The notes under the pieces: model-generated
Database searches by the model: none
What the model saw: only the letters and a program-made list of their open reading frames with translations
Told to the model about the DNA's origin: nothing
Shown: positions 1 through 64,000 of the stretch, one piece after another
How positions within the stretch are numbered: the first letter of the stretch is position 1
How the letters are laid out: every line of letters begins with the position of its first letter
Program-made: the position numbers and the translations under genes
NCBI GenBank assembly: GCA_934183305.1
Contig: CAKPSF010000003.1
Location: 10,673 to 74,672 of the forward strand
Length of the DNA: 64,000 nucleotides
From: an uncultured Clostridia bacterium
Lineage (GTDB): Bacteria; Bacillota; Clostridia; TANB77; CAG-508
Direction of reading: 5' to 3'

Positions 1-430
1 CCGCAAATTCGTCTCTGGTATTATCTGTAACCAAGTATAATGTATCTGATTTTTCATCATATAAAATGTCATAAATTATTAAATCTCCCTCAACTGTATT
101 TTGTGCCACTCTTATAAATGAGCTTTTTCTATTTTTGTAATTTTCCATAAATTCATTGTACAAATAATCATTATGCACCATTGCTCCAATTACAAAAGAA
201 TTATCTTTTTGAGCATCAAAAGAAGTATACTCACTTGGTAAATTTCTTATATCTTTATTTTGAGTCAATGTTGTATTATAGAAATCATCTACGTTTTTTA
301 TTGTGGTGTCATCATTAAGTTTATTTGCTGTCGAAACTCTACCTCTATCTACATGATTTATTATAATTCCTATAACTAAAAGTATAATTAAGAATACTCC
401 TATAATAATACATATCTTCTTTTTCATCAT
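1..430 (-). CDS. Hypothetical membrane-anchored protein. It is partial: the N-terminus is in the window and the gene runs off the window start.
   Basis: Open frame from ATGATG at 430/427 (RBS AAGGAGG 4-7 nt upstream) with no stop down to position 1. N-terminus MMKKKICIIIGVFLIILLVIGII is a signal anchor. The ORF track misses it because it has no stop in the window. Confidence 0.45.
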   Translation of the reverse strand, partial: MMKKKICIIIGVFLIILLVIGIIINHVDRGRVSTANKLNDDTTIKNVDDFYNTTLTQNKDIRNLPSEYTSFDAQKDNSFVIGAMVHNDYLYNEFMENYKNRKSSFIRVAQNTVEGDLIIYDILYDEKSDTLYLVTDNTRDEFA

Positions 431-459
431 TGTTCCTCCTTAAATTGATATTTATATTT

Positions 460-1287
460 CTATATAACATCATAATTACATTTGCCACACCAAGAGCATC
501 CATTACATCTATCTCTACTTTTGCAATTTCTGCATTTAGGTTGAATTTTAATCTCATTATACTCTAATGGATTTTGCAATTTAGATTTTAATGCCATAAC
601 TTTTTGATAAGCTTTAGGTATATGATAAGTTTTTCCATCTTTTATAAATACATTTCCAGTTCCAACAAAATTAAACTTGACATTATACTTTACACATTCA
701 TCATATAGTTTCTTTACCCAATCATAATATAATGGTCTATTTCCTTCATAATTTTCTCCATCAACTAATACTATTTCAATTTTTCCAGTCTTTAAGTATT
801 CATCCAATGTGATTTCCCCAATCATTGGTGCACACATAATTCCTTTATGTTTAAAAGGTAAATTCAATAAAATTGGGATTCGTTCATCTGCTCTTTTTTG
901 ATTTTCTGCTGTAAAAACCATAATTACATTTTCCCAGCCATCATTCCAATCATCTGGCAAATTTGCTGCAACTCTTTCTGCTCTTTTTGTTTGAAGCCAA
1001 AATGTAACATCTTTTCTATTTCTTATCATATTCCATACTTCATCTCGCCACTTATCCGCTTCTTCTAGAAAAAAATCACTAGTCATACAGACTCGTATAG
1101 TAGAACCACTTTGAATTTTATATTCTCCATTTCTATTTTTCTTTAATGGTAAATTAAAATTTGTTTTTACTTTATATATATCGCTACCATCTTTTTCTCT
1201 TTGAGAGTCAAGAAAGTACATATAGCAATTTTCACATCCTTCGCTATATTTACGACATCCATGCCAAGGATTCCATATATCATTCAA
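460..1287 (-). CDS. DUF5131 / phage Gp37-Gp68 family protein
   Basis: N-terminal WNPWHGC motif and C-terminal Cys cluster (CRNCKSRDRCNGCSWCGKC) are typical of the Gp37/Gp68 family. TTG start, confirmed by hand; GGAAGTG lies 8 nt upstream. Confidence 0.55.
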   Translation of the reverse strand: MNDIWNPWHGCRKYSEGCENCYMYFLDSQREKDGSDIYKVKTNFNLPLKKNRNGEYKIQSGSTIRVCMTSDFFLEEADKWRDEVWNMIRNRKDVTFWLQTKRAERVAANLPDDWNDGWENVIMVFTAENQKRADERIPILLNLPFKHKGIMCAPMIGEITLDEYLKTGKIEIVLVDGENYEGNRPLYYDWVKKLYDECVKYNVKFNFVGTGNVFIKDGKTYHIPKAYQKVMALKSKLQNPLEYNEIKIQPKCRNCKSRDRCNGCSWCGKCNYDVI

Positions 1288-1368
1288 ATTATATCACTTC
1301 CAGTTTTATAGAAATTACCCAATTCATTTATTGTATCTAATATTTTACTTAATTTTCCACTAAGTTTA

Positions 1369-1845
1369 TTATTCATTCTCTATCATATCAAGCATTCTTA
1401 TATGAAAACCATTTTCTTGATAAAATTTAATTGCCTTTTCATTATATCCAAACACAGCAATCATTATTTTTTCACATCCAATTGATTTTAAATAATCTCT
1501 CATCTTTTGTAATAAAGCTTTTCCTATGCCTTTTCCTCTATAATCCTTACTAACTACTAATTCAGTTATTCTACCTCTCTTTGGTACATCAAAATCATAA
1601 TTCTTGGTTTTACTATTATTAATAATGCCTACTACCAACCCTATTATTTTTCCAGCTTCTTTGTATAAAAAGATTTTGCCATCTTTTTCAGTAACATTTT
1701 TAATTGTTTCTGTAAAATATTCTTCTCTATACTCATTACCTACTATGTTATATCCCTCTATATCAATATTAACTATATATTTTTGTAATTCTACTAACAA
1801 GTCTTTTATTTCTTCATTGTATTCTGGAGTATATTCAATAATCAT
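1369..1845 (-). CDS. GNAT family N-acetyltransferase
   Basis: Acetyl-CoA binding motif RGKGIGKALL, followed by the GNAT C-terminal core YNEKAIKFYQENGF. Confidence 0.8.
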   Translation of the reverse strand: MIIEYTPEYNEEIKDLLVELQKYIVNIDIEGYNIVGNEYREEYFTETIKNVTEKDGKIFLYKEAGKIIGLVVGIINNSKTKNYDFDVPKRGRITELVVSKDYRGKGIGKALLQKMRDYLKSIGCEKIMIAVFGYNEKAIKFYQENGFHIRMLDMIENE

Positions 1846-1918
1846 AAAACTTATCTCCTTCTTAAACTACCATATTCCTTATAAAAATATCTTTTCTCCA
1901 TTTAATTAAAATTTTTTA

Positions 1919-2407
1919 TCATAGTTCTACAATATTAACTTGATTTCCGTGTTCTTTTATAATATCAATTAAGTCTAACACTTTTAACCATACTGTTGCT
2001 GTATTATCGTTTGGATGGATTCCAATTATTTGTTTATCATTAAGAAAATCTTTATCTAAATAAAATTTAACTTTTAATTCTTTATCGTTTAATAAGCCAA
2101 ATGGAGTTACACTACCAGCAGTTAAATTCATAATACTCATTAAATCTTGTTCTGAGACGAAACTTAAAGGTCTTGTGCCATTATTATTTCTAAATTCTTT
2201 CAAATTAACTCTTTTATTCCCTTTAACTGTTATAAGATAATAGTTTCTTTTCTTATCATCACGAACAAATAAATTTTTTGCATCATACTCTGGATATGGT
2301 ACTTCTATTTCTGATAGTTCTTCCATATTAAAAACTGCTTTATGTTCTGTTATTTCATACCATATATTTTTACTCTTTATAAAATCATATACTTCTTGTT
2401 TCTTCAT
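1919..2407 (-). CDS. YbaK/ProX-like aminoacyl-tRNA deacylase domain protein
   Basis: About 160 aa. The GIHPNDNTATV segment and overall layout resemble YbaK/prolyl-tRNA editing domain proteins. Confidence 0.55.
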   Translation of the reverse strand: MKKQEVYDFIKSKNIWYEITEHKAVFNMEELSEIEVPYPEYDAKNLFVRDDKKRNYYLITVKGNKRVNLKEFRNNNGTRPLSFVSEQDLMSIMNLTAGSVTPFGLLNDKELKVKFYLDKDFLNDKQIIGIHPNDNTATVWLKVLDLIDIIKEHGNQVNIVEL

Positions 2408-2417
2408 ATTCTTCCTC

Positions 2418-3011
2418 TTAGTTTTTTATAGAAAATTCTTCTTGTTCTTGATACCATTCTGCGAATTTTTCCATAGCAGAATAAGAACCATCTACTTTTT
2501 TTCTATTATCTCTTTCCTGTTCATTCATTTCAGCTAAAGTTTTATCAAAACCTTTAGGTTTAAAAACATACCATAAATCAGACCACTTTTCTTTTCTATC
2601 TTGTCCTTGTATTTTATTTGATAAATTACCAGGATGTTTTCCATAAAAATATCGTATTTCATTTCCATCATGATATGCTAGGCATTCGTTAAATGCACAT
2701 GTTCTATTATTTTTATTTTCCATTAATTTTAAAATTCCATCTATTCCAATTGTTTCTAATGAAAAATTAACAAAAGCTCTTGGAAAACCATTTAATTCAT
2801 CAATTCTAAAATCCGTATCTAGTGCAATGCAAGGTTTTTTTACCATCTCATAGGCTTGACAGACTTTTGCTTTTGCAATTTCTTGTATATCATCACTTCG
2901 TGGTTCATCTAATTCAAAGTCAATTGTATTTAATTTTATATTCTTAAAGTATTTCTCTGCTGATTTAGCTTTTCCTTTATTATGTGTTACAAAAATTATT
3001 TCTTTTTCCAT
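2418..3011 (-). CDS. Divergent Ham1/RdgB (ITPase)-like non-canonical NTP pyrophosphatase family protein
   Basis: IIFVTHNKGK aligns with the RdgB N-terminal VVLATGNxGK motif. IAKAKVCQA...IALDTDF aligns with ENAxLKAR...DDSGL. Start re-assigned to ATG 3011, which has RBS AGAGGAG 8 nt upstream; the track start is GTG. Confidence 0.45.
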   Translation of the reverse strand: MEKEIIFVTHNKGKAKSAEKYFKNIKLNTIDFELDEPRSDDIQEIAKAKVCQAYEMVKKPCIALDTDFRIDELNGFPRAFVNFSLETIGIDGILKLMENKNNRTCAFNECLAYHDGNEIRYFYGKHPGNLSNKIQGQDRKEKWSDLWYVFKPKGFDKTLAEMNEQERDNRKKVDGSYSAMEKFAEWYQEQEEFSIKN

Positions 3012-3025
3012 TTTTGTCACTCCTC

Positions 3026-4012
3026 TTATAAATTAGCTTTTATAATTTTATCTTTCTTCATCTTATCTATTATTTTTGCATAAACTCTATCTCTTATCCA
3101 TGGTTCAGATGACATTTCCAACACTTCATTAATTGGAACCCATTTAACTCCGCTATTTTCGTCTTCTTTTATATGTATTTCTTCATTTTCATCAGCTTCT
3201 AATAAATATGTTACATTAATATGAACATGTGAGCCAACATATTTGCCTCTTTTTTCATGTCCATTTACATTAATTAATTCTAGTGAATAAATATCCTTAG
3301 AAATAGGAGTAACATTTTTTATTCCTGTTTCTTCTTTTGCTTCTTTCATAGCCACATATAAAAGGTCACTATCTCCATCACTATGTCCACCAGTCCAAGC
3401 CCATGAATTATAAATTTTATGATATATCATTAAAATTTTTGTTCTTTCTTTATTAATAACAAATGCAGAACTAGTAAAGTGTCCATATTCATTTTGTCTT
3501 GTTAATACATCATCAAAATCATTTATATACTTTAGCATTATGTTTCTGTCCACTTCTTCTTGCTCATTATATGGAATAAATTTTTCAATATTTTCTTTTA
3601 AATTGCCCATATCAATTTTCTTTGTTTTATTTTTCTCCATATATTCTTCAATTAGTGGTATTCTAGCTTTATCTTTTTCTCTGTTACTATTTTTTAAAAA
3701 CTCATAATACATTTCTATACTTTGAAGATTAAGTCCATCGTATCTTTCTATTTTCCAAGATTCTTTGGTATCAACTACACATTCTATTTTATCACTAACT
3801 TTATACCATCCATTTCCTTTTTCTTGTAGTTTATAATTATTTTTTAGTTCCTGCAATCCTTTTTCTGTAACAGCAATATCAAGGTCTCCAGCATCAGGAT
3901 ATATATTGCGAATAACTAATGAGCCACTTGATAAAATCCAATATTCATTTTTATCTAATTTTAAACTTTCAATTAATTCCATAAGTTCTTGTTTATTCAT
4001 TCTTTTTTCCAT
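3026..4012 (-). CDS. Fusion protein: Lnu/ANT(2'')-like nucleotidyltransferase N-domain plus C-terminal NUDIX hydrolase domain
   Basis: N-domain EYWILSSGSLVIRNIYPDAGDLDIAV aligns with LnuA TYWLDGGWGVDVL...HRDIDIDFD. C-domain carries the Nudix box GGHSDGDSDLLYVAMKEAKEETGI. It sits 14 nt upstream of the Ham1-like gene. Confidence 0.55.
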   Translation of the reverse strand: MEKRMNKQELMELIESLKLDKNEYWILSSGSLVIRNIYPDAGDLDIAVTEKGLQELKNNYKLQEKGNGWYKVSDKIECVVDTKESWKIERYDGLNLQSIEMYYEFLKNSNREKDKARIPLIEEYMEKNKTKKIDMGNLKENIEKFIPYNEQEEVDRNIMLKYINDFDDVLTRQNEYGHFTSSAFVINKERTKILMIYHKIYNSWAWTGGHSDGDSDLLYVAMKEAKEETGIKNVTPISKDIYSLELINVNGHEKRGKYVGSHVHINVTYLLEADENEEIHIKEDENSGVKWVPINEVLEMSSEPWIRDRVYAKIIDKMKKDKIIKANL

Positions 4013-4046
4013 ATTTCAACTTTTCCTTAATAATTTTTTATATAAT

Positions 4047-4568
4047 CTATATAATAGACGCTATTCCAATTACTCCTATCATTGCCAAGCCTAGACTAGG
4101 CATAATAATGCCAGGTAAATCTTGAAATTTATCAGGATTAATCTTTCTAAATAGTACACCAATAATTAAGAATACTATTGAATTTAATAAAGCCATCCAC
4201 TTTGGTACACTTAGTGCTCCATTTAATACTGCTACTGCAACACATATATCTGCAATCATTAATACACAATATATTAACATAAATGGAAATATTATAGTTT
4301 TATAAAAGCCTTCCAATGTATTGTCAGCAAGTTCAAAATTTGTTTTACCATTATCAGTAATCCTTTTATAAATAACTGCTTGAATACATAACATAGAATG
4401 AATAAATAAACCGCCTACGCAACCAATAAATCCTGTTATTAAAATTAAATTAGATAATATTACATTATTTTCTCTAATTATATTTGCTATAGCATAAAAT
4501 CCAAATCCTAATAATATCACTCCAAACATGGCAAATATTATAGACAATCCAAATCTCCATTCAGACAT
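4047..4568 (-). CDS. Hypothetical polytopic membrane protein
   Basis: Multiple hydrophobic segments. The start is uncertain: the track start at 4640 is TTG with no RBS, while ATG 4568 has a weak GGAG. Confidence 0.35.
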   Translation of the reverse strand: MSEWRFGLSIIFAMFGVILLGFGFYAIANIIRENNVILSNLILITGFIGCVGGLFIHSMLCIQAVIYKRITDNGKTNFELADNTLEGFYKTIIFPFMLIYCVLMIADICVAVAVLNGALSVPKWMALLNSIVFLIIGVLFRKINPDKFQDLPGIIMPSLGLAMIGVIGIASII

Positions 4569-4730
4569 TTCACTCCAATTGCTATCAATATTCTTTGATG
4601 TTCCTAATTTTTTATTACCTTTTCCTTTTAAATCAAACAATAAATCTCAAACGCAACATAATAATCCACCAATTAATCCCATAATACTAAAAATTAAATT
4701 CATAATATACCTCCAATTTTAAATATCACA

Positions 4731-5150
4731 TTATATTTCATTATCCAAAACTTGTATTTTTACAACTTCTTCTAGTGGCGTAGGACTAATGCTTCTGATT
4801 ATTTCATCAGTAAAAGTAATTGATATATTAGTTCCTTCTTTCAAATCAGAAACTTTAATTTTTTTGCCTCTCCAAACCATATTCATACTATCATCTACTT
4901 TAAATGTAAAATTTCCTCTGTAATTTATATCATTTACTTCTAATCCTTTTACATTAAGATGAAAGCTACCATCGTTATATTGTTTTATGCTTTGTATATT
5001 TGCATAAAATGTTTGAGCATCATATGCCTTTCTAATTGCTAAATCATTTTTAGGTGCATTTCTTTGACCTATAAATAAGCCAATTGTAAAACTTATTCCA
5101 ATAATTACTATTAATCCTAGTATAATAACGATTTTTTGTTTTGTATTCAT
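4731..5150 (-). CDS. Hypothetical secreted or membrane-anchored protein
   Basis: Start re-assigned to ATG 5150, which has RBS AAAGGAGG 8 nt upstream. N-terminal signal anchor KQKIVIILGLIVIIGISF. Confidence 0.4.
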   Translation of the reverse strand: MNTKQKIVIILGLIVIIGISFTIGLFIGQRNAPKNDLAIRKAYDAQTFYANIQSIKQYNDGSFHLNVKGLEVNDINYRGNFTFKVDDSMNMVWRGKKIKVSDLKEGTNISITFTDEIIRSISPTPLEEVVKIQVLDNEI

Positions 5151-5236
5151 AAATTTTCCTCCTTTTAAATTTAAAATATAAACTAGCTTCATTTATTCAA
5201 TTAATAAGTTAAACTTTATTATGTAATTACAATAAA

Positions 5237-5821
5237 CTATTTTCTATAAAAATGAAAATCGCAACAATCTTTACCGTAACCCAAAGTTTTAGTTCGTGAA
5301 AATCCTAATTTTTTTAAATTTCCATAAGTCACATCATCTACATCACAAAAAAGGCAGCACAACTTTTCACAATCATTTTCTACACAAGCTGTATGCCAAA
5401 GACATTTTTTCATTGTCACATCAAAAGATTTCTCATCATGACTTTGTTCACTATCCCATAAGTCAGTTTTGCGTACAACTTTAAGGAATATCTTACTATA
5501 AAGTGAATAAAAACATGGTATTTTTTCCATTTTCACCATAGATAAATGCTTTTGTTGGGCAACTATATCAAGCATATATTTTCGCATATACTTATATACA
5601 TCTTCTTCTGAAAAGTCTTCTTTTTGTAAAACTTTATACAATGCTATACGAGGAAGAATTGTTTGGACAAGTGTTTTTGTTTGATTTTCTGACTTGTTTT
5701 TTATATTTTTGATAAGCTCATTAAGCATTATCGCCTGTTTATTAAACAAGTTTTCTCCTTTATCCACGCCAAACTCTTCAATTAAAAATACTTTTATTTG
5801 TTTTTGCTGCTTTATATTCAT
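5237..5821 (-). CDS. Hypothetical protein with Cys-rich C-terminus, possibly of the ATC-hydrolase-like family
   Basis: C-terminal CLWHTACVENDCEKLCCLFCDVDD...DCCDFHF cluster. The family assignment is tentative. Confidence 0.3.
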   Translation of the reverse strand: MNIKQQKQIKVFLIEEFGVDKGENLFNKQAIMLNELIKNIKNKSENQTKTLVQTILPRIALYKVLQKEDFSEEDVYKYMRKYMLDIVAQQKHLSMVKMEKIPCFYSLYSKIFLKVVRKTDLWDSEQSHDEKSFDVTMKKCLWHTACVENDCEKLCCLFCDVDDVTYGNLKKLGFSRTKTLGYGKDCCDFHFYRK

Positions 5822-5928
5822 GCTTATAACACCTCCACAAATTAATAATGAATTAGTTCTTTGTCATTCGTTTGGATTGCCTTATTTTTAATTTAACAAA
5901 TTATATTTATAGTTATGCCTACCATATA

Positions 5929-6591
5929 CTATAAATTTGTTTCTATAATATAGTTTAAATCTTCTATTGTTTTATCTATATTCATCATACCATTTCCAAT
6001 AGGATAATAAACTGGATACACTTTATACTCTACGTTAGATATGTTTTTTAAAAAATTTTGTTTTCTACATTGAGATACCGATATTTTTTTACCAAGTACA
6101 ATAGAACTCACTTGATTTCCAAAAGTTATAATTACCTTAGGATTAATTATTTCTATTTCTTTGTATAATAAGTCTAGATATTGATTATAAACCGAATTAG
6201 GTAATATTCTAGCATCTACTTGTGTACATTTTCCTAAATTAGTTATAAAGTATTTATGTTTCTCCACATTATCATATACTATATCGGCAAATTCTTCATC
6301 CCATTCCTGTGATTTTTTAGAAATAATATCATTATATATGTTTTCATCAAGTAGCCCTATTTTATAAAATAATTTCCATATATTTTTAGTTCCAATCCAA
6401 GGCGATCTTCTGCCTTTCCAACTTGGAACCGATGCAATATTCTTTCCAGTTGGATTCATAAAAATAAAACAAAAATCAGGATTATTAGTACAACCTCCAT
6501 TATATATAGATGTCAATTCTTTTGCTCCATACTGTAGCTGTAATTTGTCATATTCTGAATTTAATTCCTCTATTTTTGCTTTATGTAACAT
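5929..6591 (-). CDS. Uracil-DNA-glycosylase-superfamily-like protein (tentative)
   Basis: ITNLGKCTQVD and IITFGNQVSSIVLG resemble UDG family-4-type motifs. The canonical GEGPG motif is absent, so this is low confidence. Confidence 0.3.
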   Translation of the reverse strand: MLHKAKIEELNSEYDKLQLQYGAKELTSIYNGGCTNNPDFCFIFMNPTGKNIASVPSWKGRRSPWIGTKNIWKLFYKIGLLDENIYNDIISKKSQEWDEEFADIVYDNVEKHKYFITNLGKCTQVDARILPNSVYNQYLDLLYKEIEIINPKVIITFGNQVSSIVLGKKISVSQCRKQNFLKNISNVEYKVYPVYYPIGNGMMNIDKTIEDLNYIIETNL

Positions 6592-6621
6592 ATATACTTT
6601 TTCTCCTTTTATTTTTATCTA

Positions 6622-6939
6622 TTATATATTGAAGTCATTATTTATATAATCTGTATAATATATAACTTTCTTACCTAATTTTTTTGCATATTCTATTTCT
6701 AAATTTGTACTATTTCCAATATAATTATTTACATTTATTACTAATATAGCATCTGACAATTCTATCCTCTTAAAATGTGCTTGTTTTAGTTTTATCAGTT
6801 GTTCTTCTGTTATATTACTATTCTTTAACACTTGATAAACTGGTGTAAGAACACACTTGCCATCTAAAGCTAATTTTTGTGCAACTTCCATCATTTCTTT
6901 TTGAAATCTCATACTTCCACATAAAGTTATTATTTTCAT
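6622..6939 (-). CDS. Hypothetical small protein (nucleoside 2-deoxyribosyltransferase-like fold suspected)
   Basis: 105 aa, MKIITLCGSMRF...VLTPVY. The family call rests on weak resemblance only. Confidence 0.25.
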   Translation of the reverse strand: MKIITLCGSMRFQKEMMEVAQKLALDGKCVLTPVYQVLKNSNITEEQLIKLKQAHFKRIELSDAILVINVNNYIGNSTNLEIEYAKKLGKKVIYYTDYINNDFNI

Positions 6940-7090
6940 TTTACAATATTCTCTCCAAATTTTTACATATCTAATTCATATAATAGCACAAATATAATTC
7001 TAATGTAAACTATCTAATAAATAATTTTTCAAAAAAGAACTGATAATAAGTCACAATAAAAACCCCATAATATATGGGGTTTTTATATGC

Positions 7091-7351
7091 CTACTCATCG
7101 TCTTTAATTTCTTCAAAACGATATTTTTGAGTTGCATTTGGATATTTTTCATGATCAACTTCAGACAGAAACATACTTAACGGACGTGCATAGATTCCAT
7201 CTTTATGGTTTGTTTTGCCGTTATTGTCCATACAACAATAAACGACTAACTCTTCGCCTGTTTCACTATGTTTAGCCACTGTAATTACAAATGACCTTGC
7301 CCCTTTAAAATGTCTCCACATCGTAAACGGTTTTACTTCTCTGTTTTCCAT
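7091..7351 (-). CDS. DUF1653 domain protein
   Basis: [21 protein letters not shown]...[25 protein letters not shown]. Start re-assigned to ATG 7351 (RBS AAAGGAG 8 nt upstream). The track ORF 7091..7546 is an N-terminal over-extension. Confidence 0.6.
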
Positions 7352-7385
7352 AAAAAAATCTCCTTTAAAAAATTTATTTATTTTT

Positions 7386-7414
7386 TTTATATCACAAAAA
7401 ACAACAATTATCAA
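7386..7414 (-). promoter_or_regulatory. Putative sigma-A promoter (TTGATA-17-TATAAA) for the DUF1653 gene
   Basis: Read on the minus strand as TTGATAattgttgttttttgtgaTATAAA, about 35 nt upstream of the RBS. Confidence 0.35.
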
Positions 7415-7492
7415 GTGCTTTAAAAAATCATTTTTATTCTGGCAATTTATTATAATATAAAATTCATATAAACAAACCAAACAAATCGTGAC

Positions 7493-7521
7493 AAAGGAGG
7501 TCCTAACAAAGGACCTCCTTT
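7493..7521 (-). terminator. GC-rich hairpin (11-bp perfect stem), probable terminator of the small upstream gene
   Basis: AAAGGAGGTCC-taacaaa-GGACCTCCTTT lies 18 nt downstream of the stop at 7539. The U-tract on the minus strand is imperfect (UGUCACGAUUUGUUUGG); on the plus strand it is followed by TTATTTT. Confidence 0.45.
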
Positions 7522-7538
7522 TATTTTGCCTATGGAGT

Positions 7539-7703
7539 TTATTCATTTAGTTCTTCAGTAAATTCAAGAAGATAAATCGCAAGGGAGGTACTGATTTCAC
7601 CAGATTTCCAATTTCTTTTTAAAACATCATCTTCTGGTAAATTTTCTAATTGTTCCAACCGTTTCAAAAAATCTTTTACGTTTTTTTGCAATGAATCATT
7701 CAT
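7539..7703 (-). CDS. Hypothetical small protein (54 aa)
   Basis: Start ATG 7703 with RBS GGAAGGAG 10 nt upstream. The track start is TTG at 7757. Confidence 0.3.
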
Positions 7704-7839
7704 AAGTTGTTTACTCCTTCCTATGTTCGGAACTCCATATTTATGCAATAATACCAAGTGGTATTATACAATATTTATTATACATTAAAATTATATAAAA
7801 TGCAATTTCAAATATAATTTATCTTCTTGCTTCTTTCAC

Positions 7840-8005
7840 TTATTCTTTATACCAACCTTCACCGTCAACACAAATTAATATTTGTCCTCCGCCTTTAGTT
7901 GCATGGTGAATATGCCAATTGTTTCTACATTTAGGTTCAAATGTTACATTAGCCATAAATACACTTGTTTCTTTGTTGTTTCTCTACCCGCTGTTTGTTT
8001 TTCCA
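7840..8005 (-). pseudogene. Cupin-domain gene remnant (frameshifted and truncated)
   Basis: The frame MANVTFEPKCRNNWHIHHATKGGGQILICVDGEGWYKE* carries cupin motif 1 but lacks motif 2 and the C-terminus. A short ORF with RBS AGGAG (MEKQTAGRETTKKQVYG*) sits immediately upstream in another frame. Confidence 0.45.
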
Positions 8006-8020
8006 TATCAAATTTCTCCT

Positions 8021-8491
8021 TTACTTCAAACTATCAGTCCATTCTTTAATAACACTATCACTCACACTAGATGAAAATCTTCTGCCTTCAAGCCATGTTC
8101 CTCCATTTGCCATTGTTTCTAAATTTTTGCCACTTTGTCCCATTTCAGATGATGAAGATGTGCAAAATGGTATCACTGTTTTTCCTGTAAAATCATTATC
8201 TTTTACAAAAGTATTTACTGGCCAAGCAGCAATTCCCCACCATACAGGAGTTCCAAGTATAATTTCATCATATTTACTTAAATCGCAATTTATATCTTGT
8301 ATTTGTGGTAAATGATTACTTGCTTCGCTATTTTGTTCATCATTTACAACTGTATCATAATCATCTGAATATGGAATTACAGTTTTAATTTCTAAAATAT
8401 CACAATTTAGCTTTTCCTTTATTTTATTTGCTATCATTCTTGTATTTCCAGTATATGAAAAATATACTATTAATTTTTTATTATTTTCCAT
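8021..8491 (-). CDS. Flavodoxin family protein
   Basis: LIVYFSYTGNTRMIANKI is the FMN phosphate-binding loop, and GTPVWWG is present. Start re-assigned to ATG 8491 (RBS GGAGGT 8 nt upstream). Confidence 0.75.
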   Translation of the reverse strand: MENNKKLIVYFSYTGNTRMIANKIKEKLNCDILEIKTVIPYSDDYDTVVNDEQNSEASNHLPQIQDINCDLSKYDEIILGTPVWWGIAAWPVNTFVKDNDFTGKTVIPFCTSSSSEMGQSGKNLETMANGGTWLEGRRFSSSVSDSVIKEWTDSLK

Positions 8492-8504
8492 TATCAATTA
8501 CCTC

Positions 8505-8888
8505 CTACAAATCCTCTGTAAAATCTTTTCTTTTTCCTAAAGATATTTCTTCATAAAGTTTTATTTTATAGTTTAATTTATCTATTGTTGCATTTATATT
8601 TTCTTGTTTTTCTAATAATCTCTTTCTCTGTTCTTCTAGCAACTCTTTTCTTGCCGTAACAATACTTTTGCCTTTTTCAAACAACGACATGTATTCTATT
8701 AAAATCTCAATTCCAACTCCTGCATCTCTCATACATTTTATAAATTCAATTCGTTTGCAGGTCTTGTCGTCATAATTTCTAATACCATTTTTATTTCTTG
8801 GTACATTTGATATTAAGCCTATTCTTTCATAATATCTTAAGGTGTCAGGTGTTAAATTATATTTTTTTCCAACTTCTGCAATTGTCAT
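8505..8888 (-). CDS. MerR family transcriptional regulator
   Basis: N-terminal HTH MTIAEVGKKYNLTPDTLRYYERIGLI plus a coiled-coil C-terminus. Confidence 0.8.
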   Translation of the reverse strand: MTIAEVGKKYNLTPDTLRYYERIGLISNVPRNKNGIRNYDDKTCKRIEFIKCMRDAGVGIEILIEYMSLFEKGKSIVTARKELLEEQRKRLLEKQENINATIDKLNYKIKLYEEISLGKRKDFTEDL

Positions 8889-8965
8889 TTAATTATCCTC
8901 CTTAATATTATTTTATATATCACTTATAGTTAGCTCAAAGTCAATAGTTTTTTGTTAAATTTATA

Positions 8966-8999
8966 TAAAAAAATTAGATTAGCACCTTACTAATCTAAT
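8966..8999 (-). terminator. Rho-independent terminator
   Basis: On the minus strand: ATTAGATTAG-taaggtg-CTAATCTAAT (10-bp perfect stem) followed by UUUUUU, downstream of the hydrolase stop at 9007. Confidence 0.7.
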
Positions 9000-9006
9000 T
9001 TTCAAC

Positions 9007-9732
9007 TTATTGCTCTTTTAAAATTTTATCTAACCAATTATTATAATAATTCAATTGTTCTTCTGTATGAAAATAATGCTCACCATTTTCTAGTACTGTT
9101 AAATTGCAATTAAAATCTTTTATAAATCTCTCAATTGTTGCTCTATCTTGCATATTGTCTTTATCCCCATACAAAATATACGTTTTTTTATTCCAATTAG
9201 TTATTGGATTGTCCTTAACATATTTATAGTAATCCCAATATAAAGTTTGACCAAAATCTGTTTTAATTTCTTGTTTTTCTTTTAATTTTTCTTCTGTTGT
9301 ATTACTCCATAGCATCATATTATCAATGATGACCTTCATATTAATAACTGGGGATAAGAACACACCTTGTTTAATGTCTTCGTCTTTATATGCTAATAAA
9401 CTAAAATATGCTCCCATGCTACAAGCCCATAAATTTATTTCTTCGTAATTTAACTTTGCATATTCTATAATTTGTTTTAGGTCTTTTACACAATTTTGAA
9501 CTTTGCATAAATATTTATTTTCTTCTTTTCTTTCTCCATGTTCTGGTAAATCGAAACTCAATAATTGGTAACCTTTACTCACTACTTTATCTGCTAATAT
9601 TTTTATAACTTCATCTTCTTTATTAGACATATTTCCATGTACTGCTATAAAAACTTTACTACTTTTTTCTCCCCAAATTATTGATGGAATATTATTTATT
9701 TTTATTCTTTCTATTTTCATTTTTTCCCTCAT
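9007..9732 (-). CDS. Alpha/beta hydrolase
   Basis: HGNMSNKED..., nucleophile elbow ACSMGA (GxSxG), about 240 aa. Confidence 0.7.
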   Translation of the reverse strand: MREKMKIERIKINNIPSIIWGEKSSKVFIAVHGNMSNKEDEVIKILADKVVSKGYQLLSFDLPEHGERKEENKYLCKVQNCVKDLKQIIEYAKLNYEEINLWACSMGAYFSLLAYKDEDIKQGVFLSPVINMKVIIDNMMLWSNTTEEKLKEKQEIKTDFGQTLYWDYYKYVKDNPITNWNKKTYILYGDKDNMQDRATIERFIKDFNCNLTVLENGEHYFHTEEQLNYYNNWLDKILKEQ

Positions 9733-9776
9733 AAATCACTATTTTTCTAACAAACTACATAAATTGTAATTTGTAT

Positions 9777-10574
9777 TTATCTTTTCTTAACAGGAAATTG
9801 AATCTCTGTTAAATAATCTTCTTCATTTTCTTTATTCCAACATCCATCAATATAACATTCTCTCGCATTATCTATTATCTCATATCCATTATCTTCAATG
9901 TATTTTAAAATAATATTATAAGAATCTCTTAAATTATTATAAGCTCCTTTATGATAAATACATACTGCTGTAATAGGATTTGATTTCATAAATTTAACAC
10001 TATCAGTTTCATTTCCTAATTTTTCTACTGCTTGTGCATATCTAATCTTAATATCTTTTTCTTTGTATTCTCCATCTAAATAACTGATATAACAATAATC
10101 TGGGTTTATGCACTTTAAGTTTGGATTTGCTTTTGCACATTCTGTTCCTGCTTGTAAAACAAATTCTGTAATTTTACTAAAATCCTCTATCATTCCATCA
10201 CGATAATAAATAATGTAACTTGGAATGTCTTTGATAAAAATCTCATTTTTCATATTATTTTCCTCCAATAAATAATTTATTTTAGAAAGCTCAATATTAA
10301 AATTAGCAATATTTTTCTCAATTTCATTTTTTCTTTTATTAAGAATTAACGACATATCTTGTCCATCTAAAACTTTTTTAATGTCTTTAATTGATAAACC
10401 TATTTGCCTTAAGGATATTATCTTTGAAATATCAACTAACTGACTACTTTCATAATACCTATAACTCGTATTTTGGTCTATAAAAACAGGTTTTAATAAT
10501 CCTTCTTTTTCATAGTATCTTAATGCCTTTATGGTGGTTTTAGACATTTTAGAAAAATCTCCTATTTTATACAT
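9777..10574 (-). CDS. MerR family regulator with C-terminal GyrI-like/effector-binding domain
   Basis: MYKIGDFSKMSKTTIKALRYYEKEGLL is a MerR HTH; the roughly 150-aa C-terminal domain is BmrR/Mta-like. Start ATG 10574 with RBS GAGGAGG 6 nt upstream; the track start is TTG. Confidence 0.75.
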   Translation of the reverse strand: MYKIGDFSKMSKTTIKALRYYEKEGLLKPVFIDQNTSYRYYESSQLVDISKIISLRQIGLSIKDIKKVLDGQDMSLILNKRKNEIEKNIANFNIELSKINYLLEENNMKNEIFIKDIPSYIIYYRDGMIEDFSKITEFVLQAGTECAKANPNLKCINPDYCYISYLDGEYKEKDIKIRYAQAVEKLGNETDSVKFMKSNPITAVCIYHKGAYNNLRDSYNIILKYIEDNGYEIIDNARECYIDGCWNKENEEDYLTEIQFPVKKR

Positions 10575-10593
10575 ATCTTGCCTCCTCAAATTA

Positions 10594-10624
10594 TTTATAC
10601 AACCTACTCTAAGGGGAGAGTCAA
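10594..10624 (-). promoter_or_regulatory. MerR-type promoter: TTGACT -35, 19-bp spacer with ACTCT/AGAGT dyad, TATAAA -10
   Basis: Read on the minus strand as TTGACTctccccttagagtaggttgTATAAA, directly upstream of the MerR/GyrI gene. The 19-bp spacer is the hallmark of MerR-activated promoters. Confidence 0.45.
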
Positions 10625-10659
10625 TATCTTTTAATGAAATTTTTTAAATTATTAAATTA

Positions 10660-11376
10660 CTATTTTTTCTTTAGAACAATAGCAATAAAGTTTAAATATT
10701 TACATGCTCCTGCTTCAATTGCTTTTCTGTCTCCTTTAGAATATTCATTATCGCATTGTATCCAGTCATTCCAACATTCTTCATTACTTTCCATTTGATA
10801 AATAGAAATAATCTCACTATCCTTTGATTTTGAAACAATATTTTTCCAGTAGTCCACATCATGAATGTAGTCTAATTGTTCAGGTGTCCAAGATAAAAGT
10901 AGCTCTTTTGGAATATTATTATGGCAGTCTTTTTTCATTCCAGGAACTGCAATATATATATATCCTCCTTTTTTAACAAAAGGTAAAAGCTTTTCGTCTA
11001 GGTATTTTTCATCTCTTCCAAAGTAGTTATAAGAATCTGTGCTAACTACTGCATCAAAAAATTCTTTTTCAAACTTTAAGTCTGTTGCATCTGCTTTAAC
11101 AGGAATAATTTGCTTATCTGTTAATCCCATCTCAGTAAAAAATTTTCTATTTTCTTCGGGATCACTCCATAAATCTGCAGCATACACTTTAAATCCATAT
11201 TCTCTGGCTAGAAAAATAGATGTAATTCCTTGACCGCTTCCTAAATCCATAACAACAGAATCTTTTTCTATTTTATTGTCTTTCATAAGTTCTTCTTCTA
11301 ATTTTAATGGGTTAGGCCCCATAATTTTTTGGTTTATTATATCAATGTTATACTTTTTAGTTTTCTCATAATTCAT
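10660..11376 (-). CDS. Class I SAM-dependent methyltransferase
   Basis: Motif I VMDLGSGQGITSIFLA, acidic residue AADL, about 240 aa. Confidence 0.75.
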   Translation of the reverse strand: MNYEKTKKYNIDIINQKIMGPNPLKLEEELMKDNKIEKDSVVMDLGSGQGITSIFLAREYGFKVYAADLWSDPEENRKFFTEMGLTDKQIIPVKADATDLKFEKEFFDAVVSTDSYNYFGRDEKYLDEKLLPFVKKGGYIYIAVPGMKKDCHNNIPKELLLSWTPEQLDYIHDVDYWKNIVSKSKDSEIISIYQMESNEECWNDWIQCDNEYSKGDRKAIEAGACKYLNFIAIVLKKK

Positions 11377-11431
11377 TTTTCATATTCTCCTTTATTATAT
11401 TACTCTTCATCTTTAATAATATTTTTACTTC

Positions 11432-11632
11432 CTATATATCTATGTTTAAGGTTGCAACTTCGCTATTTTCAAAATTTATTGTTTCTATTTGGTCTGTCAC
11501 TTTTTTATGTTTTAATCCTAAAGCACTTGCCAGACCATAAACACCTTTTAATATAGCAGATATTATAGTAATTATAAGAAAAATTGCAAAAGCTGTTGCT
11601 ATATATTTTATTATTTTTTGTGCTCTTGTCAT
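11432..11632 (-). CDS. Small membrane protein (66 aa)
   Basis: One TM (IATAFAIFLIITIISAIL). Its start overlaps the stop of the upstream LiaF-like gene. Confidence 0.35.
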   Translation of the reverse strand: MTRAQKIIKYIATAFAIFLIITIISAILKGVYGLASALGLKHKKVTDQIETINFENSEVATLNIDI

Positions 11633-12312
11633 TTTATTTCAATACCTCCAAATACCGCTGTACCATTTATATAAATTGTATGGCTATTTTCGTCTGCTTT
11701 TGTATTTGCTTTATTTTCTACTCCACCAAATATAGGCATTGATTTAATTTTAATTTTTACATTTGAAGGTACACGAATTTCTATTCCTCCAAATGTACTA
11801 CTTGCATTAATAACAACATCTGACTCTATAATTGCATTTCTTAAATCACATTTAACTCCACCAAATACTGCTGTTAAATCTGCTCCTGTAAATTTTTCTT
11901 CATCAAATTTTACATTTTGGCTTGCAAATGTTGCACAATATGAATTTTCTCCATTTCTTTTTTCGTTTAATTTCTTTATTTCAGCACTTACTTTTCCACC
12001 TAATGTATCTTTAAAAATAATTGATAAACCAATTATAACTAAAATAGTTGGAAATGCCAATTTCAATATTAAATCAAAATCTAAAATATTTTGACATCCT
12101 AAAAGCAAGGCTACACCAATTAATAATCCAATTAAATTTCCTGTTTTCTCATTATCTCTAAATAAGCCTATAAAACATGGTATGATAATAAAAAGCGTCC
12201 ACCATCCATCAAAAAATATATTAATATTTGTTATACCTAGCGCATTTCCTCCAAATATTACTCCTATAATTATTAAAACTACTCCCCACAATATGTTACT
12301 AAAATTTTTCAT
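11629..12312 (-). CDS. LiaF-like protein (N-terminal LiaF-type TM domain plus C-terminal DUF2154/toast-rack domain)
   Basis: Two or three N-terminal TM helices, then the repeating FGG(V/I)E pattern (TAVFGGVKCD, STFGGIEIR, MPIFGGVE, TAVFGGIEIK) typical of LiaF/YvqF C-domains. Confidence 0.5.
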   Translation of the reverse strand: MKNFSNILWGVVLIIIGVIFGGNALGITNINIFFDGWWTLFIIIPCFIGLFRDNEKTGNLIGLLIGVALLLGCQNILDFDLILKLAFPTILVIIGLSIIFKDTLGGKVSAEIKKLNEKRNGENSYCATFASQNVKFDEEKFTGADLTAVFGGVKCDLRNAIIESDVVINASSTFGGIEIRVPSNVKIKIKSMPIFGGVENKANTKADENSHTIYINGTAVFGGIEIK

Positions 12313-12419
12313 TTTTAATTTTCCTCCTTTTTATTTAACATATATTTGTTATCTTTTTCTTCCAATAGCATTAAAGCTTGAAATTCATATGATAATAAAT
12401 CTTGTATTTGTGTTTATTT

Positions 12420-13343
12420 TTAAGCTACAAATGAATCTGGTTTTTGAGCTCTTGGAGTTTTATAATAAGTTTCACTATAATCTGGTATAAAATCTTTAAT
12501 AGGTATTAATGTATAGTCTTTTAATATTACATATTTATATGTAAATGTTAATACTTCGTCATAATATTTACTCATAAGTTCACTTTTCATTGTTGTTGTA
12601 GTTGGTCCATTGCCTGTATAATAACTATATATTTCATAAAAGCCTTTGTCTGTTTTTAATATTTTTTCATTATATATTCTAATTATTTTTTCTCCTTCAA
12701 AGTTTCCTTTTACTTCTGTTAAATTAGCTGGTTTTTCATAATCATGTACATATAATTTATTATCTTTTACAATTAATTCATTCGCAACAAAATCATAAGA
12801 TTGTTTTTTTCCAAGATAAAGCTCTGAATATGATTCTATATAACTCTTTTGAAATTTGTATTTTGCTAATGTATAGCTTTCATAAGATGTTCCAGCTCTT
12901 TTATTATCAAGATTTTCGTCATATAATTTATATATTGTATCCTTTGTATCTACAAATTCTATATCTGCTCCCAAACTTGGTTTTATATTTAGTATTTTTA
13001 TATTGCTTGGAACATCATATACTTTTTGATATATAAAGTTTCCTTCATTTAGTTTGTTTGCATCAAAAATATACAAGCCATTATTTGTAGTAAAAGTATA
13101 TTCTGTAAACATTGATTCCTGATTTAAAATTTCTGCTCCACTACTAATTTTTTTATAACTATTTACATCTTTATTATTTTTTTGCGCAACTGCTTCTACC
13201 AAATTTTGTGGTTCTTTGTTAACAGATGTTGTTTTATTTTGTTTTTTATTTGATGAAATTAAAATAACAAATGTAACAACTAAAATTAAAACTAAAATTA
13301 CTATTCCAAATATTATCTTCTTATTTTTAAAAAAATCTTTCAT
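12420..13343 (-). CDS. Hypothetical membrane-anchored protein (307 aa)
   Basis: N-terminal TM anchor IIFGIVILVLILVVTFVILI, followed by a Tyr/Lys-rich extracellular region. Confidence 0.4.
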   Translation of the reverse strand: MKDFFKNKKIIFGIVILVLILVVTFVILISSNKKQNKTTSVNKEPQNLVEAVAQKNNKDVNSYKKISSGAEILNQESMFTEYTFTTNNGLYIFDANKLNEGNFIYQKVYDVPSNIKILNIKPSLGADIEFVDTKDTIYKLYDENLDNKRAGTSYESYTLAKYKFQKSYIESYSELYLGKKQSYDFVANELIVKDNKLYVHDYEKPANLTEVKGNFEGEKIIRIYNEKILKTDKGFYEIYSYYTGNGPTTTTMKSELMSKYYDEVLTFTYKYVILKDYTLIPIKDFIPDYSETYYKTPRAQKPDSFVA

Positions 13344-13391
13344 ACTAATTAATCCCCTTATTTTTTATAATTATATTTTTGTTACTACTTA

Positions 13392-13745
13392 TTAATCAAA
13401 TTGTGTTTGCCAGTTTTCATTATTAGAAGCTTCAAAACACATTTTAATCTGTTCTTTACTTGTTTTTTCTTCTGCTAAGTTAGTTGGTAGTTCTTCTAAT
13501 GAAAAGTATTTTATTTCAGTTGTTTCAATATTTTCAACAAATTTTCCACCAACAACATTGCATAAAACAAATACTTTGCATATGCCATAAGCATATTGTG
13601 GTTTATTATGTTTGTTCCTATCTTGGATAGCAATTATTTTTACTGTTTCAATATCTAGTCCTGTTTCTTCCTTTACTTCTTTTATTGTATTTCCATTGCT
13701 CATTTTAACCATTTTTCCATTTTCATAACCTCTAACCTTACTCAT
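13392..13745 (-). CDS. N-terminally truncated NUDIX paralog (possible pseudogene)
   Basis: Retains only the distal Nudix box (TIKEVKEETGLDIE) and the C-terminal half. There is no GGxxExGE, and the upstream in-frame extension is blocked by the stop of the preceding gene 8 nt away. Confidence 0.4.
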   Translation of the reverse strand: MSKVRGYENGKMVKMSNGNTIKEVKEETGLDIETVKIIAIQDRNKHNKPQYAYGICKVFVLCNVVGGKFVENIETTEIKYFSLEELPTNLAEEKTSKEQIKMCFEASNNENWQTQFD

Positions 13746-13753
13746 TTCATAAA

Positions 13754-14170
13754 TTAACTTTTTGTATCACATTTTAAGAACTCTTTAATTTGCCTTATTA
13801 TATGAGGAATATTATAGTTTCCAGCAAACTTATCATTATTTAGCAAACCATCGTCAATTTTAACCCATTCTAATTTGTTTTTTTCTTCTACTAATTTAAC
13901 TTCATTTTCTAGAATACCATAATATACTTGTAAATTGTTTTCATATTTAAAATAATTTAAATCCATAAAATGATCTAACTTAATATCAGTATTACTGATT
14001 CCAGTTTCCTCAAATAACTCCCTATAAGCTGCATTATCATTGCTTTCTCCTTCTTCTACTTTTCCTCCAACGAAGTTATACATTCCTTTATATGGTTCTT
14101 TTGCCCTTATACAAAAAAGGCAATCACTTAAATCTTTATTAAATACAACTATTAAATTTAGTTTTCTCAT
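13754..14170 (-). CDS. NUDIX hydrolase
   Basis: Complete Nudix box GGKVEEGESNDNAAYRELFEETGI. ATG start with GAGGT RBS. Confidence 0.8.
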   Translation of the reverse strand: MRKLNLIVVFNKDLSDCLFCIRAKEPYKGMYNFVGGKVEEGESNDNAAYRELFEETGISNTDIKLDHFMDLNYFKYENNLQVYYGILENEVKLVEEKNKLEWVKIDDGLLNNDKFAGNYNIPHIIRQIKEFLKCDTKS

Positions 14171-14206
14171 AATGTTTTACCTCAAATTTTATTTTATAAC
14201 AAATTA

Positions 14207-14235
14207 TTTATAACATAAATTTAATTATTTATCAA
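14207..14235 (-). promoter_or_regulatory. Sigma-A promoter TTGATA-17-TATAAA for the NUDIX pair
   Basis: Read on the minus strand as TTGATAaataattaaatttatgtTATAAA, about 30 nt upstream of the NUDIX RBS. Confidence 0.45.
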
Positions 14236-14247
14236 TTAGCATTTTAT

Positions 14248-14284
14248 ATATTTTAAAAATACTACCAGTAAAACTGATAGTATT
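14248..14284 (-). terminator. Hairpin/terminator between the GMK-like gene and the NUDIX promoter
   Basis: On the minus strand: AATACTA-tcagttttactgg-TAGTATT (7-bp stem) followed by UUUUAAAAUAU. Confidence 0.35.
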
Positions 14285-14304
14285 CTATTTAAAGCTTTTA
14301 TTTT

Positions 14305-14751
14305 TCAAACATCTTTTTTTATTTTTTCTAATATTTCCTGAGGTGAATATTCAGACGTATTAATTACTAGATTTGCTGAATCTGGTATATATATTGAGTC
14401 ACCAGAAGTTATCCTGCAATTAATTTCATCTTCATCAATTCCCCTTGCTAATAACCGTTTATATGTTTCTTCCTTTGAGCACCATAAATGTACCCAACAA
14501 GTAGAAGGACAAATACTTACAATTTTCTTGGCAATTGTAATTGATACTGGAGATGCACAATACCCACTTTTATTTAGGCAATCTAACCAAGATTTCGGCG
14601 TTCCATAATATTGTCCTAAATTTTTAAGTAGTGCAAATTCAAGAGATGGTTCTAGATACTCATTTTTATTAAAATTTTCAATAAATTGTTTGGTATTAAT
14701 AAAAATAGCATCTATTCCATTCCGCTCTCCTTTTCTTGGTTTTCTAGTCAT
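14305..14751 (-). CDS. Guanylate-kinase-like domain protein lacking the P-loop
   Basis: MTRKPRKGERNGIDAIFI aligns with Gmk TTRxPRxGExDGxDYxFV (the post-P-loop region). YYGTPKSWLDCLNKSGYCASPVSI aligns with YYGTSKEAVEEVLASGKDVILDI. RLLARGIDEDEINCRI aligns with RLxxRGxDSEEVIxKR. The first in-frame start is this ATG, with a TGA 10 codons upstream. There is no GxxGxGKS and no obvious SD. Confidence 0.55.
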   Translation of the reverse strand: MTRKPRKGERNGIDAIFINTKQFIENFNKNEYLEPSLEFALLKNLGQYYGTPKSWLDCLNKSGYCASPVSITIAKKIVSICPSTCWVHLWCSKEETYKRLLARGIDEDEINCRITSGDSIYIPDSANLVINTSEYSPQEILEKIKKDV

Positions 14752-14790
14752 GTGAGAAAGATTTATATAAATATATATCTTTCAATTTAT

Positions 14791-16215
14791 TTAACTTATT
14801 TTTTTCTTTAACTCTTCAATTAATTTGCTATCAAAATTCCTTTTTTCTTCATCTGACATTTCATCCCAATTTTTTCTTCTATTATTAGATTCAAACACCG
14901 CTCCCAATGGATAACCTGTTCCATTATATTCTTTATTTAAGTTTTCTTTATTTAAACGTCCATTATTTATATTTTTTATTAATTTAGTTTCACCATTTGG
15001 AAATGCAATTGCTATGTTTTGTTCAAAGTGGCATGTATAATCTTTTAAATTTTTAGTCTTTTCTTTTAAATAATTCCAAAATTGCTCATTTGTTGCATTA
15101 TCTGGAAGCTGTCCTCCCCATCTTCTGGTTGCTACACCTGGCTCACCTTTTAATTCGTGAATAAAGAATCCGGTATCATCTCCGATAGTAATAAGCCCAC
15201 TTATTCCACACCATGTTCTAGCTTTTGCAATAGAATTTTCTTCAATTGATGTTGTTCCTTCAATTACATCAATATCATCTTCGTAATCTTTTAATGTTAA
15301 AGTTTCATATTCATCACCCAAATATAATTTATAATCAGCTATTTTAGATGGATTTTTGGAAGCAATTAATATTTTCTTTTTATTTGCAGGTAATATAATT
15401 GGGCAAAACCTTTTTTTAATATATTTTGAATATTCATCTAAATTTTCAAAATATGGTACTGATATAAGTAATTTTAAATTAAAATTTAAATTGTCTTTAA
15501 TTTTATTCAAAATTATTCGTTCATTATCCATTCTCTTTGATATTGTAATTTTTCCCATATCTTTTGAATCTCTTACAAATAAAAGCCATGGTTCTATTCT
15601 TCTTTCCAATAAAGTTTCCACGCCACTTTGGATAGTTTTTGTTTTTATGTACTCCCCATTATAAGAGGCTTCGCTTAACAAAATAACTTTAGATAAGCCT
15701 TCACTTTTTAACCTTTGAATCATAGGTGTAAATATAGGATCAACCTCTGGGTCTGTAATTAATCCTCCAATTTCAATAAATAGTTTTGAAGGTTTTCCAA
15801 TATTGCTCCACATTTTATGTATTCTATACTCAACATATAATGACATGTGAGGATTTATTTGAAGATTTTCGTTTTCACCATATTCATTTATAAAATCACG
15901 GTATAGTTCTCCTCCTAATAAATAATGTTCTCTTCCCCATGTTTTTCCTTTATTGTATTTCTCGTAAATGCCGAAATCATCATGTCCAATAGCCGTATGT
16001 CTACCATTTGCATTTGTATTTAATAAACCATCAAACTTTATTGCATCAGAGCCTTCTGTATTTGCAAGTAATTGAGCAACTAAAGTTCCTTTTCCAATAT
16101 CGGATCTTGGGTATCCTAGTACAAAATAATATTCAATATTTTCGTTAGGTTTATACATTTCTATTAAATTATTTAATTGTCTAATTGTTTTTCTGTTTTC
16201 ATAAACTCCACTCAT
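14791..16215 (-). CDS. Fusion protein: CTP-synthase N-terminal (synthetase/amidoligase) domain homolog plus divergent Ham1/ITPase-like domain; no glutamine amidotransferase domain
   Basis: Residues 30-270: [23 protein letters not shown] aligns with PyrG [37 protein letters not shown] aligns with [21 protein letters not shown] aligns with VVLVEIGGTVGDIE. Residues 280-474: [13 protein letters not shown] aligns with RdgB KVVLATGNVGKV, and IAKARTW...[25 protein letters not shown] aligns with ILKARHA...[24 protein letters not shown]. No GATase Cys/His motif anywhere. ATG start with RBS AAAGGAG. Confidence 0.55.
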   Translation of the reverse strand: [474 protein letters not shown]

Positions 16216-16326
16216 ATTCAGACAACTCCTTTATGAAAAAAATTTGTTTATATATTTTACCACGTTTTTTCTTCATAATATGTCGAAACATGTTTTGTTT
16301 AATTTTATTTTTAAATTATGTTTCTG

Positions 16327-17310
16327 TTAGTTTTCTATAAATTTTTGAGTTATAAATATTTTATCTAATGTATTTTGCTTAGCATTATTTATTATAACTT
16401 GTATAACATAACTTAAGTTTCTTTCAATATATTCTTGTAAGTCTTTTTTATCTACTATTGCATCTTCACAAATTTCTTTATAAGCCTTGATAATTATTTT
16501 CTCTATCTCTTCTTTTTTCTTATTTTTTAATAGTTTATTAATTTCATTTAATTCAAAACCAGTAATTTCTAAATCGTATATATTTCTTTTTGCTAGTTTA
16601 CAAGCAATTACTTCAAATAAAACTATCTCAAAAATATTTATAATTAGGTCTTTATAATCTTCACTATAAGCATATAATAATCGTTCTATTTTTTCACTTA
16701 AAAAAATATTACAGAATTCGTTTTCTAAATAAATAGAATATACATATTCTTTTATAAATTCTACCCCATCTAGCTTTCCTAGCAAATTATTATATAGTGG
16801 ATAATCAGCAGTAATTTTCATATCATGTGCTTTAAAGTCTGGGTTATATATTTTCAAAAAACCTTGTATTCCTCCAATAATTGTATCGTTATAGGTTTGA
16901 TTATTGGTTTTTAATTTATTTTGTTTCACTTTTGCATATATTACCCTAATTATATTTAACATTCTATCTATCTGCTTTCTTCCGTTGTAATAAAGTTCAT
17001 TTAAATTACTCTTTTTTATTTTTTCTAATGCTGCATCAGGATTATTAAAAGTTTTAAGATACATACTAATAGTGTAATAATTTGATTTATTTATTTCTTC
17101 TACAACTTCTTTTCGTACCGAACTATTATCTATTCCATTGTATTTATATATTTTTTCATCCAATAGCTGTATAATATTCATTTGTAGATTTATAATTTCA
17201 TTTTCTGTAATCATTCCATTATTGTATGCATCTTTAATTAAACTTTCAAAATAATCTTTGTCATCTAAATTCGACCTGTTAATTTTACTTTTAATTTCAA
17301 GTTTATTCAT
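16327..17310 (-). CDS. Hypothetical protein (327 aa) of a Firmicutes two-gene DUF pair
   Basis: No recognisable catalytic motif. Start re-assigned to ATG 17310 (the track start is GTG at 17319). It overlaps the stop of the upstream 17303.. gene by 8 nt, which suggests translational coupling. Confidence 0.4.
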   Translation of the reverse strand: MNKLEIKSKINRSNLDDKDYFESLIKDAYNNGMITENEIINLQMNIIQLLDEKIYKYNGIDNSSVRKEVVEEINKSNYYTISMYLKTFNNPDAALEKIKKSNLNELYYNGRKQIDRMLNIIRVIYAKVKQNKLKTNNQTYNDTIIGGIQGFLKIYNPDFKAHDMKITADYPLYNNLLGKLDGVEFIKEYVYSIYLENEFCNIFLSEKIERLLYAYSEDYKDLIINIFEIVLFEVIACKLAKRNIYDLEITGFELNEINKLLKNKKKEEIEKIIIKAYKEICEDAIVDKKDLQEYIERNLSYVIQVIINNAKQNTLDKIFITQKFIEN

Positions 17311-17770
17311 AGTCTTCACCTACTTCTATATAATCTATTACTTCTCCATTTAATATTCTCTGTTTCATCTCATACATAATTGTTCCAGATAGATACTCTG
17401 TATCTCCTTTACACACACCATTAAAAGCTGTTTTCATAAATTTTATCAATTCATCATCTGTAACTAAATCCATCGTTTCATTTTTATATTCATAAAAAAT
17501 ATCTAATAAATTATATAAAGTTAACACATAGTTTTCTTGATTAATATATGGTGAATCGCAAAACTCTTTTATAATTTTATCTATTATTCCAGTTCTAAAC
17601 TCAATTCTCCCTGTATTTTTCAATATATCTATTCTTTTTTCCATTAAACTTTCTATTTGTGTATCACTTAGTGTTAAACCATACTTATTAGTGAATTCAT
17701 TACACTTTTTTATATTAGCTACTTCAATTTGTCTTTTGTTATTTATTATTTCTAAATAAGAATTTTCCAC
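17303..17770 (-). CDS. Hypothetical protein (about 155 aa), first gene of the DUF pair
   Basis: GTG start either way: 17770 is preferred because AGAGGTG lies 6 nt upstream, while 17779 abuts the RBS. No known motif. Confidence 0.35.
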   Translation of the reverse strand: MENSYLEIINNKRQIEVANIKKCNEFTNKYGLTLSDTQIESLMEKRIDILKNTGRIEFRTGIIDKIIKEFCDSPYINQENYVLTLYNLLDIFYEYKNETMDLVTDDELIKFMKTAFNGVCKGDTEYLSGTIMYEMKQRILNGEVIDYIEVGEDYE

Positions 17771-17860
17771 TTCAAACACCTCTTATTTTATATAACATAT
17801 TTATATATAAAATAACAGTCTTGAATTTTTTCTCATTTTGTGGTATAGTAATTATAGTAA

Positions 17861-17906
17861 AAAAGAGAGAAAACACTAAAAACCAAAGTATTTTCTCTCT
17901 TTTAAT
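17861..17906 (-). terminator. Rho-independent terminator downstream of ogt
   Basis: On the minus strand: AAAAGAGAGAAAA-(17-nt loop)-TTTTCTCTCTTTTTT, immediately after the ogt stop at 17970. Confidence 0.55.
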
Positions 17907-17969
17907 TTTTTGCATTTCAATATTTATTTTTTTGCACTTGCATTATAAGTTTCTTCTAAAATCTCACTA

Positions 17970-18497
17970 CTATTTGTAGATTTTAGGTACAGTAAATTTA
18001 CTCATATCATTTTTTTCTATTTCTAGAAGTTTTATCTTATTTTCCATTCCTCCACCATATCCAGTAAGAGATCCATTTGTTCCAACAATTCTATGGCATG
18101 GAATTATTATACATATTGGATTCCAGCCTACTGCTCCTCCAACTGCTTGTGCAGACATTCTTTTTATCCCATTATTTTTTGCAATTTCTTTTGCTATATC
18201 ATTATATGTAATAGTTTCTCCATATGGAATTTTATTCATAATATCTATAACTTGTTTTCTAAATGGTGTTAGATTCTCAATTTTATACTTAGGTGTAAAA
18301 TTTGGAATATCACCACCAAAGTATATGTCTAACCATTTTTCAGTTAAATCAAATATTGGTAATTCTTTTTCTTCAAATTCTTCCATATGCTTAGAGGAAT
18401 CTTTTGACTTTTCAAACCAAAGTCCTGTTAAAAACTCTCCATCGCTTTGCATATAAATTATTCCAAGTGGTGAATTATATTCTTTTTTGTAAAACAT
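17970..18497 (-). CDS. ogt: Methylated-DNA--protein-cysteine methyltransferase
   Basis: Active-site PCHRIVGTNGSLTGYGGG. Start ATG 18497 with RBS AAGGAG; the track start is GTG. Confidence 0.8.
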   Translation of the reverse strand: MFYKKEYNSPLGIIYMQSDGEFLTGLWFEKSKDSSKHMEEFEEKELPIFDLTEKWLDIYFGGDIPNFTPKYKIENLTPFRKQVIDIMNKIPYGETITYNDIAKEIAKNNGIKRMSAQAVGGAVGWNPICIIIPCHRIVGTNGSLTGYGGGMENKIKLLEIEKNDMSKFTVPKIYK

Positions 18498-18516
18498 AAA
18501 TTTAATCTCCTTTAGT

Positions 18517-19248
18517 TTATTTATTATCACTTATCATCTTTCTCTTAAATATTATAATAGATAAAATCAAAACAGCAATAGTATAACATGAAAAAATCAA
18601 AATATTTTTATTTGTTATTATTTCTATGTTATTATTCATAACTCCCTTTATTATTTTAACTGCAGCTTCAAATGGTAAATATTCACAAACATTTCTAAAG
18701 AATCCTCCAAGCATTTCTGACGGAAAATATATTCCACTTGTAAAGCACACTAATTGCACTACTATACTTGATATTCCGGATGATGCTTTTTCTGTAAATA
18801 TGCTGCCAATTAATATTCCAATTGATATAAATAATATTGAAATAATAATAGAAATTAGTATCGCTAATATTATATTAATGCTAAATTGTAGACCTAGACA
18901 AATTGCAAGTATAAAGAACAATATCTCTTGAATTAATATGATTGGTATAAGTGATAACATATATCCTAAAATATAGTCTATAGCTTTCATTGGACTTACA
19001 CCTAACCTAATTAATAGTGATGTCGTTCTATCTTTTGAAATAAGTGTTGCAGTAAAAAGTGTTATAAATGAAAATCCAAAAACTATTATTCCAGGAGTAA
19101 AGTTCTCTAGCTTGTAATTATCACTTGGTATATTAAATTGTTGAAAAATAAATAGTAAAAATAAAGGTAGTATAATTGCAAATATTAAACTTAAAGGATC
19201 TCTAATTAATTCTTTAAAATTTCTTTTTGAAAAATTTAATATTCTCAT
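18517..19248 (-). CDS. ABC-2 type transporter permease
   Basis: Six predicted TM segments. Its start overlaps the stop of the upstream ATPase gene (ATGA). Confidence 0.6.
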   Translation of the reverse strand: MRILNFSKRNFKELIRDPLSLIFAIILPLFLLFIFQQFNIPSDNYKLENFTPGIIVFGFSFITLFTATLISKDRTTSLLIRLGVSPMKAIDYILGYMLSLIPIILIQEILFFILAICLGLQFSINIILAILISIIISILFISIGILIGSIFTEKASSGISSIVVQLVCFTSGIYFPSEMLGGFFRNVCEYLPFEAAVKIIKGVMNNNIEIITNKNILIFSCYTIAVLILSIIIFKRKMISDNK

Positions 19249-19970
19249 TACAACTCACCTCCTGTTGCTATTTTTATAAAAGCATCTTCTAAATTCTTTG
19301 AATTAGATTTTTGTATTAATTCTTTAACTGTTCCTACATCTACTAAATTTCCATTAGACATAATACCAATTCTATCTGATAATTTTTCTGCTTCTTCCAT
19401 ATAATGAGTTGTAAGTATAATTGTTATCTTTCCTTTTAGCTTTTCAATTATATTCCAAAGTTCTTTTCTTGCAATAACATCTAAACCAAGTGTTGGTTCA
19501 TCTAAGAATAAAATTTGCGGATTATTTATTAATGAAACTGCAATAGAAACTCTTCTTTTCCAACCGCCAGATAAAGTTTTTGCTTTTTTATTTAGTACCT
19601 CATTCAAATTAAACATATTAATTAATTCATTTATTTTTTCTTTAGAATTTTCTATTTGGTAAACCCCAGCCATAAATTCTAAATTTTCTTTAACAGAAAG
19701 ATTTAACGCAATAGCTGTCTCTTGTGGAGATACATTGATTCTTTCTCTTATTTTTTGTTTATTTACTTTGCTATCTAATCCGCTTATTTTTATATTTCCA
19801 GATGTTGGTTCTATTAGTGTAGTAAGCATTTTTATTGTTGTTGTTTTTCCTGCCCCATTTGTGCCAAGAAGTGAAAACAATTCTCCTTTTTTTATATTCA
19901 AGTTTAATTTATTAACCGCTACTTTGTTTTTGAATTTTTTTGTTAATTCAACTGTTTCAATTTCATACAT
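19248..19970 (-). CDS. ABC transporter ATP-binding protein
   Basis: Walker A GTNGAGKTT, signature LSGGWKRRV, Walker B ILFLDEPT. Start ATG 19970 with RBS AAAGGAGG. The track's longer ORF overlaps the upstream AbrB-like gene. Confidence 0.85.
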   Translation of the reverse strand: MYEIETVELTKKFKNKVAVNKLNLNIKKGELFSLLGTNGAGKTTTIKMLTTLIEPTSGNIKISGLDSKVNKQKIRERINVSPQETAIALNLSVKENLEFMAGVYQIENSKEKINELINMFNLNEVLNKKAKTLSGGWKRRVSIAVSLINNPQILFLDEPTLGLDVIARKELWNIIEKLKGKITIILTTHYMEEAEKLSDRIGIMSNGNLVDVGTVKELIQKSNSKNLEDAFIKIATGGEL

Positions 19971-19971
19971 C

Positions 19972-20175
19972 TTATTTTCCTCCTTTAGGGAAAAATTGAT
20001 CTGACATTTCTTCAATAACATCAGCTTTTACTAATGCAATTCCTTGTTCCTTATCACAAAGAACTATTATTGAATCTCCTGAATTTATATTAAACATTTC
20101 TCTAGCTTCTTTAGGGATTACAATCTGACCCTTTTCGCCCACTTTACATATTCCCACAAATTTATCTTTTTTCAT
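19972..20175 (-). CDS. AbrB/MazE (SpoVT-AbrB) family DNA-binding protein
   Basis: 67 aa. GICKVGEKGQIVIPKEAREMFNINSGDSIIV is the swapped-hairpin AbrB-type fold. Confidence 0.6.
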   Translation of the reverse strand: MKKDKFVGICKVGEKGQIVIPKEAREMFNINSGDSIIVLCDKEQGIALVKADVIEEMSDQFFPKGGK

Positions 20176-20232
20176 TTACATTCCTCCTTGTATTTAATTT
20201 CATACTTTTCATACTTATTATACTATTCAGGT

Positions 20233-20266
20233 ATAAAAAAGGCAATAGTTTTTATCTATTGCCTTC
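20233..20266 (-). terminator. Rho-independent terminator
   Basis: On the minus strand: GGCAATAG-ATAAAAA-CTATTGCC followed by UUUUUUAU, at the stop of the 20266..21867 gene. Confidence 0.65.
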
Positions 20267-21867
20267 TAAATATTTAATTTTTGATATTCTTTTGGTCCCT
20301 TTTTCATTAAAATAGTATACAAAACTCCAGTTATTATTGCAAGTATGCTTATATGTAGTGTTATTAATATATTAAAATCTATATATTGTCCAAAATAACC
20401 AAAAGCCAAAATGCTAAGTAAAAATATTCCCCATCCAATAAATACAGAGATAGTAGAACTCATACTTTGTTTTACTACTTCAGTATCATTGCTTGCATTT
20501 AACTTTGGATATTTCAAATTAACCAGTAAACCAATAACAGCAGATATAAATATTAAAATAAATGTAAGTGCAATTATTTGCATAAAGTATGTTAATGACA
20601 TCCCAAATCTAAATATAAAGATTAATTCTGAAATTAAGAAAAACGGTAATTCTATAATAAAACAATATAATATTTTTGAATTTAATATAGTTTTATAACT
20701 AATTGGTAAGGTTTTTGTTATATTTATTGTTTTTCCTTCAAGTGAAATGCTAGATGATGTTATTGAAGTAAATGCACCTGTAAATAATATTAAACCATAA
20801 AACAACAACTCTACAGATATGGTATTTGTCATACCATAACTAGATAGTAGCGAAACCAGCATTTCTTTTCCTTTTAAACACAATATTATTGTTAATACTA
20901 AAGCAAGTACCAATCCAAAAGATGAATTAAACATATATACTGTTGAGGATAAGTATCTTTTTATTTCTTTCATAGCTAAAGAAATTATTGGTTTTCTAAT
21001 TTTTATTGTTTCTTTTTTATTCTTTCTAATATTTACATTTGAGCTTTTAAGATTTGAAATTATATTAAAATAATATTTTTGTCCCAACATAATAAATATT
21101 GCAAAAGGAATTATATTAATAGCTAATAACTTAATAAACATTAGTATATCAAATTTATTTATTAAACTAATATATGCACCTATTGGATAATATATTTTTG
21201 TTAGCATTTCATTTAAATTTCTAGCATTAGAAGCTATATTTTCCATAAATGAATTTAAATTAAAACTTACAAAGAATATTCCAATAAAAACAATACTAGA
21301 TAACACTGTTTGAATTATCTTTTTTGCTTTAAATTTACTAGATACCATTTTCACAATATAACCAATAAAGCATGATATTACAGTAGGTATAATTGGTATC
21401 AATAATGTCATAAGTAAAGAAATTAAATAAAATTCAATACCTGGATTTTCAAAATAAATATATATTGCAAATGCTGGCAATATAAACATTAAATTATATA
21501 CATATTCAAATAAAATTAATTTAAATAGCCTTACGAACAATATCGTACTCTTTTTTATAGGCAATGAAAATAACATATCATTGTCTTTCGCTTCAAACAA
21601 AATTCCTTGTGATTTATATATTCCTTCCACAAATGTAAGTATTGTAACAGCTGCTATAAACATACTAAGCATAATAAATGTAAGATGCAACGGTGCTAAA
21701 ATCTCTGCAATTGCATAGGCATAATATCCTATGCTAACACTTACAATTATAAATAAAAAAATTGGTAAAATTATCTTTTTAAATTTACTTGCATTTTTTC
21801 CAGCAGAATACTTAAACATATTCATATCTTGAGATAAAACAGCTTTTAATAATGACAGTAATCTCAT
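20266..21867 (-). CDS. Large polytopic ABC-type exporter permease (533 aa)
   Basis: At least 10 predicted TM helices. Immediately downstream of, and 1 nt from, an ABC ATPase gene. Confidence 0.5.
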   Translation of the reverse strand: MRLLSLLKAVLSQDMNMFKYSAGKNASKFKKIILPIFLFIIVSVSIGYYAYAIAEILAPLHLTFIMLSMFIAAVTILTFVEGIYKSQGILFEAKDNDMLFSLPIKKSTILFVRLFKLILFEYVYNLMFILPAFAIYIYFENPGIEFYLISLLMTLLIPIIPTVISCFIGYIVKMVSSKFKAKKIIQTVLSSIVFIGIFFVSFNLNSFMENIASNARNLNEMLTKIYYPIGAYISLINKFDILMFIKLLAINIIPFAIFIMLGQKYYFNIISNLKSSNVNIRKNKKETIKIRKPIISLAMKEIKRYLSSTVYMFNSSFGLVLALVLTIILCLKGKEMLVSLLSSYGMTNTISVELLFYGLILFTGAFTSITSSSISLEGKTINITKTLPISYKTILNSKILYCFIIELPFFLISELIFIFRFGMSLTYFMQIIALTFILIFISAVIGLLVNLKYPKLNASNDTEVVKQSMSSTISVFIGWGIFLLSILAFGYFGQYIDFNILITLHISILAIITGVLYTILMKKGPKEYQKLNI

Positions 21868-21868
21868 A

Positions 21869-22576
21869 TTATTCTCCTAACTCAAGAAATACTTGTTCTA
21901 AAGACTCGTCTCCTTTAATGTCTTTCATACTTCCTGTTTTTACAATTTTTCCATTCTTAATAATAGCAACTCTATCACATAATTTTTCTGCAACATCTAA
22001 AATATGGGTAGAGAAAAAAACTGTTTTTCCTTCTTTTGTCATTTGTTTCATAAGTTCTTTCATATCGTAAACTGCTTTCGGATCAAGCCCAACAAATGGT
22101 TCATCCATTATTAAAACTTTAGGCTCATGTGACAGTGCAGCTATTAGTGCAACTTTTTGTTTCATACCATGTGAAAAGCTTGATATGTCATCGTTAAGAT
22201 TATTTTCAATTTCAAACATTTTTGAATATTTTTCTATATTCTCTTTTCTTGTTTTTAAAGGTGTTTGATACATATCACATATAAAATTTATAAAATCAAT
22301 AGCCTTCATATTTTCATATAAATCTGGATTATCTGGAACATATGCCATATCCATTTTACATTCAATAGGGTACTTTTTTATTGACTTTCCATTTATTAAA
22401 ATATCGCCATCTTCAAAATCTAAAATTCCAACAATAGATTTAATCGTTGTTGTTTTTCCAGCGCCATTATGCCCAATAAAAGCAAATATCTCCCCATCTT
22501 TTACATCAAAGCTAATACCATCTAAAGCTTTTTTATCACCATTGTATACTTTACTAACATTCTTTATTTCTATCAT
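21869..22576 (-). CDS. ABC transporter ATP-binding protein
   Basis: Walker A GHNGAGKTT, signature FSHGMKQKV, Walker B LIMDEPF. Start ATG 22576 with RBS AAGGGAG; the track start is TTG. Confidence 0.85.
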   Translation of the reverse strand: MIEIKNVSKVYNGDKKALDGISFDVKDGEIFAFIGHNGAGKTTTIKSIVGILDFEDGDILINGKSIKKYPIECKMDMAYVPDNPDLYENMKAIDFINFICDMYQTPLKTRKENIEKYSKMFEIENNLNDDISSFSHGMKQKVALIAALSHEPKVLIMDEPFVGLDPKAVYDMKELMKQMTKEGKTVFFSTHILDVAEKLCDRVAIIKNGKIVKTGSMKDIKGDESLEQVFLELGE

Positions 22577-22737
22577 ATACAAACTCCCTTTTATTCTATA
22601 AACATAATTCGTTATCTCTAATGTTATTTCATTTTTAAGTAAATAAAATAGTTTTTTTCAATTATATCATATTTTAAAATTTTATGGTTTTATATTTAAA
22701 ATATTTTTCACATATATTCAAATAGAAGATCTTAGTT

Positions 22738-23643
22738 TTATAAATTTATAATCTTATCTATAATTTTCATATCTTCAATTTTATTAATACCAAAACATTT
22801 TTTACCCAAATCTTTTATTGATGCTCCTAAATGATACATTTCTTTATTATCTATTACTATAAATCTGTCATGAAATTTATTTGTTTTAGCTACTTTTAAA
22901 ATAGGGTATTCTTTATTAAACTTTTGAATATCAATTTTTTCTATATTACTTTTATCAGAAGTTAATAATACAACTTCTACAGCTTTATTTTTCTTTGTAA
23001 GCATTTTTAAAACACTATCATCTATATAATTATCTATTATTAAAATCTTCTTATTTGCTTTTTTTATAATATCGATTATTAGACTATATGCATCATATAT
23101 CTGACCTTCAAAGAATATTTTTTGTTTAATATTTTCTTCATTTTGTAATTGGTTAAATACTTTGTCAAATTTTTTATCATGTTCTAATAATTTATATTCT
23201 ACATTAGTTAATCTCTCAAATAGTTGTCCATTTGAAGATATAAATTTTCTCATTTCTACGAAAGCTCTTATAATACTAATGCTCACTTTTACAGCAATTT
23301 CATTTTTTAAAACACCTGACAACATTGATATTCCTTGTTCAGTAAATACATATGGTAGATATTTTCTTGTTACATCTCCATTATTAACTTTTCTATTTAA
23401 GGTTCCAAATTGGAACCTTAAATCTTGAAATTCGCTTTCAGTTAATTGGAAACAAAAATCTTCAGGAAATCTATCTATATTTCTCTTTACCGCTTTATTT
23501 ATATTTTTAGTTGTGTAATGATATAACATTGCAACATCACTATCTAGCATCACTTGTTTTCCTCTTATAGTATATATTAAATTTTTTATTTCTTCATTTG
23601 ATATGTTATCTTGAACTATCAAACTATTTATTTCATTTTCCAT
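22738..23643 (-). CDS. ORF6N (KilA-N/antirepressor-like) domain protein with unknown C-terminal domain
   Basis: IRGKQVMLDSDVAMLYHYTTKNINKAVKRNIDRFPEDFCFQLTESEF is the ORF6N domain. Start ATG 23643 with RBS AAAGGATG; the track extension has no RBS. Confidence 0.6.
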   Translation of the reverse strand: MENEINSLIVQDNISNEEIKNLIYTIRGKQVMLDSDVAMLYHYTTKNINKAVKRNIDRFPEDFCFQLTESEFQDLRFQFGTLNRKVNNGDVTRKYLPYVFTEQGISMLSGVLKNEIAVKVSISIIRAFVEMRKFISSNGQLFERLTNVEYKLLEHDKKFDKVFNQLQNEENIKQKIFFEGQIYDAYSLIIDIIKKANKKILIIDNYIDDSVLKMLTKKNKAVEVVLLTSDKSNIEKIDIQKFNKEYPILKVAKTNKFHDRFIVIDNKEMYHLGASIKDLGKKCFGINKIEDMKIIDKIINL

Positions 23644-23813
23644 AATTTCACATCCTTTTATAGCTACGTATAGTTTAAAACATTTGTTTGTTTTTGTCAA
23701 GTGTTTTTTATCATCAACTTCAATTGATACATAAATATCAAATATTTCACTTTGAAAAAATTTTGCTAGTTGTTTAATATAAGTTCTTTTAAAATCTATT
23801 TTTCAATAAAAGA

Positions 23814-23853
23814 CAACAAAAAAATCAACCAGATTTTATTTTCTGATTGATTT
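23814..23853 (-). terminator. Rho-independent terminator of the tRNA operon
   Basis: On the minus strand: AATCAATCAGA-aaataaa-ATCTGGTTGATT followed by UUUUUUUG, about 40 nt after the tRNA-Tyr 3' end. Confidence 0.6.
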
Positions 23854-23893
23854 TTGTATTTCTCTGTTCTATTAATTCGAACAGATACGTCAT

Positions 23894-23979
23894 TGGTGGG
23901 CAGGGATGGATTCGAACCATCGTACTCAAATGAGAATAGATTTACAGTCTACCGCCTTTAGCCACTCGGCCACCTGCCC
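23894..23979 (-). tRNA. tRNA-Tyr (anticodon GTA), type II long variable arm, CCA encoded
   Basis: Reverse complement GGGCAGGTGGCCGAGTGGCTAAAGGCGGTAGACTGTAAATCTA...GGTTCGAATCC...CCCACCA. Cloverleaf checked by hand. Confidence 0.9.
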
Positions 23980-24013
23980 TTATTCTTTTATCTAATACTA
24001 GTAGATAAAAGAA

Positions 24014-24090
24014 TGGTCCGCCCTCTAGGATTCGAACCTAGGACCCACCGGTTATGAGCCGGTTGCTCTGACCAACTGAGCTAAGGGCGG
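24014..24090 (-). tRNA. tRNA-Met or tRNA-Ile2 (anticodon CAT), CCA encoded
   Basis: Reverse complement CCGCCCTTAGCTCAGTTGGTCAGAGCAACCGGCTCATAACCGGTGGGTCCTAGGTTCGAATCCTAGAGGGCGGACCA. The C1-G72 pair and non-GGG anticodon stem argue against initiator tRNA. Confidence 0.85.
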
Positions 24091-24121
24091 TTGTTAACTT
24101 TCTATAAAATCAAAAAAAGTC

Positions 24122-24195
<74 letters not shown>

Positions 24196-24218
24196 ATAAC
24201 TCCTCCTGACAAGTATAA

Positions 24219-24247
24219 ATTATAACTGTTATTTTATACTTTGTCAA
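24219..24247 (-). promoter_or_regulatory. Consensus sigma-A promoter TTGACA-17-TATAAT driving the tRNA cluster
   Basis: Read on the minus strand as TTGACAaagtataaaataacagtTATAAT, about 25 nt upstream of the tRNA-Gly 5' end. Confidence 0.7.
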
Positions 24248-24281
24248 GAGTTTTTTTTATTTTTTTATATAATTTTCATTT

Positions 24282-24770
24282 TTATTTTCTAATATATGTT
24301 ACATAACTATAATCATAAGGATTTTCTTCATTTTTTAATCCTTTTTCTTTATCTATAATTTCCCACTCTTCCTTATTTATTTCAGGAAAACTTACATCTC
24401 CATCAAATTCTTGATTTATTTCTGTTATATACATTTTATTAGCATATGGCATTAGTAGCTTATAAATAGTTGCTCCACCTATTATAAAGTTTTCTTCTGC
24501 TGAATTTATATATTTGTCTAACTTAGAAATATCGTCTAATATTTCTACTCTTTCGTCATTTATATTCATTGTCATATCATTACATAATATAACATGTTTT
24601 CTGTTTGGTAATATTCTTCCTAAAGATTCAAAAGTTCTTCTTCCCATTATAATTGTATGTCCTGTTGTAAGTTTCTTAAATCTCTTTAAATCCTCTGGTA
24701 AATGCCATATTAATGCATTATTTTTTCCAATTATATTATTACTTGCCTTGGCTACTATTATACTTAACAT
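24282..24770 (-). CDS. folA: Dihydrofolate reductase
   Basis: MLSIIVAKASNNIIGKNNALIWHLPEDLKRFKKLTTGHTIIMGRRTFESL. Confidence 0.9.
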   Translation of the reverse strand: MLSIIVAKASNNIIGKNNALIWHLPEDLKRFKKLTTGHTIIMGRRTFESLGRILPNRKHVILCNDMTMNINDERVEILDDISKLDKYINSAEENFIIGGATIYKLLMPYANKMYITEINQEFDGDVSFPEINKEEWEIIDKEKGLKNEENPYDYSYVTYIRK

Positions 24771-24782
24771 ATATTTCTCCTT

Positions 24783-25640
24783 CTATTTAGCTACTGGAAT
24801 TTTTCCTAATTTTATATCTTTGTTATAATCATATCCTTGAATTTCAAAGTCTTCAACTTTAAACTCATAAAAATTATTAGTTGGATTGTTTATAACTAAT
24901 TTAGGTGTTACATCCATTGGTTTAGCTTCTATTAATTGTTTTATTAAAGGAATATGCCTATCATATATATGACAGTCTCCAATATTATGTGTTAATGTTC
25001 CTGGCTTTAGTCCAGAAACTTGTGCAAACATATATAAGAGAGCTGCATATTGCATTGTATTCCATCCATTTGCAGCTAGCATATCTTGAGAACGTTGATT
25101 TAGTATTAAATGTAATTTTCCCTCCTTAACTAGCCATTGAGTTCCAAATGCACATGGTTCCAAATTCATATCTTTTAATTCTTCATGATTAAATAAATTA
25201 GTCATAATTCTTCTACTAGCTGGATCATTTTTTAATAAGTATAAAACATAGTCTACCTGATCCATTTCTTTAATTCCTTCTTTAGTCTTAAACTTATATT
25301 TTTTAGCAAATTGGTATCCATATGCTTTTCCTATAGATCCATTTTCATCTGCCCACTGATCCCATATATGTGAATTTAAATCTTTAATATTATTAGACTT
25401 TTTCTGCCATATCCACAAGATTTCATCAATAGCTCTTTTAACTGTATTAGTATTATTCCTTAATGTAATCATTGGAAATTCTTTTTCTAAATCATATTTA
25501 TTTGTTACTCCAACTAAAGATATATAGTTAGCTTCGTTTCCATCTTCCCATCTAGTTCTAACTCCTGTTCCTTGTGATGAATACCCATGTTCAAGTATTT
25601 CCTTACATGTTTTTATAAAATTCTCGTCTGCCTGTGTCAA
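24783..25640 (-). CDS. thyA: Thymidylate synthase (B. subtilis ThyA-type)
   Basis: The TRWEDGNEANYISLV, IWDQWADENGSIGKAYGYQF and LEPCAFGTQW motifs parallel B. subtilis ThyA. TTG start with RBS AAGGGAGG. Confidence 0.9.
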   Translation of the reverse strand: MTQADENFIKTCKEILEHGYSSQGTGVRTRWEDGNEANYISLVGVTNKYDLEKEFPMITLRNNTNTVKRAIDEILWIWQKKSNNIKDLNSHIWDQWADENGSIGKAYGYQFAKKYKFKTKEGIKEMDQVDYVLYLLKNDPASRRIMTNLFNHEELKDMNLEPCAFGTQWLVKEGKLHLILNQRSQDMLAANGWNTMQYAALLYMFAQVSGLKPGTLTHNIGDCHIYDRHIPLIKQLIEAKPMDVTPKLVINNPTNNFYEFKVEDFEIQGYDYNKDIKLGKIPVAK

Positions 25641-25705
25641 CTTATTTTCCTCCCTTATTTTAAAATAGACCTAAATTTAATATTTAGGTCTTTGTTTATT
25701 CAATT

Positions 25706-26530
25706 TTACCCTCTACCTTCTGGAAGAGCATCTGGCAATTCTAATTTTACTCTTATCTTAAATATATAGCTCATTGTTCTAACAATTTTGCTTTGTTTAA
25801 TTCTTTGCCATAATGAAGGCTTAACTTCAAATGTTGTATCAGCTATGTATTGTTGTTCTTCTGTTGCAACATTTTCAACAACCTCTTCTTCAACTGGTGT
25901 TGGTATTCCTTTTAATGCATCTGCTATTTCTATTCCAATAAAGCTTAATGCTTTTGATCTATCTTCTATTCTTTCCATATCTATTTCAATATGTAAATTA
26001 GTTTCTAAGTTAGATATTCTAGCATTTATTAGTTTAATTGCATCTGCATAATTTTGAGATGTTTTACCTTTACATCTTCCAATGACTCCTAATGTTTCAA
26101 TTATATCCTCTTGGAAATATGCGCTAGCATCTTTTACTTCGTTTTTCCAGTCTTTTTCCTTATTTTCAACAATTTCTAGTAATTCTTTTAGTTGTGCTGA
26201 TAATTCAATATTTTTTTCTCTTTGAATTATTAATGCTTCTATTTTCTTTGTGTTTTCTTCAAATTGATTTGTAGCATACTCAACTAACCCATAAGCTGCT
26301 TTATAAACAGATGCTGGAAAATTCTTCTTTTTTGGATATTCTATTAAATAAGTTTTTACTGAATCTATTAAATCCTTAAAGTAAGCATCATCATCTAATT
26401 GTACTATTTGTTTCTTACTATTTGGATTGATTAATTTTTGAATTTTGTCAATATTTGATAAAATTTTCTCTTCAGTTATTACCATTCTTACGTTTACTAT
26501 GCCTGGTCTTCTATTCCAAAATATAGACAT
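25706..26530 (-). CDS. Hypothetical coiled-coil protein (274 aa)
   Basis: Predominantly helical, charged sequence with no catalytic motif. Confidence 0.35.
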   Translation of the reverse strand: MSIFWNRRPGIVNVRMVITEEKILSNIDKIQKLINPNSKKQIVQLDDDAYFKDLIDSVKTYLIEYPKKKNFPASVYKAAYGLVEYATNQFEENTKKIEALIIQREKNIELSAQLKELLEIVENKEKDWKNEVKDASAYFQEDIIETLGVIGRCKGKTSQNYADAIKLINARISNLETNLHIEIDMERIEDRSKALSFIGIEIADALKGIPTPVEEEVVENVATEEQQYIADTTFEVKPSLWQRIKQSKIVRTMSYIFKIRVKLELPDALPEGRG

Positions 26531-26696
26531 GTAAACCTCCCTCCTTCGTCCTATGTAATTCTCTCTTTTTCTGACGTAATTATATAACTATTTGCTTTTT
26601 TCTACAATAGGAAACGCAAAAAAATATATTTAATTTTCGTTACAAGTTTATTACAAAAATATTACATTTGTCAACTATTTTTTGTTTTTTATTTAA

Positions 26697-28538
26697 TTAA
26701 TTATTCTTTTTTATTTCCGCAAATCTTTTTATTTTCATTGTAGTTGTTTTTTCAAATTCGTCTTTCTTAATTTCTAGATGTTTAATTGCTTTATATGATG
26801 TTAATTTTCTGTTTACTTTTTTTATTTCTTCCCAAATTATATTGTGGATTTGGTCTTCTGTTAAGTCTTTTCCATACTTTTCTTCTATTTTTTCATAATT
26901 TGGTATAACCTTTACAGTAATGGTTAATTCTTTGTCTTCTGGATTCATTTGTTTTCCATAAACCATACATTCTTTTATTTCATCTACTTTTCCAAGTAGT
27001 AACTCTATTTCTTCTGGATATATATTCTTACCATTTTGTGTTACTATTACATTTTTGCTTCTTCCTGTAATGTATAAGAATCCATCATCTAAATATCCAA
27101 TATCTCCTGCATTAAACCAGCCGTCATGCATAACTTCTTTTGTTGCTTCTTCATTTTCATAATAGCCAAGCATAACAGTTTTTCCTTTTATCCAAACTTC
27201 TCCTTCTCCATTTTCATTTGGTGCATGTATTTTTATTTCATCACAAATAACTGGTTTTCCTGCTGAGCCGACTCTTGCATCATATTCAGGTGTTAGTGCA
27301 GCAATTGGAGCTGTTTCTGTTAATCCATATCCTTGTAAGAATATTATACCTATATCTTGCAACCATTTTCCAACTTTTGCATCGATTGGTGCAGCTGCTG
27401 ATACAACATATTTAAGGTTTCCACCTAAATTCTCATAAATTTCTGAAAATACCTTTTTCTTTATATCTATTCCTACAGCCTTTAGCGCATTTGTAACATG
27501 CATCATTGAGTTAACCAACCCTGCTTTTCCACCTTTTTCTATACTTTGATTAATTTTCTTATATAAATTCTCTATTAAAAGTGGTACAGCAAGCAATGCT
27601 GTTGGTTTTGTTTCTTTTAAGTTTGGAACTATATATTTTAATCCTTGACATACAGCTATTGATGCTCCAACAGCCATAGGTAACAAGAACCCAATTGTTG
27701 ATTCATATGTATGATGTAATGGTAAAACAGAGAAAAATCTTTCTTTTTCTGTTAAATTAACATATGCTGAAACTGAATTAACATTTTCTGCTAAATTTCT
27801 ATTACAAATCATAACTCCTTTAGCTGCTGATGTTGTTCCTGATGTGAATATTAACACTTTAAATTCATCTGGATCAATTTTTATTTTCATAAAAGAATCA
27901 TCGCCTGAATTTACAAGTTCTTTTCCTTCATTTATTATTGTATTAAGTCCAATTTCTCTTCCTAATAATTTATCATCTGAATTCATTTGAACAAAATATT
28001 TAACTCTTGGAAGATTGTCTTCAACCTTTTTTATTATTTCTTTCTTTTTAGTTGAGTAAATTACAACTGTTGCTTTAGATCTGCTAATAACATTTTCTAA
28101 TTCATTTGGTGGAAGTTCTTTATCAACAGGAACAGCGATTCCTGCTCCGCAAAGAGCTGCCATATATGAAACATACCAATGATATGTATTTTCACCTATT
28201 ACTACAATTTTCTCATTTTTCAAATTATATTTATTAGTTAGAGCTGTTCCTAATGCAATAACATCTTCTCCAAACTGTTTATAAGTTATTGTTTCAAACT
28301 CTCCTTTAGGATTAAATTTTTCTAATATAAACTCTTTATCTGAATATTCTTTTATACTTCTTTCAAATATTTCTTTTATAGTTTTATATGTAGTTGGTTT
28401 ATATTGTTTTTTATCCTTTTTTATTTCACCATCTTTTAATTTATCATAATCAATTTTAACTTCTGGAATTTCTTCTATTCCATTCATTTTAATCTTTGGA
28501 AATTTAAAATTTGGTATTTTTATATTAGTTATTTTCAT
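26697..28538 (-). CDS. AMP-binding long-chain acyl-CoA synthetase
   Basis: AMP-binding motif LIFTSGTTSAAKGVM, plus the GYGLTET and ITGRSKNVI motifs. Start ATG 28538 with RBS GGAGAG; the track start is GTG. Confidence 0.8.
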   Translation of the reverse strand: MKITNIKIPNFKFPKIKMNGIEEIPEVKIDYDKLKDGEIKKDKKQYKPTTYKTIKEIFERSIKEYSDKEFILEKFNPKGEFETITYKQFGEDVIALGTALTNKYNLKNEKIVVIGENTYHWYVSYMAALCGAGIAVPVDKELPPNELENVISRSKATVVIYSTKKKEIIKKVEDNLPRVKYFVQMNSDDKLLGREIGLNTIINEGKELVNSGDDSFMKIKIDPDEFKVLIFTSGTTSAAKGVMICNRNLAENVNSVSAYVNLTEKERFFSVLPLHHTYESTIGFLLPMAVGASIAVCQGLKYIVPNLKETKPTALLAVPLLIENLYKKINQSIEKGGKAGLVNSMMHVTNALKAVGIDIKKKVFSEIYENLGGNLKYVVSAAAPIDAKVGKWLQDIGIIFLQGYGLTETAPIAALTPEYDARVGSAGKPVICDEIKIHAPNENGEGEVWIKGKTVMLGYYENEEATKEVMHDGWFNAGDIGYLDDGFLYITGRSKNVIVTQNGKNIYPEEIELLLGKVDEIKECMVYGKQMNPEDKELTITVKVIPNYEKIEEKYGKDLTEDQIHNIIWEEIKKVNRKLTSYKAIKHLEIKKDEFEKTTTMKIKRFAEIKKNN

Positions 28539-28594
28539 CTTTTCTCTCCATTTTCTACAAAATATCTTAAAATATTTTAGCACACTTTAAAAAA

Positions 28595-29296
28595 TTATGC
28601 AATTTTCATAAGTTTAAAATTTAAATAATCGCTACTTACTAAATTAAACTCTATATTTTCAATCTTTCCAATTACAGCTTGCATATGTGATGCGCCATGT
28701 AAATGTCCATATAAACATTTTTCTACTTTATACTCTTTTAATAAATATATTATTTTTCTTTCAAATTCATTATTACTATAATTTTTACTTATTGGTGGAT
28801 AATGCATGCATGCTATTATTGGTTTATTAGGATTTTTAGATTTTGCATCTTTTAATGATAGTTCTAACCTATTTATTTCTCTTTCTATTATTTTTCTATC
28901 ATTTTGATTTGTGTAATCCCAACCCCTTGCGCCAGCAATCATATAATTTTCTATTTCATAACTATTATTAAATAATATTTCTATTGTGTTAAAATTATTT
29001 TGTTTTAAGTAATTTCTAATATTAGTTAGAGTTGTCCACCAATAGTCATGATTGCCTTTAAGTAATATCTTCCTTCCTGGTAAATTATTTAAAAATTCAA
29101 AATCTTTATATGTATTTTCTAAATATGTCTCCCAAGAAAAATCTCCCGGAATTAGGACTGTATCATTTTCGGTAACTTTTTCTTTCCAATCGGTTTCTAT
29201 TTTTTTATAATGATTTTCCCAATTTGGTCCAAAAACGTCCATTGGTTTATTTGTATTTAACGATAAATGTAAATCTGCTATTGCATAAATTGCCAT
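28595..29296 (-). CDS. Metallophosphoesterase
   Basis: MAIYAIADLHLS and GNHDYWW are calcineurin-like phosphoesterase motifs. Confidence 0.75.
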   Translation of the reverse strand: MAIYAIADLHLSLNTNKPMDVFGPNWENHYKKIETDWKEKVTENDTVLIPGDFSWETYLENTYKDFEFLNNLPGRKILLKGNHDYWWTTLTNIRNYLKQNNFNTIEILFNNSYEIENYMIAGARGWDYTNQNDRKIIEREINRLELSLKDAKSKNPNKPIIACMHYPPISKNYSNNEFERKIIYLLKEYKVEKCLYGHLHGASHMQAVIGKIENIEFNLVSSDYLNFKLMKIA

Positions 29297-29322
29297 ATTT
29301 TTTCCTTTCTATAATATAGTAA

Positions 29323-30330
29323 TTACAATTTTAAATTTGGTATTGCATTTAAATCTAGAGTTGCTCTATCTCCTTTTATATAATTATAGTATCCGGCTGC
29401 TGCAATCATTGCTGCATTGTCTGTACATAATTTTAGTTCAGGAAAATATACTTTTAAATTGTTTTTTTCTCCAAACTCTTCAAATTGTTTTCTTATATAT
29501 GAATTTGCAGATACCCCTCCTGCTAAAACTAATTGATTAATATTATTAGTATTCTGTTTATTTATATATTTTATTGCTTTTAATGTATTTTCTAATAAGA
29601 CATCAGTTGTAGCTTTTTCAAAACTAGCGCACAAATCAGCTTTATTTATATCTGGATTCTTGTGGTTCAAGTTTAACACAGCAGTTTTTATTCCACTAAA
29701 ACTAAAATCTAGATTTTCTAAATGAGTTTTAGGTAATTCTATATTTGCTTCTCCCTCTTTTGCCATTTTATCTATTTTAGGTCCACCTGGATAATTTAAC
29801 CCAATTACTCTTGCCACTTTATCGTACGCCTCTCCAATTGCATCATCTCTTGTCGAACCTAGTATTTCAAAGTCTGTATAATCTTTTATATATACTAAAT
29901 GCGTATTTCCACCAGATATTAATAAACATAGAAATGGTGGTTTTAATTCTTTATATGTAATATAGTTTGCTGCAATATGTCCTTGTAAATGATTAACTGG
30001 AACTAGAGGTTTATTTAATGCATAACTTAATGCTTTTGCATATGAAACGCCAACTAAAAGTGCTCCAACTAATCCAGGTCCATATGTAACACTTATCGCA
30101 TCTATATCATTAAAAGAAATATTTGCATCTTTTAAAGCTTTTTCAGTAACAGATGATATAGCTTCTGTATGATTTCTAGATGCAATTTCTGGCACAACTC
30201 CGCCAAATTTCTCATGAATTGGTACTTGAGAATTTATAACATTAGAAAGAACTTCTCTACCGTTTTTTACAACAGATACAGAAGTTTCATCGCAACTTGA
30301 TTCAATTCCTAATATATATATATCGCTCAT
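29323..30330 (-). CDS. tsaD: tRNA N6-adenosine threonylcarbamoyltransferase
   Basis: [21 protein letters not shown], and Kae1/TsaD family length. Confidence 0.9.
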
Positions 30331-30343
30331 TTTCTATTTCCTT

Positions 30344-31081
30344 TTAAAATAATCTAAATATTGCAAGTATTCCATTCATTAAGCCTTTATATAATAAATT
30401 TATTATTGGTGAAATTATCACTCCTGATAAACCAGTTATCCATATTACTAAAAATATTATATAAAAAAGTTGTTCATGTTCTCTTAACCATCTTCTTGCA
30501 TTGTATGGCATAAAATTTATAAATATTTTTGAACCATCTAATGGAGGAAGTGGTAACAAATTGAATACCCCTAAACCAATATTTATTATTACTAATTCTT
30601 TAAGCAAAACTAATATTACGTTGCCAATTGTAGTAAATAAAAAACTACTACTAGCAAACATATATACAGCCCCAAGTATAATTGCAGAAATTATTGCTAA
30701 TATAAAATTCATTAATGGTCCGGCTAAAGAAACAATCGCTTCACCTTTTTCCATTGATACATTTCTATTAAAGTTTCTTGGATTAATTTGAACCGGTTTT
30801 CCCCAACCTATTCCAACAAACATAAGCATAATAAATCCAAATGGATCAATATGACTTAATGGGTTTAAATTAAGTCTACCTTGCATTCTTGGTGTATCGT
30901 CTCCTAATTTATCTGCTGCATATGCATGAGCATATTCATGAAAAGTTATTGCAATTATTACTGCTGGAAGTGTTAATACTAATGCTAATAAATATTCTGG
31001 AGTTAAGCTTCTTAAGTTCAACACAACTAACACAGCTAATAATATATACAAATATTTTTTATCTAAATCATAACCAAACAT
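30344..31081 (-). CDS. Site-2 protease family (peptidase M50) membrane metalloprotease
   Basis: HEYAHAYAA is an HExxH motif within a TM helix. Polytopic. Confidence 0.7.
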   Translation of the reverse strand: MFGYDLDKKYLYILLAVLVVLNLRSLTPEYLLALVLTLPAVIIAITFHEYAHAYAADKLGDDTPRMQGRLNLNPLSHIDPFGFIMLMFVGIGWGKPVQINPRNFNRNVSMEKGEAIVSLAGPLMNFILAIISAIILGAVYMFASSSFLFTTIGNVILVLLKELVIINIGLGVFNLLPLPPLDGSKIFINFMPYNARRWLREHEQLFYIIFLVIWITGLSGVIISPIINLLYKGLMNGILAIFRLF

Positions 31082-31289
31082 AATTAAACCTTTCTTTTGC
31101 TAAAAATACTATTAAATTATACCACTATTTTAACAATATTAAAATAGTTTAATAAAATTTAAGCAAAAATAAGAAAAGTGGCTTCGCCATATGTGCATTT
31201 TGCTTCGCAAATATGCATTTTACTTTGCCACATGTGCATCTATGCAATAAAAAATGATAATATGGTATTCATATTATCATTTTTATATA

Positions 31290-31952
31290 TTATACTACTA
31301 TGTTCCATTCATGGCTTCCACTAGTAGTTTCTTGTAATTGTGTATCAGCATTTAAAATAACTACTGGTTTAACTTTTTTCATTGAATCTATTGTTCCTGC
31401 ACCTTTTTTTGAATTCCACAATGAATTGCCATATATTCCTCCTGCTAAAAAGAATCTTAGGCCAAAATCAACATTTTCTTCAGAAGTTTTAATATAAGAA
31501 GAAGCTAGTAAATAATAATCTCCTTTACCAATCATTTCCTTTGCTGAGCCTGTCAATAATTTTGAAACTGTATAAGTATAATAATCGTTTCTTACTTCCA
31601 ATTCTTTTAAAACTACTGATCCTAATGGAACTCCACCTTGCATTGTAAAAGTAGTTTCAGTAGTTGTTACTGGTTCACCTCCAGAAATTTGATATCTTAC
31701 TTTTGTGCCATCCATTGTATACTTTACAACATTTCCATATTTTTCTATATCTTTTTCTGTTTTATATTCAGTCTTATCATATTTAGTTAAATTATCTAAG
31801 TCCTCTATTTTTAAGCATCTAGCTCCCGCTGCTCCTGTTCCAGCTCCATACTTTTCGCAAAATGTATTTAATGAATTTTCTAGATATGTCCATGTATATT
31901 TATTGTCTGTTTGATCTATAATAGCATTATTTCCGTGTAAACGTTCCGTCAT
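31290..31952 (-). CDS. Hypothetical protein. It overlaps the prepilin-like gene by 26 nt in another frame and could be the continuation of a frameshifted pilin.
   Basis: 220 aa with no signal or motif. Overlap at 31927..31952. Confidence 0.3.
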   Translation of the reverse strand: MTERLHGNNAIIDQTDNKYTWTYLENSLNTFCEKYGAGTGAAGARCLKIEDLDNLTKYDKTEYKTEKDIEKYGNVVKYTMDGTKVRYQISGGEPVTTTETTFTMQGGVPLGSVVLKELEVRNDYYTYTVSKLLTGSAKEMIGKGDYYLLASSYIKTSEENVDFGLRFFLAGGIYGNSLWNSKKGAGTIDSMKKVKPVVILNADTQLQETTSGSHEWNIVV

Positions 31953-32340
31953 ACTCTATAGTTGTATCTCCTAATAATAATATTTGATTATTTTCTATTC
32001 CTAATACTTTCCAGTTGCCAACATAGTCTGTTCCTGTTGCTGTATAATTAACTTTATCTCCAACTTTTAGTCCTGCGATTTTTTTATTTAGTTCATTATT
32101 GTTTGCATATTCTCCAAATGATTCTGTTAAAATTCCTTGTTGTTTTTCTAAATCATACTCATATTTCAATAGTAAATCTTGTTCTTTTTCTTGAGCCTTT
32201 GTATATTCTTCCTTTGCATTTTGTGCATGTGCAATTATTCCATCTCCTCTTATTGCACCTATTGCTACTACCGCTAAAATTAATAATACTATTATAGTAA
32301 TTATTAAAGCGACTAATGTTATTCCTCTGTTTCTTTTCAT
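31927..32340 (-). CDS. Prepilin-type N-terminal cleavage/methylation domain protein (pilin/pseudopilin-like)
   Basis: MKRNRGITLVALIITIIVLLILAVVAIGAI is a class III signal-like N-terminus. Confidence 0.5.
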   Translation of the reverse strand: MKRNRGITLVALIITIIVLLILAVVAIGAIRGDGIIAHAQNAKEEYTKAQEKEQDLLLKYEYDLEKQQGILTESFGEYANNNELNKKIAGLKVGDKVNYTATGTDYVGNWKVLGIENNQILLLGDTTIEYDGTFTRK

Positions 32341-32492
32341 TTTTTTCCTCCTTAGAATTTTTTATTTTAAGCGTTGAAATATTAAATTCACAATTTATTT
32401 ATATCATATAAGAATATTTTTTGGCAATAGTTTTTTTACAACTTTCTAAATTTTATATAGCTTTTATAAATAAATAATGGTAATGTTTTATA

Positions 32493-35090
32493 TTATGCTA
32501 TTATTAATTCTTTTCCATTATAATCAACTATAATTTTAGTATTAGGTTTTATTTCTTGTGATAATATCTTTCTTGCTATTAAAGTTTCAAGTTTCTTTTG
32601 AACAAATCTTTTTAATGGTCTTGCTCCATAAATACTATCATATCCATTATCTATTAAATATTTTTTTGCGTTTTCAGTTAATTCTAAAGTCAAGTGTTTA
32701 TCTTCTAGTCTTTTTTCTAAATCTACTATTAGCAAATCCAAAATCTTTTTAACTTCTGTTTTCTTTAATGGTTTATAAAATACTATTTCATCAAGTCTGT
32801 TTAAAAATTCTGGTCTAAAGCTTTGTTTAAGGATTTTTTCTACTTTTTCCTTTGCTTCATTACTAATTTCACCTTTATCATTAATTCCTTCTAAAATATA
32901 CTCAGAACCTAAATTTGAAGTTAAAATAATAATTGTATTTTTAAAGTCAACTGTTCTTCCTTGTGAATCTGTAATTCTACCATCATCTAAAACTTGTAAT
33001 AAAACATTGAATACATCTGGATGTGCTTTTTCTATTTCATCAAATAATATTACACTATATGGTTTTCTTCTAACAGCTTCTGTTAATTGTCCTCCTTCTT
33101 CATATCCAACATATCCAGGAGGCGCACCAATCAATCTAGATACAGAATATTTTTCCATATATTCAGACATATCTATTCTTACCATATTGTGCTCATCATC
33201 AAATAAGCTTTCAGCCAATGCTTTTGCTAATTCAGTTTTACCGACGCCTGTTGGCCCTAAAAATAAGAATGATCCAATTGGTCTTTTTTCATCTTGTATT
33301 CCAGCTCTTGAACGAATAATAGCTTCTGTAACTTTTTCTACTGCTTCATCTTGTCCAATAACTCTTTTGTGTAATATTTTATCAAGATTTAATATTTTGT
33401 TTCTCTCGCTTTCAACTAATTTTGAAACTGGTATTCCAGTCCATCTAGAAATAATTTTTGCAATCTCGTCTTCTGTTATTTTATTTCTAAGCAACGAATT
33501 TGAAGAATCACTACTTTTTTCTGCTATTTCTTCTTCGTGTTTTAGTTGTTCTTGTAATTGTGGTAATTTTCCATATTTTAATTCGGCTACTTTATTTAGT
33601 TCATAATTTCTTTCAGCTAATTCTATTTGAGCATTTACTTTTTCTATTTCGCCTCTAAGTTTTTGAACTTTAGCAATTGCTTCTTTTTCATTTTCCCATT
33701 TTGCTTTCATTTGATTAAATTTTTCTTTTAATTCTGCTTTTTCTCTTTGAATATCTTCCAAACGTTTTTTAGAAAATTCATCTTTTTCTTTCTTTAAGGC
33801 TGTTTCTTCTATTTCATGTTGCATAATTTTACGAGATATTTCATCAAGCTCAGTTGGCATAGATTCCATCTCTGTTTTTATTAAAGCACAAGCTTCGTCT
33901 ATTAAATCTATTGCTTTGTCTGGCAAAAATCTATCTGAAATATATCTATGTGATAAAGTTGCAGCTGCAATTATAGCACTATCTGCTATTTTAACTCCAT
34001 GGTATACTTCATATCTTTCTTTTAATCCTCTCAAAATAGATATTGTATCTTCAACACTTGGTTCATCAACCATAACTGGTTGAAATCTTCTTTCTAAGGC
34101 AGGATCTTTTTCAATATACTGTCTATATTCATTTAAAGTAGTTGCACCAATACAATGAAGTTCTCCTCTTGCTAGCATAGGTTTTAGTAAATTTCCTGCG
34201 TCCATTGCTCCGTCTGTTTTACCTGCTCCAACTATTGTGTGAAGTTCATCAATAAATAGAATTATTTTTCCTTCACTTTTCTTTACTTCTTGTAGAACTG
34301 CTTTTAACCTTTCTTCAAATTCTCCTCTATATTTTGCACCTGCAAGTAAGGCTCCCATATCAAGTGAGAAAATTGTACATTCCTTTAGTCCTTCTGGAAC
34401 GTCTCCTCTTACAATTCTTAATGCTAATCCCTCTGCAATAGCTGTTTTACCAACACCTGGTTCACCAATTAAAACAGGGTTATTTTTTGTTTTTCTTGAT
34501 AATATTCTTATAACATTTCTTATTTCATCATCTCTACCTATAACAGGATCTAATTTTTGAGCTTTGGCAAGCTCAACTAAATCCGAACCATATTTTTTTA
34601 ACACCTCATATGTTTCTTCCGGGTTATCATTCATAACTCTTGCACCTCCTCTTACTTCTAATAATACTTTTAAGAATCTATCTTTGGTAACATTGAAAGT
34701 TCTAAACAAATTTGCAATATTACTATTGGCTTTATTAATAATTCCAAGCATAATATGTTCAACTGAAATATATTCATCTTTCATTTCTTTAGCAATTTTC
34801 TCTGCTTCAATTAATACTTGTTCCAAATCTAATGATATATATATTTTTTCACTTTGATTTGTTTTATTAATAATTTTAGGTTTATTATCTATTATGCTCT
34901 TTATTTCATTCTTTAATTCTACATTTGTTTTCATTTTATTAAGCAATTCTTTTATTAGTCCATTCTCATCTTCCAATAAAGCAAATAATAAATGTTCTTG
35001 TTCAACCTGTGCATTTTGTTTTACAATTGCTATTTCTTGAGCGTTTTTAAGAGCTTCCAATGATTTTTGAGTAAATTTTTCAATATTCAT
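32493..35090 (-). CDS. clpB: ATP-dependent chaperone ClpB
   Basis: Two AAA+ modules (GEPGVGKTAIAEGLA and GPTGVGKTELAKALA) and a long coiled-coil middle domain. 865 aa. Confidence 0.95.
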   Translation of the reverse strand: MNIEKFTQKSLEALKNAQEIAIVKQNAQVEQEHLLFALLEDENGLIKELLNKMKTNVELKNEIKSIIDNKPKIINKTNQSEKIYISLDLEQVLIEAEKIAKEMKDEYISVEHIMLGIINKANSNIANLFRTFNVTKDRFLKVLLEVRGGARVMNDNPEETYEVLKKYGSDLVELAKAQKLDPVIGRDDEIRNVIRILSRKTKNNPVLIGEPGVGKTAIAEGLALRIVRGDVPEGLKECTIFSLDMGALLAGAKYRGEFEERLKAVLQEVKKSEGKIILFIDELHTIVGAGKTDGAMDAGNLLKPMLARGELHCIGATTLNEYRQYIEKDPALERRFQPVMVDEPSVEDTISILRGLKERYEVYHGVKIADSAIIAAATLSHRYISDRFLPDKAIDLIDEACALIKTEMESMPTELDEISRKIMQHEIEETALKKEKDEFSKKRLEDIQREKAELKEKFNQMKAKWENEKEAIAKVQKLRGEIEKVNAQIELAERNYELNKVAELKYGKLPQLQEQLKHEEEIAEKSSDSSNSLLRNKITEDEIAKIISRWTGIPVSKLVESERNKILNLDKILHKRVIGQDEAVEKVTEAIIRSRAGIQDEKRPIGSFLFLGPTGVGKTELAKALAESLFDDEHNMVRIDMSEYMEKYSVSRLIGAPPGYVGYEEGGQLTEAVRRKPYSVILFDEIEKAHPDVFNVLLQVLDDGRITDSQGRTVDFKNTIIILTSNLGSEYILEGINDKGEISNEAKEKVEKILKQSFRPEFLNRLDEIVFYKPLKKTEVKKILDLLIVDLEKRLEDKHLTLELTENAKKYLIDNGYDSIYGARPLKRFVQKKLETLIARKILSQEIKPNTKIIVDYNGKELIIA

Positions 35091-35108
35091 ATAGCATCGC
35101 CTCCTTTT

Positions 35109-35135
35109 TTAGCACTCTATATGTTGGACTGCTAA
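35109..35135. promoter_or_regulatory. CIRCE-like inverted repeat (HrcA operator) upstream of clpB
   Basis: TTAGCACTC-N9-GACTGCTAA against the consensus TTAGCACTC-N9-GAGTGCTAA (one mismatch). It overlaps the predicted transcription start between the promoter and the RBS. Confidence 0.55.
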
Positions 35136-35136
35136 T

Positions 35137-35165
35137 ATTGTACACCTATTATATAAAAAAGTCAA
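35137..35165 (-). promoter_or_regulatory. Sigma-A promoter TTGACT-17-TACAAT for clpB
   Basis: Read on the minus strand as TTGACTtttttatataataggtgTACAAT, followed by the CIRCE element and RBS AAAGGAGG. Confidence 0.5.
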
Positions 35166-35185
35166 TACATTTGACATTTTTGCAT

Positions 35186-35216
35186 AAAAAAAGAAGAGCA
35201 TTTTTATTTGCTCTTC
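35186..35216 (-). terminator. Rho-independent terminator of the surface-protein gene
   Basis: On the minus strand: GAAGAGC-aaataaaaat-GCTCTTC followed by UUUUUUU. Confidence 0.7.
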
Positions 35217-35235
35217 TCAAGAGTATATATATAAT

Positions 35236-36756
35236 TTATTTTCTTTTTATATTTAGACTTAATACTCCCATTCCAATTATTGAAGCACATGCCATAGCAA
35301 CATATATTACAATGTTATCTCCTGTTTTAGGGTTTGAAACATCTTCCGTGTTATTTGATGAATTGCTTGTGTTTGTTGTGTTTGTTGCTATTATTCCATA
35401 TTCACTTAAGTGAGTAGTTTTAAATACTAAGTAATCTCCATCAATCTTAGCTTCAATGTTTTCTTCTATTTTTCCATCTTTAATATATACAACCTCGTAT
35501 TTATTAAATCCTTTTAAATTTTCAGGTAGCTTAACTCTTATTGTCATATCTATATCTTTTATTGAAACTTTTGTATTTCCGTCAAAAATATTAATATCAA
35601 CTACATATTTAACATTTTTATTTGTTAAATCTTCTTTTACTTCAATTGGTTTAATATCTAGTTTATAATTTTTGCTAACTTCTTTTGCAAATTCAATTTT
35701 TGCTTCTGTTTCTCCTGTACTTTGAATTTCTTTTACAGTTTCTTTTACAGGTTGTTCTTGTTCTCCTGAAATTTTAGTCCAAGAAGCATATAAAGTAACA
35801 TTTTGATAATATTCAGCTCCAAGTGCATTTTTTATAATAGTGTCTCTGTTAAGTTCTTCTTCATCATCTTTATCCCATCTTCTCCAATATATATAAGTAT
35901 AGTTTTTTCCACTTCCATCTTTTTTTGCATTCCATCCAGTAAATTTATATCCTTTTCTTACAGGTGTATATGGTAAAAGTGACATAGCTGTTCCTGAATT
36001 TCCGCCACCTAAATAGTCATATTTGTTAGATGCTTTACCTTCAATAGTTCCACCGTTTGCATTTAATATTAATACTCTATCATCTCCAACAAAAGTATCT
36101 TGAGTATATGTAGCAGTTAAAGTAATTACAGCATCATTTGCGAAAGCACTTGAATTAATAGAAGTAACAATGTTTCCATCTAAATCCCAGCCCTTAAAAG
36201 TATATCCTTTTCTTACTGGTGTATATTTTGTTAAATCAATTGTTTTAAATTCTGCTACTTTACTTTCCAAGGTTAATTTTGCTTTACCATTTATTGTACC
36301 AGCAAATGCATCAAAACTAACATAGTATTTACCACTATCTTTCAATTCTTTATCTGAAAATTTAGCACTAAGAGTTAATCCATTAGTATAATTAACTTTT
36401 TTACCTGTTGTTGTATAAAAGTAACCACTACCAGTAAATTTTGCTATTTCTAATTCTTCACTAGCTTTTGTATTTTCTGCCATTTCCCAATGTGAAAATT
36501 CAGTTTTGCCATTAAAAGGAATAATTCCTTTTGTTAATTCAGATAACTTAACTGTTGTTTCTCTTTCTGCAATATTAAATCTTACAAGTTTGGCATATTC
36601 ACCATCAAAACATCCATACATTTCGTTAGCAGTTAGTAATAATGAATATTTTCCATCATCACTAATTGTTGCAGCATTAACTTTATTAGATAAAGTTACA
36701 ATTCCTAAAAATGCTATAAGCATTACTAAAAATAAAAATATTTTTTTAGATTTCAT
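35236..36756 (-). CDS. Cell-surface protein with Flg_new (Listeria-Bacteroides) repeats and a C-terminal sorting-signal-like anchor
   Basis: Signal peptide MKSKKIFLFLVMLIAFLGIVTLSNKVNA. Repeats YTPVRKGYTFKGWDLDGN and YTPVRKGYKFTGWNAKKDGSG. C-terminus NPKTGD plus hydrophobic stretch plus KRK. Start ATG 36756 with RBS AGGGAGG. Confidence 0.6.
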   Translation of the reverse strand: MKSKKIFLFLVMLIAFLGIVTLSNKVNAATISDDGKYSLLLTANEMYGCFDGEYAKLVRFNIAERETTVKLSELTKGIIPFNGKTEFSHWEMAENTKASEELEIAKFTGSGYFYTTTGKKVNYTNGLTLSAKFSDKELKDSGKYYVSFDAFAGTINGKAKLTLESKVAEFKTIDLTKYTPVRKGYTFKGWDLDGNIVTSINSSAFANDAVITLTATYTQDTFVGDDRVLILNANGGTIEGKASNKYDYLGGGNSGTAMSLLPYTPVRKGYKFTGWNAKKDGSGKNYTYIYWRRWDKDDEEELNRDTIIKNALGAEYYQNVTLYASWTKISGEQEQPVKETVKEIQSTGETEAKIEFAKEVSKNYKLDIKPIEVKEDLTNKNVKYVVDINIFDGNTKVSIKDIDMTIRVKLPENLKGFNKYEVVYIKDGKIEENIEAKIDGDYLVFKTTHLSEYGIIATNTTNTSNSSNNTEDVSNPKTGDNIVIYVAMACASIIGMGVLSLNIKRK

Positions 36757-36904
36757 TTTTAATCCTCCCTTTTTTATTATATTAATATTTATATCATATA
36801 TAATCATATTTTTCTTATTAATTACCAATTTTTCCGTGAAAATTTGGTAACTACTTTTTGTTTAAAAAATCGACATATTTTTTTAAAATTCATAAACTAA
36901 TTAT

Positions 36905-36942
36905 AAAAAAATAAACCCAGTATGGAAAATACCATATTAGGT
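36905..36942 (-). terminator. Probable terminator downstream of lysS
   Basis: On the minus strand: imperfect hairpin AATATGG-uauuuu-CCATACU followed by GGGUUUAUUUUUUU. Confidence 0.4.
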
Positions 36943-36998
36943 TCATTCTTATTATATCATCCGTTCTTTATAACATATAGGTAGCTATATCTATACTT

Positions 36999-38498
36999 CT
37001 AATTTAAAGGTTTCATCGTTGGGAAGAATAATACATCTCTTATTGATGCACTTCCTGTTAATAACATTATTAATCTATCTAATCCTATTCCCATTCCACC
37101 TGTTGGAGGTAAACCAATTTCAAGTGCTGTTACAAAATCCTCATCCATTCCACCTGCTTCTTCATCGCCTTTTTCTTTAGCTTCTACTTGTTTTAAGAAT
37201 CTTTGATATTGGTCTATTGGATCATTTAGTTCTGAATATGCATTTCCATATTCTCTTCCACCTATAAATAATTCAAATCTTTCAACTAATCTCGGATCAT
37301 CATTCCTTCTTTTTGTAAGTGGTGATACTTCTACTGGGTAATCCATTATAAATGTTGGTTGAATTAACGTTTCTTCAACAAATGTTTCAAAAAATTCATT
37401 TATAATATGTCCTCTTGTATTTTTTATTTCTTCAAACTCAACACCTTTTTCTTTGGCAATAGCTTGTGCTTCTTCGTCTGTATTTATTGTATTAAAATCT
37501 ACACCTGTTACGTTTTTAATTGCATCTATCATAGTAATTCTATTCCAAGATGGAGTTAAATCTATTTCATTTCCATCATATGTAATTTTTGTAGTTCCTA
37601 ATACTTTTTGTGCTACTGTTGAAATCAATTCTTCTGATATATTCATCATATCGTTATAGTCTTCATATGCCGAATACCATTCCATATTTGTAAATTCAGG
37701 ATTGTGTTTAATATCCATTCCTTCATTTCTAAAATTCTTACCAATTTCAAATACTTTATCAAATCCACCAACTATTAATCTTTTTAAGTTTAATTCTGGT
37801 GCAATTCTTAAATACATTTGCAAATCTAAAGTATTGTGATGTGTTATAAATGGTCTAGCAGCATCTCCTGTTGCTACTGTTGTAAGCATTGGAGTTTCAA
37901 CTTCCATATATCCTTTTTCTGTCATAAAGTTTCTTATTTCTTTTAATATTTTACTTCTTAATATAAATGTATCTTTTACTTCTGGATTAACTATTAAATC
38001 TACATATCTTTGTCTATATCTTAAATCCATATCTTTTAATCCATGGAATTTTTCTGGAAGTGGTCTTAAAGATTTTGTAAGTAAAACTACTTCTTTAGCA
38101 TGAATAGATATTTCTTCTGTTCTTGTTTTAAATACAAATCCTTTTAATCCAATAATATCTCCTATATCAAAAGTTTTAAAAGCTTTGTAACTTTCTTCTC
38201 CCAAGTCGTTTATACTAACATAGCTTTGTATTGTTCCATTTGAATCTTGAATTGTACAAAAAGATGCTTTTCCCATTATTCTTTTTGCAATAATTCTTCC
38301 TGCAACAGAAACATCTTTTCCTTCAAATTTTTCATAATTTGCTTTTATTTGTCCTGCTGTTTCAGTTCTGTCATATTTTGTTATTGCAAATGGATTTTTT
38401 CCTTGCGCTTGAAGTTCGTCTAGCTTTTCTTTTCTTACCTGCATTAATTTGTTTAAATCTTGTTCTTGTTCCTGATTGTTATTTGGTTGTTCACTCAT
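36999..38498 (-). CDS. lysS: Lysine--tRNA ligase (class II)
   Basis: Class II motifs and [20 protein letters not shown]. 499 aa. Confidence 0.95.
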
Positions 38499-38522
38499 AT
38501 AATATTTCCCCCTTATTTATAA

Positions 38523-40331
38523 CTAGTTTTCAAAAAACTGATTAAATTCTTGTTCTGTTATTGTTTCTTTTATTAAAAGTTCTTGTGCAACCTTGTGTAG
38601 TATATCCATATTTTCACTAAGAATAATACTAGCCTTCTTATACGCATCATCCATAAGTCTTTTAATTTCTTTTCCAACAGTATCTTCTATATTTTCTCCA
38701 AATAATTGAAGTTCATATGGGCTATCTGTTTTTAATGATATTGGTCCAACAACATCACTCATTCCATACACAGTCACCATATCTCTTGCAATTTTAGTTG
38801 CAACTTCTATGTCATTGCTTGCACCTGTTGATATATCATTTATTGCTAATTTTTCTGCTACTCTTCCACCAAGAAGCGCAATTAATTTCTGTTCCATTTG
38901 TGTTTTAGAAACATAAAATTTATCTTCATCATTTTTATATAATGTATAACCGCCCGCAAATCCTCTTGGTATAATAGATATTTCTTTTACATCTTCTACA
39001 CAGTCTAAGAATTTACTTACAATTGCATGTCCAGCTTCATGATAAGCAGTTAATTTTTTATCTTTTTCTGATATTACTCTACTTGTTTTTTGAATACCCA
39101 CTGTCACTTTTTTTACAGCTTCATCAATATCGTCTAATGTTATTGCTTTGTGTTTATTTATTGTAGCAATAATTGCTGCTTCATTTAAAACATTGGCAAG
39201 TTCTGCACCAGTAAAGCCTGCAGTATCTTCTGCAATTCTTTTTAAATCTAATCCATCTTCAAATTTTTTATTTTCACTATGAATTTTTAATATTTCTTCT
39301 CTTCCTTTTACATCAGGACTTGTAATTGTTATTTGTCTATCAAATCTTCCAGGTCTTAAAAGTGCTGTATCTAACATTTCTGGTCTATTTGTTGCTGCCA
39401 ATACTATAACAGTTTCATCTGTTTCGAAGCCATCCATTTCAACTAAGAGTTGGTTTAATGTTTGATTATTTTCTGTTTCTGCTCCACTATTACTTGTTCT
39501 TCTAGCACCAATCGCATCTATCTCATCTATAAATATAATACAAGGAGCCATTTTTTTAGCTTTTTCAAATAGTTTTCTAACTCTTGAAGCACCAAGTCCA
39601 GCAAACATTTCTATAAATTCAGAACCACTCATAGAAATAAATGGTACTCCAGCCTCTCCTGCAACAGCTTTAGCAATTAAAGTTTTACCTGTACCAGGTT
39701 TTCCACAAAGTAAAATTCCCTTAGGCACTTTAGCACCCATATTTAAAAATCTCTTTGGATGTTTTAAAAAGTCTACTATTTCTACTAATTCATTTTTTTC
39801 CTCATCTAGACCTGCAACATCTTTAAATCTAACTTTTGTATCATTTTCTTTCCCATCATAAACTTTATTATCTGATCCAAAACCTTGCATTTTAAATACC
39901 ATTATAATCATTGCTAATAATAACAATGTTGGTAAGAATTGTATAAACATTGAAGAGATTTTTACCATTATACTTGTAGGTTTTTGATTTAGTTTAATTT
40001 CTTTGCCTTCTAGCTTTTTATTTTGTATTAATTCTATAAATGCCTCCGTATTAGGTATACTTACTGTTTTCTTTTCTTCTTGATCTTTATACTTAACCTT
40101 AGCTGTTGTGCTTCCAGCATTCATTTCTATTTCTTCAATTTTATCTTCTTCTATTTGCATTATAACATCTGTATATGCAACTTCTTTTCCTTTATTTTGT
40201 TTTTCCATATAGAAATATCCATATGCTAAAGCAGCAACCAAAATAAGTCCTAAAATTGAAGCTAATAAATAATAGCCAGTATTATTGTTTTTCTTGTTAT
40301 TCTTCTTATTTTTGTCTTTTTTATTTGACAT
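38523..40331 (-). CDS. ftsH: ATP-dependent zinc metalloprotease FtsH
   Basis: N-terminal TM, AAA+ (GKPGTGKTLIAKAVAGEA), and zinc-binding HEAGHA. Confidence 0.95.
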   Translation of the reverse strand: MSNKKDKNKKNNKKNNNTGYYLLASILGLILVAALAYGYFYMEKQNKGKEVAYTDVIMQIEEDKIEEIEMNAGSTTAKVKYKDQEEKKTVSIPNTEAFIELIQNKKLEGKEIKLNQKPTSIMVKISSMFIQFLPTLLLLAMIIMVFKMQGFGSDNKVYDGKENDTKVRFKDVAGLDEEKNELVEIVDFLKHPKRFLNMGAKVPKGILLCGKPGTGKTLIAKAVAGEAGVPFISMSGSEFIEMFAGLGASRVRKLFEKAKKMAPCIIFIDEIDAIGARRTSNSGAETENNQTLNQLLVEMDGFETDETVIVLAATNRPEMLDTALLRPGRFDRQITITSPDVKGREEILKIHSENKKFEDGLDLKRIAEDTAGFTGAELANVLNEAAIIATINKHKAITLDDIDEAVKKVTVGIQKTSRVISEKDKKLTAYHEAGHAIVSKFLDCVEDVKEISIIPRGFAGGYTLYKNDEDKFYVSKTQMEQKLIALLGGRVAEKLAINDISTGASNDIEVATKIARDMVTVYGMSDVVGPISLKTDSPYELQLFGENIEDTVGKEIKRLMDDAYKKASIILSENMDILHKVAQELLIKETITEQEFNQFFEN

Positions 40332-40349
40332 TTTTTTGCTCCTTCTTAA

Positions 40350-41390
40350 TTATTTGCCTTCTTGGATAGTAGATGGGTTTACAGTTCCATCTATCTCTCC
40401 TTCATCTTTTTCCTTTTTTTCTTTTTTCTTTTCTTTCTTTTCAGGTTTGTTTTCTTTTTCTTCTTGCTCTTTTTTCTCTTTTTCTTTTTCTAATTCTGCT
40501 TTTACTTTTTCTTGTTCGTTTGCAAGCTTCATAAGTTCAATTTGTCTATTTATAAAGTCTGTTTTTATCATTAATACCGCAACAATTACGTAAATATATG
40601 AAATAAGATTATACATTAATCCAAAGTATTTTACATTTATTCCAAATAGTAAATTTAAAATTATATATATTATATTTAAAACAAGAGATAATGTAATAGC
40701 ATGTACAGCAACGCTAAATGATGGTGCTGCTTTCAAGTTCAATCTTGAAAGTTTTGAAACTAAATATGCTAATATCCAAAGTATTAATATATCCATAAAT
40801 ATTGAAATGAAATATACTATAAACAAATATACAAATATAATGAAATACAATGATGCACACATAGAAACAATATTTAAACTTTCAAAATATTCAATTGCAC
40901 TTTGTTTTGTAAATTCATTTATATTACAACTAGAAGCTAGTGCTAAATAATTATATTCAACTTGTCCTAATGTACTGTTAGATATAACAACACATTTATC
41001 TTTTAATACTACTAAAGAAATATTTTCTTTTTTTATTTTGTCTTGGTATTCTGTTAGTTCTGTGCTATTGGTATCTATTAAAATTTTTCCAAATGTTTCT
41101 GAATAATCATCAATAACTATTGGCTCGTCAGTTTCCATACTTAATGTACCGTTTGAATATGAAAATTCAGGTAATTTTTCTTTCATTGTTGCATATACAT
41201 TTTTGCAGTTATCAACTATTTTAAAAGTATAAAAGAACGATACAATAACAGCAAAAACTAAAACTAGTTTTGCAAAATATTTAAAACTCACTTTTGGTGT
41301 TTCTAATGCGAAATCCTCATATTTATCTAAATCTTTAATACTTTTAAAAGCTTCCTTAAAAAAATTACTTTTTTTATTTTTCTCTGCCAT
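40350..41390 (-). CDS. Hypothetical polytopic membrane protein with Lys/Glu-rich low-complexity C-terminal tail
   Basis: TM-rich middle region; C-terminus EKEKEKKEQEEKENKPEKKEKKKEKKEKDEGE. Confidence 0.4.
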   Translation of the reverse strand: MAEKNKKSNFFKEAFKSIKDLDKYEDFALETPKVSFKYFAKLVLVFAVIVSFFYTFKIVDNCKNVYATMKEKLPEFSYSNGTLSMETDEPIVIDDYSETFGKILIDTNSTELTEYQDKIKKENISLVVLKDKCVVISNSTLGQVEYNYLALASSCNINEFTKQSAIEYFESLNIVSMCASLYFIIFVYLFIVYFISIFMDILILWILAYLVSKLSRLNLKAAPSFSVAVHAITLSLVLNIIYIILNLLFGINVKYFGLMYNLISYIYVIVAVLMIKTDFINRQIELMKLANEQEKVKAELEKEKEKKEQEEKENKPEKKEKKKEKKEKDEGEIDGTVNPSTIQEGK

Positions 41391-41415
41391 TTTTTATTAC
41401 TCCTCACATATTAAT

Positions 41416-42798
41416 CTACATTTTAGCTTCTACAATCATTCCATTTGGTGTATCTTTAACAGTATACCCTAAAGCAAATAATTTATCTCTTAATTCATCA
41501 GATTTGCTCCAATTTTTATCGTTTCTTGCTTGTTCTCTTTCTTTAATAATTTTATTTATATTTTCTGGTAAATCTATTTTTTCCTCTTTGTCTATATTTA
41601 AGCCCAAAACCTCATCAAACTTTTTAAGTAGTTTCGCAAATTCAGGAGATTTTTCTTCTTGTTTTATAACTTCCCATACTACACTTAACGCTTGTGGCAT
41701 ATTCAAGTCATCATTTATTGCTTCTAAAAAGTCGCTTTCAAATTTTTCTATTTTTTCTTTTTCAATTATACTTGTTCCATTTAAATGACGTTTATAGCCT
41801 TCTCTTAGTCTATTTAATGCTACCTTAGCAGCATCCATAGCTTCAAATGTAAAGTTTATAGGTTTTTTATAATGTGAAGAAAAATTAAACATTCTATATA
41901 CATCTGGTGAATATCCTTTTTTCTCTAAATCTTCTAAGGTATATAAATTGTTTAAGCTCTTAGACATTTTTCCACCATTAACTTGAAGAAATTCCACATG
42001 CATCCAATAATTTGCAGGAATTTTCCCACAATATCCTTTAGCTTGTGCTATTTCATTTTCATGATGTACTGGAATATGGTCCATTCCTCCTGTGTGAATG
42101 TCAAAAACTTCTCCCAAGTATTTTTCAGACATTGCACTACATTCTAGATGCCATCCTGGATAGCATTTTCCCCAGAAAGTATCCCATTGCATTAAATGCT
42201 CTTTAGGAGCTTTTATCCACAACGCGAAGTCTGTTGGATTTTTCTTTTCAGTATCAAATTCAACCCTTGCTCCCGCTTTTTGCTCTTCTATATTTCTGTT
42301 TGATAAAACTCCATATTTATCTAATTTAGACGTATCAAAATATATTGTGTCTTTAGTTTCATATGTATACCCATTTGCAATTATCTGTTTTAAATAATCT
42401 TCCATTACTTGAATATGTTCAGTTGCTCTACATACAATTTCAGGCATATCTATGCCTAATTTTTTCATATCACCCAAAAAAGCATTCATATAAAATTCTG
42501 CTATTTCAAATGGACTTTTATGTTCTCTTCTTGAAGCTTTAAGCATTTTGTCTTCGCCTTCATCAGCATCTGAAACTAAATGTCCAACATCGGTTATGTT
42601 CATAGCATGTTTTAGTGTATATCCATTATATTTTAATACTCTTCTTAAGTTATCCATAAAAAGATAAGCTCTAAGGTTTCCTATATGGGCAAAATAATAT
42701 ACTGTAGGTCCACAAGTATAAATTCTAACCTCTTTACTATCTATAGGTATAAAATCTTCTTTTTTTCTTGTAAGTGTATTATATATTTTTAAGCCCAT
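41416..42798 (-). CDS. cysS: Cysteine--tRNA ligase
   Basis: HIGNLRAY (HIGH) and KMSKS motifs. 460 aa. Confidence 0.95.
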   Translation of the reverse strand: MGLKIYNTLTRKKEDFIPIDSKEVRIYTCGPTVYYFAHIGNLRAYLFMDNLRRVLKYNGYTLKHAMNITDVGHLVSDADEGEDKMLKASRREHKSPFEIAEFYMNAFLGDMKKLGIDMPEIVCRATEHIQVMEDYLKQIIANGYTYETKDTIYFDTSKLDKYGVLSNRNIEEQKAGARVEFDTEKKNPTDFALWIKAPKEHLMQWDTFWGKCYPGWHLECSAMSEKYLGEVFDIHTGGMDHIPVHHENEIAQAKGYCGKIPANYWMHVEFLQVNGGKMSKSLNNLYTLEDLEKKGYSPDVYRMFNFSSHYKKPINFTFEAMDAAKVALNRLREGYKRHLNGTSIIEKEKIEKFESDFLEAINDDLNMPQALSVVWEVIKQEEKSPEFAKLLKKFDEVLGLNIDKEEKIDLPENINKIIKEREQARNDKNWSKSDELRDKLFALGYTVKDTPNGMIVEAKM

Positions 42799-42816
42799 AC
42801 ATTTTCCTCCTTTAAA

Positions 42817-45435
42817 CTATTGATTAGTCGTTGTATTTTCAACCGTATTTGATGGTGTAGGAGTTGGTGAAGGCGGAGTTTCAGCTTCTACCTTCACTGT
42901 CCTTGTAACCTTTGTAACATTTCCTGCACTATCATTTACAGTATATGTAATAGTATATGTTCCAGCAACTGCAGTATTTACAGTTCCTGTTATAATAATT
43001 TTTGATGTTAAATCTCCATCTTTATCATCTGTTGCTTTAGCGCCAAGTTCTGTATACTTTCCACCAACTTTTAATGTTATAGTTGCACTTCCATTTAATG
43101 TTATAACTGGTGGATTATTTTTTTCTTTGCAATTATCACAAGTTTCCTCTGGTAGCATATATTTTGCATCTCCAGCTTTTTGCCAGTTTGTATTATCTGT
43201 TGACCTTGTTATAAATATTTTAGTTTCTTTATTTTCGCAGTTTGGCCCAGCAACTTTTCCTGTTTCTTTACATATTTCAGCTTGAACATGGCAAGTACAA
43301 GTCTTAGTTGGTACTGTTCCTTTTACAAAATATTCAGAATACACTCTGCTTCCTCTTGGATCATTCTTGCAAGCATCAGTTGCAAGTAATCCTGAATCTT
43401 TACAAACATTTGCTGTAACTAATCCATCTGGTTTTTCAAAAGATTTTCCTTTCAAATCCTTATGTATAGCTGTCATAACGTTCTTCCAAATTGTATTGGC
43501 ATTAGACGTTGCACCAGCCGGTATAGCTGTTGGCGTATCATATCCATACCAAGTTGCTGCTGTATAATATGGCGTAAATCCGCAAAGCCATTTATCTTTT
43601 TTAGAGTTTGTTGTACCAGTTTTTGCTGCTGTTTCCATTCCAGATATCTTACAAGCTGACGCAGTTCCTCCTGTTTTAGTTGGTTCAGTTAATAACTGTT
43701 TAAGTATATATGCATTTTCTACTGAAAATACTCTGGTTTTTGGTTGATCAGCTTCTAAAACTGTATTTCCATTTTCATCAACCACTTTTGTATAGAATGT
43801 AGGAGTTATGTATTCTCCATCATTTGCAATAGCAGCATATGCTCCAGCCATTTGCAATGGCGAAATTCCTTCACTTATTCCTCCTAAAGCTAATGGTAAA
43901 CTATTATCTTTATCTGAGTCTATTGAAGTTACTCCTAACCTTTTCAAATATTCAATTGACTTAGCAGGTGTTAAATCTTCTAATACTTGAATAGCAATTG
44001 TATTTTGAGAAATTCTAACCGCTTGCCTCATATTTGATAATCCTTTAAATCCTGAATATGAATTTTTAGGTGTCCAAGTTCCATATTTTAATGGAACATC
44101 ATCATATACAGATGCAGCATTTATTATTCCTTCTTGTAATGCAGGTCCATATACTGCTATAGGTTTTATAGAAGATCCCGGTTGACGTTTTGCTTGATTT
44201 ACTCTGTTAAGTTTACCAGCTTCTTTTTCTCCCAATACGCCAACTGCCCCAACAACATATCCATTAGATTGATCAATAACTACCGTTGCAGACTGAGCAG
44301 CTTCTTTAACTTTTTGCAACTCTCCATCTACTTTTTTCTCAACAGTAGTTTTAACTTGATATTTTGATTTTGAATATTCATCCTCTAATTTTTCTTGAAT
44401 TGAAGCGACTTCTGTTGAATAAATCTTCAATCCACTACTATATAAATATGTTTCAGCATATTCAGCATTCATGCCCTTTTCTGTTACTAATTGGTTTATA
44501 ACTTGTTTAATTAATGCTTCTGTATGTGAAGAATATGAAGCTTTATCTATAATAGTTCCCTTTTTAAAGTTTAATCCTTTATCGACTTCTTCAATTGCAC
44601 TATTATATTCGTCTTTACTTATTTTTCCTTGATCAACCATTTGTTTTAAAACAGTTTTTGTTCTTTTGTTAATTTTGTCTGTTTTAGGTTCATCAACAAA
44701 TGGATTATATCCGTTAGGTGAGTGAGTTACTCCTGCAATAAACGCACTCTCAGCTAAGCTTAATTCTGTTGGTGTTTTGCTAAAATAATATTCAGATGCC
44801 ATTCCAACGCCATTTACGTTTCCACCTAAATAAATTATATTCATATATAGCTCTAATATTTGATCTTTAGATAGTATTTGCTCAACTTGATATGCTCTAA
44901 TCATTTCTTTAACTTTTCTTATTGCACCTTTTACTCCTGAATCATCTTTTTCTTTTGTTATATTTTTAACTAATTGTTGTGTTAAAGTACTTCCACCTCC
45001 AACAGATGATTCTCCTTTATGAAATATAAATGAAATGATAGCATACCCAGTTCTTGATATATCTACTCCATTGTGGCTATAAAACCTTTTATCTTCAATT
45101 GCCACAAATGCTTTAGGTAAATATTCTCCCATTTCGCTCTTGCTAAGTATTTTTCTGTTCTCTTTTCCACTTAGCACAGCTAAAACATTACCCTCTGAAT
45201 CAACAACGGTACTATTTGAATAATCAATTATTAAATCTTTTTTAGTTATTGCATATTTGCCTGCCATACCAAAAATAAGTCCAGCTCCAATTCCAGCAAG
45301 AACAATAATCAATACAATAATTGCTATTACTATTTTTTTCCATACTTTTTTCTTTTTAGTATTATTTTTATTATTTACTTTTTTTGTATTTTTTTCTTTT
45401 TTAGTATCATCTTTGGAATTTACAGTTTTTTTCAT
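42817..45435 (-). CDS. Class A penicillin-binding protein (PBP1A-type: transglycosylase plus transpeptidase) with C-terminal Ig-like domain
   Basis: GT51 motif FVAIEDKRFYSHNGVD, transpeptidase SxxK/SxN/KTG motifs, and a C-terminal beta-rich Ig-like domain with a PSPTPTPS tail. Confidence 0.9.
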   Translation of the reverse strand: MKKTVNSKDDTKKEKNTKKVNNKNNTKKKKVWKKIVIAIIVLIIVLAGIGAGLIFGMAGKYAITKKDLIIDYSNSTVVDSEGNVLAVLSGKENRKILSKSEMGEYLPKAFVAIEDKRFYSHNGVDISRTGYAIISFIFHKGESSVGGGSTLTQQLVKNITKEKDDSGVKGAIRKVKEMIRAYQVEQILSKDQILELYMNIIYLGGNVNGVGMASEYYFSKTPTELSLAESAFIAGVTHSPNGYNPFVDEPKTDKINKRTKTVLKQMVDQGKISKDEYNSAIEEVDKGLNFKKGTIIDKASYSSHTEALIKQVINQLVTEKGMNAEYAETYLYSSGLKIYSTEVASIQEKLEDEYSKSKYQVKTTVEKKVDGELQKVKEAAQSATVVIDQSNGYVVGAVGVLGEKEAGKLNRVNQAKRQPGSSIKPIAVYGPALQEGIINAASVYDDVPLKYGTWTPKNSYSGFKGLSNMRQAVRISQNTIAIQVLEDLTPAKSIEYLKRLGVTSIDSDKDNSLPLALGGISEGISPLQMAGAYAAIANDGEYITPTFYTKVVDENGNTVLEADQPKTRVFSVENAYILKQLLTEPTKTGGTASACKISGMETAAKTGTTNSKKDKWLCGFTPYYTAATWYGYDTPTAIPAGATSNANTIWKNVMTAIHKDLKGKSFEKPDGLVTANVCKDSGLLATDACKNDPRGSRVYSEYFVKGTVPTKTCTCHVQAEICKETGKVAGPNCENKETKIFITRSTDNTNWQKAGDAKYMLPEETCDNCKEKNNPPVITLNGSATITLKVGGKYTELGAKATDDKDGDLTSKIIITGTVNTAVAGTYTITYTVNDSAGNVTKVTRTVKVEAETPPSPTPTPSNTVENTTTNQ

Positions 45436-45609
45436 ATTTACTACCTATTCCTTTCCTGTTTATACTTTAGTATAATTTTTGCGCACAATACGCATTACTA
45501 TTATATTATAAAAACTTAAAAAGATAAAGGGTTTTGCTAAAAAAATTCACATATAAATAAAAAAAATGCATACATTTTTACTAATAATAAATTAGAAAGA
45601 AGTGAGCTT

Positions 45610-46152
45610 ATGTTTATATACAATTTTAAGGTAAATGGAAATGGGATTTTTAGAATAGTTGTAGTATTAATTATAATTATTGCATTACTGGTTATGGCAC
45701 TTTCAATGTATAATTTTTTTAAAAAAGGAAAAGTTATCGTAAATGATGATTTGCCAACTAATTCAATAGCAAATATCCAATCAAATCAATACACAAATAT
45801 ACTAAGAGAGGTTTATGAAGACATAGACACTTATATAGGTCAATCAATTAATTTTACTGGATATGTTTATAAACAATATGATTTAAAAGACACAGAATTT
45901 GTTTTAGCAAGAGATATGTTAATAAATTCAGATTCACAAACTGTAGTAGTTGGCTTCCTTTGTTCCTACGATAAAGCACAGAACTTTAAAGAAGGAACTT
46001 GGGTAAATGTTACTGGTAAAATTGTAAAAGGCTATTACCACAATGAAATCCCAGTAATTGATATAACCAAAATAGAAGAAACAAAAAAACCAGAAGATTG
46101 CTATGTGTATCCTCCAGCAGATACTTATATTCAAACTTCAACAATCCTTTAA
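45610..46152 (+). CDS. Hypothetical membrane-anchored protein (180 aa). It is the only plus-strand gene in the window.
   Basis: ATG 45610 with a GA-rich RBS, and an N-terminal TM (IFRIVVVLIIIIALLVMAL). Convergent with the AI-2E transporter gene. Confidence 0.4.
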   Translation: MFIYNFKVNGNGIFRIVVVLIIIIALLVMALSMYNFFKKGKVIVNDDLPTNSIANIQSNQYTNILREVYEDIDTYIGQSINFTGYVYKQYDLKDTEFVLARDMLINSDSQTVVVGFLCSYDKAQNFKEGTWVNVTGKIVKGYYHNEIPVIDITKIEETKKPEDCYVYPPADTYIQTSTIL

Positions 46153-46176
46153 CTTTTCTAAACATACATAACCAAT

Positions 46177-46205
46177 AAAAGAGCGATTTAAAAATCGCTC
46201 TTTTA
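46177..46205. terminator. Bidirectional rho-independent terminator
   Basis: AAAAGAGCGATTT-aaaa-ATCGCTCTTTT between the convergent genes 45610..46152(+) and 46206..47312(-). Confidence 0.75.
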
Positions 46206-47312
46206 TTATCTTCTATCCAAAATTGTTTTTACAACTCCATTATCTATCATAGTTTCAAATACGTTTTTCAGGATAATTAAAATTATCGGTCCAATAAACA
46301 TTCCTATTACCCCAATTGTTTTAAAGCCCGTATACATTGCTATTAATGTGAAAATTGGATGTATTCCAATATGATTACTTACAATTTTAGGCTCTATGAG
46401 TTGCCTTACAACAATTGTTACAACATACAAAACCAATACACCTATTGCCAACTTTATATCTCCGTTAAAGCCTGAAATAACCGCCCATGGCACCATTACA
46501 GTTCCTGAACCTAGTATTGGCAATGCATCAACAAATCCGATTACTAATGCCATAATTAAAGGATATTTCACGTTCATACCAATTAAATTAAATATAAGCA
46601 ATCCAGTAAGAACAATAACAAAGGATATTAATATTAAAATAGCCTCTGCCTTTAGGTAATTTCCTAAAGAAGAACTTACTTTTCTTAATTTGTTTCCAAT
46701 TTTTATTGTCCAATTTCTAGGCAAATGATGCTCCATTTGATCTAAAATATACATCTTGTCTGCACACACAAAATAAGTTGCAAGTATTGTTATTCCAGTA
46801 CATATTGCAATTTGAGGTAAGTGTTTAACTGTATTTATTACATATGTTAAAAGATTTTGGGCAATATCTTTTCCTACTTCAATTAATTCATTTACAGTAT
46901 TATTAGCTAAATCTTTAACCTGTTCTGGAATATTTAAAGAATCAAACTTAAAGCTATTTATTAATCCATTTATTTTAGAACTTATATTAGCAACATTATT
47001 ATTAAGTCCTGTTAAAATATTTGTAGACTCAGTTATTGCAACAGTAATCCCCCACGCCAGCAGCCCAATTATAATGCCAAATACAATAATTAAGGTTATA
47101 ATTGCACTAGCTTTTCTAGTAAAATTAGTAATTTTCATCACCTTTCTTATTAATGGTTCAATAAGCAAACTTATAATAAATGCAATTAAAAAAGGAACAT
47201 AATAAACAGAAAGTTTAAAAATTATGTATATAGCTACTAAAGTTAATATAAATATTAATAATCTTTTTCCAACCTTTTTGTAGTAATTCATATCTGTAAT
47301 CACGCAAATCAC
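46206..47312 (-). CDS. AI-2E family transporter
   Basis: Eight TM helices and UPF0118/AI-2E family layout. 368 aa. Confidence 0.7.
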   Translation of the reverse strand: MICVITDMNYYKKVGKRLLIFILTLVAIYIIFKLSVYYVPFLIAFIISLLIEPLIRKVMKITNFTRKASAIITLIIVFGIIIGLLAWGITVAITESTNILTGLNNNVANISSKINGLINSFKFDSLNIPEQVKDLANNTVNELIEVGKDIAQNLLTYVINTVKHLPQIAICTGITILATYFVCADKMYILDQMEHHLPRNWTIKIGNKLRKVSSSLGNYLKAEAILILISFVIVLTGLLIFNLIGMNVKYPLIMALVIGFVDALPILGSGTVMVPWAVISGFNGDIKLAIGVLVLYVVTIVVRQLIEPKIVSNHIGIHPIFTLIAMYTGFKTIGVIGMFIGPIILIILKNVFETMIDNGVVKTILDRR

Positions 47313-47413
47313 CTCAGTTTATTTTATGTATAATAGATGATTTTTATTAGAAGAATTTAAATTATTTTACAGGCAGGTACAAAACCTGCCCATACAGTCA
47401 TTATTTCTACAAA

Positions 47414-47860
47414 TTAAAATTTATTATTGTTGCAATCGCAAATATGTTCAAATGTTTTTCCTATACATTCACAATTAATATCTTGATGCTTTGCTAAATC
47501 TCCCAATGTTAATATTCCTACTAATTTTCCATTCTCTGTTACTGGTATTCTTCTTATTCCTGTTTGTCCCATATTCTTTGTAACAGTATCAATATCTTCA
47601 TTACAATCGCAGCAAGTTGTTTTGCATGTCATTATATCACTTGCTTTAGTATTTTTATTATCTTTTCCGCAAGCAACACTTCTTAATATAATATCTCTAT
47701 CTGTTAAAATTCCTACAACATTATTATTGCAATCACAAACAGGTATACATCCACATCCGTTTTCATGCATTAGTTTTGCAACATCACTTATATTAGTATC
47801 TGGTGTACAACTGCAAACATCCCCACACATACATTCTTTAACCTTCATAAAAAAATCCAC
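47414..47860 (-). CDS. CBS-pair domain protein with 17 Cys arranged mostly in CXC motifs
   Basis: Two CBS motifs (GCGCIPVCDCNNNVVGILTDRDI and IRRIPVTENGKLVGILTLGDL). CMC, CSC, CGC, CDC, CCDC, CEC and CDC motifs are interspersed. Confidence 0.6.
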   Translation of the reverse strand: MDFFMKVKECMCGDVCSCTPDTNISDVAKLMHENGCGCIPVCDCNNNVVGILTDRDIILRSVACGKDNKNTKASDIMTCKTTCCDCNEDIDTVTKNMGQTGIRRIPVTENGKLVGILTLGDLAKHQDINCECIGKTFEHICDCNNNKF

Positions 47861-47923
47861 CTTTCATAAAAAATATATATTTATTTTTTACAAAAAGAGG
47901 ATTTTTATTCTTAATTTATTTAC

Positions 47924-48559
47924 TTAATTTTCTAATTCTAAATCATTTTTAATTAAATGTGTAAATAGTGTTAAATATGATAAAGAAATCATAAATCCAG
48001 CAAGTACATCGCTTGCATAATGAACTCCTAAATAAATTCTACTTATTCCTATTGAAGCTATCAATATACTAAGAAAAGTACACAATGCAATTTTGGCATA
48101 TTTATTTTTCACATATTTAAATACTAAATATATTATTAATCCATAAAAAGCCATACTTGCCATTGAATGTCCAGATGGAAAACTAAAACCTGTTTCTTCA
48201 ACTAGCCTATATCCAACAGGTCTATTTCTTCTAATTATATTTTTAAGTAAAAGATTAAAAATTGCAGTGACAATTAAATTAATACTAATATACATGGGTA
48301 TTTTTTTGTTTTTTATAAATAAAAAACTTATAATACATATACTTATTAATGGTATACTACTTCCAAAGAAAGTTATAAATTTAAAAATATTATTTAAAGA
48401 ATTACTTTTAAATGAAATTATAAAGTTATATACTGTTGAATCAAAATTCATTATTTCATTATTTAAAACATCCTCTAACAAATCTAAAAATATTATCACA
48501 CAAAATAGTGCTAATATCCATCTTTTATTTTCCTTTAAAATACTTTTTATCTTTCCCAT
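47924..48559 (-). CDS. PAP2 family phosphatase
   Basis: KNIIRRNRP...PSGHS...SRIYLGVHYASD are the PAP2 motifs. Confidence 0.75.
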   Translation of the reverse strand: MGKIKSILKENKRWILALFCVIIFLDLLEDVLNNEIMNFDSTVYNFIISFKSNSLNNIFKFITFFGSSIPLISICIISFLFIKNKKIPMYISINLIVTAIFNLLLKNIIRRNRPVGYRLVEETGFSFPSGHSMASMAFYGLIIYLVFKYVKNKYAKIALCTFLSILIASIGISRIYLGVHYASDVLAGFMISLSYLTLFTHLIKNDLELEN

Positions 48560-48575
48560 ATATTGTGTTCCTTCT

Positions 48576-49085
48576 TTATTTCTTTATCCAATTGTTAAAT
48601 GCTTCAAATAATAGAATCAAGAAAATCATTATAAAAATTCCAGTTAAAACTCCTGCTGAATCAATACACACATCTCGAATGCTTGGTCCTCTGCCTGGCA
48701 CAAAACTTTGATGAAATTCATCTCCAGCAGCATATAAAACACCAATCAAAATACTCCATAGCAATTTGTACTTGTTTTTAATATCAAAAGTACACCAGAA
48801 TCCCATAACAGAAAATCCAACTAAACAATAAATACTAAAATGCGCTAATTTCCTAATTATTGGATGAAGTCTTTCTATGTAATGCATCCTAAGAGCTAAA
48901 TCCATATTTTTTACTTTTGAAAACATGTCTACAATAAAATTTGTAACCTTTAAGCTCAAGTTACCAGACTTCTCTCCATCTTGTGCAGAAAAACAAAATA
49001 TTAAATACAATGTTGCTAAAAGCATTACTATAAATAATATTCTTTTAAATATTAAATTCTTTTTAATTTTAATAGGTTTTGACAT
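48576..49085 (-). CDS. VanZ-like family protein
   Basis: Four TM segments and the conserved DEFHQSFVPGR motif. Confidence 0.65.
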   Translation of the reverse strand: MSKPIKIKKNLIFKRILFIVMLLATLYLIFCFSAQDGEKSGNLSLKVTNFIVDMFSKVKNMDLALRMHYIERLHPIIRKLAHFSIYCLVGFSVMGFWCTFDIKNKYKLLWSILIGVLYAAGDEFHQSFVPGRGPSIRDVCIDSAGVLTGIFIMIFLILLFEAFNNWIKK

Positions 49086-49102
49086 TATAATTCTTCCTTA
49101 AA

Positions 49103-50071
49103 TTAATTTAGCCATTCTTTATGTTCTAAATACCAATCAATAGTTTTTATTATCCCATCTTCAAATTTAGTTTCAGGAATCCATCCTAATTCATTATGAA
49201 TTTTCGTTGGGTCAATTGCATATCTAAAATCATGACCTTTTCTATCTTCAACAAATTCTATTAAGTCTTCAGATTTGCCTAATCTATTTAGTATTAATTT
49301 AACTATATCGATATTTCTCTTCTCATTATGTCCGCCAATATTATATCTTTCCCCAGCTTTACCATTGTGGAATACTAAATCTATTGCTTTACAATGATCT
49401 TCTACATATAGCCAATCTCTAATATTTTCGCCTGTTCCATATACAGGTAATTTTTCATTATTTAATGCTAACTTTATCATATGAGGAATTAATTTTTCAT
49501 TATGTTGATAAGGTCCATAATTATTTGAGCAATTTGTAACTGTTACATTCATTTTAAATGTTTCATGATATGCTAAAGCAATTAAATCTGAGCTTGCTTT
49601 TGAAGCTGAATATGGGCTATTAGGTTTAATAGGGCTAGTTTCTGTGAAATAACCTTCTTTGCCAAGTGTTCCATATACTTCATCAGTTGATATATGCACA
49701 AATTTATTTGAACTACCTTCTCCCCAAATTTGTTTTGCTGTTTCCAATAAAATATGTGTTCCAATTACATTTGTTTGTGTAAATACAAATGGTGTTTTTA
49801 TACTATTATCAACATGGCTTTCTGCTGCAAAATGTATTACTCCATCTATATCATATTCTTTAAATATATCCTTCATTTTTTCGAAATCACAAATATCAGC
49901 TTGTACAAATGTAATTTTATCCATTACATTTTTTAGATTTTCTATATTTCCTGCATATGTTAATTTATCTACAACAACAATATTATAATTTGGGTATTTA
50001 TTTACAAAATACTCTGCAAAATTTGCCCCAATAAATCCTGCTGCCCCTGTTACTAAAATATTCTTACTCAT
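49103..50071 (-). CDS. rfbB: dTDP-glucose 4,6-dehydratase
   Basis: ILVTGAAGFIGANF and YSASKASSD; 322 aa. Confidence 0.9.
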   Translation of the reverse strand: MSKNILVTGAAGFIGANFAEYFVNKYPNYNIVVVDKLTYAGNIENLKNVMDKITFVQADICDFEKMKDIFKEYDIDGVIHFAAESHVDNSIKTPFVFTQTNVIGTHILLETAKQIWGEGSSNKFVHISTDEVYGTLGKEGYFTETSPIKPNSPYSASKASSDLIALAYHETFKMNVTVTNCSNNYGPYQHNEKLIPHMIKLALNNEKLPVYGTGENIRDWLYVEDHCKAIDLVFHNGKAGERYNIGGHNEKRNIDIVKLILNRLGKSEDLIEFVEDRKGHDFRYAIDPTKIHNELGWIPETKFEDGIIKTIDWYLEHKEWLN

Positions 50072-50096
50072 TTTATTTCTCCCTAATACCTATTAA

Positions 50097-50675
50097 TTAT
50101 AAATTTTTAAACAAATCTGTTTTTCTTAATTCTTGCAATGTTGGCCATTTAGCATCTTTGTCAGATGTTAGTAATTCATTAACTTTCATATCTCCAAAAG
50201 GCCACTCTATATTTATCTCCTTATCATTCCATGCAAGACCGCCTTCAGCCTCATGATTATATATATCATCACATTTATATGTAAATTCTGCTTCATCTGA
50301 TAAAACCAAAAATCCATGTGCAAATCCTTTAGGAATCATAAACATTTTTTTATTTTCTTCTGAAAGTATAACACCTTCCCATTTTCCATATGTTTCACTT
50401 GATGGTCTTAAATCAACTGCAACATCAAACACTTCACCTTTTATACATCTAACAAGTTTTGCTTGAGTGTTTTCCTTCTGAAAATGTAAACCTCTTAATA
50501 CTCCCCTTCTTGATTTTGATTGATTATCTTGAACAAAATCATAATCAAGACCTATTTCTTCAAAATCTTTTTTACTATATGTTTCCATAAAGTATCCTCT
50601 ATTATCTCCAAAAACAGTTGGTTCAATAATATACACTCCATCAATTGATGTACCTATTTTTTTAAATTTCCCCAT
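50097..50675 (-). CDS. rfbC: dTDP-4-dehydrorhamnose 3,5-epimerase
   Basis: RmlC cupin motifs (RGLHFQ and FMIPKGFAHGF). Confidence 0.9.
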   Translation of the reverse strand: MGKFKKIGTSIDGVYIIEPTVFGDNRGYFMETYSKKDFEEIGLDYDFVQDNQSKSRRGVLRGLHFQKENTQAKLVRCIKGEVFDVAVDLRPSSETYGKWEGVILSEENKKMFMIPKGFAHGFLVLSDEAEFTYKCDDIYNHEAEGGLAWNDKEINIEWPFGDMKVNELLTSDKDAKWPTLQELRKTDLFKNL

Positions 50676-50690
50676 TTTTATCTCCTAAAA

Positions 50691-51569
50691 TTAATTTTCT
50701 TCTGCTAACGCAATTAAAAATTTTCCATAATCACTCTTTTTTAAATTTTGTGCAAGTTCTTGTAATTGTTCTTTATTTATCCAGCCATTTTCATAAGCAA
50801 TTTCTTCCGGGCAACAAATTTGCAACCCTTGTCTTTTTTGTATTGTCTGTACAAAGCTGGCAGTTTCTAAAAGTGAATCATGCGTTCCTGTATCAAACCA
50901 AGCCATTCCTCTTCCAAGTTTTTCTACCTTTAATTTATGCATATTCATATAAGCTTCATTTACACTTGATATTTCTAGTTCACCTCGTGCAGAAGGTTTA
51001 ATTGTTTTAGCAATTTCCACAACATCATTTGTATAAAAATATAGTCCTGGAACTGCATAATTTGATTTTGGAATTTCTGGTTTTTCTACTATTGAAATAG
51101 CATTGCCTTTTTCATCAATCTCAACAACTCCATATCTTCTTGGATCATTTACTCTATATCCAAAAATTGTTGCTTCTTCTGTTCTATTATTTACTCTTAT
51201 TAATATTTCTTTTAAATCCCCACCATAGAACAAATTATCACCTAAAATTAATGCAACATTAGAATCACCAATAAATTCTTCTCCAATAATAAATGCTTCT
51301 GCAAGTCCATTTGGATTTTCTTGTACTTTATACTCTAACTTTATTCCCCATTTAGAACCATCCCCAAGAAGTTCTTTAAATGTTACATTATCTCTTGGAG
51401 TTGTAATTATTAATATTTCTCTAATTCCAGCCTCCATTAAAACATATAATGGATAATAAATCATTGGCTTATCATATACCGGCATTATTTGTTTTGATAT
51501 TGCTATAGTTAATGGATATAATCTTGTTCCACTTCCACCTGCTAAAATTATTCCTTTTCTTTCTTTCAT
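50691..51569 (-). CDS. rfbA: Glucose-1-phosphate thymidylyltransferase
   Basis: [17 protein letters not shown]. Confidence 0.9.
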
Positions 51570-51571
51570 AT

Positions 51572-52417
51572 TTAATTCCTACTTTCTTTTTCTAAATATC
51601 TCATTAATGCTTCTTCATAGGTTGGTATTTTTATTCCTAATTTCAATAACTTATTCTTTGACATTTGTGAATTTTTAGGTCTTTTAGCTGGTCTAGGGAA
51701 CTCTTCCGTTGTTACTGGATTCACATTGCAATTTATATTTTGTAATTTATATATTAACTTTGTAAAGTCATACCATGTTGTGTATCCTATATTAGTTGAA
51801 TTATATATTCCATATGGAATATCTTTTTCTATTGCTTGATGAATTATCTTAGCTAAATCAACAGCATATGTTGGACTTCCATGTTGGTCATTTACAACAC
51901 TTACTTCATTTCTATCTTTTGCAAGATTTATCATAGTTCTAACAAAATTATTTCCTTCACCATAAAGCCATGCAGTTCTAAAAATATAATATTTGTCACA
52001 ATTTTGTTTAATAAAATTTTCTCCCTCAAGTTTTGTAGTCCCATATACTGCCTGTGGATTCTTTTCATCTTCTTCGCTATAGTCTTCATCAACTGGCTTG
52101 TCTCCACCGAAAACATAGTCTGTACTTATATGTATTAATGTAGAATCATTATTTTTTGCAGCAATTGACAAATTTTTAGGTCCAATAGCATTAATTTTAT
52201 ATGCCAATTCAGGTTGTTCTTCTGCTCTGTCAACTGCAGTATATGCAGCACAGTTAATAATATAACTTGGTTTTATTTTATTAATAAAATTACTCACTGC
52301 ATTTTCGTCTGTTATATCCAATTCTGCCACATCTGTGCAAATCAGTTCATTTTCTTTTAGTTCTTCTCTTACTGCTTTTGCAAGCATTCCATTAGCACCT
52401 GTAATTAAAATTTTCAT
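51572..52417 (-). CDS. rfbD: dTDP-4-dehydrorhamnose reductase
   Basis: [13 protein letters not shown]; RmlD-family length (281 aa). Confidence 0.85.
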
Positions 52418-52432
52418 AAATATTCCTCTAAA

Positions 52433-53884
52433 TTATTCCTTTATTTTTTTCTTTAATATACTCTTAAGTAATTCCAATAAATACTGAAACGAATCAATTT
52501 TTAAAATCTTTGCTCCAGCTATATATATTACTCCCCCAACAACAGCTTGAAACATAAGTGAGACAATTATAGGTAAATTAATAAATCCAATCAAGTATAC
52601 AATTACTCCCATAATTACTGCAAGTAAAAGGCTTGGTAATATGTCCCTTATCTGTTCTATATAACTATAATCAAGTAATTTCTTATTAGGCCAAGAATTA
52701 ATTATCTGTCCCAAAAGTCCACTTACAAGCAAACTGCAGGCCATTGCCATTGGACTAATATACATTGTTGCTAATAGAAGTAGTACGCCTATGATTTTTT
52801 TTATAATTTCCATTTTTAAAAACAAATCACTTCTTCCCATTGCTTTTATTGCATTAAGATTTGCTGTATGTATTGGATATAACATAAATGTTACACAAAA
52901 TACACACAAATATGGAACGCATTCCAACCACTTTTCTGTCAATAATAACGTAACAATGTTTTTCGATGCAAAAGTAAGTCCCATCATTAATGGAGCCATT
53001 ATAAATATACTCGTTTTTATTGCTCTTCTAGTCATATCTCTTACTCTAGATTTATTTTCTTGTTCATTTGACATTGTTGGCAATAGCACACTATCTATTG
53101 ATGTGTTTATGTTTGTTACTATTAAATTTGGAAACTGCTTACCTTTATTATAAAACGCCAAATCCGCAGAAGAATATATCTTACCTATTATTAATTGTCT
53201 TATATTTTCATAAGTTGTATCTAATAATGCAGAAGCTGATAATTTCCATCCATAAGAAAATAATTCTTTTAATCTCTTAAATGAAAACATTCTCTTTGGT
53301 CTCCACTTAACAGTTAGCCATAATACAATAGTGTCAACTGTCAAATTAAATAATTGTTGTATAACTAATGCCCATACTCCAAATCCTTTCACTGCCATTA
53401 AAATTCCAATAATAGCAGCTCCAATAGTTCCTGCGAGTGTAGCAAAAAAGAACTTTTTAAAAATTAGTTTCTTGGAAACATAGGCTTGTTGCACATTTTT
53501 TACTCCTGATATTACAATTGTAAGACTTAAAACTCGTATAAGTGTTACAAGTGAATCATCATTATAAAACCTTGCAATAGCTGGTGCACATAAAAATACT
53601 CCAACATATAAAAGCAAGCACACTGTTATATTGGCAAAGAATACTGTTGAAAAGTCCAAGTCGTCTACATCTTTTTTTTGAATCAAAGCATTACCTAATC
53701 CACTATCTACAAAAACTTGTAATATGTTTGTAAACACAGTAATTAAAGCAATTGTTCCATAAGCTTCTGGAGCTAAAATTCTTGCAAGTACAATTGATAC
53801 AATAAATGAAACGATCTGTGCTCCACATCTTTCAGCAAATCTCCATATTACATTTGAAAATACATTTTGTTTTGAATTATCCAT
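52433..53884 (-). CDS. Polysaccharide flippase (Wzx/MOP superfamily)
   Basis: 483 aa with about 12-14 TM segments in the Wzx layout. Confidence 0.7.
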   Translation of the reverse strand: MDNSKQNVFSNVIWRFAERCGAQIVSFIVSIVLARILAPEAYGTIALITVFTNILQVFVDSGLGNALIQKKDVDDLDFSTVFFANITVCLLLYVGVFLCAPAIARFYNDDSLVTLIRVLSLTIVISGVKNVQQAYVSKKLIFKKFFFATLAGTIGAAIIGILMAVKGFGVWALVIQQLFNLTVDTIVLWLTVKWRPKRMFSFKRLKELFSYGWKLSASALLDTTYENIRQLIIGKIYSSADLAFYNKGKQFPNLIVTNINTSIDSVLLPTMSNEQENKSRVRDMTRRAIKTSIFIMAPLMMGLTFASKNIVTLLLTEKWLECVPYLCVFCVTFMLYPIHTANLNAIKAMGRSDLFLKMEIIKKIIGVLLLLATMYISPMAMACSLLVSGLLGQIINSWPNKKLLDYSYIEQIRDILPSLLLAVIMGVIVYLIGFINLPIIVSLMFQAVVGGVIYIAGAKILKIDSFQYLLELLKSILKKKIKE

Positions 53885-53899
53885 ATTATATTCCTTTAA

Positions 53900-55003
53900 T
53901 TATTTCTTTAAAATTATATCACAAATTCTATTCGCATCTTCCACAGAAAGATTTGCATACATCGGTATCGTTAACACTCTATCTGATATTTTCTTTGCAA
54001 TAGGAGTCTTGGCAGAATCAAATCTATCCTTATAACAATCATAATCTGATATTAGTGGATAGAAATATTTTCTTGAAAAAATATTTTCTTTTGCAAGTTC
54101 TTCTGCCACTTCATCTCTCGTCTTTCCAAATACCGTTTCATCAAATATTACAGGATAGTATGCAAAATTTGGTTTCACTCCTTTTTGTTTCTTAGAGATA
54201 GTAATTCCCGGAACTCCAGATAGCCTTTCTGTATATATATCATATACTTTTTTTCTCTTTGCAATTTCTTCATCAAAATGTCTTAAATTACATAACCCCA
54301 TTGCAGCTTGAAATTCATTCATTTTAGAATTGATTCCAACATCCACAACATGTTCTTGGTCTATTATTCCAAAGTTTTTGAAACTATCAATTGATTGTTT
54401 CAACTCTGAATTATTGTAAACTAAAGCTCCTCCCTCAATAGTATTAAATACTTTTGTTGCATGGAAGCTAAACATCGAAATATCTCCATAGCTTCCTATT
54501 CCTCTTCCATTTACTTCAACTCCAAAAACATGAGCTGCATCATAAATAACCTTTAAATTATGTTTTTGTGCTATTTGCTCAATTGCTTCAACATCACAAA
54601 TATGCCCATACACATGAACTGGTACTATAGCTGTTGTTTTATCTGTAATTAACTCTTCTATTTTATTTACATCTATTGTATAGTCTTGCTCATTTATATC
54701 ACAGAATACAGGAGTTAATCCATTTTGTACTATTGCATGTGTTGTAGATGCAAAAGAAAAAGGTGTAGTAATTACTTCTCCAGACAAATTCATTTTATGA
54801 ATTGCTGTATATAAAGCAAAATGTCCATTATTAAATAATGATATATTTTTCACTTTTAATTTTTCACATAATTTTTCTTCAAGTTCATGGTGCTTAGTTC
54901 CCATATTTGTAAGCCATCTTGAATCAAAAACATCTTTTATTTCGTTACTGTATTCTTCAAGTGTTGGTATTGAAGATTGTGTTACTAAAATTTTTTTATT
55001 CAT
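53900..55003 (-). CDS. DegT/DnrJ/EryC1/StrS family PLP-dependent sugar aminotransferase
   Basis: FSFHATKVFNTIEGGAL is the Lys-bearing PLP motif. 367 aa. Confidence 0.85.
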   Translation of the reverse strand: MNKKILVTQSSIPTLEEYSNEIKDVFDSRWLTNMGTKHHELEEKLCEKLKVKNISLFNNGHFALYTAIHKMNLSGEVITTPFSFASTTHAIVQNGLTPVFCDINEQDYTIDVNKIEELITDKTTAIVPVHVYGHICDVEAIEQIAQKHNLKVIYDAAHVFGVEVNGRGIGSYGDISMFSFHATKVFNTIEGGALVYNNSELKQSIDSFKNFGIIDQEHVVDVGINSKMNEFQAAMGLCNLRHFDEEIAKRKKVYDIYTERLSGVPGITISKKQKGVKPNFAYYPVIFDETVFGKTRDEVAEELAKENIFSRKYFYPLISDYDCYKDRFDSAKTPIAKKISDRVLTIPMYANLSVEDANRICDIILKK

Positions 55004-55004
55004 C

Positions 55005-56006
55005 TTATCTACCTCTTAATTCTAGAAATCTATCAACTTTCATTTCTTCTTTATAATCTTCTAATAATTCTTTAATTCCATATTTAGGCTCATATCCAAG
55101 TTCTTCCTTGGCATTTGTTATATCTAGTGCAAATCCACCACTATTCTTTTTTTCAGGGCAGTAAATAATCTCTGAAGGATTATCTTTTGGTGAAAACACC
55201 TCTACTATTGTTCTTACTTTCTCTTCCAATGTTACTGGTTTTCCAGTTCCAATATTATAAAAGCCACCATCTCTATTAGCTTCTATCGCCTTACATAATT
55301 CTTGGCTAAAATCATATACATGAACCATATCTGTTGAATAATTTGGATCTCCCCATATTTCAAGTGGCTCACTATTTTGGGCTTTTTCTATCATTCTATA
55401 AATTGGTCTTAATGTTTTTACTCCATTTGGATGATAATAATGATATGGACTATAACTATATATTGTAGGTAGTCTAAATACAAAGTCTTTAATTCCATAT
55501 TCAGCATGATAATGTTTCAATAATTCAATTGCAGTATTTTTAGTTATAACATATAAAGCATGATCACCTTTATAACTAAAATTTAATGGAGTGTCAGGTT
55601 TTAACATTACACCATCTTTTGCAGATAAAGATATATCAAAAACAGTGGTTGTATATAATATTCTGTCAGCTTTAACTTTTCTAGCATATTCACAAACATT
55701 AAAAGCCCCCACAATATTTGAATTAATATATTTTTCGGGTTGATATCCTTCCATATAAGATGGAATTTGCGCCGCAAGCAATATAACAGCATAAACATTG
55801 TCTGTTGGTAATTTTTCAAAATCTGTAGCACAACTAATGTCTACACTATAATATTTTATACCTTTTTTGGTAAAAAAATCTGTGTTTCTTCTTCCAGATG
55901 CAATTATTTCATACTCATCATTATTAAAATATTCAAGTGCATATTTTGTAAAATAACTTCCTACATTTCCACAAGCTCCAAAAATTATTATTTTTTTCTT
56001 ATTCAT
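55005..56006 (-). CDS. NAD-dependent epimerase/dehydratase (extended SDR)
   Basis: IIIFGACGNVGSY and YVITK (YxxxK). Confidence 0.75.
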   Translation of the reverse strand: MNKKKIIIFGACGNVGSYFTKYALEYFNNDEYEIIASGRRNTDFFTKKGIKYYSVDISCATDFEKLPTDNVYAVILLAAQIPSYMEGYQPEKYINSNIVGAFNVCEYARKVKADRILYTTTVFDISLSAKDGVMLKPDTPLNFSYKGDHALYVITKNTAIELLKHYHAEYGIKDFVFRLPTIYSYSPYHYYHPNGVKTLRPIYRMIEKAQNSEPLEIWGDPNYSTDMVHVYDFSQELCKAIEANRDGGFYNIGTGKPVTLEEKVRTIVEVFSPKDNPSEIIYCPEKKNSGGFALDITNAKEELGYEPKYGIKELLEDYKEEMKVDRFLELRGR

Positions 56007-56010
56007 ACTT

Positions 56011-56952
56011 TTATATCTCCTTTACAATTTTAATTATTTTATCCATTTCCTCTATTCCATATCGCTGGTCACATGGTAATGGTAATATATTTTTTGCAAA
56101 ATCATAAGCATTACTGTTCTTATTATCTTTTATTACATTTGGCCACAAAATTGGTACAAAAATATTCTTATCTATTAACTTTTTTCTTAGATTTTCAGCA
56201 TTATCTATGTATAAAGGATATGAATATGCACCACTCACATTTTTTAAATTTAGTTTGTTTAATTTATTCAATTTTTCATTTAAGTATTTAAAATTTTGGG
56301 TTCTTTTTTTCTTTATTTTTCCATAATCAAAGGCTCCCAACATGTTTTCTGTAGATTTTGACATCTTCAATAACGGAATTTTTTCTAATACTTCTTCATT
56401 TTCTCTATACATGTTATAGTATTGTTGTGGTGTTTCCTCAAGTCTTCCAAGTATATAGGTAAATCTGTTCTTTGATTGGTCTCGTTCTATTTTCTCTAAT
56501 GAAGTTATATCTGTATATAAATACGCACCATCTGGTACCCCCATAAACTTTCTACATGAATATATTGTATCAACGCCTCGTACTGGTAACTGGAAAAACG
56601 CTTGAACATTATCTATAATAATATTTTTATAAATTTTTTTCAACCTTTTTATTATATAATTACTTAGCTGTCCAAAATAATTTACAATATATATATACTC
56701 ACTATTATTTAATTTTTTATTGAATTCTGGTAAAAATTCATCATTTATATCATAGTATTCAACTTCACAATAATCTAATATTACATTTACCGAATCACAT
56801 AAATAATACGGCATATAGATTTTTTTTATTTTCTTACTCTTTGCTAAATACACCAAACAATTTCTTGCACTATTCAATTTAAGTGCATTTCTATGATATG
56901 GCTGATTAATTAAACTTTCCAATTCAAAATATCCACCTATATTTTCTTTCAT
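56011..56952 (-). CDS. Hypothetical protein in the polysaccharide locus (WbqC-like suspected)
   Basis: N-terminal GGYFELE. No assignable motif. Confidence 0.3.
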   Translation of the reverse strand: MKENIGGYFELESLINQPYHRNALKLNSARNCLVYLAKSKKIKKIYMPYYLCDSVNVILDYCEVEYYDINDEFLPEFNKKLNNSEYIYIVNYFGQLSNYIIKRLKKIYKNIIIDNVQAFFQLPVRGVDTIYSCRKFMGVPDGAYLYTDITSLEKIERDQSKNRFTYILGRLEETPQQYYNMYRENEEVLEKIPLLKMSKSTENMLGAFDYGKIKKKRTQNFKYLNEKLNKLNKLNLKNVSGAYSYPLYIDNAENLRKKLIDKNIFVPILWPNVIKDNKNSNAYDFAKNILPLPCDQRYGIEEMDKIIKIVKEI

Positions 56953-56962
56953 ATATTCCTCT

Positions 56963-58162
56963 TTATTTTAATATTACTTTAATATAATTTTCTTGATTGT
57001 TTAACACTTCATCCATTCGTTTATGATTGTCAAACTTTAATACTATGGTTCCAATAGCCTCATTTGCTCCAGAAAATCCACCAACTTTTGTTCCTTCTTC
57101 TATCCATAAATCATTTTCTACAATATTTGAACTGATTTCATCCGAAATCCATAATTTTTCAAAAGTTCCCTCTCTCTCACTATGAAGAATAATTTCAGCC
57201 CAATTATCTTTTATCTCCTGTTGTTCAATCGCATCTGGTTCCATACCTAGCGCAACTTTCACAATATTTGTTATCATATCCACTCCAGTTATATATCTGA
57301 CCATCTCTGCCAATCTATTTCCTCCACCTCTTGGAGAGCATTCCATTATATATGATTTTCCATTAGTGCATTCTCTAGTTTCAATATTATAAATAGAACT
57401 CTTCATATTAAGTAAACTTAATAGTCTTTGTATTTCATTTGTAAGTTCTTCCTGATTTTCTCTCGATATCGATGCAGGCCATGTATACGCTGCAGGAGTA
57501 TATGGATTCTCACAGTTTTCATCAAACTTTTGTGCAGAAAAAGATACAAACTTTAATTTCCCATCAATTGAAAAAGAATCACAATCTGATGAATCTCCCA
57601 CTTTTTCTAAGAAGTCCTCTATTATAAATTCATTACTATGTGAAAACTTTAGAGCATAATTTATAGCATCTTCTAATTTATCCTTTTCTTCTACTTTAGT
57701 CACACCCTTGCTTCCAGCTGAATCTGTTGGTTTAACTATCACAGGCCAATTAAACATATCAATATCATTTAATGCAGTTTCAAGGTCTGTGTACTCCTTT
57801 GCAACAGGAACATTAAAGTTATTATCTGTTAAAAATTTTCTAAACTTTCCTTTATTTTGTAATATTTCGATAGATTCATAAGGTCCAGAAGATGGTAATT
57901 TCATCTTTTCTGCGACATAAGCTGCTGTTGCTACTCCCGGATCACAAGCAAACGAAAGAATTCCATCTATTTTTAACTCTTTAGCTTTTTCAAGAACCTT
58001 ATCCTTTTCAAGAATGCTAACATTACAGTATTCGTCCGAATACTTGTGTGCAATATTGTTTGGTAAATAATCACAAGTAATTACATAAACACCTAGCTTA
58101 TGTGCTGCTTCTATAACAGGAACAAGATACCTCATTCCTCCAAGTAACATTAATTTTTTCAT
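56963..58162 (-). CDS. ATP-grasp domain enzyme
   Basis: Pre-ATP-grasp plus ATP-grasp layout (KPTDSAGSKGV and ECSPRGGG). 399 aa. Confidence 0.65.
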   Translation of the reverse strand: MKKLMLLGGMRYLVPVIEAAHKLGVYVITCDYLPNNIAHKYSDEYCNVSILEKDKVLEKAKELKIDGILSFACDPGVATAAYVAEKMKLPSSGPYESIEILQNKGKFRKFLTDNNFNVPVAKEYTDLETALNDIDMFNWPVIVKPTDSAGSKGVTKVEEKDKLEDAINYALKFSHSNEFIIEDFLEKVGDSSDCDSFSIDGKLKFVSFSAQKFDENCENPYTPAAYTWPASISRENQEELTNEIQRLLSLLNMKSSIYNIETRECTNGKSYIMECSPRGGGNRLAEMVRYITGVDMITNIVKVALGMEPDAIEQQEIKDNWAEIILHSEREGTFEKLWISDEISSNIVENDLWIEEGTKVGGFSGANEAIGTIVLKFDNHKRMDEVLNNQENYIKVILK

Positions 58163-58186
58163 ATATTTATCTCTCCCTCATTATTT

Positions 58187-59155
58187 TTATCTATGTTTTA
58201 TCTTTAACTTTTCTTTTTTTAGTATTTCAAATATAAATGGTACTTTTTCTTTTAGTAAAATTTTTATCCTTTTACTTTTAGGAAGGTTATTTTTATATGA
58301 TAAATATGGTTCTTGTTTTATCATTTCAAAATTATTTTCTAAATAATATATATTAAATTCTAATTCAATAATTTTTCTATTTATTGCGTCATTATATTTT
58401 CCATTTGTATATTCATTAATTTCTTTTAACTTTTTAACAATTTCTTTATTTATTTTTATATTTTTGCTTTCATCATTTATTATTTTATCTGTCCATGATG
58501 AGCCTGTATTAATTCTATATGCAGCCATTTGTTCTTTAAAACAATATGTTTTTCCTATACTTGATAAAAAAATCTGCCATAAATAATCCATAGAAAAATT
58601 ATTAAAATATCCAGGTAACTGTTCAATATATTCCATTCTTGAAAAAATAGAATTTGTAGCTACATATTCTCCTCCACCTAAAATAAAATCTTCACATGTT
58701 AAAGTTATGTTATTATCTACTGTATTTATTTCTCCAACTTTATTTTTATTATTATCTACAATGATTGCATTTGTCACACACATTGAATATTCGTCATTTG
58801 CTTCCATAAAATCAAATTGCTTTTGAAGTTTATTTGTATCCGTCCAATAATCGTCTCCTTCACAAATTGCAAAATATTTTCCCTTTGCCTGTGGCATTAA
58901 AATATCTATAAGCATTCTTCTATGTTTTGAATATTGATTTTCTTTCTGAAAAATTGGTTTTATTATTTGAGGATATCTTTCAGCATATTCTTTAATAATT
59001 TGCGCTGTAGAATCAGTAGAACAATCATCATTAATTATAATTTCATATTTAAAATTAACCTTTTGATTTATAAAACTATCTAACGCATCTTTTATATACT
59101 TTTCGTGATTATATGCCAAGCATAAAATAGATACCATTATTTTTTCTTCATTCAT
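58187..59155 (-). CDS. Family 2 glycosyltransferase
   Basis: VSILCLAYNHEKYI...DDCSTD. Confidence 0.8.
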   Translation of the reverse strand: MNEEKIMVSILCLAYNHEKYIKDALDSFINQKVNFKYEIIINDDCSTDSTAQIIKEYAERYPQIIKPIFQKENQYSKHRRMLIDILMPQAKGKYFAICEGDDYWTDTNKLQKQFDFMEANDEYSMCVTNAIIVDNNKNKVGEINTVDNNITLTCEDFILGGGEYVATNSIFSRMEYIEQLPGYFNNFSMDYLWQIFLSSIGKTYCFKEQMAAYRINTGSSWTDKIINDESKNIKINKEIVKKLKEINEYTNGKYNDAINRKIIELEFNIYYLENNFEMIKQEPYLSYKNNLPKSKRIKILLKEKVPFIFEILKKEKLKIKHR

Positions 59156-59168
59156 TTTTGTTTTTCTC

Positions 59169-60098
59169 CTATTTCTTGTCTTTAAATAATATATATTTAT
59201 TATACATTTTTGTCCTAATATCTTTAACAGAATGCTTTAAATTTAGTAATAACAATATAGAATATATATAAAACATTGGAAATTTATTTGCTCTATATCT
59301 TGCTCTTTTATTTTTCATTTTTCCATAGTCATTGTAACTTTTTATTTTTTTTTTGTATTTTTCAGAATTAATAAAATGATTTATTTCTTGTTCACTAGCA
59401 ATCTTTCCTTTTTTATATTCTTTTCTTAATAATTCTGATATTAACTCCTGCTTTCCAGAATTGCTTCTAGATATACTATTAGGAGATAATCTACACTTAT
59501 ATAAAACTTCTGGATAATTTGCAAGTCTAAAGCCATATAGAGAGGCACGTAATAAGAAATCATAATCCTCACAAGAAAAAATGTTTCTGTATCCATTTAG
59601 TTTTTTAAATACTTCTGGTTTTGCAAGCCAAGTAGGATGTAATACACAACTTTTATATTTTAATAATTTACAAATGTTTTCGGATTTTGTTGGATACACG
59701 CCTAGCTGTTGATCTTCGCCTTCATAAAAATATTGCATATATGAACCAACTAAATCACAATCTTCTTTTTCTATGTATTTTAATTGTTTCTCAAATCTAT
59801 CTAATGTAGATATATCATCCGAATCCATTCTTGCATAATAATCTCCAGTTGCAACTTCTAATGCTTTGTTTAAGCTTAGTGGTAAACCAATATTTTCTTC
59901 ATTTAATATTACTTTTACTCTTTTATCATTATATTGTTCTATAAATTCTTTTCTCCATATTTCATCTGGAAAATCTATTACTACTATAATTTCCAAATTT
60001 TTATATGTCTGATTTATTATTGACTCAAATGATTCCTTAAGCTCTTCTTCATTTTCTTTATATACTGTCATTAAAACACTTATCTTTTTTTCTTCCAT
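59169..60098 (-). CDS. Family 2 glycosyltransferase
   Basis: ISVLMTVYKENEEEL...DSDD. Confidence 0.8.
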   Translation of the reverse strand: MEEKKISVLMTVYKENEEELKESFESIINQTYKNLEIIVVIDFPDEIWRKEFIEQYNDKRVKVILNEENIGLPLSLNKALEVATGDYYARMDSDDISTLDRFEKQLKYIEKEDCDLVGSYMQYFYEGEDQQLGVYPTKSENICKLLKYKSCVLHPTWLAKPEVFKKLNGYRNIFSCEDYDFLLRASLYGFRLANYPEVLYKCRLSPNSISRSNSGKQELISELLRKEYKKGKIASEQEINHFINSEKYKKKIKSYNDYGKMKNKRARYRANKFPMFYIYSILLLLNLKHSVKDIRTKMYNKYILFKDKK

Positions 60099-61321
60099 GT
60101 CAATAAATCCAGTTCATTACCCTTTCTTTCTTTATTACTTATTGTTAAAAATGCTCCTATCATGAAAAATGTTATTACTTCTGCGCCTTTAAATTGTATA
60201 AAACCCATAATTATATATGTTAGTATAAACATTGTAAATGAATTTTCTAATACTTTTTTTATATTATTTTTTATAAAATCTATAATAATATATATATAAG
60301 ATATACCTCCAATAAATCCAAAATCTAATATCATTTGAAATAATAAGTTATGAACATTATCTTCATCATACCATAAGCCTGATACATTTTTCATTCCTTT
60401 TATAGCATTACCAGCACCATATCCAAATGGTCTTTTTATAAATGTTTCCATTACATGTTCCCACATTCTTATTCTACCTTGAGAGCCACCATCTTTTCCA
60501 ACATTCATAATTCTGCTAATTATATTATCAAACATATTGGTTTCTATACCTATAATAATTGCTAATACTGTAATAAACAAAATTCCAATTATTAATAATT
60601 TTAGTCCTTTATTATCTTTTTGTTTTTTCATTTTAATTACACTGTTTATAAAAATATATAAAAATGCTATAATACTAATTATTAGTCCTACTCTACTAGA
60701 TAACAAAACAGAAATCGTTGCACACATTCCAATATATGCATAAGCAAATTTAGGTTTATTAATAAAGAAAAATGCAAACATTGTAATCCAAGTACATTCT
60801 AAGTTCACACCACCAGTAAATATTCCTTCATATTGTGGATGTTCATTATATGGATTATTATGAAAATTCATTATTTCTTTAAAATCTATTAATACATTTA
60901 TGGTTACAACCGCTAAGACTATTATTGCAACAATTTGTATAATCTTAATCCAATCATCCATTTTTAAATCTTTACCTATGTTATATACCACTAGCAAAAT
61001 TCCAAAAGCAAATAAATATTCAAAAAATAATCTTTCAACTCCTATACTAAAGAAATTAAAAACGGATATTATGGTTATATATATTAGCATTGCTGTTAAT
61101 TTCTTTGAAGGAAGCATTAATTGTCTCTTTGCAATTATCAATATCATGTACAATATAACTAGAACTCTATAAACTTTAATTGCTTGTTTTCCAATAACAC
61201 ATAAATTAAGATTCTGAAAGCAAAATGATATCAATAATATTGTCATTAGAATTTCAGGTTTCAATATAGTCTTTATTTTGTCTTTAAATCTCCATTCTTT
61301 CATTTTTTCATTTATTATCAT
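60080..61321 (-). CDS. O-antigen polymerase/ligase-like (Wzy-type) membrane protein
   Basis: About 10 TM segments with a large periplasmic-type loop. Its start overlaps the downstream GT2 gene. Confidence 0.5.
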   Translation of the reverse strand: MIINEKMKEWRFKDKIKTILKPEILMTILLISFCFQNLNLCVIGKQAIKVYRVLVILYMILIIAKRQLMLPSKKLTAMLIYITIISVFNFFSIGVERLFFEYLFAFGILLVVYNIGKDLKMDDWIKIIQIVAIIVLAVVTINVLIDFKEIMNFHNNPYNEHPQYEGIFTGGVNLECTWITMFAFFFINKPKFAYAYIGMCATISVLLSSRVGLIISIIAFLYIFINSVIKMKKQKDNKGLKLLIIGILFITVLAIIIGIETNMFDNIISRIMNVGKDGGSQGRIRMWEHVMETFIKRPFGYGAGNAIKGMKNVSGLWYDEDNVHNLLFQMILDFGFIGGISYIYIIIDFIKNNIKKVLENSFTMFILTYIIMGFIQFKGAEVITFFMIGAFLTISNKERKGNELDLLTWKKKR

Positions 61322-61338
61322 TTTTCACTTTTCCTTTT

Positions 61339-62436
61339 CTAATAGTTCAAATACAAACTTTCCAATTTTTTAGCAATATTCTTTATATCAAATTCTTTAC
61401 ACTTTTCTTTCATATCCTCAGTTCTATCATATCCCGCATTAATATTTAACACTGAGTTTTCCCATATAGTTTTATTTAATTTTAAATATTTAATATTACT
61501 TGTTAAATTTGTTTCTTCGGCAACAGTATTTGCCGTTGTAAGACATTTTAATCCTGATGCTTGTCCTTCAATTAAAACAATGCCTAATCCTTCATATAGT
61601 GATGGTAAAGCAAATATATCCATCGCCATCATATATTCATTTACATTTTTTACTCTTTTTCTTATATATGTTACATTTTCCAACTGGTATTTTGATATTT
61701 TATTCTTTATTTTGCTTTCCAGTTTTCCTTCCCCTATAATAATTAATTTATATTTTGGGTTTTCTTCATGCAACTTTTTAAAAACTTCTATTAGGAATAT
61801 CTGATTTTTTTGTTTTTCCATTCTACCAATATTTCCAATCAAAATATCACTGCTATTTAACTTTAATTCTTCTCTTATTTTGTTGCGTTTACTTTCATCA
61901 AATTTAAATCTGTCAATTTCTATTCCATTATTAATAACTTCAACTTTTTCTTTTTTTCCAAATAAATACTTTCCTGAATCTGCTGAACAAGCAAATTTTA
62001 CATTTGCATATTTTTTAGAGCTTCTAGATAAAATATGTAATATAAAGCCCTTTATACTTTTTTCATAAGAATTATTATGAGAATGTCCAATTCTTATTTT
62101 TACATTATGTTTTTTGGCTATTTTTAAATACACGGGCATCATGCTTTGCATATGTCCATGAACAATTTTATATTCTTTATGTTCAGAGAAAAATTTATTT
62201 AGATCTTTTATATATTTAATGAAGTTCTTATCATCTTTATATGTTAATCTATAAATTTTTCCGCCTAATTTTTCTATTTCATCATCATAAAATTCTTCTT
62301 TTTCACTATGTACTAGAAAGTCAAATTGAACTTTAGTTCTATCTATATTTCTATACACATTCATAATAAAAGTTTCTACTCCTGCTGCTCTCATATTTGG
62401 CACAACATTTAATACTCTTACTAAATTTTCATCCAT
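61339..62436 (-). CDS. Family 4 (group 1) glycosyltransferase
   Basis: GT-B C-terminal EGLGIVLIEGQASGLKCL. Confidence 0.75.
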   Translation of the reverse strand: MDENLVRVLNVVPNMRAAGVETFIMNVYRNIDRTKVQFDFLVHSEKEEFYDDEIEKLGGKIYRLTYKDDKNFIKYIKDLNKFFSEHKEYKIVHGHMQSMMPVYLKIAKKHNVKIRIGHSHNNSYEKSIKGFILHILSRSSKKYANVKFACSADSGKYLFGKKEKVEVINNGIEIDRFKFDESKRNKIREELKLNSSDILIGNIGRMEKQKNQIFLIEVFKKLHEENPKYKLIIIGEGKLESKIKNKISKYQLENVTYIRKRVKNVNEYMMAMDIFALPSLYEGLGIVLIEGQASGLKCLTTANTVAEETNLTSNIKYLKLNKTIWENSVLNINAGYDRTEDMKEKCKEFDIKNIAKKLESLYLNY

Positions 62437-63296
62437 TATATTTTTCCTACCTTCATTCCAAAAAATCTAGCAAACATATCTGGGAAAAACCTTAAAAATG
62501 CTCCAAAATCTTTTTCCTGAATTATTCTTTTTAAAACGTATTTAGCCATATTGCCACCAGTTTTATTAGTTCCATATTGGTCTAAATAACTATTTTCTTT
62601 AAAAAACACTCCTGTATCATAATATCTTTTATATAGTTGTTTAAATTTAAAATCATGCGAATGAATTACTACAGATTCAGCTTCATATTTTATTTTATAA
62701 CCATTCATTATTAACTTGTATGCAATATACATATCTTCACTTATACTTAATTTTTTATTATCATAATAATTAAGTTTTTTAAATGTATCACTTTTAATTG
62801 CAGAAGAAGCATCTGAAAAGAAAAAAGTTCTTAATCCCATTTCAGGTAAGTTTTCTTTAGTTACAATTTTACTTTCTTCAGGATAATTTTTTTCTCTAGT
62901 ATATTTTTCTATGCCTTTGCTTTTACTTATCTGCCTACTATATGATGCATCACATTCTCCATTTTTTATACCTTTAGTTAAATTGTATAGCCAATCTTCT
63001 CGTTCAATTATTACATCTTGTGTTATAAAAACTATAATATCAGCATCTGATTCCTTGGCTTCATTCTCTCTTGTTAAAGAATGTGAAAAATCATTTGTTT
63101 CTATCTCTTTAAATACCACATTATTATTTTTACTTGCTATTTTTTTTACAATATTCAAAGTATTATCTTTGCTCTTTGTAATTACATATCTAATTTTATT
63201 AACATCATTATATATAGTTTGTTTTTTTATCTGTTCAAATTGATTATTTATAACTTTTTCTGCATTGTACAAAGGACAGATTATATCTATGTTCAT
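62436..63296 (-). CDS. Family 2 glycosyltransferase
   Basis: IDIICPLYNAEKVI...QDV. Confidence 0.65.
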   Translation of the reverse strand: MNIDIICPLYNAEKVINNQFEQIKKQTIYNDVNKIRYVITKSKDNTLNIVKKIASKNNNVVFKEIETNDFSHSLTRENEAKESDADIIVFITQDVIIEREDWLYNLTKGIKNGECDASYSRQISKSKGIEKYTREKNYPEESKIVTKENLPEMGLRTFFFSDASSAIKSDTFKKLNYYDNKKLSISEDMYIAYKLIMNGYKIKYEAESVVIHSHDFKFKQLYKRYYDTGVFFKENSYLDQYGTNKTGGNMAKYVLKRIIQEKDFGAFLRFFPDMFARFFGMKVGKI

Positions 63297-63979
63297 TATT
63301 TTGCTCCCTCTTTTTTTAGTACTGAAACTATTGTTTTAAAAAATATTTTTATATCTAACAATAATGATTGATTATCTATATAATATAATTCCATCTGCAT
63401 TCTTTCTTCATATGTTGTATTGCTTCTACCATTTGCTTGCCAATATCCAGTTAATCCAGGTGTAATACTTAAAAATTTATCTTTGTTTTTTCCATATTTC
63501 TCAAGTTCTTCATCAATTACAGGTCTTGGTCCAATAATTGATAAATCACCTTTTATAATATTTACTATTTGAGGCAATTCATCTAAACTTGTCCTTCTCA
63601 AAAAATTTCCCATTTTAGTTATTCTCGGATCATTTTCTAACTTAAAGTTCTCTTGCCATTCTCTTTTTTGTTCTTCACTAAATTTTTCTATCATTTCTTC
63701 TGCGTTTTCATACATACTTCTAAATTTATACATATCAAATTCTTTACCATTTTTCCCAATTCTTTTATGTGCAAAAATAACTGGACCTTTAGAATCAATT
63801 TTTATACAAATAGCAAGTATTAAAAAAACAGGAGATAATAGCACTAATCCTACACATCCTAAAACTATATCAGTTATTCTTTTAAAACCTCTATATATTT
63901 TACCTTTTATTTCCATATTATCAATCTCAATTTTGGTTAATTCTTTAGTATTTTGAATATTTGCATCCACCTTTATCAC
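63296..63979 (-). CDS. Sugar transferase (polyprenyl-phosphate hexose-1-phosphate transferase, WbaP/WcaJ C-domain type)
   Basis: One TM, then DELPQIVNIIKGDLSIIGPRP. Confidence 0.8.
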   Translation of the reverse strand: MIKVDANIQNTKELTKIEIDNMEIKGKIYRGFKRITDIVLGCVGLVLLSPVFLILAICIKIDSKGPVIFAHKRIGKNGKEFDMYKFRSMYENAEEMIEKFSEEQKREWQENFKLENDPRITKMGNFLRRTSLDELPQIVNIIKGDLSIIGPRPVIDEELEKYGKNKDKFLSITPGLTGYWQANGRSNTTYEERMQMELYYIDNQSLLLDIKIFFKTIVSVLKKEGAK

Positions 63980-64000
63980 CCTTTAAAATTTATTCTTCCT

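Follow-up and report, generated by a model that had tools for sequence, protein, structure and literature searches.

A small nucleotidyltransferase-like domain joined to a NUDIX module by a recent deletion in an uncultured gut Clostridium lineage

Introduction

Nucleotidyltransferases (NTases) that inactivate antibiotics include LnuA (PDB 4WH5 and 4FO1) and ANT(2'')-Ia (PDB 4XJE and 4WQK). The catalytic residues of ANT(2'')-Ia are D44, D46 and D86 (PMC4313920, PMC6965139), and a C-terminal domain of 85 residues forms a large part of its drug-binding cleft and determines specificity (PMC4313920). The structural group formed by TM1012 (PDB 2EWR), LnuA and ANT(2'') also takes in FKRP-type enzymes that use CDP-X donors, and CDP-X compounds are a class of NUDIX substrate (PMC6965139). 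TM1012 itself has no known function, and related NTases are collected in the Pfam families DUF6036 and DUF2204. Among NUDIX hydrolases, PDB entry 3FCM ('Hydrolase, NUDIX family', 197 aa) carries a helical extension at its N-terminus, and proteins that place an ASCH domain in front of such a module are found in gut Clostridia. In our search of the literature on ASCH plus Nudix and on TM1012, no functional study came to light for either of the parent families.

A precedent for a nucleotidyltransferase N-terminal to a NUDIX hydrolase is provided by NadM-Nudix, an NMN adenylyltransferase / ADP-ribose pyrophosphatase. NadM is a Rossmann-type (HxGH) adenylyltransferase and does not have the Pol-beta fold. 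The NTase toxins MenT and AbiEii are further, more distant points of comparison.

Here we describe a gene that joins an NTase-like domain to a NUDIX module. It lies in a 64,000-nt stretch of contig CAKPSF010000003.1 from an uncultured Clostridia bacterium (assembly GCA_934183305.1), which we refer to as the window. The related loci used for comparison are metagenome-assembled and come from uncultured human and animal gut bacteria labelled 'Clostridium sp.' or Clostridia.

Results

The window has a G+C content of about 27% and carries almost all of its genes on the minus strand. The chimeric gene is an uninterrupted minus-strand open reading frame of 328 aa (3026..4012, stop codon at 3026-3028), with AAGGA, a likely ribosome-binding site, 12 nt 5' of its ATG. 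Residues 1-127 (3632..4012, minus strand) correspond to the entire stand-alone protein of 124-133 aa found in relatives, and stand-alone proteins of 124-135 aa share 82-88% identity with the N-half. A 13-nt junction scar (3620..3632, minus strand) encodes part of K127 and then N-K-T-K, and is followed by the NUDIX module, residues 132-328 (3029..3619, minus strand). Judged by these alignments, the chimera is two complete, putatively catalytic modules joined by a short linker. The full-length AlphaFold2 model, made from a shallow alignment, was informative neither on the NUDIX half, where the pLDDT was below 50, nor on the domain arrangement.

The N-terminal domain alone was modeled with confidence (pLDDT 95.1) from an alignment of 49 family members, and the best solved structural neighbours of the fold were TM1012, LnuA and ANT(2'')-Ia. 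Residues G30-S31, D43-x-D45 and E77 supply the hG[GS], [DE]h[DE]h and h[DE]h motifs by which a Pol-beta-type NT fold is recognised; residue 44 is a leucine, and an R111-x-K113-D114 motif follows. In the alignment of the 49 members D43, D45, K113 and D114 are near-invariant, and the position of E77 is usually acidic. D43, D45 and E77 are nearly matched in position to the catalytic D44, D46 and D86 of ANT(2'')-Ia (PMC4313920, PMC6965139). The preliminary description had placed this region in the Lnu/ANT(2'') family. The likeness in fold and motifs is borne out, but the family assignment is not: LnuA and ANT(2'')-Ia share 12-14% identity with it, and none of their profiles matches. Some 30-50 residues shorter than these enzymes, the domain is chromosomal and appears to have a much reduced C-terminal substrate-binding part, about 45 residues following the NT core in the AlphaFold model as compared with the C-terminal drug-cleft domain of about 65-85 aa in Lnu(A)/ANT(2'').

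Profile searches agreed with this. Searched against Pfam at E<=10, the window protein gave for its N-half just a weak, irrelevant match to DUF6744 and none to Aminoglyc_resit (PF10706), the family that had been proposed for confirmation. With NCBIfam at E<=0.01 the NUDIX half alone was matched, by no Lnu, ANT or antimicrobial resistance (AMR) model, and the Lnu/ANT models gave 0 matches among the 49 family members at E<=0.1. The window sequence likewise matches none of the TM1012, DUF6036 or DUF2204 models. DUF6036 (PF19502) had no match to it in the Pfam search and yet matched 13 of the 49 homologues (best E 1.1e-5); the homologue P0372 matched at E 2.5e-8. When the family profile was run against the PDB sequences it reached TM1012 (E 0.0045) and no other entry. 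Among 1.84 billion representatives of 50%-identity clusters the family has 299 matches at E<=0.001, and most of these are proteins that stand alone and are 124-135 aa long. On these profile results it is probably a separate, unmodelled family related to DUF6036.

The NadM-Nudix models of NCBIfam covered residues 203-302 only (E 7e-6, 25.6 bits against a cutoff of 354), and the adenylyltransferase part of NadM had no match in the N-half in this search; the window protein is thus not a NadM-Nudix member. MenT and AbiEii were weaker structural matches to the N-terminal domain than LnuA or TM1012, and the window domain is much smaller and lacks a conserved partner gene. We also considered a role in defence or as a toxin, and dropped it: PADLOC models had no match to the fusion, the N-domain or the Ham1-like gene that follows it, and the neighbours vary.

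A NUDIX domain had been expected in the C-terminal half, and Pfam places one (PF00293) at residues 182-305, with E 1.2e-10 and 41.9 bits against a cutoff of 21.1. The module is larger than this match, in that 3FCM aligns end to end with residues 137-320 (E 8.8e-70), and its start near residue 137 coincides with the start of stand-alone 3FCM. Its parts are a helical extension some 45 residues long (approximately 137-178), the Nudix fold and a C-terminal helix. Because stand-alone 3FCM has the extension as well, residues 137-180 belong to the NUDIX module, and the NTase-like domain is about 127 aa long rather than the roughly 160 aa first estimated. Nor is the Nudix box canonical, as had been stated. 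The sequence GHSDGDSDLLYVAMKEAKEETGI (aa 209-231, 3320..3388, minus strand), which runs from G209 to I231, fails a strict GX5EX7REUXEEXGU pattern through the replacements E to S, R to K and U to A, while the glutamate cluster E224/E227/E228 is retained. The identical variant is present in relatives and in 3FCM.

Proteins of about 301 aa that carry ASCH at the N-terminus are the nearest relatives of the NUDIX half (94-96% identity); where these gut Clostridia proteins have ASCH, the chimera has the NTase-like domain instead. Among 80 species-representative loci, 51 encode ASCH-NUDIX and 28 a NUDIX module without an ASCH match. Going by these relatives, the NUDIX module was originally paired with an ASCH domain. 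In other strains (P0060 and others) ASCH was lost independently, an internal in-frame deletion leaving forms of 209-210 aa. As some ASCH-NUDIX matches covered 81-85% of the protein, we considered whether the N-half could itself be homologous to ASCH; this was ruled out by its NTase fold and by the clean replacement seen in the DNA alignment.

The origin of the join can be read from the nearest relative, L094, a 38.8-kb contig from a Hadza gut metagenome that is syntenic with the window. In L094 genes for a 108-aa DUF4406-like protein, a UDG-like protein, proteins of 96 and 139 aa and a DUF6796 protein are followed by the N-domain gene (133 aa), a 17-nt spacer, an ASCH-NUDIX gene (302 aa) and a Ham1-like gene. 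The DUF6796 membrane protein is also the upstream neighbour of the chimera (4047..4640, minus strand) and lies in the left flank that is 98% identical between the two. By blastn, the window and L094 share 98.1% identity as far as the second base of codon 127, at which point 354 nt of L094 (6962-7315) are swapped for 13 nt of the window (3620-3632) that align to neither L094 parent gene. Past the junction, identity is 94.4% across NUDIX and Ham1. In this 354-nt segment lie the tail of the N-domain gene with its stop codon, then the spacer, then codons 1-105 of ASCH. In L094 the two genes are in different frames (offset 2), and the net loss of 341 nt (2 mod 3) thus places the NTase-like and NUDIX parts in a single reading frame. 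The deletion was unusually tidy: essentially the whole N-protein and the whole NUDIX module were kept, and ASCH alone was lost. By this alignment the fusion is a recent deletion derivative of two adjacent separate genes, a strain-level event.

Two details of the junction deserve mention. The 13-nt scar matches AAAAATGGAACAAAG (ASCH codons 16-20) at 13 of 15 positions, a match that is A-rich and not distinguishable from chance; if the scar were a vestige of these codons, two deletions would be implied. In addition, synonymous divergence rises from 0.00 to about 0.19-0.23 exactly at the junction, a jump that points to recombinational mosaicism around the locus.

At least five independent assemblies, from ENA and Logan, share the identical junction, and there is an NCBI source as well for the P0001 sequence, the fused protein. 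This protein occurs unchanged on 7 contigs, and the reading frame is open in all copies. Over the 987-nt gene, loci from three samples (L001, L002 and L003) show 0 nt differences from the window, while L096 and L095 differ from it at 7 and 28 positions, respectively, with the junction unaltered. Among 7355 matches the architecture is confined to one 90%-identity cluster, that of P0001, which also includes 133-aa stand-alone forms (P0391-3, about 30 contigs), and the fusion was found in 0 of the 80 species-representative loci recovered from a collection of 185,579 species. The search for other genomes that share the fusion and its neighbours, which had been suggested, returned one lineage alone.

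The Ham1/ITPase-like gene that had been noted 14 nt downstream is indeed there. Its open reading frame spans 2418..3020 on the minus strand, and the likely start, an ATG at 3011 that lies 8 nt after GAGGAG, is exactly 14 nt past the TAA of the fusion. This gives a protein of 197 aa (2418..3011), in line with the 197-aa gene calls in L001 and L002; a GTG at 3020 is a possible alternative start, but it overlaps the ribosome-binding site GAGGAG. The description of the product as divergent also stands, in that the full PF01725 profile is matched (E 3e-23, 83.1 bits against 22.5) and the NCBIfam XTP/dITP diphosphatase equivalogs are all below their cutoffs, the best scoring 121 against 203. The pairing of NUDIX with Ham1 recurs in L004-L007 and L094, and Ham1 is directly downstream only there. 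The NUDIX gene has neither Ham1 nor the NTase-like gene as a regular neighbour.

Pfam also confirmed the YbaK-like tRNA_edit gene (1919..2407) and the GNAT gene (1369..1845), both on the minus strand, that had been reported just downstream. The two lie next to the fusion in L001 and L002 too, and are absent downstream of Ham1 in L004 and L094. The idea of a small operon of resistance-like genes has no comparative support, these neighbours not being conserved with the parent genes of the fusion. Elsewhere the window holds a CTP_synth_N-Ham1 fusion, two more NUDIX open reading frames (16 kb of its sequence contain at least three), a UDG-like gene and a DUF4406 / nucleoside 2-deoxyribosyltransferase-like gene. 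Its gene content gives the neighbourhood the look of a variable island in which small enzymes of house-cleaning are gathered, and not that of a dedicated operon. A scan of positions 300-7200 for promoters and terminators turned up promoter-like sites less often than in shuffled sequence and detected no terminator on the minus strand.

Discussion

The comparisons presented here lead us to regard the 328-aa protein as a young chimera made by deletion, in which two modules would probably be independently active on one chain. The ancestor had, as L094 still has, a co-directional series in which an NTase-like gene (133 aa) was followed after 17 nt by an ASCH-NUDIX gene (302 aa) and then by a Ham1-like gene. 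The 354-nt deletion took the end of the first gene with its stop codon, the spacer along with the ribosome-binding site and start codon of the second, and ASCH codons 1-105, leaving the 13-nt scar and bringing the NUDIX module into the NTase-like frame. This origin, the identity of the domains and the integrity of the motif residues are shown by the sequences; the activities and substrates of the modules we infer. The N-terminal domain would be a two-metal (D43/D45/E77) transferase, moving an NMP group, or a phospho-alcohol as in LicD/FKRP enzymes, onto an acceptor hydroxyl. The C-terminal module would be a Mg-dependent pyrophosphohydrolase of the 3FCM type acting on a nucleoside-diphosphate derivative, and its substrate is probably a non-canonical nucleotide, because of the Ham1 partner and the house-cleaning genes around it. 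The chimera would be co-expressed with the divergent Ham1 NTP pyrophosphatase. The main effect of the fusion would be that two genes which had probably been co-transcribed before now have their expression tied to each other, the price being the loss of ASCH.

An alternative is that the halves are functionally coupled, the NUDIX module cleaving a nucleotide-linked compound made or used by the NTase and the fusion being selected for channelling or balance. The preliminary description proposed coupling of this kind, as a make-and-break cycle in a purpose-built enzyme; a recent deletion confined to one cluster, with neighbours that are not conserved, gives that proposal no comparative support. Several observations do fit some form of coupling. 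The parent genes are adjacent, 17-59 nt apart, in L094, L008-10, L014 and L019; L014 and L019, too, have an unfused N-domain gene and then ASCH-NUDIX. With the N-domain itself as query we retrieved 34 metagenome loci and counted 53 immediate neighbours, among which ASCH or ASCH-NUDIX was the most frequent (ASCH 5, NUDIX 3, HD 3, RhuM 3, GNAT 2, Ham1 1). Three other 50%-identity representatives (P0285, P0314 and P0377) have the N-domain fused to unrelated NUDIX domains; fusions of it to GNATs (at least six representatives), to NTP_transf_6 and to a mini-RNase III also occur. The structural group to which TM1012, LnuA and ANT(2'') belong includes the CDP-X-donor enzymes mentioned above, whose donors are of a NUDIX substrate class (PMC6965139). 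Against this, the N-domain neighbours are heterogeneous, and adjacency is seen in just 2-3 of the 51 ASCH-NUDIX species loci (2-3 of all 80; L014, L019 and L033) and in 3-5 of the 34 N-domain loci, while the closest stand-alone N-domain genes are again in other contexts. Each of the three further NUDIX fusions is a single sequence on a single contig. These genomes are also very rich in GNAT and NUDIX genes, so that chance fusions with them are expected. In one species (L033, L108 and L109) the N-domain gene 5' of an intact ASCH-NUDIX gene has seven in-frame stop codons, and the fusion is limited to one lineage. We therefore consider that selection for coupling is unlikely. Some functional link between N-domain and NUDIX is possible, but a coupled make-and-break cycle is the less likely arrangement, catalytic coupling being neither required nor indicated by these data.

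The same pseudogene bears on the opposite reading, in which the chimera is neutral or decaying: ASCH and perhaps the N-domain would be dispensable, the NUDIX half alone would matter, and the N-half would be drifting. Repeated loss of ASCH and pseudogenisation of the N-domain in another species are in keeping with it, as is the pattern of substitution. Between the window and L095 the NUDIX half shows 17 synonymous and 6 non-synonymous changes (pN/pS 0.08), and by these counts is clearly constrained. The N-half shows 1 synonymous and 4 non-synonymous changes relative to L095 and 0 and 4 relative to L094, that is, 8 non-synonymous against 1 synonymous among close relatives with a long-term pN/pS of 0.27-0.32 for the domain, but these counts are tiny and not significant, and both comparisons share the window sequence. 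Moreover, every fused allele has kept all of the catalytic residues of the N-half and all that are invariant in the family, and the frame is open in all copies. Decay is, to our judgement, quite unlikely.

We also entertain, as a doubtful prospect of about the same low standing, that the TM1012/LnuA-like domain of some 128 aa represents a new family of minimal transferases of gut Firmicutes that shares a substrate, such as a modified nucleotide or an RNA end, with NUDIX, ASCH and GNAT enzymes. If that were true, the fusions to NUDIX domains (four lineages, including that of the window) and to GNATs would be evidence, of the Rosetta-stone type, for a new pathway that modifies nucleotides or xenobiotics, and the chimera would be a natural experiment in which an NTase has replaced ASCH as the substrate-presenting module for NUDIX.

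Very unlikely, in our opinion, is a latent antibiotic- or xenobiotic-modifying enzyme, that is, a minimal O-nucleotidyltransferase of the Lnu/ANT type whose substrate would be a lincosamide, an aminoglycoside or some similar compound. The recurrent GNAT fusions in the N-domain family would mirror bifunctional resistance enzymes. However, the identity of 12-14% and the absence of Lnu, ANT and AMR models from the Pfam and NCBIfam matches speak against it, as does the length of the part after the NT core, about 45 residues here, compared with the 85-residue specificity-setting domain of ANT(2'')-Ia (PMC4313920). TM1012, for which no function is known, is an equally close match, and the genes lie on the chromosome, within variable islands that hold small enzymes of a housekeeping type.

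Finally, related strains do carry the two parts as separate genes, as L094 does and as the preliminary description had foreseen for an assembly or sequencing artefact, but the chance of such an artefact is negligible because the identical junction recurs in at least five independently assembled samples that differ by single nucleotides elsewhere in the gene, so that the join is biological.

What is new in the young chimera is its domain architecture; its parts are of known kinds, and there is no sign of a new mechanism. As a biological system, a strain-level fusion in an uncultured gut Clostridium carries little weight. Its value is as a cleanly documented natural domain swap in which both parent genes, the breakpoints and the scar have been identified, and as a case of compact AT-rich genomes making chimeric enzymes through short deletions. 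It also brings into view a small NTase family that no sequence model covers and that has antibiotic nucleotidyltransferases as its closest characterised relatives in structure, and it shows that the widespread ASCH-NUDIX proteins can do without their ASCH domain or have it replaced.

Divergence across the Fusion Junction and Polymorphism Upstream of It

Comparison of the fusion locus with L094, the syntenic contig that carries the unfused parent genes, showed an abrupt shift in divergence at the fusion junction. Upstream of the junction (window about 3620-3632) the two sequences are 98.1% identical and pS is 0.00 in the N-domain, while downstream identity falls to 94.4% and pS reaches 0.19-0.23 in the NUDIX and Ham1 regions. 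This shift points to a recombination boundary that coincides with the deletion or lies close to it.

The region 5' of the fusion also differs between strains. An ATC_hydrolase-family gene of 194 aa (5237-5821, minus strand) has its place taken by an unrelated 96-aa ORF both in L094 (5097-5387) and in the fusion-bearing contig L003 (669-959). By this replacement, the island upstream of the fusion is itself polymorphic among near-identical strains.

Other Genes in the Window

The second Ham1 copy of the window lies within a protein of 474 aa (14791-16215, minus strand), in which a CTP_synth_N-like domain (aa 30-240) is joined to a Ham1p_like domain (aa 282-461). This fusion too is unusual, and it is kept in a close relative (L004, 442-1866).

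Genes of the nucleotide house-cleaning type (NUDIX, guanylate-kinase-like, UDG-like, DUF4406) are dense in the first 16 kb. Two further NUDIX ORFs (138 aa and 117 aa) and a short guanylate-kinase-like ORF occupy 13392-14170 and 14305-14751 on the minus strand; for the 117-aa ORF, which may be a fragment, the Pfam match is confined to the C-terminal portion of the model. The UDG-like gene is found at 5929-6591 and the DUF4406/nucleoside 2-deoxyribosyltransferase-like gene at 6622-6939. At 460-1287 (minus strand) is a DUF5131 protein (Pfam E 3e-37) that also matched two candidate defence models of PADLOC, PDC-M30B and PDC-M41B, with E about 1e-28.

The Component Genes in Relatives

Seven stop codons (TAA, TGA and TAG, in place of K, W, E and R codons) interrupt the reading frame of the NTase-like gene that precedes ASCH-NUDIX in one species, UMGS1594; the translation of this gene is otherwise 65% identical. 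The sequence does not differ among the three contigs that carry it (L033 1651-2028, L108 1263-1640, L109 1631-2008). Despite the seven stops the gene has no frameshift, and the pattern as a whole is odd for a pseudogene. In another relative an IS110-family transposase (L008, 4118-5320) is inserted just 5' of the stand-alone NTase-like gene, at a position occupied by a 178-aa NUDIX gene in the sister contigs L009 and L010.

Five forms of the NUDIX protein (P0060, P0077, P0090, P0103, P0105) are 209-210 aa long; ahead of the NUDIX module, all that they retain of ASCH is its initial 8 residues (MLHKMKLN) and a few from further inside the domain. They represent an independent in-frame ASCH deletion in other strains.

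Several further multi-member fusion architectures contain the small NTase-like domain (P0379, 249 aa; P0248 and P0247, each 324 aa; P0254/P0283/P0333/P0358/P0251/P0355). The partners of this domain include a mini-RNase III domain, NTP_transf_6 and a 190-aa N-terminal domain, and GNAT acetyltransferases are repeatedly fused to it, on either side.

What the first reader, a model, noticed from the sequence alone, without database searches (positions are those of the whole stretch)
13392..17779. Co-directional nucleotide cluster: DUF pair, the CTPS_N-Ham1 fusion, GK-like, NUDIX and a NUDIX remnant, organised as at least three transcription units
Six minus-strand genes with gaps of 8 to 134 nt. I can see a probable extended -10 (TGgTAAAAT) upstream of the fusion gene, a hairpin after the GK-like gene, and a clean TTGATA-17-TATAAA promoter for the NUDIX pair. 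The NUDIX genes are therefore probably separately regulated but adjacent. The two upstream hypothetical genes overlap by 8 nt, which suggests translational coupling, and neither has a recognisable motif. The concentration of NTP-sanitising folds (Ham1, NUDIX x2, GK-like) beside two uncharacterised proteins suggests a functionally linked island, not housekeeping. Housekeeping gmk and pyrG would be complete and located elsewhere.
Basis: partly seen in the sequence, partly recalled or inferred. Interest (0 to 1): 0.55.

Follow-up and report, generated by a model that had tools for sequence, protein, structure and literature searches.

The report
Amidoligase–Ham1 fusion with dedicated kinase
The six-gene cluster is a patchwork: only a rare, uncharacterised fusion enzyme (half of a CTP synthase joined to a nucleotide-cleaning Ham1 domain) and its neighbouring guanylate-kinase-like gene form a conserved pair, and in this genome the kinase has lost its ATP-binding end.

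Summary
The six minus-strand ORFs, their spacings, domain calls, hairpin and promoter-like strings are all present as described. The cluster is not one functional island.

- **Conserved core.** The CTPS_N–Ham1 fusion (14791-16215) and the GK-like gene are adjacent in 19 of 26 lineages, in either order. These span Clostridia, Bacilli, Saccharibacteria and other candidate-phyla bacteria. The reciprocal test held: 2 of 2 GK-like proteins looked up sit beside a fusion.
- **DUF pair.** DUF6323–DUF6179 is a separate two-gene cassette. It occurs with the same 8-nt overlap in unrelated Clostridia contexts, and one 97–99% identical strain lacks it.
- **NUDIX genes.** They are lineage-specific, but some NUDIX gene lies near the fusion more often than expected.
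- **Decay.** Compared with sister strains, this window has lost about 178 nt of the GK-like gene (promoter, ribosome-binding site, start codon, P-loop). It has also lost 286 nt of the second NUDIX gene. The same alleles recur in independent metagenomes. The fusion is intact and under strong purifying selection (dN/dS 0.06).
- **Chemistry.** The fusion keeps the CTP-synthase amidoligase catalytic residues without a glutaminase domain. It keeps the Ham1 catalytic residues but lacks the SHR base-specificity motif.

Best reading: an ammonia-dependent nucleotide-base amidoligase coupled to an NTP pyrophosphatase, served by its own NMP kinase. The substrate is unknown.

The parts
14791..16215 (-). 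CTPS_N-Ham1 fusion gene (474 aa). A CTP-synthase-type amidoligase domain (about residues 28-255) with no glutaminase domain, a linker, and a Ham1/ITPase-like domain (about residues 280-474). Intact.
   Evidence: Pfam and NCBIfam hits. The AlphaFold2 model has pLDDT 89.7 and pTM 0.87. Foldseek matches CTP synthases at E about 1e-12 and Ham1/RdgB at target-normalised TM about 0.8. Invariant K42, K60, D80, E148, G150, G151, K191 and Q196 align with CTPS catalytic motifs. dN/dS is 0.06 against L005 and L031. The identical protein occurs on 12 metagenome contigs.
14305..14751 (-). 5'-truncated remnant of the GK-like NMP-kinase partner gene (148 aa against 180-182 aa in sister strains). It lacks the promoter, Shine-Dalgarno sequence, start codon and P-loop (TGASASGKST).
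   Evidence: Alignment to L005. Every homologue from other lineages in the alignment has the P-loop. No Shine-Dalgarno sequence precedes the ATG at 14751. The Pfam match starts at profile position 38.
14757..14782 (-). Junction of the roughly 178-nt deletion that removed the 5' end of the GK-like gene. It sits within a roughly 26-nt imperfect direct repeat.
   Evidence: BLASTN blocks against L005, L019 and L031 overlap here. Alignment.
14256..14286 (-). Hairpin 19 nt after the GK-like stop codon. It is the probable intrinsic terminator of the fusion/GK unit, with a weak U-tract.
   Evidence: Fold (14-bp stem, -14.2 kcal/mol, z -3.69). Not called by the strict scan.
16254..16262 (-). TGgTAAAAT extended -10-like string, 38 nt upstream of the fusion ATG.
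   Evidence: for position. Conserved in L005 and L031, and retained in L031 where the upstream DNA is different. The motif frequency equals chance, so support comes only from position and conservation.
13754..14170 (-). Intact small NUDIX hydrolase (138 aa, Nudix box GKVEEGESNDNAAYRELFEETG). It is a lineage-specific neighbour.
   Evidence: dN/dS 0.05-0.07. An 83% homologue lies in L029/L030, where there is no fusion.
14207..14235 (-). TTGATA-17-TATAAA promoter-like string upstream of the NUDIX gene.
   Evidence: The -10 hexamer lacks the conserved final T, and the site is not listed by the consensus scan.
13392..13745 (-). Remnant of a 204-aa Nudix_N+NUDIX gene. A 286-nt frameshifting deletion (junction 13685-13692) removed the N-terminal domain and the first half of the Nudix box. 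The original start (ATG 13720) now runs into a TGA after six codons.
   Evidence: The sequence is read.
16327..17310 (-). DUF6179 gene (327 aa). It is the second gene of an independent two-gene cassette.
17303..17770 (-). DUF6323 gene (155 aa from the GTG at 17770). It is the first gene of the cassette and overlaps DUF6179 by 8 nt.
   Evidence: Pfam 1.5e-48. The same 8-nt overlap is seen in L024, L027 and L029.

Best explanation
The region is a strain-variable mosaic of three unrelated units.

(1) The real functional entity is a two-gene module. It pairs a bifunctional enzyme with a dedicated guanylate-kinase-family NMP kinase. In the enzyme, a CTP-synthase-type amidoligase domain has lost its glutaminase partner and is fused to a Ham1-type NTP pyrophosphohydrolase domain. 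By analogy with CTP synthase, the amidoligase domain should use ATP to phosphorylate a lactam carbonyl of a nucleotide base and let free ammonia displace the phosphate. The fused Ham1-like domain should hydrolyse a nucleoside triphosphate, either substrate or product, to the monophosphate plus pyrophosphate. The kinase should feed or recycle the corresponding monophosphate. The module therefore looks like a nucleotide base-interconversion, salvage or sanitising device. It is found mainly in candidate-phyla bacteria, one Nanoarchaeia MAG (in split form) and some uncultured gut Firmicutes. The substrate is unknown. A 6-oxo or 2-oxo purine nucleotide (IMP/ITP, XMP/XTP) is my leading guess.

(2) The DUF6323-DUF6179 pair is an unrelated, translationally coupled cassette of unknown function, so far found in Clostridia MAGs.

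(3) The NUDIX genes are lineage-specific neighbours of a kind that tends to gather near the module.

In this particular genome the kinase partner and the second NUDIX gene have been inactivated by recent deletions. The fusion gene is intact and under selection.

Shown: the anatomy, linkage, deletions, motif conservation and selection. Inferred: the chemistry, the ammonia dependence, the substrate and the physiological role.
For: Linkage:
- The GK-like gene is adjacent to the fusion in 42 of 51 loci, which is 19 of 26 lineages defined at 85% N-domain identity. It lies upstream in most lineages and downstream in the window's Clostridia clade and in L011. Start/stop codons overlap by 4 nt in L002 and L017.
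- No other neighbour is conserved across lineages.
- Reciprocally, the GK-like family is discrete: 53 clusters at 151 bits or more, then a gap to canonical kinases at 78 bits or less. Both members looked up lie next to a fusion.

Coupling of the amidoligase to an ITPase-type activity recurs in four formats:
- Fused, in most lineages.
- Split, in Nanoarchaeia L014.
- CTPS_N alone, two genes away from a YjjX-type NTPase_I-T gene (a GreA gene lies between) in L013.
- A fused but motif-degenerate Ham1 domain, with a separate Ham1-like gene next door, in L015.

Catalytic competence:
- The amidoligase motifs are invariant in 35 sequences and align with T. thermophilus and S. solfataricus CTPS. These are the P-loop GKG, the K of IKFDG, DD-F, EIGG..D.E and KTK..Q.
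- There is no GATase domain.
- The Ham1 motifs N..K, E, DDTG and PG are kept, but the C-terminal SHR is replaced by EEKRxFDK.

GK-like family:
- It keeps the P-loop, TR..R.GE, the Glu equivalent to yeast GK E69, YYG(T/S) and the lid Arg.
- The equivalents of yeast GK S34, Y50 and D100 are changed.

Independence and decay:
- DUF pair independence.
- The deletions are real and recur across samples.
- Selection: fusion dN/dS 0.06.
- NUDIX enrichment: 7 Nudix-box ORFs within 3 kb against 1.9 expected from the outer flanks, P about 0.004. Pfam-called NUDIX genes also sit beside the fusion in L064 and L065.
Against: - No biochemical or expression data exist, and no paper mentions this architecture or the DUFs.
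- The conserved KTK..Q motif binds the triphosphate of UTP in CTP synthase (from my knowledge of the E. coli structures). The simple reading 'ammonia-dependent CTP synthase' therefore cannot be excluded.
- A pyrophosphatase and a kinase acting on the same nucleotide would form a futile cycle unless the base changes in between. The order of the steps is conjecture.
- Seven of 26 lineages lack the adjacent kinase. In this species the kinase is dispensable, since truncated alleles are common.
- The NUDIX enrichment rests on a regular expression and a small background sample.
- I could not examine whole genomes for pyrG, gmk, rdgB, purA/B or guaA/B.
Confidence: 0.65

Rival explanations
1. Housekeeping reading. 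The fusion is simply the organism's ammonia-dependent CTP synthase welded to its RdgB/Ham1 house-cleaning enzyme. The GK-like gene is its gmk. It would be a compaction of ordinary nucleotide metabolism in small genomes.
For: - All CTPS amidoligase catalytic and UTP-triphosphate-binding motifs are conserved, as are the Ham1 catalytic motifs.
- The named hosts are mainly candidate-phyla bacteria, with one Nanoarchaeia MAG. I know both as small-genome groups.
- The fusion is under strong purifying selection.
- No pyrG, gmk or rdgB paralogue lies in the 64-kb window.
Against: - Scores are far below the equivalog cut-offs: PyrG 27 against 463 bits, RdgB 67-88 against 145-234, Gmk 43 against 160.
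- The GK-like gene is P-loop-deleted in at least five independent assemblies of this species. As far as I know gmk is essential in bacteria, so another gmk must exist.
- Stand-alone Ham1 genes sit beside the fusion in L002 (one copy) and L065/L066 (three copies).
- The SHR specificity motif of ITPases is absent, and the GK guanine-N2 contact is lost.
- The family is very rare: 26 representatives at E <= 1e-30 among 1.84 billion cluster representatives.
Confidence: 0.17
2. All six genes form one functionally linked nucleotide-sanitising island, with the DUF pair as unknown accessory subunits.
For: - The genes are co-directional and tightly spaced.
- The same six-gene order is found in several strains of this species.
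- NUDIX genes and other NTP house-cleaning genes recur near the fusion in other lineages.
Against: - The DUF pair is found without the fusion in three other contexts.
- It is absent from the near-identical strain L031 and partly deleted in L019 and L021.
- It is never next to the fusion outside this species.
- The NUDIX genes near the fusion in different lineages did not cluster together as one family.
- Five independent indels within 5 kb among closely related strains indicate a loosely constrained patchwork.
Confidence: 0.08
3. Anti-phage defence or another conflict system that manipulates nucleotide pools.
For: - The region is strain-variable.
- The NUDIX protein hits a PADLOC candidate model, PDC-S07, at 1.8e-13.
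- Nucleotide-modifying enzymes are common in defence systems (general knowledge).
Against: - The fusion, the GK-like gene and the DUF proteins give no PADLOC hit (one weak HamA match at 0.0046) and no meaningful PHROG hit.
- Neighbours in other lineages are mostly housekeeping genes such as ruvA/ruvB, clpP, topoisomerase and a tRNA.
- The PDC-S07 hit is a generic NUDIX match.
Confidence: 0.04
4. The whole cluster is decaying junk in this genome and has no current function.
For: Two of the six genes are truncated here, and other strains have truncated DUF genes or ogt.
Against: - Fusion dN/dS is 0.06 and NUDIX1 is 0.05-0.07.
- The fusion protein is 100% identical on 12 contigs from different samples.
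- The deletions look recent, because the retained parts still show dN/dS of 0.1-0.24.
Confidence: 0.05

Closest known systems
CTP synthase PyrG (glutamine-hydrolysing; E. coli 1S1M, T. thermophilus 1VCM)
   Same: - The N-terminal domain has the same fold (Foldseek E about 1e-12).
- It has the same catalytic motifs: P-loop GKG, the catalytic Lys, the Mg-binding Asp and Glu, the GG ring, and KTK..Q.
- The expected chemistry is the same: ATP-dependent activation of a base carbonyl followed by amination.
   Different: - There is no class-I glutaminase domain. A Ham1 domain takes its place.
- The loop that carries the ammonia gate in PyrG is about 12 residues shorter.
- Identity is only 16-21% in the Foldseek alignments, and the score is 27 bits against the 463-bit TIGR00337 cut-off.
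- The substrate is unproven.
RdgB/Ham1/ITPA non-canonical purine NTP pyrophosphatases (S. aureus 4BNQ, E. coli 2Q16)
   Same: - The C-terminal domain fold matches (target-normalised TM 0.76-0.81).
- The catalytic N..K, E, DD(T/S)G and PG motifs are kept.
   Different: - The domain is fused to an amidoligase.
- The C-terminal SHR motif that lines the base pocket of ITPases is replaced by EEKRxFDK.
- The FGYDPIF motif is altered to GYPLGAVF.
- Scores are below all equivalog cut-offs.
- One clade has lost the catalytic motifs.
Guanylate kinase Gmk (yeast 1GKY/1EX6)
   Same: In full-length family members the fold family matches. The P-loop, TR..R.GE phosphate clamp, Glu69 equivalent, YYG(S/T) and lid Arg are conserved.
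   Different: - The family is discrete, with a 73-bit gap to canonical kinases.
- Equivalents of yeast S34 (now His), Y50 (now Ala/Ser) and D100 (now Ser/Ala) are changed. This suggests a different base specificity.
- The window's copy lacks the P-loop altogether.
Phage 2-aminoadenine (Z-base) pathway: MazZ + PurZ + host kinases
   Same: The logic is the same, by analogy from my own knowledge only. An NTP pyrophosphohydrolase, an ATP/GTP-dependent base-aminating ligase of the same P-loop superfamily as PurA and CTPS, and a guanylate-kinase step work together to convert one purine nucleotide into another.
   Different: - The enzyme families differ (PurZ is a PurA homologue, MazZ is a MazG).
- That pathway is phage-encoded and uses aspartate, not ammonia.
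- There is no sequence relationship to this module, and nothing here shows that a modified base is made.

Membership tests
CTP synthase (PyrG) | Amidoligase (CTP_synth_N) domain with ATP-binding and catalytic motifs | tested here: met
   Pfam PF06418 scores 41.8 bits against a 26.1 cut-off. K42, K60, D80, E148, G150, G151, K191 and Q196 are invariant and align to the CTPS motifs. Fold match at E about 1e-12.
CTP synthase (PyrG) | C-terminal class-I glutamine amidotransferase domain | tested here: not met
   No GATase hit. Residues 280-474 are a Ham1 fold.
CTP synthase (PyrG) | Equivalog-level sequence score (TIGR00337 / NF003792) | tested here: not met
   27.2 against 462.75 bits, and 28.4 against 308 bits.
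CTP synthase (PyrG) | Converts UTP to CTP | not testable with these tools
   This needs an enzyme assay or pyrG complementation.
RdgB/Ham1 ITP/XTP pyrophosphatase | Ham1 fold and catalytic motifs (N..K, E, DDSG) | tested here: met
   PF01725 scores 89.9 bits against 22.5. Motifs. Target-normalised TM 0.76-0.81 to 4BNQ and 2Q16.
RdgB/Ham1 ITP/XTP pyrophosphatase | C-terminal SHR base-specificity motif and equivalog score | tested here: not met
   SHR aligns to 'refdk' in the family profile. TIGR00042 scores 67 against 145 bits, and NF011397 scores 87.7 against 234.
Guanylate kinase (Gmk) | P-loop ATP-binding motif | tested here: not met
   The window ORF starts at the residue equivalent to 32 of the 182-aa L005 protein. 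The P-loop TGASASGKST has been deleted. Intact family members do have it.
Guanylate kinase (Gmk) | Guanine-specific contacts (yeast S34, E69, S80, D100) and equivalog score | tested here: inconclusive
   The E69 and S80 equivalents are kept, while S34, Y50 and D100 are changed (residue roles are from my recollection of the yeast GK-GMP structure). TIGR03263 scores 42.6 against 160 bits.
NUDIX hydrolase | Complete Nudix box GX5EX7REUXEEXGU | tested here: met
   13754-14170 carries GKVEEGESNDNAAYRELFEETG. PF00293 scores 52.6 bits.
NUDIX hydrolase | Complete Nudix box in the 13392-13745 ORF | tested here: not met
   Only ...NTIKEVKEETGL remains. The first half and the N-terminal domain are removed by a 286-nt deletion relative to L005, L019 and L021.
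DUF6323 / DUF6179 cassette | Pfam membership and conserved pairing with an 8-nt overlap | tested here: met
   E-values 1.5e-48 and 1e-78. The same pairing is seen in L024, L027 and L029.
Intrinsic terminator | G+C-rich stem followed by a U-tract | tested here: inconclusive
   The stem is stable (z -3.69), but it has only 3 G-C pairs and 4-5 U. It is not called by the scan.
Known anti-phage defence systems (PADLOC) | Match of the core proteins to a defence-system model | tested here: not met
   The fusion, GK-like and DUF6179 proteins give no hit. NUDIX gives only a generic PDC-S07 hit.

The most novel reading that the evidence does not exclude
The module is a previously undescribed route that re-aminates oxo-purine nucleotides at the nucleotide level. 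Examples would be ITP/IMP to ATP/AMP, or XTP/XMP to GTP/GMP, using ATP and free ammonia. It would have a built-in Ham1 'safety valve' and its own kinase. It might substitute for PurA/PurB or GuaA in organisms with small genomes that are thought to depend on nucleotide salvage. That would be repair or salvage of deaminated nucleotides rather than their mere disposal.
Probability: 0.15. Interest if true: 0.85.

Novelty: new variant of a known kind. Interest (0 to 1): 0.5.

Why it matters
CTP synthase is the textbook case of base amination at the triphosphate level. Its amidoligase half was not found described on its own in the full-text searches made here.

This work defines a rare but phylogenetically scattered family in which that half is coupled to an ITPase-type pyrophosphatase and a private NMP kinase. 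The coupling is by fusion, by split genes or by adjacency. The hosts named in the records are mostly candidate-phyla bacteria, generally regarded as unable to make nucleotides de novo.

If the enzyme aminates something other than UTP, it would be a new reaction in nucleotide salvage or repair. It would also help explain how such organisms balance their nucleotide pools.

For annotation, the current automatic label 'non-canonical purine NTP pyrophosphatase' describes only half of the protein, and the 'guanylate kinase' label on the partner is probably wrong in specificity.

For this window specifically, the lesson is cautionary. A tidy co-directional cluster turned out to be a strain-variable patchwork containing two pseudogene remnants.

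Tried and rejected
- **Literature.** Searches for DUF6179/DUF6323, for the CTPS-Ham1-GK combination, for glutaminase-less CTP synthases and for Saccharibacteria pyrG or CTP synthase found nothing relevant.
- **Defence and phage libraries.** PADLOC and PHROGs scans gave nothing meaningful for the core proteins.
- **RNA elements.** Rfam found no riboswitch or other RNA element in window 12000-19000. It also found none upstream of the module in eight other loci, where the only hit was a tRNA in L001.
- **Paralogues in the window.** tblastn found no pyrG, gmk or rdgB paralogue in the 64-kb window. Whether canonical copies exist elsewhere could not be answered, because only one genome-collection scan was allowed and loci are limited to 10-kb flanks.
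- **Promoter statistics.** Consensus matches are at or below chance. I did not rely on them.
- **Neighbour clustering.** All-against-all BLAST did not detect the NUDIX association because NUDIX proteins are too divergent. A Nudix-box regular expression was used instead, and it misses some Pfam-called NUDIX genes.
- **Assembly artefact.** I considered that the truncations might be assembly artefacts. I rejected this because the same alleles occur in several independent assemblies, and L018 is 100% identical to the window over 5.4 kb.

Full report
**Observation**

The window is low-G+C DNA (about 23-34% in 1-kb bins, about 23-29% around the finding) with almost all genes on the minus strand. The six ORFs of the finding are present. 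Their spacing is as reported:
- DUF6323/DUF6179 overlap by 8 nt (ATGAATAA).
- DUF6179 to fusion: 111 nt.
- Fusion to GK-like: 39 nt.
- GK-like to NUDIX: 134 nt.
- NUDIX to remnant: 8 nt.

Pfam and NCBIfam confirm every domain call:
- 14791-16215 combines CTP_synth_N (E 1.1e-10) and Ham1p_like (2.5e-25).
- 14305-14751 matches Guanylate_kin only from profile position 38.
- 13754-14170 is a complete NUDIX.
- 13392-13745 matches only the second half of the NUDIX profile.
- The two upstream 'hypotheticals' are DUF6179 (1e-78) and DUF6323 (1.5e-48).

- TGgTAAAAT is at 16254-16262.
- TTGATA-17-TATAAA is at 14207-14235.
- A hairpin is at 14256-14286.

The hairpin is significantly stable (z -3.69) but has a short U-tract. 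The promoter strings are no more frequent than chance in this A+T-rich DNA. TATAAA also lacks the conserved last T of the -10 hexamer.

**Where it comes from**

The fusion protein is 96% identical to one on a Hadza-gut 'uncultured Clostridia bacterium' MAG contig (L005). The exact protein occurs on 12 metagenome contigs. One of these, L018, is 100% identical to the window over 13200-18600.

**Two genes are remnants**

In L005, L019 and L031 the GK-like gene is 180-182 aa. It has its own Shine-Dalgarno sequence and a P-loop (VTGASASGKST). The window, like L018 and L020-L023, lacks about 178 nt that contained the upstream region, ribosome-binding site, start codon and P-loop. The junction (14757-14782) lies in a roughly 26-nt imperfect repeat. 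What remains starts at an internal Met and has no Shine-Dalgarno sequence.

The second NUDIX gene is 204 aa (Nudix_N + NUDIX) in L005, L019 and L021. The window has a 286-nt frameshifting deletion (junction 13685-13692). The original start codon now runs into a TGA after six codons.

Other strains carry other lesions:
- L019 and L021 have a 334-nt deletion across the DUF6323/DUF6179 junction.
- L031 lacks the DUF pair precisely (window 17850-16300).
- In L005 and L031 the 5' two-thirds of ogt is replaced. In L005 the inserted DNA carries a P-loop NTPase gene.

The 5-kb region is therefore a hotspot of indels among closely related strains. The truncations are real alleles, not assembly errors. 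Despite this, the fusion gene shows dN/dS 0.06 and NUDIX1 shows 0.05-0.07 against L005 and L031.

**What is linked to what**

I collected 51 loci that encode a relative of the fusion's amidoligase domain. They fall into 26 lineages at 85% identity.

The GK-like gene is adjacent in 42 loci, or 19 lineages. It is usually upstream, and downstream in the window's Clostridia clade and in L011. In L002 and L017 the coding regions overlap by 4 nt. Clustering of all neighbouring ORFs found no other family conserved across lineages.

The GK-like proteins form a discrete family of 53 clusters scoring 151-295 bits. A gap separates them from ordinary guanylate kinases at 78 bits or less. The two members I looked up without prior knowledge of their context both sit next to a fusion gene.

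The DUF6323-DUF6179 pair behaves differently. It recurs with the same 8-nt overlap next to deoC, feoAB or dabb/ogt in other Clostridia, without any fusion. It is next to the fusion only in this species.

The specific NUDIX genes are also species-restricted. An 83% homologue of NUDIX1 lies in L029, which has the DUF pair and ogt but no fusion. This suggests that the fusion/GK module was inserted into, or lost from, an older neighbourhood.

Even so, some NUDIX gene lies within 3 kb of the fusion in at least six lineages. There are 7 Nudix-box ORFs against 1.9 expected from the outer flanks, P about 0.004. Pfam also calls NUDIX genes in L064 and L065. Other house-cleaning or salvage genes recur nearby as well:
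- Stand-alone Ham1: one in L002 and three in L065/L066.
- A YjjX-type NTPase in L013.
- A weak MazG-like match about 5 kb away in L001, a HIT-family gene about 3.5 kb away in L002, purine nucleoside phosphorylase in L065, and a deoxyribosyltransferase-like gene in L016.

It has no support as a fixed six-gene system.

**The fusion protein**

The family is rare. Only 26 representatives reach E <= 1e-30 among 1.84 billion 50%-identity cluster representatives. About seven of these are full-length clusters, and there are also stand-alone halves. Members come from uncultured Clostridia and Bacilli, Saccharibacteria, Nomurabacteria, Paceibacterota and, in split form, Nanoarchaeia.

The AlphaFold2 model is confident (pLDDT 89.7, pTM 0.87). 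It matches CTP synthases in the N-terminal domain and Ham1/RdgB in the C-terminal domain.

In an alignment of 35 members the invariant residues include the P-loop GKG (K42), K60, D80, E148-x-G150-G151, D155, E157, K191 and Q196. In the HMMER alignment to T. thermophilus and S. solfataricus CTP synthase these fall on five motifs: GKG, (I)K(I)D, D(I)GHYE, E(V)GGTVGDIE and KTKPTQ. From my knowledge of the E. coli enzyme, these are the ATP-, Mg2+- and UTP-triphosphate-binding and catalytic residues.

The loop that forms the ammonia gate in PyrG is about 12 residues shorter, and there is no glutaminase domain. Any amination must therefore use free ammonia or another nucleophile.

The Ham1 domain keeps N..K, E, DDTG and PG. 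The C-terminal SHR motif of ITPases aligns to EEKRxFDK, and FGYDPIF has become GYPLGAVF. Its base preference may therefore differ from ITP/XTP.

A divergent clade has lost the Ham1 catalytic motifs. Its one examined locus has a separate Ham1-like gene next door. Together with the split arrangement in L014 and the CTPS_N-plus-YjjX arrangement in L013, this argues that the amidoligase and an ITPase-type activity are functionally coupled. They do not look accidentally fused.

**The kinase**

Intact GK-like proteins keep five features: the P-loop, the TR..R.GE phosphate clamp, the Glu equivalent to yeast GK E69, YYG(S/T) and the lid Arg. The equivalents of yeast S34, Y50 and D100 are replaced by His, Ala/Ser and Ser/Ala. 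As I recall the yeast GK-GMP structure, D100 contacts the guanine 2-amino group. An NMP kinase with altered purine specificity is the natural reading. IMP or XMP are candidates, but that is inference.

**Mechanism**

The best-supported statement is generic. The module couples an ATP-dependent, ammonia-using base amidoligase to an NTP pyrophosphohydrolase, with a dedicated NMP kinase. It acts in nucleotide interconversion, salvage or sanitising.

- **Most conservative specific version.** An ammonia-dependent CTP synthase. This cannot be excluded because the UTP-binding motif is conserved.
- **More novel version.** Re-amination of oxo-purine nucleotides, with the Ham1 domain as a safety valve. 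This fits the Ham1, GK and PNP themes and the altered GK pocket, but it is unproven.

In this genome the kinase partner is inactivated in most sampled strains, so it is dispensable here. The organism must also have another gmk.

**DUF pair**

DUF6179 folds as an all-alpha protein (pLDDT 82). Its most conserved motif (PDF..D..I.ADYP.YNN, residues 157-175) lies in the one low-confidence loop. It has no sequence or fold relative among solved structures. I cannot assign a function. It is simply not part of the nucleotide module.

**Transcription units**

Three units remain plausible: the DUF pair, the fusion with or without the kinase ending at the hairpin, and the NUDIX genes.

The best evidence is comparative. 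In L031 the DNA upstream of window position 16300 is unrelated, yet the 85 nt before the fusion ATG are conserved, including TGgTAAAAT. The hairpin is also present in L005 as far as one search's alignment reaches (about its first 20 nt). No riboswitch or other Rfam element is present. Only RNA data can settle this.

**Verdict**

The 'island' interpretation is only partly right. The valuable content is a rare, apparently undescribed two-gene module built from known enzyme families. It is seen here in a partly decayed state.

Noticed in passing
L065:1695-7925 and L066 (same arrangement): A co-directional cluster in the lineage of L006, whose record is titled an uncultured Bacilli MAG. The gene order is purine nucleoside phosphorylase, Ham1 (216 aa), GNAT, Ham1 (184 aa), Ham1 (203 aa), GK-like, CTPS_N-Ham1 fusion, NUDIX (276 aa). 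That is three extra Ham1 paralogues beside the module.
   Followed up: partly
L013:7986-12400: In a Saccharibacteria MAG the amidoligase domain stands alone (281 aa). It is flanked by NUDIX, GreA, a YjjX-type NTPase_I-T (PF01931) and another NUDIX. A weak NDK-like gene lies two genes upstream.
   Followed up: partly
L014:9992-12249: In a Nanoarchaeia MAG the two halves are separate genes (284 aa and 197 aa). An ORF of 259-301 aa with no Pfam match lies between them.
   Followed up: partly
P0255: A 612-aa protein in which the CTPS_N-like region occupies residues 334-599, after about 330 residues of something else. This is another architecture for the glutaminase-less amidoligase domain.
   Followed up: no
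window 16786-16842 (DUF6179 residues 157-175): The most conserved motif of DUF6179 is P157 D158 F159 .. D169 Y170 P171. Y173 N174 N175. It falls in the only low-confidence loop of an otherwise confident all-alpha model. No solved structure resembles the protein.
   Followed up: partly
window 18115-18516 versus L005:7550-8107 and L031: In two sister strains the 5' two-thirds of the ogt gene is replaced. In L005 the inserted DNA carries a 185-aa P-loop NTPase gene (AAA_28-like). Only the last 48 codons of ogt remain.
   Followed up: partly
window 16286-16295 (minus strand): The palindrome AAACATGTTT lies just upstream of the TGgTAAAAT in front of the fusion gene. It is conserved in L005, L019 and L031, even though the upstream DNA differs in L031. 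It may be an operator.
   Followed up: no
window 17286-17603; 16300-17850; 13685-13692; 14757-14782: At least five independent indels separate strains that are 92-100% identical across this 5-kb stretch. Each is flanked by short direct repeats of 8-26 nt, which is typical of replication slippage or illegitimate recombination.
   Followed up: yes
L016:5538-9526: In an uncharacterised metagenome contig (record untitled) the fusion gene sits between ruvA and ruvB. A nucleoside 2-deoxyribosyltransferase-like gene precedes it, and there is no GK-like gene.
   Followed up: no
window 24282-25640: By synteny with L018, which is identical to the window across the cluster, the 285-aa and 162-aa ORFs here are probably thymidylate synthase (285 aa) and dihydrofolate reductase (162 aa). 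They lie about 8 kb upstream of the cluster, so the organism appears to make dTMP itself.
   Followed up: no
L004:5559-7420: In a Saccharimonadales MAG an Ada/AlkA fusion and an ogt-like gene lie just upstream of the fusion gene, separated from it by a DUF1428 gene. An ogt gene also lies near the fusion in this window. In L029 ogt accompanies the DUF pair without the fusion, so this is probably coincidence.
   Followed up: partly

What the first reader, a model, noticed from the sequence alone, without database searches (positions are those of the whole stretch)
14305..16215. A CTP-synthase-like amidoligase domain fused to a Ham1/ITPase-like domain, followed by a P-loop-less guanylate-kinase-like protein: candidate undescribed nucleotide repair or modification module
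Seen in sequence: residues 30-270 of the 474-aa protein align motif-for-motif with the PyrG synthetase domain (GKG phosphate loop, GHxERF-like, EIGG(T/L)xxD). The roughly 250-aa glutamine-amidotransferase half of real CTP synthases is missing. In its place is a roughly 195-aa domain aligning with RdgB/Ham1 (xxNxxK N-motif, ILKAR-like helix, DD(S/T)G block), in which the GN of the N-motif and the FGYDP aspartate are not conserved. Twelve codons downstream, a 148-aa ORF aligns with Gmk from the TTRxPR(x)GE motif to the C-terminus (NMP-binding and lid regions). It begins exactly after the point where the P-loop should be, and a stop codon 10 codons upstream excludes a longer reading. Established knowledge: the PyrG synthetase domain phosphorylates a pyrimidine C4 carbonyl and aminates it with NH3; Ham1 domains bind deaminated purine NTPs (ITP/XTP); GK-fold domains without a P-loop are known only as ligand-binding modules (MAGUK). 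Inference: an NH3-dependent ATP-driven aminating enzyme tethered to a module that binds ITP/XTP, or hydrolyses it weakly, could re-aminate deaminated nucleotides rather than destroy them, with the GK-like protein as a guanine/xanthine-nucleotide-binding partner. It could equally make a modified nucleotide. I know of no described system with this architecture.
Basis: partly seen in the sequence, partly recalled or inferred. Interest (0 to 1): 0.8.

Follow-up and report, generated by a model that had tools for sequence, protein, structure and literature searches.

The report
Glutaminase-less CTP-synthase-like/Ham1 fusion enzyme
This gene encodes a rare, conserved and uncharacterised enzyme that joins the ammonia-ligase half of CTP synthase to a divergent Ham1-type nucleotide pyrophosphatase domain, and the "P-loop-less guanylate kinase" next to it is the remnant of a normal partner kinase cut by a 174-base deletion in this strain.

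Summary
The domain calls are right. The 474-aa protein (14791-16215, minus strand) is a CTP_synth_N + Ham1p_like fusion. Sequence, profile and structure-prediction evidence all agree. The fusion is conserved down to 33% identity, mostly in Saccharibacteria and other Patescibacteria, plus a few low-GC gut Firmicutes MAGs such as this one.

The amidoligase half keeps every residue known to phosphorylate UTP O4 and to hold the uracil, ribose and triphosphate. It has no glutaminase domain. The Ham1 half keeps the catalytic core in most members, but lacks the SHR and FGYDP motifs that define ITP/XTP specificity. One clade has lost the catalytic residues as well.

The 148-aa GK-like ORF does lack a P-loop, but only in this strain. 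A 174-nt deletion removed the ribosome-binding site and the first 32 codons. Orthologues are 180-200 aa kinases with GASASGK(S/T), often overlapping the fusion's start codon. This kinase has decayed independently in several lineages while the fusion stays intact.

The family is very rare: 32 representatives at E<=1e-10 among 1.84 billion. It coexists with a canonical PyrG in one genome.

Best reading: an NH3-dependent, ATP-driven amidoligase acting on a ribonucleoside triphosphate in an accessory salvage or pool-editing module. The substrate base is unresolved. This is a new variant of a known kind, of moderate to high interest.

The parts
14791..16215 (-). Gene for the 474-aa fusion protein: a glutaminase-less CTP-synthase-like amidoligase joined to a Ham1-like domain.
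   Evidence: The ORF is listed and the Pfam domains. There are 80 homologues with the same architecture. The AF2 model has pLDDT 90.2. dN/dS against L001 is 0.058.
15391..16215 (-). Amidoligase (CTP_synth_N-like) half, aa 1-275. Conserved residues are the P-loop S38-D-I-G-K42-G-T44, K60, D62, N66, D80, E148-I-G150-G151, D155, E157, K191-T-K193, Q196 and R215.
   Evidence: The invariant columns come from alignment A1. Alignment to T. thermophilus CTPS is. Residue roles are taken from dmCTPS (PMC8325340). Foldseek matches 1s1m at E 8e-13.
14794..15390 (-). Divergent Ham1-like half, aa 276-474. It keeps S286-K-N288-P-S-K291, E319, D346-D347 and EPGV. FGYDP is replaced by [10 protein letters not shown] (432-441) and SHR by F-D-S.
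   Evidence: Pfam gives E 2.5e-25. NCBIfam scores are far below the equivalog cutoffs. Alignments with S. aureus Ham1 and E. coli RdgB are. Foldseek matches 4bnq and 2q16 at TMt 0.8.
14752..14790 (-). 39-nt spacer containing the junction of the 174-nt deletion (between 14757 and 14756). There is no Shine-Dalgarno sequence before the ATG at 14751.
   Evidence: The DNA alignment with L001 is. The sequence is shown and the in-frame translation.
14305..14751 (-). 5'-truncated remnant (148 aa) of the GK-like NMP-kinase partner gene. It lacks strand 1, the P-loop, helix 1 and strand 2.
   Evidence: Profile matches start at position 36-38. Full-length orthologues of 180-200 aa carry GASASGK(S/T). The same allele is found on at least 15 contigs.
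13754..14170 (-). MutT-like NUDIX hydrolase (138 aa). It is a neighbour only in this lineage, so its association with the module is tentative.
   Evidence: Pfam NUDIX gives E 6e-14 and MutT models give E 1e-10. It is present next to the module in L001 and L029-L032 but not in the other lineages.
13392..13745 (-). Remnant ORF (117 aa) of a 204-aa Nudix_N+NUDIX gene, cut by a second deletion of 278 nt in this strain.
   Evidence: The blastn break is. The L001 ORF 12669-13283 is and its Pfam domains. L032 carries the kinase deletion but still has Nudix_N.

Best explanation
The locus encodes a member of a rare, horizontally mobile family of glutaminase-less CTP-synthase paralogues fused to a divergent Ham1-type domain.

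Mechanism, step by step:
1. Shown by residue conservation: the N-terminal half binds ATP at its P-loop and a ribonucleoside triphosphate at a PyrG-like site. Asp/Glu hold the ribose hydroxyls, Lys-Thr-Lys holds the triphosphate, and an Asp hydrogen-bonds the ring NH.
2. Inferred from homology: it transfers the ATP gamma-phosphate to a lactam carbonyl of the base. In PyrG this is O4 of UTP.
3. Inferred from the absence of any glutaminase domain or partner: the activated carbon is attacked by free ammonia, or another small amine, taken from solution.
4. The C-terminal Ham1-like domain sits where the glutaminase normally sits. It keeps a nucleotide-binding fold in all members and a complete pyrophosphatase core in most, including this one. 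It has lost the motifs that make Ham1 enzymes ITP/XTP-specific. It therefore binds some other NTP, and usually hydrolyses it to NMP + PPi. The role could be a built-in cleaner of wrong products (an open ammonia site can also accept hydroxylamine), a product-processing step, or an allosteric nucleotide sensor.
5. In most genomes a dedicated guanylate-kinase-fold NMP kinase is co-transcribed with the fusion and would feed NMP to NDP, and on to NTP, into the pathway.

Together these form an accessory nucleotide salvage or pool-editing module, not the housekeeping CTP synthase. In this window the kinase has been inactivated by a 174-nt deletion while the fusion remains under strong purifying selection.

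The substrate base is unresolved. UTP to CTP is the default by homology. A 6-oxopurine or a modified pyrimidine NTP remains possible.
For: Architecture and fold are established.

All PyrG catalytic and NTP-binding residues are invariant across 36 sequences reaching down to 32% identity: K42, K60, D62, D80, E148, G150, G151, D155, E157, K191 and Q196. I mapped them to dmCTPS K16, K38, D40, D70, E145, D152, E154 and K192-194 (PMC8325340) via the alignment.

CTPS is known to use exogenous NH3 and NH2OH (PMC9138612).

In the Ham1 half, the core motifs are kept in most members and SHR/FGYDP are lost in all. The catalytic K and DD are lost in the clade P0066/P0069-74 while the amidoligase residues stay invariant. 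The role of SHR and Phe149 is taken from PMC5075207.

Rosetta-stone evidence: the Nanoarchaeial locus L018 has separate amidoligase-like and Ham1-like genes. L017 pairs a stand-alone amidoligase with an unrelated NTPase (YjjX family, E 6e-25), NUDIX and an NDK-like gene.

For the kinase partner: its gene overlaps the fusion's start codon in L021, L025 and L027. It is adjacent in 11 of 18 and in 25 of 37 loci. All kinase residues are conserved. It has the GK fold.

It is not the housekeeping PyrG. The Pfam score is 42 bits against about 340 for real PyrG, and the TIGR00337 score is 27 against a cutoff of 463. Only 32 representatives reach E<=1e-10 among 1.84e9 proteins. A canonical PyrG lies 3.8 kb away in L018. 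The Firmicutes clade is nested inside the Patescibacteria.

The fusion is under purifying selection: dN/dS is 0.058 against L001.
Against: There are no biochemical data. The base specificity, the nucleophile and the role of the Ham1 domain are all inferred.

I could not test whether Saccharibacteria that carry the fusion lack pyrG. If they do, a plain CTP-synthase role becomes more likely. In oral TM7 the fusion sits next to pyrD (DHO_dh, E 1e-53), which is a pyrimidine-pathway context.

The kinase is not an obligate partner. It has decayed independently in the window lineage, in L014, in L015, in L035 and in the oral TM7 clade. A sister TM7 haplotype keeps the kinase but has lost the fusion.

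The coexistence with PyrG rests on one genome, and that genome has the split form rather than the fused form.

The relative orientation of the two domains could not be inspected. Only pTM 0.88 is available, with no coordinates or PAE.
Confidence: 0.5

Rival explanations
1. It is simply two housekeeping activities fused together. An ammonia-dependent CTP synthase (UTP to CTP) replaces PyrG in reduced genomes, tethered to an ordinary house-cleaning NTP pyrophosphatase. The neighbouring gene is a paralogous guanylate kinase.
For: The complete PyrG catalytic and UTP-binding residue set is conserved, including the Asp that contacts uracil. CTPS can run on free NH3. The hosts are mostly nucleotide-scavenging Patescibacteria. 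pyrD is adjacent in oral TM7. The GK-like protein keeps the guanine-contacting Glu and the YYGT motif.
Against: A canonical PyrG coexists with the amidoligase-like gene in L018. The family is extremely rare and patchy: 32 representatives at E<=1e-10, and 20 loci among 185,579 species genomes, although that scan was limited to two peptide patterns. It is also present in gut Firmicutes, which are expected to have pyrG; I did not verify that they do. A closely related TM7 haplotype has lost the fusion. The Ham1 half lacks the ITPase specificity signature and is catalytically dead in one clade. Scores against the PyrG equivalog models are far below their cutoffs.
Confidence: 0.22
2. The amidoligase re-aminates deaminated purine nucleotides at the triphosphate level (ITP to ATP, or XTP to GTP). 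The Ham1-like domain captures the substrate and the GK-like kinase supplies IDP or XDP from IMP or XMP.
For: The amidoligase is repeatedly linked to members of two unrelated families known as ITP/XTP hydrolases: Ham1, either fused or as a separate gene, and YjjX/NTPase_I-T in L017. The GK-like kinase keeps the Glu and Thr that read N1-H and O6 of a 6-oxopurine, but has lost the LDID Asp that reads the 2-amino group (the residue roles come from my knowledge of the yeast GK-GMP structure). The C6 carbonyl of hypoxanthine is chemically equivalent to C4=O of uracil. PurA, a relative of the PyrG synthetase domain, uses the same phosphoryl-transfer chemistry (established knowledge). MGMT, MutT-like NUDIX or ruvABC/recA genes lie nearby in several loci.
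Against: The fused Ham1 domain lacks the SHR motif, with its essential Arg178, and the Phe149 equivalent, which together define ITP recognition. There is no evidence that a purine fits the PyrG-type pocket. The repair-gene neighbours are not recurrent. The kinase is dispensable in many lineages.
Confidence: 0.13
3. The module makes a non-canonical nucleotide for conflict or signalling, for example an N4-substituted CTP or another aminated NTP. The kinase feeds substrate, as CMPK2 does for viperin. The Ham1 domain protects the producer or processes the product.
For: The distribution is patchy and horizontally transferred. The module has a dedicated NMP kinase, and the stand-alone variants have an NDK-like gene. 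Stand-alone amidoligase clusters carry a PLP-dependent decarboxylase that could supply an amine nucleophile, plus NUDIX, GNAT and APH genes. A GK-like homologue sits next to a radical-SAM gene and a CYTH gene in L062.
Against: Neither protein has a PADLOC hit. No relative was found in IMG/VR viral contigs. There are no recurrent defence-type neighbours. The fusion-type loci lack a decarboxylase.
Confidence: 0.1
4. The 148-aa P-loop-less GK-like protein is a functional nucleotide-binding subunit, like a MAGUK GK domain, that works with the fusion.
For: The ORF is intact, lies in the same frame as the fusion, and recurs on at least 15 contigs. dN/dS against L001 is 0.10, though from only 14 substitutions, and the comparison includes the branch where the gene is intact.
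Against: It arose by a 174-nt deletion that also removed the ribosome-binding site. It lacks strand 1, the P-loop, helix 1 and strand 2 of the fold core. All other lineages have a Walker A motif. The other short form, P0115, is a homopolymer frameshift with its P-loop DNA still present.
Confidence: 0.04

Closest known systems
CTP synthase PyrG (EC 6.3.4.2), synthetase/amidoligase domain (Pfam PF06418; E. coli residues 1-266)
   Same: It has the same fold and the same P-loop (GKG). It has the same catalytic Lys/Lys/Asp/Glu set, the same Gly-Gly motif, the same uracil-contacting Asp, the same ribose-binding Asp/Glu and the same Lys-Thr-Lys triphosphate clamp. The chemistry is therefore most likely the same: ATP-dependent phosphorylation of a lactam oxygen on an NTP, followed by amination.
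   Different: It has no class-I glutaminase domain and hence no glutamine use, ammonia tunnel or GTP activation site. It has a deletion of about 12 residues in the loop that carries the tunnel gate (E. coli 50-68), replaced by a family-specific NGRHT motif. Its profile scores are very low: 42 bits against about 340 on Pfam, and far below the TIGR00337 cutoff. A real PyrG coexists with it in at least one genome.
Ham1/RdgB/ITPA non-canonical purine NTP pyrophosphatases (EC 3.6.1.66; Pfam PF01725)
   Same: It has the same fold (TM 0.8 to S. aureus Ham1 and E. coli RdgB). In most members it has the same N-terminal (S/T)xNxxK motif, the same Mg-binding Glu, the same DD(S/T)G motif and the same GxPG motif.
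   Different: The SHR signature and the FGYDP motif, which recognise the base, are replaced by xDK and G(Y/F)P(L/I)G in the whole family. One clade has also lost the catalytic Lys and Asp-Asp. The domain is fused to another enzyme instead of standing alone as a homodimer.
Guanylate kinase Gmk (EC 2.7.4.8; Pfam PF00625, TIGR03263), as the reference for the partner gene
   Same: It has the same fold (TM 0.7-0.8) and a Walker A motif. It has the T(T/M)RxxR phosphate-binding arginines, the Glu and the YYG(T/S) motif of the guanine site, and three lid arginines.
   Different: It is a distinct subfamily, about 30% identical to true Gmk, with E 1e-11 or weaker against true Gmk compared with 1e-29 or stronger within the subfamily. 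It lacks the Tyr of GxxYxF and the Asp of LDID. It has a 2-6 residue insertion before YYGT and a shorter C-terminus. It is mostly linked to the fusion gene. In this window it is a truncated remnant.
Viperin-CMPK2 and phage Z-base (PurZ/MazZ/kinase) gene sets, as functional analogies only
   Same: In these sets a dedicated nucleotide kinase and/or NTP pyrophosphatase is encoded next to an enzyme that chemically alters a nucleotide. That gene-neighbourhood logic matches this module.
   Different: The core enzymes are not homologous to this one. Nothing here shows that a modified nucleotide is produced. I found no link to viruses or to known defence systems.

Membership tests
CTP synthase (PyrG) | Synthetase-domain fold with a GKG P-loop, passing the PF06418 gathering score. 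| tested here: met
   The Pfam score is 41.8 bits against a cutoff of 26.1, E 1.1e-10. Foldseek matches 1s1m at E 8e-13.
CTP synthase (PyrG) | Catalytic residues K18, K40, D72, E140 and G142/G143, and UTP-binding residues D42, D147, E149 and K187-T-K189 (E. coli numbering). | tested here: met
   K42, K60, D80, E148, G150, G151, D62, D155, E157 and K191 are invariant in 36 sequences. The mapping uses.
CTP synthase (PyrG) | C-terminal class-I glutamine amidotransferase domain with a Cys-His-Glu triad. | tested here: not met
   There is no GATase hit, and residues 276-474 are Ham1-like. True PyrG controls show GATase.
CTP synthase (PyrG) | Reaches the curated equivalog cutoff (TIGR00337 or NF003792). 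| tested here: not met
   The scores are 27.2 bits against 462.75, and 28.4 against 308.
CTP synthase (PyrG) | Catalyses UTP + ATP + NH3/Gln to CTP. | not testable with these tools
   This needs an enzyme assay or pyrG complementation.
Ham1/RdgB/ITPA ITP/XTP pyrophosphatase | Ham1 fold, passing the PF01725 gathering score. | tested here: met
   The Pfam score is 89.9 bits against a cutoff of 22.5. Foldseek gives TMt 0.75-0.81 to 4bnq and 2q16.
Ham1/RdgB/ITPA ITP/XTP pyrophosphatase | Catalytic core: (S/T)xNxxK, the Mg-binding Glu and DD(S/T)G. | tested here: met
   The window protein has SKNPSK, E319 and D346-D347. These are lost in the clade P0066/P0069-74.
Ham1/RdgB/ITPA ITP/XTP pyrophosphatase | SHR signature (Arg178 essential) and the F-G-(W/Y)-D-P base pocket (Phe149). 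| tested here: not met
   They are replaced by F-D-S/xDK and [10 protein letters not shown] in all family members. The role of these motifs is from PMC5075207.
Ham1/RdgB/ITPA ITP/XTP pyrophosphatase | Reaches the curated equivalog cutoffs (NF011397 or TIGR00042). | tested here: not met
   The scores are 87.7 against 234, and 67 against 145.
Guanylate kinase (partner gene) | Walker A P-loop GxxxxGK(S/T). | tested here: not met
   It is absent from the window ORF because of the 174-nt deletion. It is present as GASASGK(S/T) in all full-length orthologues.
Guanylate kinase (partner gene) | GMP-phosphate arginines (TTRxPR), the guanine-binding Glu with YYG(S/T), and the lid arginines. | tested here: met
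   R35, R38, E66, Y80-Y81-G82, R131, R135 and R145 are invariant across the subfamily and true Gmk.
Guanylate kinase (partner gene) | Tyr of GxxYxF and Asp of LDID (the remaining GMP contacts), and the equivalog cutoff of TIGR03263. | tested here: not met
   The two motifs are replaced by GIDAIF and CASPVS. The score is 42.6 bits against 160.45.
MAGUK-type P-loop-less GK binding domain | Loss of the P-loop is a conserved, ancestral property of the family. | tested here: not met
   The loss is strain-specific in the window. The other truncations have different break points or are frameshifts.
Known anti-phage defence systems (PADLOC) | A match to a defence-system protein model. | tested here: not met
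   Neither the fusion nor the GK-like protein has a hit. Only the NUDIX neighbour hits the candidate PDC-S07.

The most novel reading that the evidence does not exclude
The amidoligase does not make CTP. Instead it aminates a lactam carbonyl of a different NTP at the triphosphate level. Candidates are ITP to ATP, XTP to GTP, GTP to 2-amino-ATP, or an N4-substituted or modified pyrimidine NTP. The Ham1-like domain would act as the substrate- or product-handling partner, and the GK-like kinase would feed the matching NMP. That would be a previously unknown route of nucleotide interconversion or repair in ultra-small symbiotic bacteria.
Probability: 0.2. Interest if true: 0.85.

Novelty: new variant of a known kind. 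Interest (0 to 1): 0.62.

Why it matters
CTP synthase is regarded as an obligate two-domain glutamine amidotransferase. A natural lineage that has swapped the glutaminase for a nucleotide pyrophosphatase-like domain shows that the synthetase half can evolve on its own. It also gives a compact, directly testable candidate for either ammonia-only CTP synthesis or a new NTP amination.

The family is concentrated in Saccharibacteria, which are nucleotide-scavenging epibionts. One cluster of the fusion has 2,072 member sequences. It may therefore bear on how these organisms balance or clean their nucleotide pools.

The natural knock-outs give ready-made genetic contrasts. They include the kinase deletion in this strain, the reciprocal loss of either the kinase or the fusion in sister TM7 haplotypes, and the catalytically dead Ham1 clade.

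Tried and rejected
- PADLOC and PHROGs scans of the fusion and the kinase gave nothing informative.
- The scan of IMG/VR viral contigs with the fusion alignment found no relative.
- Literature searches for CTP synthase + Ham1 fusion and for Saccharibacteria or Patescibacteria + CTP synthase or pyrG found nothing relevant. A metabolic paper on Saccharibacteria did not list pyrG status.
- I tried to decide whether carrier genomes lack pyrG, gmk or rdgB. This was only possible within the fetched flanks. It found a canonical PyrG in L018 and none elsewhere in the flanks.
- The promoter and terminator scan of 12300-18700 gave counts no higher than the shuffles and found no terminators.
- The afdb50 fold library was unavailable.
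- I considered P0115 (146 aa) as an independent P-loop-less isoform and rejected it. It is an A8 homopolymer frameshift with the P-loop DNA intact.
- I considered the second Ham1 gene next to the module in L021 as the canonical housekeeping ITPase and rejected that. It also lacks SHR and FGYDP.
- I considered the deletion to be an assembly artefact and rejected that.
- I did not pursue the high-GC loci L019 and L020, which carry distant stand-alone homologues in Actinomycetota. Naive ORF calling was unreliable there.
- The conserved 310-aa unknown protein of the stand-alone clusters has no PDB or Pfam match.


Full report
**1. What is in the window**

The region lies in a 27% GC stretch in which every sizeable gene is on the minus strand. 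ORF 14791-16215(-) encodes 474 aa. After a 39-nt spacer, ORF 14305-14751(-) encodes 148 aa. Two NUDIX ORFs follow it (13754-14170 and 13392-13745). A DUF6323/DUF6179 pair and an MGMT gene precede the fusion.

The 474-aa protein has two Pfam domains:
- CTP_synth_N at aa 30-240, E 1.1e-10.
- Ham1p_like at aa 282-461, E 2.5e-25.

No glutamine amidotransferase domain is detected. NCBIfam gives the same two families, far below their equivalog cutoffs. PDB sequence search finds Ham1/RdgB proteins for the C half and CTP synthases for the N half.

An AlphaFold2 model built on 36 homologues is confident, with pLDDT 90.2 and pTM 0.88. Foldseek matches it to E. coli CTP synthase (1s1m, E 8e-13) and to Ham1/RdgB structures (TMt 0.75-0.81).

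**2. The fusion is a real, conserved but rare family**

A search of 5.8 billion proteins returned 80 relatives. Almost all are 475-500 aa with the same two domains, down to 33% identity. The few that carry names are called only 'non-canonical purine NTP pyrophosphatase'.

In one-genome-per-species GTDB contigs, the two peptide patterns used found 20 loci:
- 13 labelled Saccharibacteria/Saccharimonadales (TM7) or binned with them.
- Nomurabacteria and Paceibacterota.
- Three low-GC gut 'Clostridia/Bacilli' MAGs.
- A Nanoarchaeial MAG.
- Two distant stand-alone homologues in Actinomycetota.

The window is 96% identical in protein to L001, a Hadza-gut Clostridia MAG.

An exhaustive HMMER scan of 1.84 billion cluster representatives with the N half alone found only 58 hits at E<=1e-3 and 32 at E<=1e-10. 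About eight are fusions of roughly 480 aa and about fifteen are stand-alone proteins of 274-316 aa. Canonical PyrG appears only at E around 1e-5. Canonical PyrG proteins score 336-353 bits on the Pfam model where this family scores 20-50 bits.

A neighbour-joining tree nests the Firmicutes clade inside the Patescibacterial diversity, next to mammal-associated TM7. Gene GC matches each host's flank GC. No relative was found in IMG/VR, and there are no PADLOC hits. I found no paper describing the architecture.

**3. The amidoligase half**

Across 36 sequences the invariant columns are P36, D39, G41, K42, G43, T44, K60, D62, N66, D80, Y84, G102, F108, E148, G150, G151, D155, E157, E182, K191 and Q196 (numbering). 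I aligned these to T. thermophilus CTPS and read them against the 2.5 A dmCTPS structure with the 4-phospho-UTP intermediate (PMC8325340). They correspond as follows:
- K42 and K60 match the two lysines that touch the transferred phosphate (dm K16, K38).
- D80 and E148 match the Asp and Glu of the metal/water network (dm D70, E145).
- D62 matches the Asp that hydrogen-bonds uracil (dm D40).
- D155 and E157 match the ribose-binding Asp and Glu (dm D152, E154).
- K191-T192-K193 match the Lys-Thr-Lys triphosphate clamp (dm K192-194).
- R215 aligns with the ATP-ribose Arg.

The machinery for ATP-dependent activation of a lactam oxygen on a ribonucleoside triphosphate is therefore intact.

What differs is a deletion of about 12 residues in the loop that forms the ammonia-tunnel gate in PyrG. 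It is replaced by a family-specific 'NGRHT' motif. The glutaminase is absent altogether.

CTPS is known to use exogenous NH3, and also NH2OH (PMC9138612). Ammonia or another small amine from solution is therefore the likely nucleophile. That step is an inference.

**4. The Ham1-like half**

The window protein keeps SKNPSK (the NxxK motif), the Mg-binding Glu (E319), D346-D347 and the EPGV segment.

Across the whole family the FGYDP motif is replaced by G(Y/F)P(L/I)G..F and the SHR signature by xDK. In ITPase the SHR triplet forms the specificity pocket. Arg178 is essential and contacts the 6-keto oxygen, and Phe149 excludes GTP (PMC5075207). ITP/XTP specificity can therefore not be assumed for this domain.

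In one clade (P0066, P0069-P0074, L024) the NxxK Lys and the Asp-Asp are also gone, while every amidoligase residue remains. The universally conserved role of the domain must therefore be non-catalytic: binding, allostery or scaffolding. Hydrolysis is retained in most lineages.

The link between the two halves is supported independently. In the Nanoarchaeial locus L018 they are separate genes in one cluster. In L017 a stand-alone amidoligase sits with an unrelated NTPase of the YjjX family (E 6e-25), a NUDIX gene and an NDK-like gene. L021 and L024 carry an extra Ham1-like paralogue next to the fusion, also without SHR or FGYDP.

**5. The 'P-loop-less guanylate kinase'**

The 148-aa ORF matches guanylate-kinase profiles only from profile position 36-38 onward.

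In L001 the orthologue is 182 aa and begins MLNSFIVTGASASGKSTL. All other lineages have 180-200 aa proteins with the same Walker A motif. DNA alignment shows a clean 174-nt deletion in the window, with the junction at 14757/14756. It removed the AAAGGAGA ribosome-binding site, the start codon and 32 codons. The window's ATG is the internal Met of 'PTHMTR', and no Shine-Dalgarno sequence precedes it.

The allele is genuine. The identical ORF with the same spacing is on at least 15 contigs from independent assemblies.

The full-length family is a distinct GK subfamily. E-values within it are 1e-29 or better, against 1e-11 or worse to true Gmk. It conserves G14, K15, R35, R38, E41, E66, Y80, Y81, G82, R131, R135 and R145 with true Gmk. 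It has lost the Tyr of GxxYxF and the Asp of LDID. Its AF2 model (pLDDT 92.3) matches only guanylate kinases, with TM 0.7-0.8. The window ORF lacks strand 1, the P-loop, helix 1 and strand 2 of that model.

**6. Linkage, and separability, of kinase and fusion**

The kinase gene is the only recurrent neighbour of the fusion. It is adjacent in 11 of 18 non-redundant loci, on either side. It overlaps the fusion's start codon in L021, L025 and L027. Searching metagenomes with the kinase gave 37 loci of the subfamily, and 25 of them have the fusion adjacent.

The kinase has nevertheless decayed repeatedly:
- The 174-nt deletion in this window.
- Only the C-terminal 75 aa are left in L014.
- The ORF is split in L015.
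- An A8 homopolymer frameshift follows the ATG in L035 and L036.
- A 3' truncation removed the lid arginines throughout the oral TM7 clade (L005-L012, L063-L073).

A sister oral-TM7 haplotype at the same chromosomal site, between a 140-aa ORF and pyrD, shows the reverse. It keeps an intact kinase but has no fusion. There the kinase has dN/dS of 0.26-0.28.

The fusion in the window lineage is under strong purifying selection, with dN/dS 0.058 against L001. In the oral TM7 clade the values are higher, 0.24-0.49, but they rest on fewer than 20 substitutions of each kind.

The two genes therefore cooperate but neither strictly needs the other. The TM7 lineages with a dead copy must still have another GMP kinase, so this protein is not their housekeeping Gmk. 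That last point is an inference.

**7. Function**

*Shown:* the conserved architecture, the intact PyrG-type catalytic and NTP-binding residues, the absence of a glutaminase, the altered Ham1 specificity motifs, the operonic NMP kinase, the rarity and patchy cross-phylum distribution, and coexistence with a full canonical PyrG in L018. That PyrG is 566 aa, matches 1vcm at E 1.6e-161, and lies 3.8 kb away.

*Inferred:* free-ammonia amination of an NTP, in an accessory salvage or pool-editing role. The Ham1 domain would clean or process products, or sense nucleotides.

The base is unresolved:
- UTP is the default by homology, and pyrD adjacency in oral TM7 fits it.
- Several observations keep a 6-oxopurine substrate possible. 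The amidoligase is repeatedly associated with ITP/XTPase-type families of two different folds. The kinase retains 6-oxopurine contacts while losing the 2-amino contact. Some loci have repair-gene neighbours: MGMT in the window and in L016, and ruvABC/recA in L023.
- The stand-alone clusters carry a PLP decarboxylase. This hints that related enzymes may use an amine other than ammonia.

I could not test whether carrier genomes lack pyrG. That comparison and an enzyme assay are the decisive missing pieces.

**8. Verdict**

The fusion is a new variant of a known kind: a glutaminase-less CTP-synthase paralogue with a Ham1-like domain in the glutaminase position. It is uncharacterised and directly testable. 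Interest is 0.62. The more novel reading, a new NTP amination, has a probability of about 0.2.

Noticed in passing
window 13392-13745 (-); L001 12669-13283: The 117-aa ORF after the NUDIX gene is the remnant of a 204-aa Nudix_N+NUDIX gene, cut by a second deletion of 278 nt with its junction near 13685-13692. Contig L032 has the kinase deletion but still has Nudix_N, so the two deletions arose independently.
   Followed up: partly
window ~11436-11439; L001 15237-20563: L001 carries about 5.3 kb that is absent from the window at this point. This is either an insertion in L001 or a deletion in the window. I did not examine its content.
   Followed up: no
L005/L008/L009 versus L051/L053/L058/L061: Oral TM7 genomes show two haplotypes at one site, between a 140-aa ORF and pyrD. 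One has a 3'-truncated GK-like gene plus an intact fusion. The other has an intact GK-like gene and no fusion, and in L058 a Fic-domain gene is inserted there.
   Followed up: partly
L035 812-827 and L036: An A8 homopolymer directly after the ATG of a GK-like gene puts the P-loop out of frame in two independent samples. This is either a possible slip-strand on/off switch or a pseudogene.
   Followed up: partly
L017 6782-13861 and L028 3322-9782: Stand-alone amidoligase homologues sit in a conserved cluster. The order is a PLP-dependent decarboxylase, an NDK-like protein, a conserved 310-aa protein with no Pfam or PDB match (motif GSVEYGF...DDVD), and then the amidoligase. After that come either YjjX NTPase, NUDIX, GNAT and APH genes, or Ldh_2, a PEP_mutase-family gene and two NUDIX genes. 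This may be a pathway that uses an amine nucleophile.
   Followed up: partly
L018 6061-16335: The Nanoarchaeial locus carries, in order, a MiaA-like P-loop protein, a radical SAM protein, a class-V aminotransferase, the amidoligase-like gene, an unknown 301-aa protein, the Ham1-like gene, a thermosome subunit and a canonical 566-aa PyrG.
   Followed up: partly
L062 1178-3546: A GK-like homologue (39% identity) lies directly after a radical-SAM gene and a CYTH-domain gene, with no fusion nearby. This is a different possible nucleotide-modifying context for the kinase subfamily.
   Followed up: no
window 16327-18530 (-); L016 8896-9411: A DUF6323/DUF6179 gene pair and an MGMT (methylated-DNA-protein-cysteine methyltransferase) gene lie directly upstream of the fusion on the same strand. 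The Saccharimonadales locus L016 also has an MGMT gene 0.6 kb upstream of its fusion. This may be coincidence.
   Followed up: no
L023 3400-13589: In this Patescibacterial contig the fusion and a nucleoside 2-deoxyribosyltransferase-like gene (Pfam E 1.2e-6), present in place of the GK-like gene, are inserted between ruvA and ruvB. ruvC, recA and recX lie nearby.
   Followed up: no
window 23894-24195 (-): There is a cluster of tRNA-Tyr(GTA), tRNA-Met(CAT) and tRNA-Gly(TCC) genes. All 46 ORFs of at least 200 aa in the window are on the minus strand, and the GC skew is uniformly negative.
   Followed up: no
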